Part shown: piece by piece, positions 1 to 6,866 of the stretch
How positions within the stretch are numbered: the first letter of the stretch is position 1
Layout of the letters: each line of letters begins with the position of its first letter
DNA from: a virus
Lineage: Duplodnaviria; Heunggongvirae; Uroviricota; Caudoviricetes
Strand: one strand, 5' to 3'
Length of the DNA stretch: 6,866 bases
Virus record (IMG/VR): IMGVR_UViG_2529292909_000014
Notes under the pieces: generated by a model
Told to the model about the DNA's origin: nothing
Database searches by the model: none
Seen by the model: the letters and a program-made list of their open reading frames with translations, nothing else
Position numbers and translations under genes: made by a program

Positions 1-206
1 TTATTGAAATTCAAGGGTAAAGGTTGCCGAAGCCCTCACCAGTCCCGGATTGACGGACTTCTGAGTTGACTTCAGACGAGCGGAGTAAGGCAAAATATTG
101 TTCTGTTCTGGTACCAGTGGGATCCACTGCATCCCGGCATGAAGATCATTCAGTTTCACCGGACGCATATTTGCGTCCAATATTTCTATTATAGCGCGGC
201 GATTTT

Positions 207-273
207 TTTGATACCGATTTGCATTTCATTTGATACCGCTGAAAAACGCCGATACGCAACTTATTTGATACTA
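207..273. repeat. Three direct copies of TTTGATAC (starting 207, 229, 264) plus a degenerate CCGATAC (249), downstream of the mom-like gene
   Basis: Read directly: tttgataccgatttg / tttgataccgctg / ccgatacgc / tttgatactaaatcggcg. Function unknown. Confidence 0.35.
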
Positions 274-317
274 AATCGGCGCTTTTCTTTTGAGTTTTAG
301 AATGAGTTTTTAAGCGT

Positions 318-1055
318 TCATTCACTCTCTTTCAAACCAGTTTTAACTGTTTGTGGTTTTGGGTAAGGCTGGACTTTGAATAGCTTTGTGTTAAGGCGTT
401 TTCTGGCTCTCTTGTCCAGAAACCGGATGTAACGAAACTGACGGAATTTATGAACACTGGCTCTGTCGATATTAGCCCGCAGATGTTCACCTCGCTGTCC
501 TCCTCGTTTGATTGCATTCTTGCAAATCTCGTGATACCACTCGCCATCAAGTTCATAGAATGTTGTTTCATGACTGCCTACATAATCAAAATTGCTTGCC
601 TGGTACACGACACCAAGACAGCCACAACGCTCATCTGCAAACGACTGAACCCACTGCACCTGCGGATAAAGTTGTCTGATTAGTTTGAGCGCGTAACTGA
701 TTGCCCTTGATTCGGAGTTTCTCGGCATACAGTCATGCAGCCATAACCGGTTAAGCTCCATATATTCGCGGTTCTGCGTGCCAGTTACGACGCGTGCACC
801 ATTGTTTGGATTAAGGGCATAACCCCATTGCATTACGCCAACCAGCTCCCGTTCTGAAAATATGCCCAGATGAAGGTAGGAATTATTTACGAAACGATGG
901 CTGTAATGTTTATTGACGACGACCAGCCGGGCCAGCCAGCAACTTATTGTCTCAACCCGTAACTCACGGGAGCCATAACCGACGATATTGTCGTTATAGT
1001 GAATAAGTTCAGGCGTGCTGATGATACGGGATGTAACTTGCTTTCTGTTCCCCAC
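318..1055 (-). CDS. mom: Mom-like DNA modification (anti-restriction) protein, about 245 aa; proposed GTG start at 1055
   Basis: Long minus-strand ORF immediately downstream of and overlapping the com homologue, as in phage Mu. The track ORF starts at ATG 1250 but would overlap com entirely; there is no in-frame ATG after com. GTG at 1055-1053 is preceded by AAGGA about 9 nt upstream and gives a Mu-Mom-like size. Identity rests on com linkage and size, not on aligned Mom sequence. Confidence 0.6.
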
Positions 1056-1209
1056 GACAGGATTTCCTTGTGTATGTGGGGTGCTCTGTGGCGCTCTGAG
1101 ATGTGATTTGATTGAGGGTTTTACAGCGCGGACATTTAACTTCCAGATAACTGAAGCTGGCTCGTGCCAGTAGCTTGTTACAATGTCGGCACCGTATGTT
1201 TCGATACAT
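1009..1209 (-). CDS. com: Com-like zinc-finger translational activator of mom, 66 aa
   Basis: [14 protein letters not shown]...EVKCPRCK...EHPT matches the phage Mu Com pattern (IRCKNCNKLL...IRCPRCK...EHPT) as recalled. Strong SD AGGAGG about 8 nt upstream of ATG 1209. The 81-aa track ORF from 1254 is an in-frame upstream extension without an RBS. Confidence 0.85.
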
Positions 1210-1252
1210 GGCCGCATAACCTCCTGCTTTGTTGTTGATATCTTTATCACTC

Positions 1253-1277
1253 AATCGATCGACAAAAACGATCGATT
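1253..1277. promoter_or_regulatory. Perfect 9-bp inverted repeat AATCGATCG-N7-CGATCGATT with two Dam (GATC) sites, 44 bp upstream of com; third GATC (TGATCA) at 1339-1342
   Basis: Palindrome read directly. In Mu, mom transcription depends on Dam methylation of upstream GATC sites (established knowledge), so a methylation-sensitive operator is a reasonable inference. Confidence 0.45.
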
Positions 1278-1465
1278 TGATTTATTTAATTGATACAACA
1301 AATAACACGAAATGTCATTAGCGAAAATTTATGAGTTTGATCACTAATTTTAAACGGTGCTGTAACGCATAAGTGCTGAATGATTGTACATTTGAATACC
1401 GCAAAGCAAACAAATCAACTAATTTATAGAAGTCAATTGGTTAATTGCCAGCGTAAGAGGCTGCT

Positions 1466-1759
1466 ATGGACAATCATGTAACGACGAGAAATCGAAAAAT
1501 GATTGAAAATGCGGAAATCTATAATGATTATTTTTCCGATTATTCAGATGCCTGCAAATACAGTTCGAGTGCGGGAGAGTTCATATGCTTCAACTTTTTT
1601 ATTAAATCTTATGTTTTTCCTCCACAGCAAGAAGATGGAGGTGTGCCACCTCCTGAAATCACTTTGCACCGTATAGCCTCCGTCTCAATGATGGAGCAAC
1701 AGGCTAATGAGCTGTATAGCATTCTGGGAACGATTCTACAAAAGCGTGAATCGGACTAA
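1466..1759 (+). CDS. Hypothetical protein, 97 aa, divergent from com-mom
   Basis: ORF with SD AAGAGG 6 nt upstream of the ATG; no recognisable motif. Confidence 0.5.
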   Translation: MDNHVTTRNRKMIENAEIYNDYFSDYSDACKYSSSAGEFICFNFFIKSYVFPPQQEDGGVPPPEITLHRIASVSMMEQQANELYSILGTILQKRESD

Positions 1760-1893
1760 TGATACCGGTTCATTTGCCTGCCCGGATGGGGAAGCAGGAT
1801 TGACTGCTCCATAAGCAGCTATATTTCTGAATACGAAATACTATCCAGCGATTACATATGGCTGGATAGCGGCAAAGATGTTTTCATTAGTGT

Positions 1894-1921
1894 CAAACCG
1901 GCAGAGGACACCACCGGTTTG
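1894..1921. terminator. Stem-loop CAAACCGG-N12-CCGGTTTG 5 nt after the stop of the 84-aa gene; a second hairpin CTATCCAGC-N11-GCTGGATAG lies at 1841-1869
   Basis: Inverted repeats read directly; no clean U-tract on either strand, so terminator function is uncertain. Confidence 0.3.
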
Positions 1922-1926
1922 TATTG

Positions 1927-2181
1927 TTACATCATGGTACTGTCAGTTCCGGGCTGAGCCGGGTCTGGTTGCTCTGGCTGCGCGTCGGTTTTCGGCTCAT
2001 TATCAGCATCACTGGCCGCAACTGCTGGCCCAATAAGTTTTGCCAGCACTTCATCAACGTAAGTGTCGATTTGTGCCTCAAAATCCTTGCGGACCTGCGC
2101 TTTCAGCAACTTATTTACTTCACCGGAATACAGTGCCTGTTTTACCAGGTCTTCAGTGACGGTGCCTTTAATTTCTGGCAT
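1927..2181 (-). CDS. Hypothetical small acidic protein, 84 aa
   Basis: Strong SD AAGGAGGA 6-7 nt upstream of the ATG; helical N-terminal half, acidic and Pro-rich tail. Confidence 0.65.
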   Translation of the reverse strand: MPEIKGTVTEDLVKQALYSGEVNKLLKAQVRKDFEAQIDTYVDEVLAKLIGPAVAASDADNEPKTDAQPEQPDPAQPGTDSTMM

Positions 2182-2216
2182 GTATATCCTCCTTATGCGG
2201 GAATAAAGCCCTGCAA

Positions 2217-2420
2217 TCAGGGCTGGGTCGGGTCTTTTGGGAGCGGAGTTACCTGCGCTGTTTTACTGAGTTTTTCAGCTGCTGCGTCCTCAATTTTGCG
2301 GCGAACATAATTTCTGATGGCCTTATAACCACCACTCACCAGATATAACGCACATACTGCCGTGCAGAAATACAATAAATAAGCTGTAAAAATGTCATTA
2401 TCCCTCCCAATTATTGACAT
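2217..2420 (-). CDS. Hypothetical small single-pass membrane protein, 67 aa as written; start uncertain
   Basis: Hydrophobic stretch FTAYLLYFCTAVCALYLV followed by basic residues; sits 35 nt upstream of the 84-aa gene. ATG 2420 has no good SD, whereas ATG 2398 has SD GGGAGGG but is one base out of frame (see findings). Confidence 0.4.
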   Translation of the reverse strand: MSIIGRDNDIFTAYLLYFCTAVCALYLVSGGYKAIRNYVRRKIEDAAAEKLSKTAQVTPLPKDPTQP

Positions 2421-2494
2421 GGTGTTGACACCGGTAATATCTGTTAGGTAAAAAGGTGCACTGCATTTTTTGCTTTGGATATAACGATCTTTTT

Positions 2495-2535
2495 GCCGCC
2501 GGTTTCTTGTTTTCCCTTACCGGCGGCATTTTTTT
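2495..2535 (+). terminator. Rho-independent terminator, plus orientation: GCCGCCGGT-N15-ACCGGCGGC followed by T7
   Basis: 9-bp GC-rich stem followed by ATTTTTTT on the plus strand; on the minus strand the stem is followed by AAAAAG, so it is unidirectional and opposite to the flanking genes. Confidence 0.6.
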
Positions 2536-2542
2536 ATCCTGC

Positions 2543-4597
2543 TTACGCGTTATTCACTTCCACCACGATACTGTCAATCAGTACCGGGTAAGTCGCATTT
2601 TTAGTGATATCGGTCACGCGCAACTTGTCTGCCGTAAACGTGCCGACCGGAGACTGCGACAGCATGAATGGTGTCCCGTCCTTACCATCAATGACCGGCG
2701 TCACCTCAATACTGTTGTTACCGGCAAAACGGAAGCCCAGCGTATGCCATTCGTTATTAAATGCGCCGAATGACCCCAGCTTCGTGTTCTGCGCCGTGTT
2801 TCCTTTGTGATACATCACGTTAAGGTCTGTGGCATCGCTCTGTACGTAGAACGATGCCAGCAGGTTATGACCGGCATTTCCTTCCAGAGTAACCCCTTGC
2901 GGCAGGGCAGAAACCGGCCAGTACAGCGCCAGTGCGTACTGATTAGCCGTAAGCGCGCCATCGAGTTTAAAACGACAACTGACAAGACCACCTTTACCCA
3001 GCAGGTCCGCACCATTACCAGCATCATGCTCAAGGTACCAGGGGGCTCTTCCTGTTTCCTTGGTCAGTTTCATTGCCTTACCCCCGCTGGCTCCGGCATC
3101 ATCCACGATTTGAGCCTTGCCACCTCCGGCAGCCCAACCCTGTGGTGTCAACCGTCCTTCAGACTCAGATGCCCGGTAAGCAAATAGCGTACTCATCGTC
3201 GTGGTGTCTGCGGGTGGCGTGGACGGTTTTGATGGTGTATCAGGTGACGGCTTCTCATCCGGTGGTGTCACGGTCTGCCCGCGCATCAGTTCAGCCGTGC
3301 GCCCTGCATGGAGCATAATAGCTGAGGCCAGACGGTCTGAAATGACGCCCCTGCGTGCCCATGAGCTGAAATGGCTGTCACGCTGTGTCGAAACAAAACT
3401 GCCCTGGGTTCGGGATGCTGCACCGTAATACCCGACAGCCACAATATCCGGGTCTTCCGCCGGAGCATTCGTTGGCGTGCTCTGTCCATTCTCATCCGTC
3501 AGGAACGGTACAAAGAAAATTTTCTGTGCTTCCTTGCCTTTGTAGCCACCGTATACTGCCTCATATTTATCGGTGCCAGCGTTTTTCCAGTAATACGTGG
3601 TATCACCGCAAATCCACGGCACCGTGGTGGCATTTCCACTCACGCACTGCGCAGCAAGCGGAGCCAGGTCAGTTCTGAACTGCTGAACCATGGCCGTGAA
3701 TAAACTATTATGCTGCTGGCTTCCTGAGGCAAGGTCTGCCTCTCCCTGCATCCAGACCACAGCCAGAAGTTTGTTTTCGGGTTTTTCGCCAGCGCGACTT
3801 TGGTGCGGCTTACCAGGTCCTGATACAGAGGTTTACCGGCCCCCCAGCGTGAAGAATCAGCGGAAGCACCGCTGGCCTCACTGAATGAGCCGTCGGCTCC
3901 AGTGGTGAATGCTGACCCGCCACGACAACAGGGCACCAGAAGTATCCCGGCATTCTGTGGGATATAGGGAAGCAGTTTTTTGGCAATATGCAACCCCTGA
4001 CCGACAGTTCCCGTACTGGCCTTTTGCCAGATCAGCTTTCGGGTGGTTTATCCCGCTCATATCCTGAACATCATGCAGGCAGTGGTCTGCCGGAATGATG
4101 TCGTTGTATGTACACGACGTACCGTTGGGCGTTACCGTACTGCGGCGTGCCAGTTGCTTAATGCGTGGGTCCGGGCGGTCAAACGAATCCGGTAACGGCA
4201 GCCCCTCGCCGTAGGCCATGCCATTTGACTGACCCGCGAGAATGACAACAAAGTAATATTCCGGCTCTGAACTGCTGCCATTCGTGCTACCGGAAGGCCC
4301 GGCGTTATCCGGTGCATTCCAGTCGGAGGGCGTGAGCGTTCCGGCCACGTCAGATGTGATTGGAATGATGCCAGTCACGCCTGAACTGGTGATTTCTGCA
4401 CTGGGATTACCGGATACCGGCATTACCCATAATGGCTCTTTCGTGCTGAAGCGGATCACGCAGTCTGCGAAGGTGATCCCCCCTTTATTACCCGAAGGGC
4501 GGAAAGGGCTTTCAATAAATGCCACCGTGCCACCGGCAACCTTGACTGAAAACTCTCCGGGCATGGCGGAGAGCATTTTCCACTTGGAGTCTGACAT
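2543..4597 (-). pseudogene. NanS-like sialate O-acetylesterase (SGNH/SASA family) with N- and C-terminal extensions; reading frame broken twice
   Basis: Track ORFs 3878..4597, 3640..3993 and 2543..3760 join into one protein carrying NanS-type motifs (ILAGQSNGMAYGEGLPLPD, VPCCRGGSAFT, VVWMQGEADL, GDTTYYWK, NAPAEDPD, SHFSSWARRGVISDR). Frame breaks: a 1-bp insertion near 4008-4012 and a 1-bp deletion in the T-run 3774-3777. Confidence 0.8.
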
Positions 4598-4672
4598 CGT
4601 CTTTTCTGCCTGTTTCTGAATTAAACAGAGTCAGAATAGCGACCGCTGAAAAATATGTGTTTTGCGGAAATT

Positions 4673-4702
4673 CAAAAAAGCGTCACGGTACTTTTGGTGA
4701 CG
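4673..4702 (-). terminator. Possible terminator at the end of the invertase gene: CGTCAC-N10-GTGACG followed by CTTTTTTG
   Basis: 6-bp stem overlapping the invertase stop codon, followed by a U6 tract on the minus strand; the stem is short. Confidence 0.35.
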
Positions 4703-5253
4703 GAGCTGGTGAGGCAGGAAAATAACGATAAAGGGTGGAAAGGCCAATATCAAATATCAGTGCGATTTGTTTACGGGACTCGCCATTAGCCAGCAAACGG
4801 GCGATTTGCTCCCGCTCTTTCTCTGTCAGTTTCTGAGGTCTGCCGCCATGACGCCCTGAGCACGGGCAGCAGCAAGACCCGCGCGTGTACGTTCAATAAT
4901 GAGTTCCCGCTCCATTTCCGCCAGCGCGCCCATTATATGGAAAAAGAAACGTCCCATGGGAGTGGATGTATCAATATTGTCCGTAATGCTGCGGAAGTTA
5001 ACGCCGCGTTGCCGGAGTTCTTCTGTTAAAAGGACAAGGTGCTGCATACTGCGTCCAAGGCGATCCAGTTTCCAGACCAGCAGGGTATCCCCTGGCCGGA
5101 GTCGCTTTAATGCGCGTTTAAGTCCGGGACGCTCCCTTGTCTTACCGCTTATTCTGTCTTCGAAAACAGCTCACATCCTGCACATTCCAGCGCATTTCTT
5201 TGTAGCGCCGTATTCTGGTCATTTGTTGACACCCTGATATACCCAATCAGCAT
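4683..5253 (-). pseudogene. Hin/Gin/Pin/Cin-family serine DNA invertase, disrupted by two 1-bp deletions
   Basis: Three frames read MLIGYIRVSTNDQNTALQRNALECAGCE / FEDRISGKTRERPGLKRALKRLRPGDTLLVWKLDRLGRSMQHL...FFFHIMGALAEMERELIIERTRAGLAAARAQG / GRHGGRPQKLTEKEREQIARLLANG..., together a full-length invertase. Deletions lie near 5161-5170 and 4850-4860. SD AAGGA upstream of ATG 5253. Confidence 0.85.
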
Positions 5254-5318
5254 ACGATTTCCTTATTATAAAAAGCCGGAATTGTCGCATGAGGAATAAA
5301 ACAGAGTTAATCCTGGCT

Positions 5319-5344
5319 TTCCTGAAAACCTCGGTTTACGGGAA
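5319..5344. other. Invertase crossover site, left: TTCCTGAAAACC-TC-GGTTTACGGGAA
   Basis: 26-bp imperfect palindrome; the left half differs from the hixL half-site TTCTTGAAAACC at one position and the whole site resembles gix. It lies 66 bp upstream of the invertase start. Confidence 0.7.
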
Positions 5345-5400
5345 ACGGTAAACAGGGCGGCGAATGCTCTGCCATCGGACGGCACCGCCGTTGCCGCGAA
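5333..5400. repeat. Inverted repeat, left arm (68 bp, one mismatch to the right arm)
   Basis: The reverse complement of 6580..6647 matches 5333..5400 except position 5368; patchy similarity continues inward to about 5451. Confidence 0.85.
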
Positions 5401-5692
5401 TAGACTCGCCACCCCAAGAAATATTAATGGGGTTCCCTTTGACGGGACGAAGGACATAAACATCACTTCTGGTATAACACAGCAGGATGCGGATTCCCGA
5501 TATATCCAGGATATCAGGCTGGGAGCAGAGAACAGGCAGGTAATGTACGGTGGGGCATATTACTCTGCGTACGGTAATGTTATGGCAGGCCTGCAGATTG
5601 ACAGTAAAGTTGATGCTTCAAACGATTTTATAGCATTCAGACCCCTGCAAAAATTAGTCGGAGGTACATGGATTACGGTATCTCAGTTATAA
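5342..5692 (+). CDS. Silent alternative tail-fibre C-terminal cassette (no start codon; expressible only after inversion fuses it to the constant part)
   Basis: Plus-strand frame is open from the crossover site to TAA 5690-5692 and encodes ...[40 protein letters not shown]...; no ATG or RBS at its 5' end; followed 51 bp later by tfa. Confidence 0.65.
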   Translation, partial: ETVNRAANALPSDGTAVAANRLATPRNINGVPFDGTKDINITSGITQQDADSRYIQDIRLGAENRQVMYGGAYYSAYGNVMAGLQIDSKVDASNDFIAFRPLQKLVGGTWITVSQL

Positions 5693-5743
5693 ATAGTCAG
5701 TAAATAATATATTTTAAAACAGATTTATTTCCAGGAGGATTTT

Positions 5744-6265
5744 ATGGAACTAAAAAATATAACCCGTTATTATCCTGAAAATATGCCATATGGTAATAAT
5801 GTTCAGTATTTCCAGAGTGAAGATGGTAAGGATTTCTACGAATCCCTGCCATTATTCACCAAAAAATATAAACTTTGCATAACACCTGACAGCGGCGTTA
5901 TCTGCTCAATATCACAGGACGCCTCGGCGCTGTATCCTGCGGGGTTTTCTGTGGTTGAGGTCGATGAACTCCCTGAAGGCACGGATATTTCAGGAAACTG
6001 GAAGTTTGATAATGGCATAATCTCCCGTATTCCGGTTAACTACGCAAGAAAACTGGAAGCAATGCGCCAGTCATATCTTAATCAGGCATATGAAAAAATT
6101 AATGACTGGAGAACGGAGCTACAACTGGGCACCATCAGCGATGAAGACAGAGCAGCACTTACCCAATGGATGGCATACATCAGTCAGGTGAAGAAAATGG
6201 AACTACCCGCCATTAAAACAGAAGCTGAATTTAACGCCATTAAATGGCCTGAGCAGCCACAGTAA
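5744..6265 (+). CDS. Tail-fibre assembly protein (Tfa/U family), 173 aa
   Basis: SD CAGGAGGA 6 nt upstream of the ATG; C-terminal ...DWRTELQLGTISDEDRAALTQWMAYISQV...IKWPEQP fits the conserved Tfa C-terminal pattern. Confidence 0.85.
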   Translation: MELKNITRYYPENMPYGNNVQYFQSEDGKDFYESLPLFTKKYKLCITPDSGVICSISQDASALYPAGFSVVEVDELPEGTDISGNWKFDNGIISRIPVNYARKLEAMRQSYLNQAYEKINDWRTELQLGTISDEDRAALTQWMAYISQVKKMELPAIKTEAEFNAIKWPEQPQ

Positions 6266-6268
6266 TAA

Positions 6269-6288
6269 AGAAGGCCGGAAGGCCTTCT
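6269..6288. terminator. Hairpin AGAAGGCC-GGAA-GGCCTTCT between the convergent tfa and tail-fibre genes
   Basis: 8-bp stem with a tetraloop; minus-strand downstream sequence is U-rich (UUAUUACU); no clean U-tract on the plus strand. Confidence 0.45.
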
Positions 6289-6296
6289 GAATATCA

Positions 6297-6866
6297 TTAT
6301 ATACTTGCAGCCGTCACCCATGCTCCATTTAACAGATACTGCAACGGCCGGTAATACACGCCGCCGACGTTATCTGCCGTATTCTTACCGACATCCTGTA
6401 CTTTAATTCCGGTAAGAACATTGCCGCCCCCCAGATTCAGATCCCAGCTTTCCCATGTTCCGGGCATATGTGCGGTCACCGACCCCAGTCTTATGGCGGT
6501 TACTGTTCCTGATGAGATAGTGATATCCTGCGTCCCGTCAAAGGGAACACCATTAATTGTGTGGGCATTTGCCAGCCTGTTCGCGGCAACGGCGGTGCCG
6601 TCCGATGGCAGGGCATTCGCCGCCCTGTTTACCGTTTCCCGTAAACCGACGTTATCGATAAAAGCCCCTTTATCCGGAATGTCTGCGCCGTTCTGCTCCC
6701 TGCGCAGGTAACGGTTATCACCTTCGCTTTTGCTGTAAACATCCAGATTATTACGGGCGGTTCCCTTATTCTCCAGGTCGGCGAGATTCTGATCCTTCGC
6801 CAGGGCATTAACGTCAGCGGGACCAAGACCGTTTTTTGTGGCAAGCGTCCCCAGACCAAGATAACC
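6297..6866 (-). CDS. Tail-fibre protein, 3' part (5' end beyond the window), carrying the currently expressed tip
   Basis: Minus-strand frame is open from the window edge to TAA 6297-6299: [54 protein letters not shown]...[42 protein letters not shown]...AASI. Typical tail-fibre motifs; the crossover site is embedded at codons GLRE. Confidence 0.85.
6580..6647. repeat. Inverted repeat, right arm (68 bp)
   Basis: Reverse complement of 5333..5400 with one mismatch. Confidence 0.85.
6636..6661. other. Invertase crossover site, right: TTCCCGTAAACC-GA-CGTTATCGATAA
   Basis: Inner half is identical to the left site's inner half in inverted orientation and the core dinucleotide is complementary; the outer half has diverged. 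Lies inside the tail-fibre coding sequence. Confidence 0.65.

Follow-up and report, generated by a model that had tools for sequence, protein, structure and literature searches.

Bacteriophage Mu and its relatives D108 and SfMu carry the com and mom genes at the genome's right end. The Mom enzyme of Mu moves glycine from Gly-tRNA(Gly) onto N6 of adenine in double-stranded DNA, and the glycine adduct rearranges to N6-carbamoylmethyl-adenine (PMC13219725). In this 2026 study four residues of Mu Mom, R111, S124, D149 and R151, were found to be essential, and five others, W48, H58, Y59, Y159 and W181, to be important. The Com protein of Mu binds a short hexaloop hairpin with the motif CC(N)2-3GAG, beside a "translation inhibition structure" whose stem holds the GUG start codon of mom (PMC6483171). 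Further upstream, Mu has a cluster of three GATC sites (18 and 13 bp apart), which makes up the OxyR site, at 78-109 nt from the com ATG, and between this cluster and com are found the C-activator dyad TTAT-N6-ATAA (C-box) over the -35 region, a T6 run in a spacer of 19 bp and the -10 hexamer TAAGAT.

Related arrangements have been described with other enzymes. In the systems of FluMu hin1523, Pnme1 nma1821 and Hia5, com and a translational-control region also precede a DNA-modifying enzyme at the right end (PMC3299994). These systems carry N6-adenine methyltransferases, and portability of the control module has already been reported for such FluMu-type prophages (PMC3299994). Mu-like prophages such as Sp18 were noted to carry mom and its regulators (PMC3299994). 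Switches involving OxyR and Dam are furthermore known from agn43 (flu) of Escherichia coli and from gtr of Salmonella phage P22, where they bring about phase variation of a surface trait in growing cells. One OxyR dimer half-site of P22 gtr has a GATC at either edge, the two being 13 bp apart, and methylation by Dam abolishes OxyR binding (PMC2909390). The number of GATC sites differs between these switches, agn43 having three and gtr having four in two pairs.

Location at the right end of a Mu-like prophage

The stretch of DNA analysed here (the window, 6,866 nucleotides) begins with host sequence. Its first 189 positions match the E. coli fimbrial gene ydeS with 100% identity, the gene ending at 189. 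From 190 on the window is 99.8-99.9% identical to a prophage that about 20 complete E. coli genomes carry at other places in the chromosome. The near-identical prophage has a Mu-like gene set, with genes for a transposase, Gam, a Mor-family activator, lysozyme, Mu-type head and tail proteins and an invertase, together with an invertible tail-fibre segment. Therefore com and mom are located where phage Mu carries them, and by homology this is the com-mom operon which a Mu-like prophage, inserted in E. coli ydeS, has at its right end (Table 1). The genomes differ in what precedes the operon. In Mu gin directly precedes com, whereas in the window about 3.4 kb of extra genes lie between the invertase gene and com. 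The Mor-family activator encoded by the prophage (WP_000852373.1) is strongly diverged from Mu C.

Compared to its near-identical relatives the window has five single-base indels (positions 2377, 3774, 4008, 4854 and 5163), which break the invertase gene, a DUF6645 gene and a DUF1378 gene. All five lie in or adjoin short homopolymers and may be sequencing errors. A related prophage (L007) has IS66 insertions and a frameshifted transposase. A 7-mer, CCGCAAA, faces the plus-strand open reading frame at 1466, which could be chance.

Table 1 Features of the com-mom region, in window coordinates
Feature	Position	Strand	Basis or remark
Prophage right end, downstream of mom	190..317	.	homology to prophages begins at 190
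Four GATAC-containing repeats within 190..317	210, 232, 251, 267	.	
mom, 245 aa, GNAT fold, GTG start at 1055	318..1055	-	Pfam, identity to Mu Mom, structure 8bv8, RefSeq 738-nt CDS
Mom residues, Mu = window: R111=R103, S124=S116, D149=D141, R151=R143			
Mom residues, Mu = window: W48=W40, H58=H50, Y59=Y51, Y159=Y151, W181=W173			
com, 66-aa predicted CCCC zinc ribbon	1009..1209	-	Pfam PF10122, alignment with Mu Com
Translation-inhibition hairpin	1050..1081	-	RNAfold and comparison with relatives
Com-target-type hairpin GCGC-CACAGA-GCAC, containing CC-ACA-GAG (CC(N)3GAG)	1081..1094	-	covariation and published motif
com Shine-Dalgarno AGGAGG, 10 nt before the ATG	1220..1225	-	read from the sequence
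Candidate -10 region of the com-mom promoter: TATCAA (1240-1235) or TAAAGA (1246-1241)	1235..1246	-	
Palindrome AATCGATCG-N7-CGATCGATT with two Dam sites	1253..1277	.	exact inverted repeat
Proposed single OxyR dimer site ATCGTTTTTGTCGAT	1272-1258		dyad ATCG-N7-CGAT form, bracketed by the GATC pair
Possible second OxyR half-site ATCAATTAAATAAAT	1280..1294	-	weak match to the consensus (6/10), located 7 bp upstream of the first
Third GATC	1339..1342	.	present; no sign of function

The Mom enzyme and its start codon

The initial annotation had proposed, from the arrangement of the open reading frames, that a Com-type zinc-finger protein and a Mom-like protein of about 245 amino acids form the signature arrangement of the Mu mom operon. 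This proposal is borne out for both genes. The product of the longer frame matches the Mom profile PF25680 of Pfam over its entire length (profile positions 1-202 of 202) with 261.2 bits, compared to a cut-off of 27.1 (E=7.8e-78), and a search against Mu Mom, as had been suggested, gave 77% identity. Comparison with the crystal structure of Mu Mom (8bv8) gave an E-value of 2.4e-123 and no gaps. As a sequence alignment, it also runs ungapped across the Mom-specific, helix-turn-helix-like insertion in the GNAT core (Mu residues ~175-209). The window protein is longer by a C-terminal extension of 12 amino acids. All nine residues on which the activity of Mu Mom depends are identical in the window protein (Table 1). 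The protein is, on this evidence, a member of the Mom family and a predicted tRNA(Gly)-dependent adenine-modifying enzyme; it thereby differs from the methyltransferases of the FluMu type, being a true Mom.

The mom frame is open from 1250 and its stop codon ends at 318. Between the com ATG and the conserved N-terminus of Mom the GTG at 1055 is the sole start candidate, in agreement with the earlier reading that the gene has no in-frame ATG after com and probably starts with this codon. In the alignment with Mu, GTG 1055 coincides with the GUG from which the 231-amino-acid (delta-10) form of Mom is made, and it lies within a conserved hairpin (see below). Near-identical genomes in NCBI/RefSeq have both coding sequences annotated alike, with a mom gene of 738 nt that starts with GTG. 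A sister prophage (L002; H102) in which mom has been swapped for a C5-cytosine methyltransferase gene has the new gene joined at the same GUG, which independently supports GTG 1055 as the start.

Com and translational control of mom

The com gene is located immediately upstream of mom and its 3' end overlaps mom by 47 nt, compared to 50 nt in Mu. Its product matches the Pfam family Zn_ribbon_Com (PF10122) with 48.2 bits (cut-off 22.9, E=7.5e-13) and is 44% identical to Mu Com. Careful alignment of the cysteines had been named as decisive for the zinc-finger assignment; C7, C10, C26 and C29 align with all four cysteines of Mu Com. The 66-amino-acid product is thus identified, by homology, as a Com-type zinc-ribbon protein with a predicted role as translational activator.

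The hairpin that was expected to occlude the start of mom was found by RNA folding at 1081-1050. CCCCAC (1081-1076) pairs with GUGGGG (1055-1050), so that the GUG start codon is part of the 3' arm, and the Shine-Dalgarno sequence of mom, AAGGA (1069-1065), is paired in the inner stem. A 38-nt piece folds with -12.6 kcal/mol (RNAfold, z=-3.4). Only such local hairpins stand out: longer RNA windows and folding of the whole region gave structures no better than those of shuffled sequences (z about -0.2). A scan of the window against Rfam gave 0 family matches. Comparison with relatives showed that the arms of the hairpin recur with very different loops in Mu and in L010, L013, L054-L057 and L059; those sharing these arms include one locus each from Edwardsiella and Scandinavium as well as several viral contigs. 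In a marine locus (L016) the pair has changed in a compensatory manner to GCCAC/GUGGC.

Directly 5' of this structure, and abutting it, lies a second hairpin with a stem of 4 bp, which matches in motif and position the Com site defined in Mu (PMC6483171). Among 10 distinct lineages compensatory changes were found at all four base pairs, and 92.5% of the cells were paired, compared to at most 65% in slid controls. The window stem itself has one C.A mismatch; the stem is fully paired, GUGC/GCAC, in a close relative (L033). The region shares with Mu both the GUG start in a CCCAC/GUGGG hairpin and the adjoining hexaloop hairpin with CC(N)3GAG. The sister prophage with the C5-cytosine methyltransferase has retained com, both hairpins and the first three codons, and the replacement of mom in this prophage shows the control module to be portable.

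It is proposed that com and mom are transcribed as one messenger, com first and then mom. The inhibition hairpin would lock the ribosome-binding site and GUG start of mom. Com would recognise the CC(N)3GAG hexaloop hairpin just 5' of it, and this binding would open the inhibitory structure, so that Mom would be made only after Com has accumulated. Mom would then transfer glycine to adenine, and the resulting N6-carbamoylmethyl-adenine would block many restriction enzymes.

A conserved palindrome with two Dam sites

A perfect palindrome with two Dam sites had been noted upstream of com and is indeed exact. Its GATC sites are located at 1257 and 1270, 13 bp apart. The third GATC is also present; its distance from the nearer palindrome GATC, given as about 80 bp, was slightly loose and measures 69 bp. 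This third site is kept only in the closest lineage; the sister lineage, in which homology to the window stops at ~1318, does not have it.

By itself the palindrome is not statistically exceptional. A perfect 9-bp inverted repeat with a loop of 3-12 nt was found in ~17% of Markov-shuffled windows, and GATC-N9-GATC in 18 of 200 shuffles. A chance origin was rejected on the basis of conservation and not of these statistics. Among 33 distinct com-mom loci from several genera, most have a GATC pair with 13-bp spacing upstream of com. Loci of Escherichia, Edwardsiella, Symbiopectobacterium and Pantoea and several viral contigs have conserved the pair, and it was kept in most of the enterobacterial upstream regions in this set; the GATC cluster is absent from the marine, non-enteric com-mom loci among the 33. 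In two relatives one GATC has been lost but the half-site is retained, as with ATCGTTTGTATCTAT in L013. A short-query BLAST search of the control region against phages returned only a sister Mu-like element and weak short matches.

The palindrome aligns with the region of GATC2 and GATC3 of Mu, with the same 13-bp spacing inside a homologous AATCGATCG...GATCGATT block. At the position of Mu GATC1 the window reads AATT, and its cluster consists of two sites where Mu has three. The palindrome core is furthermore identical at 21 of 23 positions to the OxyR/Dam switch core of E. coli agn43. The proposed OxyR site ATCGTTTTTGTCGAT has the same form as ATCGTTTATATCGAT of agn43 and ATCGCTTGTATCGAT of gtr, i.e. 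a dyad half-site ATCG-N7-CGAT bracketed by two GATC sites 13 bp apart, and the window has one such pair. The likeness to Mu GATC2/GATC3 and to agn43 supports the reading of the palindrome as a pair of Dam sites. The palindrome is most likely one OxyR dimer site that is sensitive to methylation and would be blocked by Dam.

A generic OxyR consensus is not discriminating here, since the palindrome site scores 7/10 and many other matches score equally. A second half-site may be located further upstream (Table 1). When it is included, the match to the 37-bp OxyR consensus is 13/20, which is the joint top score in the window, tied with an unrelated site. Its AATTAA(T) core recurs at the same position in Mu, L010, L054 and L056.

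Promoter layout

The expectation of a Mu-like module held for the genes and failed for the promoter, where the palindrome would lie on or beside the core promoter and not upstream of a C-activator site. Only 44 nt separate the end of the palindrome from the com ATG, and the GATC pair lies 51-64 nt from this codon, whereas the proximal GATC of Mu is found 78 nt upstream. Neither the C-box TTAT-N6-ATAA nor the T6 run of Mu was found on the com strand between 1210 and 1470. A standard promoter scan detected no canonical sigma-70 promoter on this strand, and two candidate -10 hexamers are therefore given (Table 1). Close relatives vary in the sequence that separates the palindrome from the com Shine-Dalgarno element, which together with the outcome of the scan makes the transcription start uncertain. 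In five sister variants a hexamer (T/C)ATCA(A/T), located at 1240-1235 in the window, is found at a constant distance from the GATC pair, and this distance equals that between the mapped -10 of P22 gtr and its own pair. If TATCAA is the -10, the window pair would lie at about -46/-33, in the manner of gtr. Better -10 hexamers (TATACT, TATAGT and TAGATT) occur 7-9 nt after the pair in L054-L056 and L010. Together with the window, the Edwardsiella locus (L010) and the viral contigs L054-L056 form a second architectural class, with the pair at 51-67 nt from the com ATG.

With either candidate -10, the OxyR site would cover the -35/spacer region. Since the C-box and T6 run are absent and the site is close to com, it would, unless it belongs to the leader, overlap the core promoter in the way seen at P22 gtr. 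The palindrome would act as one OxyR dimer site, with a Dam site on either side, that gates transcription of com-mom. The unmethylated site is expected to bind OxyR and to cause repression, and the fully methylated site would be left unbound. At ~20-50 bp upstream of the likely transcription start, OxyR would directly occlude RNA polymerase, as at P22 gtr.

Alternative explanations

The whole of the above, a com-mom operon with a start hairpin opened by Com, adenine modification by Mom and transcription gated by OxyR and Dam, is considered very probable as one explanation. The palindrome might instead be the binding site of the prophage's own late activator of the Mor/C family, just upstream of and over the -35, which is considered improbable. 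The dyad-symmetric site bound by Mu C is located just upstream of the -35 and overlaps it (PMC4461284), and with the Mu C-box missing the palindrome lies roughly there with respect to either candidate -10. A different site is also to be expected for an activator so diverged from Mu C. However, no second copy of the palindrome was found in 44.6 kb of sequence that includes the near-identical prophage. Being single-copy, it is specific to com-mom and not a general late-promoter element. A different box, YCCGCAAAWCCWGCCCC, is common to the upstream regions of the prophage genes lys and I. It is based on two sites and was detected neither upstream of com nor at the P-gene region; its absence upstream of com neither proves nor excludes dependence on the Mor-family activator. 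Moreover, the palindrome aligns with the OxyR region of Mu and not with the Mu C site, and the near-match in agn43 belongs to a chromosomal gene without a phage activator.

Even less probable is that the palindrome acts as RNA, either as a leader hairpin in a transcript from a farther-upstream promoter (e.g. near TACAAT, 1388-1383) or as an intrinsic terminator on the plus strand. A terminator scan did flag it on the plus strand, with a T-rich tail, and no good promoter was found between the palindrome and com. Its stem has only 4 G-C pairs in 9, though, and upstream of it there is no plus-strand gene to terminate. An upstream promoter would not be conserved in the sister lineage, which lacks homology past ~1318, and among relatives conservation is seen in the GATC tetramers and their 13-bp spacing, not in the overall strength of the stem. 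It is hardly credible that the module is an inactive relic, left intact by chance in a decaying prophage as the five disrupting indels and the damaged L007 element might suggest, since com, mom and the control region (318-1342) are 100% identical to NZ_CP103972.1 and do not differ from the L001 prophage, all catalytic residues of Mom have been kept and the indels are of a type that sequencing errors may produce.

Within the preferred reading, gating by OxyR and Dam, it has also been speculated that the moved Dam/OxyR site and the lost C-box have left com-mom wired like the agn43 and gtr switches, with heritable ON and OFF states in lysogens. This is regarded as improbable. In contrast to agn43 and gtr, the target here is a phage late function that is reported to be toxic, and even Mu mom has yet to be shown to phase-vary (PMC2909390). 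If true, a subpopulation of lysogens would carry Mom-modified host and prophage DNA, and modification would not be a strictly late lytic function.

Distribution and significance

The module was found in 233 of 5426 complete E. coli genomes (~4%), O157:H7 strains included, at 90-100% identity. In these genomes the genes have been named mom and Com by automatic annotation. The com-mom module of this prophage is the textbook anti-restriction module of Mu and as such already known. The sole element that is mildly new is the compressed promoter architecture. It is proposed that the Dam/OxyR site can be placed either upstream of the activator site, as in Mu, or on the promoter, as in the window lineage. 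The latter layout raises the question of how a toxic gene is silenced in dam+ lysogens without the C-box and T6 spacer. The value of the locus is furthermore comparative. Conservation across genera is seen for both hairpins, that of the start codon and that of the Com target, with covariation in the Com-target stem, and the Com-controlled start region has been reused for another modification enzyme in a sister prophage.

Exchange of the enzyme gene behind com

In a sister Mu-like prophage (L002 2165-3416, minus strand), com and its control region are kept, with 92 % identity to window 1042-1318, while the place of mom is taken by a gene for a C5-cytosine DNA methyltransferase of 350 amino acids (Pfam DNA_methylase, E=2e-42). 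The methyltransferase gene starts at the GUG shared with mom, within the same hairpin, and the junction of the swap lies a few codons past this start. The combination of com with a C5-cytosine DNA methyltransferase instead of mom was also found in H102 (NZ_CM129862.1).

The com leader and the palindrome in other phages

In three viral contigs with com-mom loci (L054, L055 and L056) the 5' leader of com carries a short covarying hairpin directly before the com Shine-Dalgarno sequence, in the forms GCCAC-CUUCCA-GUGGC and GCCG-CCUCCA-UCGGC. The com leader of the window lacks this hairpin and has CAA repeats instead, the copy number of which is variable (L046, another com-mom locus). A 24-nt match to the palindrome upstream of com (95.8 % identity) is located at 8738-8761 in the 34.5-kb Escherichia phage Chuche, inside an unannotated stretch. 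It may be a further Dam/OxyR-type site.

Genes and repeats around the com-mom module

Invertase and com are separated by about 3.4 kb in the window (1466-4597), a stretch that is absent from Mu. The 97-aa ORF in this stretch matched no Pfam family, and part of the DUF6645 gene (3744-4240) shows about 76 % identity to Escherichia phages of 33-40 kb. Since it is placed between the convergent 97-aa ORF and DUF826 gene (ends at 1759 and 1927, respectively), the second inverted repeat may be a bidirectional terminator.

Features of the window
Feature	Position	Strand
GATAC-containing repeats (4)	210, 232, 251, 267	
97-aa ORF	1466-1759	plus
Second perfect 9-bp inverted repeat, CTATCCAGC-N11-GCTGGATAG	1841-1869	
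DUF826, DUF1378 and DUF6645 protein genes	within 1466-4597	minus
Long inverted repeats (each about 150 bp, 75-87 % identity)	5315-5482 and 6508-6666	

Compared to near-identical prophages, the window has five single-base indels (2377, 3774, 4008, 4854 and 5163), all inside or beside a short homopolymer. As a result, the DUF6645 gene, which encodes 684 aa in relatives, falls into two parts (2543-3760 and 3878-4597), and three ORFs stand in place of the gin-like invertase (about 4683-5253). The DUF1378 gene is altered as well. These indels could represent genuine decay or sequencing errors. The long inverted repeats enclose a tail-fibre assembly gene (5744-6265), an arrangement that resembles an invertible tail-fibre region of the G-segment type and adjoins the broken invertase.

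In a related prophage with a Mor-family activator (L007), YCCGCAAAWCCWGCCCC is common to the upstream regions of the lysozyme and head-protease genes (31370-31386 and 23183-23199), at equal distance to the downstream sequences of both, and is a candidate site of its Mor/C-type activator. The window has a CCGCAAA 7-mer at about 1399-1405, facing the plus-strand ORF at 1466.

The prophage end (window 190-300), TATAGCGCGG..., was found at two independent insertion sites, those of the window and of L002, indicating that it begins with TA, whereas the Mu ends have TG. The four GATAC-containing repeats near this end look like transposase-binding sites.

Follow-up and report, generated by a model that had tools for sequence, protein, structure and literature searches.

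Right end of a probable Sp18-type Mu-like prophage in ydeS, with a sialate O-acetylesterase block between invertase and com

Mu-like genes and sites of the locus

The analyzed stretch of DNA (6,866 nucleotides, hereafter the window) reads, along its minus strand, tail fiber, invertible segment, Gin-like invertase, NanS-like esterase, DUF1378, DUF826, (a divergent ORF), com and mom. An earlier note had recognized the order tail fiber, invertible segment, invertase, com and mom on this strand, and every one of these parts was recovered in that arrangement. Gene order and strand are those of the right end of Mu (the S-U/U'-S' G segment, gin, com, mom and attR), except that 94 bp separate gin and com in Mu compared to ~3.5 kb of extra genes in the window.

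The mom gene (318..1055, minus strand) encodes a DNA adenine modification enzyme of 245 aa from a GTG start. Its product matches the Pfam family Mom (PF25680) with an E value of 1.6e-77 and is 78% identical to Mu Mom, and the gene carries the Mom annotation in RefSeq relatives. The start of mom is overlapped by com (1009..1209, minus strand), encoding a zinc-ribbon translational activator of mom (Pfam Zn_ribbon_Com, E 1.3e-12); the overlap is arranged as in Mu, and the GUG of mom lies within a weakly predicted hairpin (z -1.3). The com product would activate translation of the overlapping mom, and Mom would modify phage DNA against restriction. A control region with three GATC sites lies upstream of the pair (1250..1345, minus strand) and consists of the palindrome AATCGATCG-N7-CGATCGATT at 1253-1277 and a further GATC at 1339-1342. 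The palindrome is conserved, aligning with the Mu sequence just 5' of com. In Mu, Dam and OxyR act at the GATC control region of mom, and a corresponding role at the window sites is plausible.

The Gin-like serine DNA invertase gene (4683..5253, minus strand; 190 aa when intact) is interrupted in the window by two frameshifts (4854 and 5163) and was recovered by tblastn in three frames. The intact homolog, WP_000904914.1, is present in relatives L004 and L005, contains Resolvase and HTH_7 domains and shares 74% identity with Mu Gin. Next to it lies the invertible segment (about 5332-6648), delimited by inverted arms of ~150 bp and gix-like crossover sites at its borders. The left site, TTCCTGAAAACCTCGGTTTACGGGAA, spans 5318..5345, and window positions 5325-5358 agree with the Mu G-segment boundary (gix) at 33/34 bases (97% over 34 bp); the right site (6635..6661), 87% identical to the right G boundary of Mu, is located inside the tail fiber gene. 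The 26-27-bp gix-like pattern found three matches versus 0.01 expected. The two sites are inverted relative to each other and both display a TC core once aligned. A Mu-like right end, as previously proposed, is thus borne out by the gix, Gin and Mom matches, the zinc ribbon of Com and the GATC palindrome.

The tail fiber gene (6297..6866, minus strand) runs off the window and encodes 293 aa in relatives, where the full-length homolog matches PHROG 1833 (tail fiber, E 7e-141). The invertible segment contains the variable C-terminal part of this gene, and the constant part continues beyond the window; window positions 6608-6693, at the segment boundary, share 80% identity with the G-boundary part of Mu S. 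At the other border, 5318..5692 (plus strand) corresponds to a silent alternative C-terminal segment (the Sv' equivalent), labeled 'phage tail protein, missing N-terminus' in relatives and sharing the inverted arm with the expressed fiber gene. Between them, the segment contains a single tail fiber assembly protein gene (5744..6265, plus strand; Caudo_TAP, E 5e-19; PHROG 136, tail fiber assembly, E 5e-56), compared to two in Mu. The fiber and assembly genes converge on a G+C-rich hairpin (6269..6288), a palindromic, terminator-like site that is likely a two-way terminator. By analogy to Mu, the Gin-like invertase would flip the 1.3-kb segment between the two gix-like sites, which would join the silent 5318..5692 segment to the constant fiber part and, by swapping the C-terminal part of the tail fiber, change the host range. 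All fetched copies hold the segment in the same orientation as the window.

The esterase block between invertase and com

The interval from the invertase stop (4683) to the com start (1209) measures ~3.5 kb. The earlier note had put this cargo at 2.8 kb, which is too small, while its account of the content (an esterase, two small minus-strand genes and a divergent ORF) was accurate. The largest member is a NanS-p-like sialate O-acetylesterase gene (2543..4597, minus strand; 684 aa when intact), whose product begins with a lineage-specific N-terminal domain (~residues 1-105), continues with the NanS/SASA catalytic domain and ends in a lectin-like domain, DUF6645. Residues 110-428 match NanS (3PT5, E 2e-117) and include the GQSN motif, while residues 469-683 match the C-terminal domain of NanS-p (6YP6, E 7e-98) and DUF6645 (PF20350, E 7e-68). 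The NanS/SASA and DUF6645 domains are shared with NanS-p of Stx phages (933W L0105 and phi24B gp84), to which the protein is 66% identical by BLASTP, in an alignment that begins only at residue 94. Upstream of that point the two proteins differ. NanS-p has DUF1737, whereas the window-lineage esterase has an unrelated all-beta domain of ~100 aa that is common only to the Mu-like versions; DUF1737 (PF08410) gave no match in it at E <= 0.01, compared to 2.6e-17 for the Stx-phage protein in the same run.

Downstream of the esterase gene are the DUF1378 gene (2217..2420, minus strand; PF07125, E 1e-27) and the DUF826 gene (1927..2181, minus strand; PF05696, E 6e-16), with products 53% identical to the Stx-phage counterpart and 39% identical to the Stx-phage DUF826 protein preceding holin, respectively. 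Stx phages carry esterase, DUF1378 and DUF826 in the same order between stxB and the holin gene. The contexts are distinct, as the block in the window stands beside invertase and com of a myovirus-type transposable phage and the Stx version stands in a lambdoid phage between stx and lysis genes. A divergent small ORF (1466..1759, plus strand; annotated in relatives as 86 aa from 1499) follows in a variable slot. It has no match in Pfam, PHROGs, PADLOC or NCBIfam, and the O157 Sp18-type copy shows no similarity to the window across 1319-1897, having an unrelated ORF of 154 aa there instead. No promoter or terminator was predicted above chance in the cargo.

Given this likeness, the block could be a recent, private capture from a resident Stx-type lambdoid phage, and potential donors are abundant in E. 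coli, as 349 phage records carry the esterase. Against this, identity to the Stx versions is only 66%, 53% and 39% for the esterase, DUF1378 and DUF826 proteins, with ~69% in DNA. The esterases of two E. coli Mu-like sublineages are equally far apart (66%), yet occupy the same position and have the same N-terminal domain. Recent private capture is contradicted by this divergence and by the conservation across lineages, and we consider it very improbable. The block is present in both divergent E. coli sublineages (the O157 Sp18 type and the LC727881 type), and in a Mu-like prophage of Salmonella the esterase alone is found in the same place, downstream of the resolvase. Therefore, the block is an old, stable and lineage-wide part of the phage (the E. 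coli Sp18 family and Salmonella) instead of a recent insertion. [quoted passage not shown] Sialate O-acetylesterase genes, usually discussed as accompanying the Shiga toxin genes of lambdoid phages, are thus also stable in Mu-like phages of Escherichia and Salmonella.

The enzyme most likely removes O-acetyl groups from gut mucin sialic acids, and, as has been suggested for NanS-p, either the lysogen or the released phage would profit from this deacetylation. The different N-terminal domain of the Mu-like esterases bears on the question of whether the enzyme serves the phage particle or the lysogen. In phi24B, DUF1737 is a capsid-hexon-binding decoration domain (bioRxiv 10.64898/2026.04.10.717836). 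The window-lineage esterase could likewise be virion associated, with its beta domain anchoring it to a Mu-type particle as DUF1737 does on the phi24B capsid, although we regard this as rather unlikely. If true, one mucin-targeting module would be fitted with different anchors for each virion type (lambdoid, Mu-like and possibly P2-like).

Prophage terminus, insertion sites and full-length relatives

The first 189 bases of the window (1..189, minus strand) are outside the element and belong to the host gene ydeS, whose 3' part they represent and which the insertion has interrupted. In >5000 E. coli genomes, ydeS agrees with them at 100% identity up to position 189, where the match ends: uninterrupted ydeS reads ...tatttctat followed by acccaa, compared to ...tatttctat followed by TATAGCG in the window. 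Phage sequence begins immediately after ydeS, at base 190, with the terminus TATAGCGCGGCG, which opens the right end of the prophage (the attR equivalent, 190..290) and has TA as its right 3' terminus. The mom stop is located 128 bp from the terminus, so that the com-mom pair adjoins the right end. Three TTTGATAC repeats (207-214, 229-236 and 264-271; 0.23 expected) are clustered there, and the full-length relative L011 has three inverted copies of this repeat in the final 170 bp of its opposite end. These repeats, a motif other than that of the Mu ends, are candidate binding sites at which the transposase would act. The window covers the right end only, with the transposase genes and the left end beyond its 6.9 kb. 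The left end of the ydeS copy is expected to read ...CCTGGTTACA, followed by a CTAT duplication and the rest of ydeS.

At least four distinct host genes contain the same 6.7 kb, at 99.8-99.9% identity and beginning at an identical nucleotide. The terminus is identical at all seven junctions (7/7), each in another host gene; the identical start was seen in ypdB, a ydcF-family gene, a JAB-domain gene, yegX, a fimbrial gene and an Stx phage. Four complete copies are bordered by target duplications of 4 bp (CAGT, GATG, CGCG and AACG). Mu itself has CA at its right 3' terminus and duplicates 5 bp of target. Given the TA right 3' end and the 4-bp duplication, the transposition chemistry of this lineage therefore appears to differ in detail from that of Mu, which would be a small departure from the Mu paradigm.

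Full-length relatives of 39 kb (O157 Sp18 type) encode MuA, MuB, Gam and Mor, have their right-end genes in the order of the window and lie between target duplications. Their genes follow the series repressor side, Mu transposase, AAA ATPase (in the MuB position), Gam, Mor, lysis, head, tail, baseplate and right end, and neither an integrase nor an att site is annotated inside the element in these relatives. The flanks, in which the earlier note had proposed to look either for ends of a transposable phage or for an att site and integrase, are accordingly of the Mu type, with seven junctions and mirrored TTTGATAC triplets.

These junctions bear on whether two neighboring elements are present, with a lambdoid remnant (esterase, DUF1378 and DUF826) lying beside or inside a separate Mu remnant, so that com-mom and the invertase would not form one unit. 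The gene order of the block, equal to that in Stx phages, speaks for such an origin, as does base composition, with 53-58% G+C in the esterase gene versus 35-48% in mom, com and the assembly gene. However, 190-6866 is contiguous in the copies at different host genes, the block lies inside complete 39-kb relatives bounded by duplications, and no lambdoid gene was found beyond these three. Two neighboring elements are contradicted by the contiguous copies in different host genes, and we judge this explanation to be extremely unlikely. Because its parts are Mu-like, it starts at the same nucleotide in different host genes and its full-length relatives are flanked by duplications, the stretch 190-6866 is one transposable element. 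It moves as a single piece that includes both com-mom and the invertase.

The terminal sequences at both ends are the same in Sp18 of E. coli O157:H7 Sakai and in STEC Sp18-like phages (LC727881). Published work treats Sp18 as an intact prophage of the Mu type whose host-specificity region is invertible (PMC2669165), and Sp18-like phages were found at variable sites (PMC10132054). The Sp18 type shares with the window the complete order from tail fiber through invertible segment, invertase, esterase, DUF1378, DUF826 and divergent ORF to com and mom, as well as variable insertion sites with a short duplication, and its attR, mom and com show 94.7% DNA identity to the window. It differs from ~1319 to 6500, where identity to the window is only ~67-79%; within this region, its esterase is 66% identical in protein to that of the window lineage and an unrelated gene occupies the divergent-ORF slot. 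In the LC727881 variant, mom is replaced by a cytosine-5 methyltransferase gene. We conclude with high confidence that the window comprises the right-hand 6.7 kb of an Sp18-type transposable Mu-like prophage that transposed into the host fimbrial gene ydeS. The Sp18-type E. coli prophage is an already known kind, of which the window copy is one more member. This tidies an annotation question, as ydeS is disrupted by one transposable prophage of the Sp18 family instead of a patchwork of neighboring elements.

Single-base indels in the window copy

Five single-base indels in homopolymers (2377, 3774, 4008, 4854 and 5163) are private to the window copy, compared to two private substitutions. Two indels fall in the invertase gene, two in the esterase gene and one in the DUF1378 gene. 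The A missing at 2377 changes the first few codons of DUF1378. In the esterase gene, one base is missing at 3774 and one extra base is present at 4008; these two indels break the gene, compensate each other and scramble residues ~197-275. The indels may be sequencing errors or decay; if real, they leave the window copy unable to invert its segment or to produce active esterase.

Were they real, the prophage would be a decaying, immobile relic with invertase, esterase and DUF1378 pseudogenes, comparable to the fossil 10.4-kb remnant of strain DLI.5a. The excess of private indels over private substitutions is consistent with this, and related copies are visibly degraded (internal deletions, an IS66 insertion and rearrangement), with the DLI.5a remnant carrying an invertase frameshift of its own. 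On the other hand, each of the five indels is found in a short homopolymer, long-read assembly errors typically give such a ratio of indels to substitutions, and the two esterase indels cancel each other. All five are absent from three independent genomes, which agree at every site. We therefore view decay as possible but somewhat doubtful. The sublineage of the window copy accounts for ~22/5426 complete genomes.

Gene order and identity of the element

The genes of the window were mapped by ORF listing and family searches. On the minus strand lie a tail fibre gene (6297 to beyond 6866), a serine invertase (4683–5253), an esterase gene of 684 codons (2543–4597), DUF1378 (2217–2420), DUF826 (1927–2181), com (1009–1209) and mom (318–1055), the last two overlapping. 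On the plus strand lie a silent fibre C-terminus (5318–5692) and a tail fibre assembly gene (5744–6265), both within the invertible segment, and a small ORF between DUF826 and com (1466/1499–1759). This confirms the gene order given in the earlier note, which had described a Mu-like right end with lambdoid-style cargo. G+C content is uneven, at 53–58% in the esterase gene and 35–48% in mom, com and the assembly gene. Promoter and terminator scans of the window stayed at chance level, and the small genes had zero matches in PADLOC and NCBIfam.

By sequence comparison, full-length relatives settle the identity of the window. O157:H7 strain 7409 and strain 2009C-3554 carry a 39-kb element with the right terminus of the window and a far end of ...CCTGGTTACA. 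It encodes a repressor-side gene, an HTH protein, Mu transposase, an AAA ATPase, Gam and Mor, together with lysis, head, tail and baseplate genes, and its right end is ordered as in the window, including the esterase, DUF1378, DUF826, the divergent ORF, com and mom. Both O157-type copies examined encode esterase WP_010917876.1. The Sp18 prophage of O157 Sakai has been described as intact and Mu-like, with genes unlike those of Mu in its invertible host-specificity region (PMC2669165), and Sp18-like phages occupy variable sites, some within Stx phages (PMC10132054). Because the full-length relatives and the literature show one Sp18-type prophage, com–mom and the invertase are assigned to a single element rather than to different adjacent ones, in support of the earlier interpretation. 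The prophage in the window is a further member of this described family, and near-identical copies of it are already in RefSeq. Outside the window, the RefSeq annotation of full-length Sp18-type prophages places a 'tRNA-OTHER' between the genes for head and virion morphogenesis (L009 12564–12644 and L011 21778–21858).

Right terminus and target duplication

In >5000 E. coli genomes, the 3' part of the fimbrial gene ydeS matches bases 1–189 at 100% identity but no further: beyond 189, an empty ydeS reads ACCCAA and the window TATAGCGCGGCG. From 190 onward, sequence 99.8–99.9% identical to the window occurs in 21 complete genomes. The near-identical copies examined adjoin ypdB, a ydcF-family gene beside cmoM, and, within an island, a JAB-domain gene; more distant relatives adjoin yegX, a fimbrial gene and an Stx phage gene. 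The element starts with TATAGCGCGGCG at all seven junctions (7/7). The repeat TTTGATAC occurs three times within 207–271 (0.23 expected), and in a full-length relative it recurs three times, inverted, inside the last 170 bp of the opposite end. These features identify the right end of the element as a transposable-phage end.

A 4-bp target duplication (CAGT, GATG, CGCG or AACG) flanks 4/4 complete Sp18-type copies, and 4 bp is also annotated in GenBank record LC727881. The junctions compared were window 186–201; 19998–20013 and 30452–30470 of the strain DLI.5a copy (L001); 674–690 and 40636–40655 of the LC727881 phage (L003); L008 3997–4012 with L009 30305–30320; and 794–810 and 39519–39535 of the full-length relative L011. 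A 5-bp duplication with an element start of ATAGCG was discarded, since the terminal T is retained at targets that have A when empty, as in the window's ydeS and at the Stx-phage site. The right 3' terminus of Sp18-type elements is TA and their duplication 4 bp, whereas Mu has a CA terminus and a 5-bp duplication; this combination is a point worth keeping. The copy in ypdB of strain DLI.5a (L001 20002–30461) derives from the same prophage by internal deletion and measures 10.4 kb. Both ends, the 4-bp duplication, the repressor side and the genes of the right end remain, the transposase gene and most of the structural genes are gone, and in form the copy is a natural mini-Mu.

Invertible segment, variable slots and state of the copy

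Inverted arms of ~150 bp (5324–5472 and 6508–6656) carry at their outer borders crossover sites fitting the Gin/Hin/Pin/Cin consensus (5318–5345 and 6635–6661), which has three matches against 0.01 expected. The left boundary of the Mu G segment is identical to window 5325–5358 at 33/34 positions, its right boundary is 87% identical to 6624–6661, and Mu Gin is 74% identical to the intact form of the invertase. These matches indicate that the invertible segment is real. It contains only one assembly gene, within 5744–6300, which belongs with the fibre end that is silent at present. Unlike in the S-U / U'-S' arrangement of Mu, the expressed end (6297–6508, minus) is not followed by an assembly gene.

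Five single-base indels (2377, 3774, 4008, 4854 and 5163) and two substitutions (5450 and 6830) are private to the window in a comparison with three independent genomes. As a result of the indels, the invertase is spread over three frames, the catalytic domain of the esterase has ~78 scrambled residues and DUF1378 has an altered start. They could reflect real decay of this copy, and related copies are clearly degraded, but the location of all five in short homopolymer runs, with only two substitutions, suggests long-read assembly error.

The slot at 1319–1897, which separates DUF826 from the mom control region and holds the divergent plus-strand ORF, is variable: at this point the O157 Sp18-type copy has dissimilar sequence with an unrelated ORF of 154 aa, and neither slot protein had a family match. 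In LC727881, com-side sequence (window 1042–1318) is retained at 92% identity and a 350-aa cytosine-5 DNA methyltransferase (L003 842–1894; PF00145, E 2e-42) stands in place of mom; one anti-restriction DNA-modification gene has thus been exchanged for another in this slot.

The esterase block and its N-terminal domain

The gin–com gap is 94 bp in Mu and ~3.5 kb in the window. The GATC palindrome directly upstream of com in the window (AATCGATCG-N7-CGATCGATT) aligns with Mu, and the Mu-side boundary of the block is, on this alignment, sharp. Downstream of stxB, an Stx phage carries a SASA esterase, a small ORF, DUF1378, DUF826 and then a holin; the esterase, DUF1378 and DUF826 are common to the window, in the same order, at 66% (from residue 94), 53% and 39% protein identity, respectively. 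In the intact esterase (WP_001284083.1), residues 110–428 match E. coli NanS (3PT5; E 2e-117) and residues 469–683 the C-terminal lectin-like domain of NanS-p (6YP6; E 7e-98). In the esterase/DUF1378 gap (2455–2537, plus), Rfam gave a sub-threshold hit to Esr41, a small RNA of EHEC (E 0.87; 22 bits, cut-off 102); three relatives lacked it at E <= 0.01, and it is probably due to chance.

Between the O157 Sp18 type and the window, identity is 94.7% for attR, mom and com and 89% for the constant fibre part, but only 67–79% for DUF826/DUF1378, the esterase plus invertase, and the assembly gene. The Mu-like esterases of these two types share 66% identity along their full length, first 100 residues included. 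They lack the DUF1737 found at the N-terminus of the Stx-phage protein. Salmonella enterica has the same esterase joined to an N-terminal domain of 30% identity; the gene lies beside Mu-type baseplate genes and downstream of a resolvase and an invertible fibre segment, from which two small ORFs separate it. A P2-like phage has a related esterase gene adjoining its lysis genes. The mosaic assembly proposed earlier is thus correct, but the event predates the split of these lineages, and the block is old in this Mu-like lineage.

We infer the role of the block from reports that NanS-p enzymes deacetylate 9-O-acetyl sialic acids (PMC10462455, PMC8065619). Literature searches returned no paper connecting nanS-p with Mu-like phages or Sp18. 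Apart from one 30% identical Salmonella protein, homology searches with the N-terminal 113 aa of the esterase found hardly anything but fragments of that protein itself and gave no functional lead. AlphaFold yielded no usable model of the domain from a single sequence (pLDDT 35) and an all-beta fold for residues 1–72 from a 5-sequence alignment (pLDDT 73–89). Foldseek of this fold against PDB and BFVD gave no significant match: no hit was better than E 0.007, and the weak ones were to cupin-like proteins and to small phage proteins that are uncharacterised. According to a 2026 preprint (10.64898/2026.04.10.717836), the capsid hexons of phi24B are decorated by the N-terminal DUF1737 of NanS-p, and exactly that domain is replaced in the Mu-like esterases. 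By analogy, their lineage-specific N-terminal domain, a point worth keeping, may be a candidate anchor of the esterase to the Mu-type particle.

Follow-up and report, generated by a model that had tools for sequence, protein, structure and literature searches.

A NanS-p-type sialate O-acetylesterase gene carried by a Mu-like prophage, with frame breaks that are probably sequencing artefacts

The closest described systems are the chromosomal sialate O-acetylesterase NanS of E. coli and the NanS-p esterases of Stx-converting phages. NanS catalyzes with Ser19 and His301, forms its oxyanion hole from Gln18 and a glycine, and has no catalytic Asp (PMC9063846). Its conserved block IV, like that of NanS-p, is reported as RSSH or RASH; in Stx phages DUF1378 and DUF826 genes follow nanS-p, with the esterase-DUF1378-DUF826 trio lying downstream of stx, and the aromatics Y510, Y515, Y540 and F611 have been proposed as the sugar site of the lectin-like domain of NanS-p (PMC10462455). 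The homologue in phi24B, gp84, is a capsid-decorating protein in which DUF1737 acts as a hexameric capsid anchor, and the esterase part is later cleaved off this anchor (cryo-EM preprint, bioRxiv 10.64898/2026.04.10.717836).

Here we consider a window of 6,866 nucleotides, by which we mean the whole stretch of DNA that was analyzed, carrying on its minus strand (2543..4597; 2,055 nt including the stop codon at 2543-2545) a nanS-p-type sialate O-acetylesterase gene that is frame-broken as sequenced. The explanation that we favor, with a probability of roughly 0.78, is that the gene specifies a NanS-p esterase carried as cargo by a Mu-like prophage of E. coli inserted in ydeS, and that its frame breaks are artefactual.

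Domain structure of the repaired esterase

As sequenced, the gene is listed as three overlapping open reading frames on the minus strand, 4597..3878 (239 aa), 3993..3640 (117 aa) and 3760..2543 (405 aa), which the original prediction had joined into one protein broken by an insertion (~4008-4012) and a deletion (3774-3777) that cancel in length. We aligned the window base by base with the intact 2,055-nt orthologues in two related loci, L001 (4104-6158) and L002, and both lesions were found, with the three pieces aligning as a single protein. The two lesions are private to the window, and the one remaining variable column of this alignment is a substitution private to L002. The first lesion is an extra base at 4008..4009, T to TT on the plus strand and A to AA on the gene strand, where 6/6 near-identical copies and 13 metagenome contigs have a single T. 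The second, at 3774..3777, is a contraction of T5 to T4 (the run is A5 on the gene strand) at which the native frame is regained; here all six near-identical copies have T5. Both sites had been described as homopolymers, which fits the deletion site, a true homopolymer, but not the insertion site, where a single base is duplicated. Since the +1 and the −1 cancel, the gene keeps its net length of 2,055 nt, and repair of both sites yields a 684-codon frame identical to WP_001284083.1, an intact 684-aa protein present in many E. coli. The merged 684-codon frame that had been predicted therefore exists in the repaired gene, but the shifted frame reaches a premature stop at 3878..3880, so that translation as sequenced would end at 239 aa and no merged protein would arise by read-through. 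The out-of-frame stretch, put earlier at about 80 codons, is real; it amounts to 77 codons (native residues 197-273/274), and the shifted frame ends at that stop. The predicted as-sequenced product, 196 native residues followed by 43 junk residues, retains only the GQSN serine block; the CCRGGS, QGE and RDSH blocks are missing from it, as are the linker and the entire C-terminal domain, and it would be inactive.

A megablast search of 5,426 complete E. coli genomes gave at least 99% identity in 22 records; the best complete-genome matches reach 99.9% over 2.3 kb, none reaches 100%, and the counterpart gene in those genome matches is a single unbroken 2,055-nt CDS annotated as 'DUF6645 domain-containing protein'. 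A scan for promoters and terminators around the esterase gene found nothing above chance. Just past the esterase stop codon, at 2494-2528, lies a stem-loop with a strong 10-bp GC-rich hairpin (~−20 kcal/mol, z ~−5), which the terminator scan missed because of its 15-nt loop. A T7 run at 2530-2536 supplies a U-tract on the plus strand only, antisense to the esterase, with an A-run following on the gene strand; the structure might serve to terminate antisense or convergent transcripts.

The central part of the protein was predicted to be an esterase core with NanS-type catalytic motifs, and the alignments to NanS and NanS-p that had been suggested as a check bear this out, as both match. The core is of the SGNH type II / SASA kind and homologous to NanS (3314..4270, minus strand; native residues 110-428): the solved E. 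coli NanS/YjhS structure 3PT5 matches residues 110-428 with E 2e-117 and ~65% identity, and Pfam finds SASA at 1.5e-13 over residues 117-312 of the intact orthologue. The SASA domain was seen only with this intact orthologue as query; the raw ORF pieces gave DUF6645, a SASA match of 0.0017 below the cut-off, and nothing else in Pfam. The repaired protein has all of the GQSN, CCRGGS, QGE and RDSH blocks, and with them the NanS-type catalytic Ser and His and the Gln/Gly oxyanion hole. Ser124 of the GQSN block is encoded at 4226-4228 and His409 of the RDSH block at 3371-3373, both on the minus strand, and Q123, S124 and H409 align with NanS Gln18, Ser19 and His301 (the 3PT5 chain is offset by an 11-residue tag). 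Block IV here reads RDSH, unlike the RSSH or RASH of NanS and NanS-p.

Homologues were found by tblastn in 349 phage records, mainly of Stx-converting phages, at ~65% identity from residue 94 on. A search of NCBIfam profiles gave no match and one of PHROGs returned families of unknown function only, while NCBI already names proteins of this 680-691-aa class 'sialate O-acetylesterase'. The predicted identity as a prophage esterase of the NanS-p type is well supported by homology (Pfam SASA and DUF6645, 3PT5, and the C-terminal structure 6YP6 discussed below), and its activity is inferred. By the NanS mechanism, the core would strip 9-O-acetyl groups from sialic acids: Ser124 would be the nucleophile and His409 the base, Gln123 would form the oxyanion hole together with a glycine, and no catalytic Asp would take part.

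C-terminal to the core, a Pro/Thr/Ser-rich interdomain linker, PPDEKPSPDTPSKPSTPPADTTT, is present as predicted (3197..3265, minus strand; residues 445-467). It leads to a lectin-like jelly-roll domain (2546..3193, minus strand; residues 469-684), which had been foreseen as a beta-rich domain of ~170 aa; the domain is there and is longer, at ~215 aa. Pfam DUF6645 covers residues 533-650 of the intact orthologue at 7e-68, and the crystallized C-terminal domain of phi24B NanS-p (6YP6) matches residues 469-683 with E 7e-98 and 69% identity. All four of the aromatics proposed as the sugar site are conserved, Y554, Y559, Y584 and F654 corresponding to Y510, Y515, Y540 and F611. The suggestion that this domain may bind carbohydrate thus stands, in that it is the very domain for which sugar binding has been proposed and the four site residues are kept. 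Such a jelly-roll would probably hold the esterase on glycans.

The Mu-like prophage and the N-terminal module

The gene had been likened to the prophage NanS-p cargo of enterohaemorrhagic E. coli. It is indeed prophage-borne, with DUF1378 and DUF826 genes downstream, but the prophage is of the Mu-like transposable kind rather than the lambdoid one of EHEC and Stx phages: the gene lies between gin and com-mom and does not follow Q/stx in the late operon of a lambdoid phage. In related loci, Mu-type baseplate genes (Mu Gp45-48) and a tail fibre come first, then an invertible segment for tail-fibre assembly and a Gin-type recombinase; the esterase is next, followed by DUF1378, DUF826 and one small hypothetical gene, and com and mom close the series before the host begins. 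The window has, all on the minus strand, a Gin-type serine recombinase gene (4683..5253, bounds approximate, with two private 1-bp homopolymer deletions at ~4857 and ~5167), a DUF1378 gene (2217..2398, bounds approximate, broken by a private 1-bp deletion at ~2377-2380), a DUF826 gene that completes the trio (1927..2181), and the right-end genes com (1009-1209) and mom (318-1055). The host flank (1..189) is a piece of ydeS, a fimbrial gene, with the prophage/host junction at ~189/190. This flank is 100% identical to K-12-like strains, and the junction itself is found in no complete E. coli genome of the collection.

The Mu-like gene order was seen in eleven related loci whose insertion sites differ, as expected for a transposable Mu-like phage. 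Among the host genes at the junction, which vary by strain, are ypdB, bcsA, a fimD/papC gene, a DUF6531 gene, a motility gene, a molybdopterin-cofactor-binding-domain gene beside xdhB, and a gene for a type I restriction R-subunit of the EcoR124 family. That related copies sit in differing host genes points to recent transposition of the phage. Near the right end of this transposable prophage the esterase is carried as cargo, placed between the gin/tail-fibre inversion module and com-mom. Moreover, since DUF1378 and DUF826 are common to both phage types, the esterase-DUF1378-DUF826 trio behaves as a shared cassette.

Beside the Gin-type recombinase, the tail-fibre-assembly gene (5744-6265) is bracketed by two pairs of inverted repeats, one at 5324-5409 and 6571-6656 (86 nt, 93% complementarity) and the other at 5423-5472 and 6508-6557 (50 nt, 82% complementarity). 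The invertible tail-fibre segment has opposite orientations in L003 and L001, and therefore a host-range switch resembling the Mu G segment is active in the population. The recombinase is retained in the window, L001 and L004-L006, unlike in L002, L022, L023 and L024, which are without gin and the second tail-fibre fragment, have the tail-fibre assembly gene followed directly by the esterase, and are fixed-orientation derivatives of the invertible module. At the other end, a Mu-like phage within an Stx2c phage (L008, LC727881.1) has at 9420-10472, after com and in place of mom, an ORF of 350 aa that on visual inspection resembles a C5 cytosine DNA methyltransferase, which would be a swap of DNA-modification modules at the same locus.

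An N-terminal extension of about 120 aa had been predicted. An extension is present, since NanS homology begins at residue 110 of the repaired protein, but it is not the canonical NanS-p one. Residues 1-94 (4316..4597, minus strand) form a small, predicted all-beta module, which a Gly/Ser/Asn-rich linker predicted to be disordered (4262..4315, minus strand; residues 95-112, pLDDT <50) joins to the core. A Pfam search found no match to PF08410 (DUF1737) at E up to 1 in the repaired or intact protein. By precomputed Pfam assignments, relatives fall into two classes, one of 680-691 aa without PF08410, whose nearest 90% cluster has 599 member sequences, and one of 647-650 aa in which it is present. 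From the core start 'EPEYYF' on, identity between the classes reaches 89-91%; upstream of it they cannot be aligned, and profile-profile comparison of the two N-termini (hhalign) gives a probability of 0.2%. AlphaFold with a shallow alignment gave a moderate model of the module (pLDDT 65) in which, unlike the helix plus 3 strands of DUF1737, residues 7-79 form six strands; the linker at 95-112 is disordered. The core and the C-terminal domain agree with NanS-p in every feature that can be judged from sequence. Since neither a DUF1737 domain nor the lambdoid Q-stx location was found when looked for, we file the gene, judging from its sequence, as a variant of the NanS-p kind that is neither canonical NanS-p nor chromosomal NanS.

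Where does this module occur? A word-indexed protein search with it returned fragments only, and an index-free HMMER search with residues 1-112 against 1.84 billion representatives returned its own fragments and one distant relative (30% identity, E 4e-6). This relative begins a different esterase, whose gene closely follows that of a resolvase, once more in a Mu-like prophage. A third lineage of the module, in the Mu-like phage inserted in the Stx2c phage, is 66% identical overall with gene order unchanged, and gene order is likewise preserved around more diverged E. coli copies. In every locus checked, comprising four diverged lineages down to 30% identity, the module is confined to Mu-like prophages.

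This steady association, together with the anchoring role of DUF1737, makes an alternative virion anchor a reasonable hypothesis: by analogy with DUF1737 on the phi24B capsid, the ~95-aa module may be matched to Mu-like particles, though we hold this only tentatively. The corresponding view of function is that the esterase, displayed on the Mu-like virion through its N-terminal module, acts mainly for the phage, binding or de-O-acetylating mucus or bacterial surface glycans and so aiding adsorption, rather than serving as a soluble, host-feeding enzyme of lysogenic conversion. In its favor are the decoration of the phi24B capsid by gp84 through an N-terminal DUF1737 (bioRxiv 10.64898/2026.04.10.717836), the replacement of that domain here by an unrelated module, the tie of this module to Mu-like phages across its four lineages, and its attachment to the core through a disordered linker; on balance we consider this account of the function possible but doubtful. 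If true, it would make NanS-p esterases modular, virion-displayed glycan-modifying enzymes whose anchor is swapped as an esterase-plus-lectin cassette moves between a lambdoid podovirus and a Mu-like myovirus, and an anchoring role for the module would support the recent idea that such esterases act on the particle as well as for the lysogen.

Origin of the frame breaks

How should the two lesions be read? That they are biological does not hold up well against the pattern of differences in the wider prophage. Positions 190-5300 of the window (5.1 kb) were aligned with the prophage copies of six complete genomes, all nearly identical to it. In this alignment, 5 single-base indels and no substitutions are private to the window, while the six natural copies combined have 1 private indel and 16 private substitutions (Fisher test ~2e-4, calculated by hand from the counts). 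Two of the window's indels are in the gin-type recombinase (~5167 and ~4857), two in the esterase (4008 and ~3778) and one in DUF1378 (~2380), and four of the five are one-base contractions of homopolymer runs of at least 4 bases, although such runs cover just 6.7% of the region (P ~1e-4). An apparent sixth indel relative to L001, at ~4945, is a frameshift belonging to the recombinase of L001 and L003 themselves, the window being intact at that site. The lesions and their error-like pattern are plain in these alignments, and from the indel pattern and the allele counts, a statistical argument, we infer that the five indels, both esterase breaks included, are probably read or assembly errors.

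The main alternative is that the frameshifts are real and that the prophage is decaying, or its host a mismatch-repair mutator strain, so that the esterase is a true null pseudogene of which only a 239-aa fragment is left, with the Ser block and without the oxyanion Gly, the His, the linker or the lectin domain. The lesions are, after all, present in the sequence as given; homopolymers are natural hot spots of slippage; and this lineage does have true prophage frameshifts, as in the recombinase of L001 and L003, along with many partial genes in L001. Natural decay, however, yields mostly substitutions, even in mismatch-repair-deficient spectra, and a substitution-dominated spectrum is the opposite of what the window has. 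Decay would also have had to strike three adjacent genes (recombinase, esterase and DUF1378) at about one indel per kb, and to leave alleles unseen in the 5,426 complete E. coli genomes, in metagenomes and in the public gene catalogue. Specifically, the insertion allele at 4008 occurs in none of the metagenome contigs against 13 for the wild-type allele, and none of the three ORF products that are specific to the frameshifts was found by exact look-up in a gene catalogue covering 153 billion positions; the 3774-3777 deletion allele and its wild type are both unseen in species-representative genome contigs, which lack this prophage. We therefore consider a real pseudogene unlikely.

Some points do speak against the artefact reading. 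The insertion at 4008 doubles a single base and extends no long run; prophage genes do decay, the recombinase frameshift shared by L001 and L003 being genuine; and selection might conceivably account for a frame-restoring +1/−1 pair, a reading that the stop between the two sites speaks against. We rejected as highly improbable a functional role for the sites, either as a programmed ribosomal frameshift pair or as slipped-strand phase-variation tracts that switch the esterase on and off. In favor of such a role are the cancelling lengths of the two shifts and, at one of the sites, a short homopolymer (A5 on the gene strand). Against it, every orthologue, near-identical or diverged, has a single uninterrupted ORF, the length at either site is invariant among natural copies, known contingency tracts are far longer than these 1-5 nt, a stop interrupts the shifted frame, and equivalent indels occur in unrelated neighboring genes.

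A separate and older draft assembly, that of E. coli DEC6C, has, in its copy of this prophage, six private homopolymer indels that differ from those of the window; three fall inside the esterase. Independent drafts with independent errors of homopolymer length, and with no substitutions alongside, bear the signature of read or assembly error. In DEC6C (L025, AIFX01000029.1) the esterase at 6754-8331 is annotated as small hypothetical proteins, ECDEC6C_0002 and _0003 among them, and these proteins are database clutter that homopolymer indels have made out of an intact gene. For the window, reading the indels as errors means that the real gene in the source is probably the intact WP_001284083.1, so that the apparent inactivation of the esterase, as a probable sequencing artefact, should not be counted as a pseudogene. 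More generally, at about one homopolymer indel per kb in the window's assembly, every frameshift and the other 'pseudogenes' of the same assembly are suspect.

Comparison with known systems

In the searchable literature we found no paper that pairs NanS-p with Mu-like phages or names DUF6645, though an earlier description is possible, and none that discusses the replacement of DUF1737 by an unrelated module. The Mu-like form of NanS-p is abundant in databases and the enzyme family is known, and the domain swap is of modest interest; the biological point is that a common form of NanS-p, that of Mu-like prophages, has an unrelated module where the capsid-binding DUF1737 would be.

The right end of phage Mu shares with this locus a Gin-type recombinase, an invertible tail-fibre segment, com and mom, and varied insertion sites; canonical Mu is not known to carry an esterase/DUF1378/DUF826 cassette between these genes, from gin to com. 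Chromosomal NanS (YjhS, 3PT5) has a homologous catalytic domain, the equivalents of its Ser19, His301 and Gln18 are kept here, and both proteins lack the catalytic Asp. However, NanS is a single-domain protein of ~326 aa belonging to the sialic-acid regulon, whereas the 684-aa protein described here is phage-borne, lies inside a prophage, and has, besides its core, an N-terminal module and a lectin-like C-terminal domain, each joined to it by a linker.

The form described here can also be set beside the NanS-p esterases of Stx and other lambdoid prophages (933W L0105/z1466; phi24B vb_24B_21/gp84). The two forms share the SASA/SGNH core, at ~65% identity to the Stx-phage copies and, over the core and C-terminal domain, at up to 89-91% identity to some DUF1737-bearing E. 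coli prophage copies; they also share the C-terminal DUF6645 domain with its conserved aromatic site and the downstream DUF1378 and DUF826 genes, and both are prophage-borne. The lambdoid proteins are ~645 aa long against 684 aa here, where the gene is frame-broken as sequenced; they begin with the capsid-binding DUF1737 domain, in contrast to the unrelated ~95-aa all-beta module found here; and their genes lie downstream of Q-stx in the late operon, whereas this one belongs to a transposable Mu-like prophage of the myovirus type, with gin on one side and com-mom on the other.

Follow-up and report, generated by a model that had tools for sequence, protein, structure and literature searches.

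Invertase frameshifts in the Mu-type tail-fibre switch of an Escherichia coli DEC6D prophage are most probably draft miscalls

Has a tail-fibre inversion switch lost its own recombinase? This question is raised by the window analysed here, a 6,866-nt stretch of DNA in which a Gin-type invertase gene is, as deposited, frameshifted next to an invertible segment. The window comes from draft contig AIFY01000030.1 of E. coli DEC6D, where a Mu-like prophage has inserted into ydeS, and covers the right end of that prophage. The source assembly is a 2012 draft genome, presumably the product of a 454-era sequencing project. The features of the window are listed in Table 1.

The match between the window and its prophage relatives begins at position 185-190 in all of them, and the chromosomal insertion site is different in nearly every genome. 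The relatives carry Mu-like baseplate, tail and head genes. In the full prophage of 23CRST047 a Mu gpT-family head protein and Mu gp48-type and other baseplate genes are found. The presence of mom and com at the right end, the Mu-type structural genes and the many unrelated insertion sites identify the element, at the level of sequence, as a Mu-like transposable prophage. The same ydeS insertion was sought by way of the truncated 55-aa YdeS, which is called in ~1,900 blocks representing unrelated ydeS disruptions; the prophage was present at 0 of 10 such loci among the matches listed. A look-up of Mom returned many relatives, none inserted at ydeS. A promoter scan gave 6 matches as compared to 3.9 +/- 1.9 in shuffled sequence, which is not above expectation, and hence no promoter is claimed.

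Table 1. Positions of host, prophage and switch features in the 6,866-nt window.
Feature	Position	Strand	Basis or remark
Host flank: 3' part of ydeS (fimbrial gene), interrupted by the prophage	1..189	-	100% identical to ydeS of many complete E. coli genomes
mom, DNA-modification gene of Mu-like phages	318..1055	-	Pfam Mom, E 8e-78; annotated Mom in relatives
com, translational activator of mom	1009..1209	-	Pfam Zn_ribbon_Com, E 7.5e-13
DUF826 gene, cargo absent from Mu	1927..2181	-	Gene call on source contig and Pfam; Pfam DUF826 on a relative's copy
DUF1378 gene (end coordinate approximate)	2217..2399	-	Private 1-bp deletion after 2376 (A4->A3)
SASA/DUF6645 sialate-O-acetylesterase-like gene, split here	2543..4597	-	Private indels: -T after 3773 (T5->T4), +T at 4008
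Gin-type serine invertase gene (571 nt; intact length 573)	4683..5253	-	Private 1-bp deletions after 4853 and 5162
gix-like site, invertase side	5319..5344		TTCCTGAAAACC TC GGTTTACGGGAA; central TC at 5331-5332
Inverted-repeat arms inside the segment	5331..5409 and 6571..6649		Repeat search and alignment
Sv', silent alternative fibre C-terminus, 119 aa	5333..5692	+	In-silico inversion; homologous to P2 gpH-type fibre C-termini
U'-like tail-fibre assembly chaperone	5744..6265	+	Pfam Caudo_TAP, E 5e-19
GC-rich hairpin between convergent U' and Sv genes	6269..6288		Repeat search
Sv, fibre C-terminus continuous with the constant part	6297..6649	-	Open frame 6866->6297; homologous to SfMu and P2 fibre C-termini
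gix-like site, constant-fibre side	6636..6661		TTCCCGTAAACC GA CGTTATCGATAA; central GA at 6648-6649
Sc, constant fibre part	6650..6866	-	Continues past the window end, where the source contig ends too

Two 26-bp inverted sites had been proposed from a sequence-only reading of the window, and both are present at the positions given in Table 1. They have a common inner half-site and the same central dinucleotide. With a degenerate Mu-gix pattern allowing up to three mismatches, matches in the window were obtained at these two sites only, and 0 of 200 shuffled sequences gave any match. The 14-mer TTCCCGTAAACCGA likewise occurs in the window at the two sites only. When aligned to the actual Mu sites (NC_000929), 22/26 and 21/26 positions match, so that the resemblance to gix on which the reading had been staked is borne out. 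Inverted repeats of 86 nt at 93% identity (5324-5409 / 6571-6656) were reported by the repeat program, together with a second pair of 50 nt at 82%. Identity begins exactly at the central dinucleotide (5331) and extends over 38 perfect bases, one mismatch and 32 perfect bases; the previously given repeat length of 68 bp was thus about right.

Between the central dinucleotides the invertible segment measures 1,319 bp, in agreement with the ~1.3 kb and two alternative tail-fibre tips described earlier. When inversion was carried out in silico, Sv and Sv' were both in frame with the constant part. From the assembled orientation, Sv is the tip predicted to be expressed at present. The U'-like gene is the sole chaperone gene in the segment and has the same orientation as Sv', and the hairpin is a probable bidirectional terminator. 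In relatives the complete tail-fibre gene encodes 293 aa. A mixed-orientation culture was considered as the reason for the contig end at 6866 and was rejected, since the break lies 205 bp outside the gix site and not at the repeats.

The segment is found in both orientations among relatives with an intact invertase. The flipped junction, made in silico, has matches of at least 99.8% identity in four complete genomes. In FORC_069 and FORC_043 the flanks are identical and the 1,319-bp segment of one is the exact reverse complement of the other, with 0 mismatches. Every repeat polymorphism moves with the segment, which places the exchange no more than 19 bp from the gix centre. These comparisons indicate that the segment is inverted by exchange at the sites, as seen in relatives rather than in DEC6D.

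Compared to the intact 573-nt gene, the deposited invertase gene is two bases short: a C is missing after 4853 (C4->C3) and an A after 5162 (A5->A4). The frame is interrupted and only fragments of 33, 73 and 37 aa are encoded; the earlier statement that the gene carries two 1-bp deletions and yields no full-length product is true of the deposited sequence. With the two bases restored, the gene shows zero substitutions relative to intact copies and encodes a 190-aa protein identical to WP_000904914.1. The repaired protein contains a Pfam Resolvase domain (1.6e-51) and a C-terminal HTH_7 domain (4.9e-15), retains the catalytic Ser9, matches the Gin crystal structures 4M6F/3UJ3 (E 1e-88) and is 74% identical to Mu Gin.

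The offset to Hin numbering was obtained from the match to 1HCR, the chain of which begins at Hin 139. The repaired invertase has K46/R47/K50 and Q150/R153/L154, corresponding to Hin K47/R48/K51 and Q151/R154/L155, which are reported to be unique to Fis-dependent invertases (PMC3798978); its C-terminus, STLYRYFPAS, agrees with that of Hin, as do its Fis-contact residues (PMC3798978). A strict Fis consensus scan was not discriminating, and candidate Fis sites were therefore chosen by positional homology with Mu. In Fis-dependent systems, the enhancer with its Fis sites lies within the invertase gene, towards its 5' end, at a distance of ~100 bp from the closer recombination site. Two candidate 15-mers are GTGTCAACAAATGAC and GTGCAGGATGTGAGC, whose midpoints lie ~107 and ~156 bp away from the centre of the gix site. 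Both align with the same positions in Mu gin, and both stretches double as codons for conserved residues. The spacing of these candidate sites would not be affected by the deletion after 5162.

The mechanism of inversion is established for Gin and Hin. By homology with these systems, dimers of the Gin-like serine invertase would bind the two 26-bp gix-like sites and, together with a Fis-bound enhancer located towards the 5' end of the invertase gene, assemble into an invertasome. Both sites would then be cut at the central GA/TC, and rotation of one half by 180 degrees followed by religation would flip the 1,319-bp segment. The flip is predicted to exchange the last ~117-120 residues of the tail fibre, Sv versus Sv', and one orientation would place the sole chaperone gene, U', behind the fibre gene. 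The orientation in the assembled window is that of Sv.

Private homopolymer-length changes number six in 12 kb of the DEC6D contig, five in the window and one in host DNA. Those in the window are single-base indels after 2376, 3773, 4007, 4853 and 5162, as against 2-4 prophage substitutions. The six changes break the invertase (two), the esterase-like gene (two; 684 aa in relatives), the DUF1378 gene (one; 60 aa in relatives versus 52 aa called on the source contig) and host ydeP (one). All eleven relatives that were fetched have the other allele at every one of the five window indel sites that they cover; one of them does not reach the first site. Among the closest complete-genome invertase copies the gene is 573 nt in 19 of 20, and the truncated 73-aa product has a single occurrence among ~15 billion proteins. 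Over 5,364 bp of host sequence from this contig there are 0 mismatches to strain 300709 and one A6->A5 deletion, which splits ydeP into 710 + 52 aa. Of ten other genomes fetched, nine have a ydeP product of 759 aa or near full length (722); in the tenth the gene is fragmented, as are many neighbouring genes. If indels are assumed to make up 10-30% of spontaneous events, the probability of at least six indels among ten events is 1e-4 to 0.05, and the observed indel to substitution ratio is improbable even under a mismatch-repair-deficient mutation spectrum.

These results suggest that both invertase deletions most probably arose as miscalled homopolymer lengths in the draft consensus rather than by mutation, and hence that in the real prophage the invertase is most likely intact and the switch functional. 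An invertase that reads as intact on resequencing was the result named beforehand as counting against a locked switch, and the comparative evidence leans in that direction. The region as a whole is, in our judgement with good confidence, a standard Mu-type G-segment switch on a Mu-like prophage with miscalled bases in its invertase gene. The earlier proposal of a switch that is locked or cross-complemented is probably an artefact, as private homopolymer indels with few substitutions fit miscalls better than decay. Both deletions occur in no relative and four more private homopolymer indels lie in the same 12 kb, and the notion of a biologically locked or orphaned switch is accordingly not upheld. 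Counter to miscalling, a consensus sequence would seldom have an indel about every 2 kb. Indels are also denser in prophage DNA (5 in 6.7 kb) than in host DNA (1 in 5.4 kb), a difference that relaxed selection on prophage genes would likewise produce. Programmed frameshifting and transcriptional slippage were considered as ways to read through the breaks and rejected, because each break would call for its own correction and every relative is simply in frame.

Real, private mutations of DEC6D would mean that no invertase is made and that the fibre switch is fixed in the Sv orientation, where a flip could still be brought about by a Din-family paralogue (e14 Pin-type or another Mu-like copy) or by rare RecA-dependent exchange between the 79-bp repeats. 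The frameshifts do stand in the deposited sequence, and homopolymer slippage is a genuine mutational route too. Moreover, a frameshifted invertase of another lineage is shared by two assemblies and other relatives have deleted theirs, paralogues are widespread (a DNA match occurs in 66% of complete E. coli genomes), and DLI.5a has same-frameshift copies in opposite orientations along with three further paralogous matches. Still, this explanation is unlikely: it requires six independent private homopolymer indels in 12 kb, one of them in the conserved ydeP, with no accompanying substitution in the host DNA or in the invertase, none of the indels is shared by another assembly, and the ratio to substitutions would be improbable even with a mismatch-repair-deficient spectrum. 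The fuller version, in which the frameshifts are genuine and an intact cis-acting switch with a dead recombinase has its fibre choice run by the invertase of another mobile element in the same cell, is unlikely as well. It could also be argued that the repeats and sites are relics of a tail-fibre gene duplication and that the segment never inverts, given that duplicated C-terminal modules are frequent in tail-fibre genes and that DEC6D itself is without observed inversion. The precise inversion at the central dinucleotide between near-identical strains, the flipped junction in four genomes, sites that match Mu gix at 21-22/26 and occur only twice in the window, and the Gin homologue adjoining the segment make this exceedingly improbable.

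The closest known system is the G segment of phage Mu with its Gin invertase. At the right end of the prophage the genes follow the Mu order: constant part of the fibre, invertible segment, invertase, com and mom. The sites share with gixL and gixR the GA centre and the conserved inner GGAAACGGTAAACAGGG, and the alternative fibre C-termini are joined in frame at the site as in Mu. In contrast to Mu, the segment is 1.3 kb, versus ~3.06 kb between the annotated G-segment boundaries, and contains a single chaperone gene in place of the U and U' of Mu. The inverted repeats are ~79 bp; those of Mu are shorter, ~34 bp. A 2.9-kb cargo block (a hypothetical gene, DUF826, DUF1378 and the SASA/DUF6645 esterase) lies between the invertase and com, which directly follow one another in Mu, and the fibre protein of relatives is 293 aa compared to 504 aa (1,515 nt) for Mu S. 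The recombinase subfamily and the 26-bp site architecture are also those of Salmonella Hin/hix, phage P1 Cin/cix and e14 Pin/pix (the Fis-dependent 'Din' group), although Hin switches a promoter and the DEC6D prophage switch a fibre tip. The P1 and e14 segments carry paired chaperone genes. Other E. coli invertase paralogues differ, with DNA identity of only ~75-78%. A phage database search gave no close record. The closest, matching from mom to the fibre region, are the Mu-like prophage inserted in the Stx-converting phages Stx2c_JNE082796 and Stx1_JNE122137 (LC727881, LC727895); the best match is patchy, with 83% DNA identity over 22% of the query, the fibre tips are 57-68% identical, and this is a diverged, different element.

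Gin-type fibre switches, cross-complementation and prophage gene decay are textbook matters, and many complete E. coli genomes already have this prophage annotated with its invertase intact; the biological weight of the locus is thus small. The lesson is one of method: pairs of single-base homopolymer frameshifts within one gene in drafts of that era need a check of the indel to substitution ratio on conserved neighbours before a pseudogene is called. Should the breaks prove genuine, the locus would provide a natural, though modest, case in which another element's recombinase controls a phage phenotype switch in trans.

Mutual complementation is established within the Fis-dependent invertase family, and at least one DNA match to the invertase gene is present in 3,556 of 5,426 complete E. 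coli genomes (66%). The cross-complementation suggested earlier is therefore plausible in general, while its premise of a biologically orphaned DEC6D switch is not supported. Genuine decay of the invertase does appear to occur in this prophage family. In two relatives the invertase and one gix site have been lost by deletion. DLI.5a carries a different invertase frameshift, A5->A4 at the GGAAAAAG run (window position 4941), which is common to an independent assembly at the same insertion site. Its chromosome has two prophage copies with this frameshift, in opposite orientations, and three further paralogous invertase matches; the DLI.5a lineage may be an authentic case of a switch that has a dead invertase of its own and is worked by that of another element.

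The ORF listing and comparison with complete E. coli genomes identify bases ~190-6866 as the right-hand end of a Mu-like transposable prophage. Reverse-complementing the final 6,866 bases of contig AIFY01000030.1 (GCA_000249655.2) of Escherichia coli DEC6D yields the window. Pfam matches give the minus-strand order as fibre constant part, invertible segment, Gin-type invertase, cargo block, com and mom. In the complete relative 23CRST047, the prophage continues with Mu-type genes for baseplate, tail and head. The chromosomal site of the relatives differs in nearly every genome, as expected of a transposing phage.

The DEC6D switch is real and ordinary; it belongs to the Gin/Hin/Cin/Pin class, within which it is a Mu-type G segment. 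The two gix-like sites are mutually inverted, with a common inner half-site and an identical central dinucleotide. When aligned with the Mu gix sites from NC_000929, TTATCCAAAACCTCGGTTTACAGGAA and TTCCTGTAAACCGAGGTTTTGGATAA, they were identical at 22/26 and 21/26 positions, and the 17 bases next inward were also conserved. A degenerate pattern derived from the sites matched the window at these two positions only and had no hit in 200 shuffles. Inverted-repeat identity starts exactly at the central dinucleotide and extends ~79 bases; a repeat-finding tool reported 86 nt at 93%. The segment is 1.3 kb, compared with about 3.06 kb between annotated boundaries in Mu, and unlike Mu it has a single chaperone gene. 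Here a 2.9-kb cargo block separates the invertase from com; Mu has nothing at that place. These differences are all inside the known range of the family.

Features of the prophage right end and adjoining host DNA
Feature	Window position	Description
Host ydeS (fimbrial gene), 3′ part	1-189	100% identity to many genomes
Hypothetical gene, 86 aa	1499-1759	cargo gene within com-DUF826 stretch
Cargo block between invertase and com	1760-4600	SASA/DUF6645 esterase, DUF1378, DUF826
gix-like site, invertase side	5319-5344	TTCCTGAAAACC TC GGTTTACGGGAA
GC-rich hairpin	6269-6288	between convergent genes
gix-like site, constant-fibre side	6636-6661	TTCCCGTAAACC GA CGTTATCGATAA

Between the central dinucleotides the segment measures 1,319 bp. 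The fibre frame is open from 6866 to 6297 in the present orientation. Upon in-silico inversion it continues into the alternative tip at 5333-5692, behind which lies the sole chaperone gene (5744-6265); both tips are thus read in frame with the constant part. Both are homologous to the C-termini of P2 gpH-type and SfMu fibres. Since the segment has a single chaperone gene, only one orientation places it behind the fibre gene. In the window, the tip in use (6297-6649) has no chaperone gene behind it, the only assembly gene being the one at 5744-6265. This chaperone-less orientation predominates, being present in 10/11 fetched relatives, and in 17 of the 22 closest complete-genome records the window's orientation is the only one present.

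To address inversion in relatives, a chimeric sequence of the inverted invertase-side junction was searched against complete genomes. The flipped junction was found full-length at ≥99.8% identity in 4 of them, and the window's orientation in about seventeen. Between FORC_069 and FORC_043 the flanks are identical, and the sequences between the predicted central dinucleotides are exact reverse complements, with 0 mismatches and one homopolymer difference. The repeat arms of this pair diverge from 19 bp inward and every difference travelled with the segment, so that the exchange was confined to the 19 bp adjoining the gix centre. Such a length is below the threshold of ordinary homologous recombination. 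These comparisons show that the switch is functional in this prophage family. The homopolymer difference lies in the coding sequence of Sv, the tip now in frame in the window (segment position 1096, window about 6428-6433), with C5 in FORC_043 and C6 in FORC_069 and the window; the two PacBio-era assemblies are otherwise identical.

Every observed part of the sequence-only reading, namely inverted 26-bp hix/gix-like sites, repeats, two alternative tips and two 1-bp invertase deletions, was borne out. Compared with three relatives, the invertase has one C fewer after 4853 (C4 to C3) and one A fewer after 5162 (A5 to A4), and as deposited encodes fragments only. Restoring both bases gave a 190-aa product identical to WP_000904914.1, with Resolvase and HTH_7 domains, 74% identity to Mu Gin, a match to Gin crystal structures at E 1e-88, and Ser9 retained. 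So are the residues that PMC3798978 describes as specific to Fis-dependent invertases. The deletion after 5162 maps immediately 3′ of the distal candidate Fis site and would leave candidate Fis-site spacing and distance to gix unchanged.

The closest relatives differ from the window by two to four substitutions and five single-base indels, all in homopolymer length (after 2376, 3773, 4007, 4853 and 5162). They strike three genes that are intact elsewhere: DUF1378 once, and the esterase and the invertase two times each. All eleven fetched relatives, which come from independent assemblies and insertion sites, have the other allele at every covered site (one of them stops short of the first); the window's alleles are seen in the source contig only. 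A 573-nt invertase gene is present in 19/20 closest complete-genome copies, and the truncated 73-aa product occurs just once in a collection of about 15 billion proteins. The most telling evidence for an artefact is the adjoining host DNA on the same contig: over 5,364 bp it matches strain 300709 without a single mismatch but has one A6 to A5 deletion (position 10745 of the source contig record), which splits ydeP into 710 + 52 aa. Of ten other genomes fetched, nine have ydeP at 759 aa or close to full length (722); in the tenth it is fragmented, as are many neighbouring genes.

The sequence-only reading had proposed a switch either locked or dependent on cross-complementation, and these alternatives would hold if the DEC6D breaks were real; paralogous invertase sequences occur in 66% of complete E. 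coli genomes. For a consensus, an error every 2 kb is a high rate, and invertase loss is genuine elsewhere in this family: a different frameshift (A5 to A4 at the window 4941 run) is found both in E. coli DLI.5a and in an independent assembly whose ypdB insertion is the same, and two relatives have deleted the invertase along with the adjacent gix site. Genuine deletions would at best be a private decay event in the single strain DEC6D. Against this, the 12 kb of sequence carries six private homopolymer indels and no more than four substitutions. If indels make up 10-30% of spontaneous events, a range assumed by us, a ratio like this has a probability of 1e-4 to 0.05. The indel excess, zero substitutions in the "dead" invertase and two genes hit twice do not look like decay. 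The indels resemble homopolymer miscalls in a draft consensus, and the broken invertase is probably an assembly artefact; the locked or orphaned switch was not borne out. Similar frameshifts are probably numerous across the DEC6D assembly as a whole. The DEC collection was a 2012 pyrosequencing-era project, a point given no weight in this argument.

In DLI.5a, two prophage remnants (L001 7496-8067, L028 2252-2823) share one invertase frameshift, A5 to A4 at the GGAAAAAG run, also present in L019, the independent ypdB-site assembly. The remnants have 0 mismatches across 2.8 kb and oppositely oriented G segments, with the exchange mapped to ≤38 bp from the gix centre. Three further paralogous invertase matches occur in DLI.5a. 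This may be a true broken-invertase switch flipped in trans, or the inversion may predate spread of the frameshift. S1-CAM-01-A (L021 1500-2500) and a second copy in JE86-ST05 (L024 1500-2500) are without the invertase gene, the silent tip Sv′ and the invertase-side gix; they are naturally locked deletion forms retaining an antisense chaperone gene.

The source contig terminates in the fibre constant part, 205 bp past the gix site (window 6866), which suggests that DEC6D has another copy of the upstream fibre/baseplate region, perhaps within a second Mu-like prophage that might provide an invertase as well. In the cargo block, the SASA/DUF6645 sialate-O-acetylesterase-like protein is 684 aa. 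The esterase/DUF1378/DUF826 trio is similar to the nanS-p esterase region found in lambdoid and Stx phages. The block also has weak DNA matches to P2-like phages bearing a DUF1737 annotation. The com-DUF826 stretch (window 1331-1880), in place of which FORC_069-type relatives have unrelated sequence (L003 4330-4870), is a small variable cassette.

Follow-up and report, generated by a model that had tools for sequence, protein, structure and literature searches.

For tail-fibre tips like those of Mu, P2 and P1 it is usually assumed that folding requires a chaperone whose gene follows immediately. The P1 C segment (Cin/cix) and the e14 P segment (Pin) are, like the Mu G segment, serine-invertase switches that exchange the C-termini of a tail fibre. 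The e14 P segment has two tfa genes, one per orientation. An earlier note on the DNA described here stated that Mu and P1 have an assembly gene for each orientation, and this was borne out, with U and U' in Mu and two tfa genes in a P1-like phage. The locus that we analyzed is a G-segment-type host-range switch in an Sp18-like Mu-like prophage of E. coli, and it has two tips but one tfa.

Anatomy of the segment

The whole stretch of DNA analyzed, termed the window, is 6,866 nt long and contains the following features.

4683-5253, minus strand: Gin-type serine invertase gene, present as ORF fragments and transcribed away from the segment
5319-5344: crossover site adjoining the invertase gene, TTCCTGAAAACC-TC-GGTTTACGGGAA, read from the sequence and aligning with Mu gix
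5331-5692, plus strand: tip B cassette, silent in this orientation, open from the crossover to its stop at 5690-5692
5693-5743, plus strand: spacer from the tip B stop to the tfa start, 51 nt, about 22% G+C
5744-6265, plus strand: tfa, the sole tail-fibre assembly gene of the segment, 173 aa (Pfam Caudo_TAP, E=4.8e-19)
6269-6288: hairpin (8-bp stem, 4-nt loop) separating the convergent tfa and tip A, listed as terminator-like for the minus strand
6297-6649, minus strand: tip A cassette, the expressed tip, fused in frame to the constant fibre part; the frame is unbroken from 6866 to the stop at 6297-6299
6636-6661: crossover site adjoining the constant fibre part, TTCCCGTAAACC-GA-CGTTATCGATAA, near-identical to the Mu gix sequence
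6650-6866, minus strand: constant fibre part (Sc), outside the invertible segment, its frame open from 6866

The 1.3-kb segment has a Mu-type gix site at each end and holds the two fibre-tip cassettes and the single tfa. Its two 26-bp gix-like sites are in inverted orientation, with identical inner half-sites and matching central dinucleotides (TC/GA). The inverted repeat that contains them is 86 nt long and 93% complementary; a second one, of 50 nt at 82%, comes after it. The constant fibre N-terminus lies outside the segment and the alternative C-termini lie inside it, both in frame. In its invertase gene, paired sites, fibre layout and occurrence in both orientations the locus belongs with the Gin/Hin-type segments (Mu G, P1 C), but it departs from their rule of one tfa per orientation, as do all 42 loci of the survey below. 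Two homopolymers that differ in length by a single base, at 4853 and 5162, interrupt the invertase gene of the window; an intact 190-aa relative has both Pfam domains, Resolvase (E=1.6e-51) and HTH_7, and shares 74% identity with Mu Gin.

Sc corresponds to residues 105 to about 176 of a 293-aa fibre, and continues past the right end of the window. The annotated fibres are of 293 aa in a relative with the same orientation (L001) and 296 aa in a flipped relative (L002). Residues 1-191 of the former (WP_000469166) align to residues 1-184 of Mu S (PDB 5YVQ/8JU3) with E about 1e-44. The truly variable part of tip A spans about 6300-6515, ∼70 residues (72 aa). The tip matches the C-terminal end of the short tail fibre of phiTE (9CUY, E=1e-10) and, more weakly, Mu S and S'. 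Lacking its own start codon, tip B is silent here; inversion would make it the fibre C-terminus, and in the flipped relative the tip B fibre is followed by tfa. It matches the Mu S C-terminus (E=6e-8). For both tips the homologous part of Mu S and S' is the final ∼70 residues. A Pfam search of both fibres gave no family match. Slot A tips form their own subfamily, with the common motif VQ(D/E)xGxxxADNxGGVYYRP; they are 43–56% identical to Tfa-linked A-type tips of other phages.

An intramolecular chaperone in tip A was considered and rejected, as the tip has no Pfam family and no residues past the ends of the Mu S, Mu S' and phiTE fibres. Tip A aligns to the very end of these three proteins or stops at most two residues short of it, leaving no room for an extra domain. 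The fibre has no extra C-terminal chaperone domain of the Peptidase_S74 type beyond the receptor-binding part.

In Tfa, the C-terminal domain (residues 55-173) matches PF02413 at 69.2 bits (cut-off 22.1), and residues 18-153 match residues 24-164 of Mu U (PDB 5YVQ chain B, E=4e-16), a match of sequence only. Wherever a locus contains the whole gene, the gene is intact. It is co-directional with tip B across the 51-nt gap and convergent to tip A, with 31 nt between the stop of tip A and its own stop. Most of this gap is taken up by the hairpin, which has a T-rich tail on the minus strand, recurs in a relative that has lost the invertase (L006), and looks like a terminator of the fibre transcript. 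Frames and gap agree with the description in the earlier note of a silent plus-strand cassette followed by tfa and an expressed minus-strand tip with no tfa downstream. All the elements lie where that note placed them, and there is no tfa-sized ORF on the other strand. A hidden second tfa on the minus strand was likewise rejected, since the antisense open stretches are of at most 67 codons in most alleles and their length is not conserved.

A conserved single-tfa layout

We fetched 42 loci of the Sp18-like Mu-like lineage, O157:H7 included, and every one had a single tfa; none had two. Tip A is expressed in 25, tip B in nine, and the remaining eight lack gin and are locked on tip A. In every locus the single tfa reads in the direction of slot B and against that of slot A, and within this lineage A-type tips are confined to the slot without tfa. 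Tip pairs differ, A1/B1 in the window and A2/B4 in the O157 and CC119 copies. Among 5,426 complete E. coli genomes the layout was found in about 19 that are near-identical, with the tip and tfa alleles of the window, and in 182 with a diverged allele set; dozens of IMG/VR contigs carry it as well. This recurrence in many genomes shows that it is not an assembly artefact. Among 50,697 phage records no isolated phage had it, apart from copies inserted in Stx phages.

Inversion happens in nature, as both orientations are found across genomes. When positions 5331-6649 of the window were inverted in silico, 2266 nt of the result aligned colinearly with strain NCCP 13983 (99.65% identity). Two prophages, of E2348/69 (PMC4272514) and of CP066032 (PMC9881135), were set aside as published evidence for inversion; both are of the classical two-tfa Mu type, from another lineage.

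Both tips and tfa are under purifying selection (dN/dS 0.05–0.23). Among alleles of tip A the ratio was 0.05–0.18, with dS reaching above 1, and for tfa it was 0.13–0.23. Judged by these rates, tip A is a working gene.

A single tfa is how this lineage is normally built, a layout that is conserved and selected, and not damage to this copy. The earlier note had read the asymmetric segment as an oddity. Its anatomy stands, but the peculiarity of this copy does not, with one tfa in 42 of 42 loci. The note itself had named, as an outcome that would speak against it, homologous segments sharing the layout with both tips functional; the comparison found just that, a layout common to the lineage with its genes under selection. 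Loss of a second tfa, another suggestion of the note, does not apply to this copy and is conceivable only if it happened long ago, at the root of the lineage, in which no relative has two.

The locked derivatives have lost gin and tip B, and the convergent tfa is intact in all eight loci (six alleles). The tip B remnant flanking tfa decays. These derivatives have diversified and persist. We considered an origin by the invertase and rejected it, because the deletion has one end within gin and the other within tip B, neither of them at a crossover site. Synonymous divergence of tfa in the locked lineage is 0.16–0.43, against 3–5% at the adjacent non-coding junction; because it so far exceeds the junction divergence, recombination may have brought these tfa alleles in from elsewhere.

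A proposed shared chaperone

Tfa proteins related to this one were found behind A-type tips elsewhere. The closest isolated-phage relative of the Tfa fibre-binding N-domain is tail2 of Rac-SA53 (61% identical), which starts 2 nt past a fibre with an A2-type tip (60% identical). Identity of the N-domain to CR8, CR3 and phiTE is 38–40%; the CR8 Tfa (39%) also lies directly behind an A-type tip, and phiTE (38%) has a short fibre with an A-type tip. In SfMu, fiAA91-ss, a P1-like phage, CR8, TH18 and A4 the A-type tip is followed in every case by a co-directional gene 2–18 nt downstream; in TH18 its annotation is ‘hypothetical protein’, and in the other five it is tfa, ‘tail fibers protein’ or chaperone. 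The SfMu Tfa shares with Mu U 86% identity in the N-domain and 96% in the C-domain, yet follows an A-type tip only 51% identical to the Mu S tip, which indicates that one Tfa type can serve different tips. Within our lineage the N-domain is 73–89% identical across all combinations of two A alleles and three B alleles, although the A alleles are 46% identical to each other and the B alleles 26–40%. A domain that hardly varies across such diverse tips cannot be specific to one of them.

The spacer ahead of tfa is also unusual. It measures 51–121 nt in all single-tfa loci and 69 nt in a Citrobacter relative (L061), whereas the genes of classical fibre–tfa pairs overlap or lie at most 18 nt apart; fibre and tfa are tightly coupled in two-tfa segments, unlike in the long-spacer single-tfa segments. 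A strong ribosome-binding site, AGGAGG at 5733-5738, precedes the tfa ATG by 5 nt. A sigma-70 scan of the plus strand from 5200 to 6720 gave no match, so there was none in 5693-5743; in other loci the scan gave two matches in the Citrobacter spacer and nothing consistent in two further loci of the lineage (L004, L007). From the regions upstream of lys, the protease gene and DUF6645 we derived a late-promoter motif for the prophage, TYCCGCAAA, 22–23 nt, TAYKCT. Upstream of tfa it has a 2-mismatch match alone (5643-5679), for which the chance expectation is roughly p=0.04 and which is absent from other alleles. An Rfam search of the whole window gave no family match. A tfa promoter in 5693-5743, one of the options raised in the earlier note, therefore has the spacer length and the strong ribosome-binding site on its side and no sigma-70 or late-promoter consensus. 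Indirect evidence nonetheless favours this option.

We propose that the single Tfa is a generalist chaperone serving both tips, and put the probability of this at roughly 0.55. In this switch a Gin-type invertase acts on the two gix sites and turns the 1.3-kb segment round, joining the constant fibre N-terminus to tip A or tip B by orientation. In the tip B state tfa would be co-transcribed with tip B. In the tip A state, that of the window, tfa faces away from the late operon and would have to come from a weak start of its own, for which the long spacer with its own ribosome-binding site is the candidate place; the high genome copy number of Mu-type replication could let such a start suffice. 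We infer, then, that tip A needs Tfa and that tfa is expressed independently of orientation.

Alternatively, tip A may fold without Tfa, which would belong to the tip B state alone, as its chaperone and possibly as a cap aiding host binding, and inversion would switch a capped for a bare fibre. We regard this as possible but doubtful. It would suit the 42 loci, in which tfa never runs with slot A and A-type tips keep to the slot that lacks it, the failure of the sigma-70 scan and the late-promoter motif to reveal a tfa promoter, and the standing of slot A tips as a subfamily with a shared motif. In addition, a passage of PMC9608196, citing North et al. 2019, states that Mu Tfa stays on the mature fibre and contributes to receptor recognition, and in a sequence search the solved Mu S' fibre entry 8JU3 gave no Tfa chain. 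However, the A-type tips of the six other phages are trailed by a co-directional gene, tfa or chaperone in five, and the same Tfa type partners A-type tips in Rac-SA53 and CR8. Slot A tips have no extra domain or insertion relative to those Tfa-linked tips, and the locked derivatives, left with tip A only, retain an intact tfa. Folding of tip A without a dedicated chaperone, as the earlier note had entertained, by an intramolecular chaperone or otherwise, is thus disfavoured by the comparison. More tentative still is the idea that inversion switches host range at two levels, changing the tip and also deciding whether the fibre is made together with Tfa. The tip B fibre would carry a Tfa cap, while the tip A fibre would be bare and fold by itself, a natural chaperone-free Mu-type tip.

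It is unlikely that tip A needs Tfa and is supplied with it in trans by another prophage of the same cell. Several tfa-bearing prophages are usual in an E. coli genome, and Tfa proteins pair with different tip types across phages, both of which count for such a supply; but other prophages are not expected to be co-induced with a Mu-like phage, a new host may have none, and retention of tfa by the locked derivatives would be left unexplained. Least probable of all, and by our estimate very improbable, is a decaying remnant in which a second tfa was lost, so that particles made in the tip A orientation are not infectious, or the segment as a whole has ceased to function. The invertase and neighbouring genes do look frameshifted in the window, and the layout is missing from the phage records bar the copies in Stx phages. 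Yet all six indels of the window relative to its relatives are single-base homopolymer length changes, and relatives otherwise 99.9% identical to it have intact genes. Strong purifying selection on tip A, the existence of both orientations in nature, and the diversification and persistence of derivatives locked on tip A all run counter to decay. So do reports, in passages of PMC10132054 and PMC2669165, that insertion sites vary among CC119 strains, consistent with transposition-dependent replication, and that Sp18 of O157 Sakai is packaged and yields Mu-like particles.

This widespread lineage has a single chaperone gene for its two tips, facing the wrong way in the commoner observed orientation. 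If the one Tfa serves both tips, it would be a natural broad-range fibre chaperone, useful for engineering the host range of phages or tailocins, and would imply an orientation-independent chaperone promoter; to our knowledge, nobody has mapped a promoter of this kind. If instead tip A can do without Tfa, it would be a minimal Mu-type tip that folds by itself.

Comparison with described systems

The Mu G segment is like this one in its homologous fibre N-terminus, its Gin (74% identical), its near-identical crossover sequence, and an invertase gene that flanks the segment and reads outwards, com and mom lying farther on. The Mu segment is 3 kb rather than 1.3 kb, its variable tips are of about 330 aa rather than about 70 aa, and it has two tfa genes (U, U'), lying 2–5 nt past the tip, rather than one at 51–121 nt. 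Unlike in Mu, a DUF6645/SASA esterase gene is found here between gin and com/mom.

The Mu-like phages Sp18 (O157:H7 Sakai) and those of CC119 appear to belong to the same lineage as the window, a comparison made through an O157:H7 prophage (L103) and a CC119 copy (L007), which share the single-tfa layout. Mu-like phages of CC119 STEC resemble Sp18, according to a passage of PMC10132054; the single tfa goes unmentioned in the passages of PMC2669165 and PMC10132054 that deal with these phages.

The P1-like phage also carries an A-type tip, but has two tfa genes, one per orientation, and in its record the invertase gene is directed towards the segment. The closest relatives of the Tfa N-domain are in the Rac-SA53 tail1/tail2 pair and the Certrevirus pairs (CR8, phiTE). 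Rac-SA53 and CR8 share with our lineage an A-type tip, on a fibre just upstream of tfa, and differ in that tfa is co-directional with that tip and tightly coupled to it (2–5 nt). None of Rac-SA53, CR8 and phiTE is invertible.

A Mu-like prophage of Citrobacter braakii ATCC 51113 (L008/L061) offers a parallel: its invertible segment also has a single tfa, convergent with an orphan tip, and includes a strong bidirectional hairpin and the 69-nt spacer ahead of tfa. Its tfa differs in being U'-like and placed behind an A-type tip, and its orphan tip is of another type; a close relative of this prophage (L056) has the classical two tfa genes.

Layout of the invertible segment

The window covers the right end of a Mu-like E. 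coli prophage and is described here from right to left, along the minus strand. In strain JE86-ST05 the near-identical copy is complete, a 38-kb prophage with Mu transposase A and B, Gam, Mor/C-type activator, lysozyme, head, tail and baseplate genes.

Features of the window, right to left
6866 to 6297, minus: tail-fibre gene, 3' part
6636-6661: 26-bp crossover site, TTCCCGTAAACC-GA-CGTTATCGATAA, outer end of inverted repeat
6297-6299, minus: stop of tip A, the expressed tip cassette, whose frame continues that of the constant fibre part
6269-6288: hairpin in the gap between tip A and tfa, terminator-like on the minus strand
5744-6265, plus: tfa, the tail-fibre assembly (chaperone) gene; Pfam Caudo_TAP, E=4.8e-19; Mu U (PDB 5YVQ chain B), E=4e-16
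crossover to 5692, plus: tip B, the silent cassette, open but without a start codon
5319-5344: 26-bp crossover site, TTCCTGAAAACC-TC-GGTTTACGGGAA, outer end of inverted repeat
between the constant part of the fibre gene and the invertase gene: the invertible segment
5253 to 4683, minus: Gin-type invertase gene
4597 to 2543, minus: large DUF6645/SASA esterase gene
between the esterase gene and com/mom, minus: two small genes
1254 to 318, minus: com and mom

The inverted repeat spans 86 nt (5324-5409 and 6571-6656, 93% complementary), with a weaker 50-nt repeat beyond. The two crossover sites have identical inner halves and central dinucleotides that match in inverted orientation, and both align with the Mu gix site at almost every base. 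Only 31 nt separate the stop of tip A from that of tfa. The earlier note had described two tips sharing a segment with a single tfa, against two tfa genes in Mu and P1. Both statements hold: the three coding elements were located, the strand opposite tfa has no open frame of tfa size, and Mu and a P1-like phage each have two tfa genes.

The full-length fibre of relatives has 293 aa. Its residues 1-191 align to Mu S 1-184 and its last ~70 to the extreme C-terminus of the Mu fibres S and S', so it is a Mu fibre minus the long shaft. Immediately inside the crossover both cassettes share ~45 residues, and therefore only ~70-75 residues change upon inversion.

The 684-aa gene at 2543-4597 (minus) joins a SASA carbohydrate-esterase domain to a DUF6645 domain; it occupies the interval from gin to com/mom, where Mu has no gene. 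Upstream of it, at 4633-4669 (minus), is a promoter-like motif (TTCCGCAAA, 22 nt, TATTCT). The esterase gene is probably late, since in the full prophage the same motif precedes the genes for lysozyme and protease. A 97-aa ORF (1466-1759, plus; hypothetical protein WP_000571916 in relatives) sits between the DUF826 gene and com, on the opposite strand to all its neighbours. In one related locus RefSeq places a 'tRNA-OTHER' inside the prophage (L094:21301-21380), between the virion morphogenesis and minor head protein genes and opposite in strand to both.

Compared with the JE86-ST05 copy (L001, 99.9% identical), the window has three substitutions and six single-base indels (1050, 2376, 3773, 4008, 4853 and 5162), every one of the latter in a homopolymer run. 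Two disrupt gin, two DUF6645, and one falls in com/mom, so that these genes appear frameshifted. This pattern looks like sequencing error rather than true pseudogenes; were the indels real, the window copy could no longer invert by itself.

Distribution, inversion and locked derivatives

Of the complete E. coli genomes, 19 carry near-identical copies. A diverged allele set was found in 182 of 5,426, O157:H7 strains among them, and also in Mu-like phages inserted in Stx phages of clonal complex 119. The latter phages are described as resembling Sp18 of O157 Sakai (PMC10132054), which is itself described as packaged efficiently, predicted to be intact, and probably giving rise to Mu-like particles (PMC2669165).

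We collected 42 loci of the lineage from genomes and IMG/VR and annotated them by tblastn. Tip A was expressed in 25 and tip B in nine; the other eight were locked on tip A without an invertase. When positions 5331-6649 of the window were inverted in silico, 2,266 nt of the sequence aligned colinearly, at 99.65% identity, to strain NCCP 13983; by such genome comparison, inversion occurs in nature. The earlier note's option of a lost second tfa could hold only as an old event at the root of the lineage, for a single tfa was present in all 42 loci, with both orientations represented. In the Sp18-like lineage the asymmetry is a conserved design, kept under selection and actively inverting. Two other relatives (L063:5001-7848 and L065:5001-6979) have neither invertase nor segment; in these a tfa of 241-242 aa stands immediately behind a longer, histidine-rich fibre gene, in the same direction, with the DUF6645 gene next.

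The locked sub-lineage (L006:2998-3303; also L021, L022 and L024-L028; mouse strain M3 is included) has lost most of gin, a crossover site and most of the B4 tip, one of the alleles preceding tfa. The deletion endpoints lie inside gin and inside tip B, with no crossover site at either end, and the junctions diverge by 3-5%. At the junction, ~140 nt upstream of tfa, is a promoter-like TGGACA, 17 nt, CATATT. A fibre with tip A or its alternative allele A2 here converges on tfa, which is intact in all eight loci (six alleles) beside a decayed tip B remnant. This would fit, weakly, a continued need for tfa where tip A alone can be made. Synonymous divergence of tfa in these loci (0.16-0.43) far exceeds that of the junction, so the tfa alleles may be recombination imports.

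How tfa might be expressed while tip A is in use

A promoter for tfa within 5693-5743, another option of the earlier note, gained partial support: the spacer is long and has its own AGGAGG, but a sigma-70 scan of 5200-6720 returned no plus-strand site. A late-promoter pattern derived from this prophage (TYCCGCAAA, 22-23 nt, TAYKCT) precedes the genes for lysozyme, protease and DUF6645. Its only match upstream of tfa (5643-5679) has two mismatches, is absent in other alleles and would arise by chance at that position with a probability of roughly 0.04. Across the lineage tfa starts 51-121 nt past the tip stop, whereas classical fibre-tfa pairs overlap or lie <=18 nt apart. A Citrobacter braakii relative has a single tfa behind an A-type tip, a different orphan tip, and a 69-nt spacer with two promoter-like matches; in its two-tfa relative (L056) the genes are tightly coupled. 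Mainly because single tfa and long spacer coincide in two lineages, we infer an independent tfa start in the spacer.

This second single-tfa Mu-like lineage (L061:5001-8871, equal to L008, C. braakii ATCC 51113) expresses a 472-aa fibre without a tfa and has a 17-bp perfect hairpin between the convergent genes. The commonest tfa allele group (L003, L004, L006 and other loci) has two conserved small hairpins ~90 nt upstream of tfa (CTGAAATA...TATTTCAG and TTGCCTGTATATGGCAA), kept in locked derivatives and varying little in sequence.

Tip alleles and their probable Tfa partner

Two tip alleles, A1 (window) and A2, 46% identical, occupy the slot that lacks tfa; the slot preceding tfa has three, B1 (window), B3 (Mu S tip-like) and B4, 26-40% identical. 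Over all observed tip combinations the N-terminal domain of Tfa keeps 73-89% identity; in Mu this domain is reported to bind the fibre tip (PMC9608196, citing North et al. 2019). Ratios of dN/dS were 0.05-0.18 for slot A tips (synonymous divergence 0.2 to above 1), 0.12-0.13 for B4, the sole B allele diverged enough for measurement, and 0.13-0.23 for tfa. The low values in slot A indicate that tip A is a working gene, not a relic. A decayed, non-functional state is unlikely, as is supply of Tfa in trans.

A-type tips, with the motif VQ(D/E)xGxxxADNxGGVYYRP, are present in SfMu, P2-like fiAA91-ss, a P1-like phage, Cronobacter phage CR8, TH18 and jumbo phage A4. All six have a co-directional gene 2-18 nt past the fibre stop; in five its annotation is tfa, 'tail fibers protein' or chaperone, and in TH18 'hypothetical protein'. 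The nearest isolated-phage relative of the window Tfa N-domain, Rac-SA53 'tail2' (61% identical), starts 2 nt after a fibre gene; the tip of that fibre shares 60% identity with A2. The CR8 Tfa (39% identical to the N-domain) likewise follows an A-type tip. A candidate further case is phiTE, with a similar Tfa (38%) and a short fibre that bears an A-type tip. The tfa of the segment, although it lies behind tip B here, is thus of the kind that partners such tips elsewhere. Indirectly, this suggests that tip A needs Tfa. The main rival reading is that tip A has no such need and inversion toggles a Tfa-capped and a bare fibre; we consider this reading doubtful.

We favour one generalist Tfa common to both tips as the most likely mechanism (probability about 0.55). 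Tfa proteins are paired with differing tips across phages. SfMu Tfa shares 86% identity with Mu U in the N-domain and 96% in the C-domain, yet the tip it follows is A-type and only 51% identical to that of Mu S; here the partner of the Mu S-like B3 tip is a Tfa with only ~34% identity to Mu U. In the portions of the literature on these phages that we consulted, we found no comment on the single tfa. The segment is a variant of a well-known type of switch.
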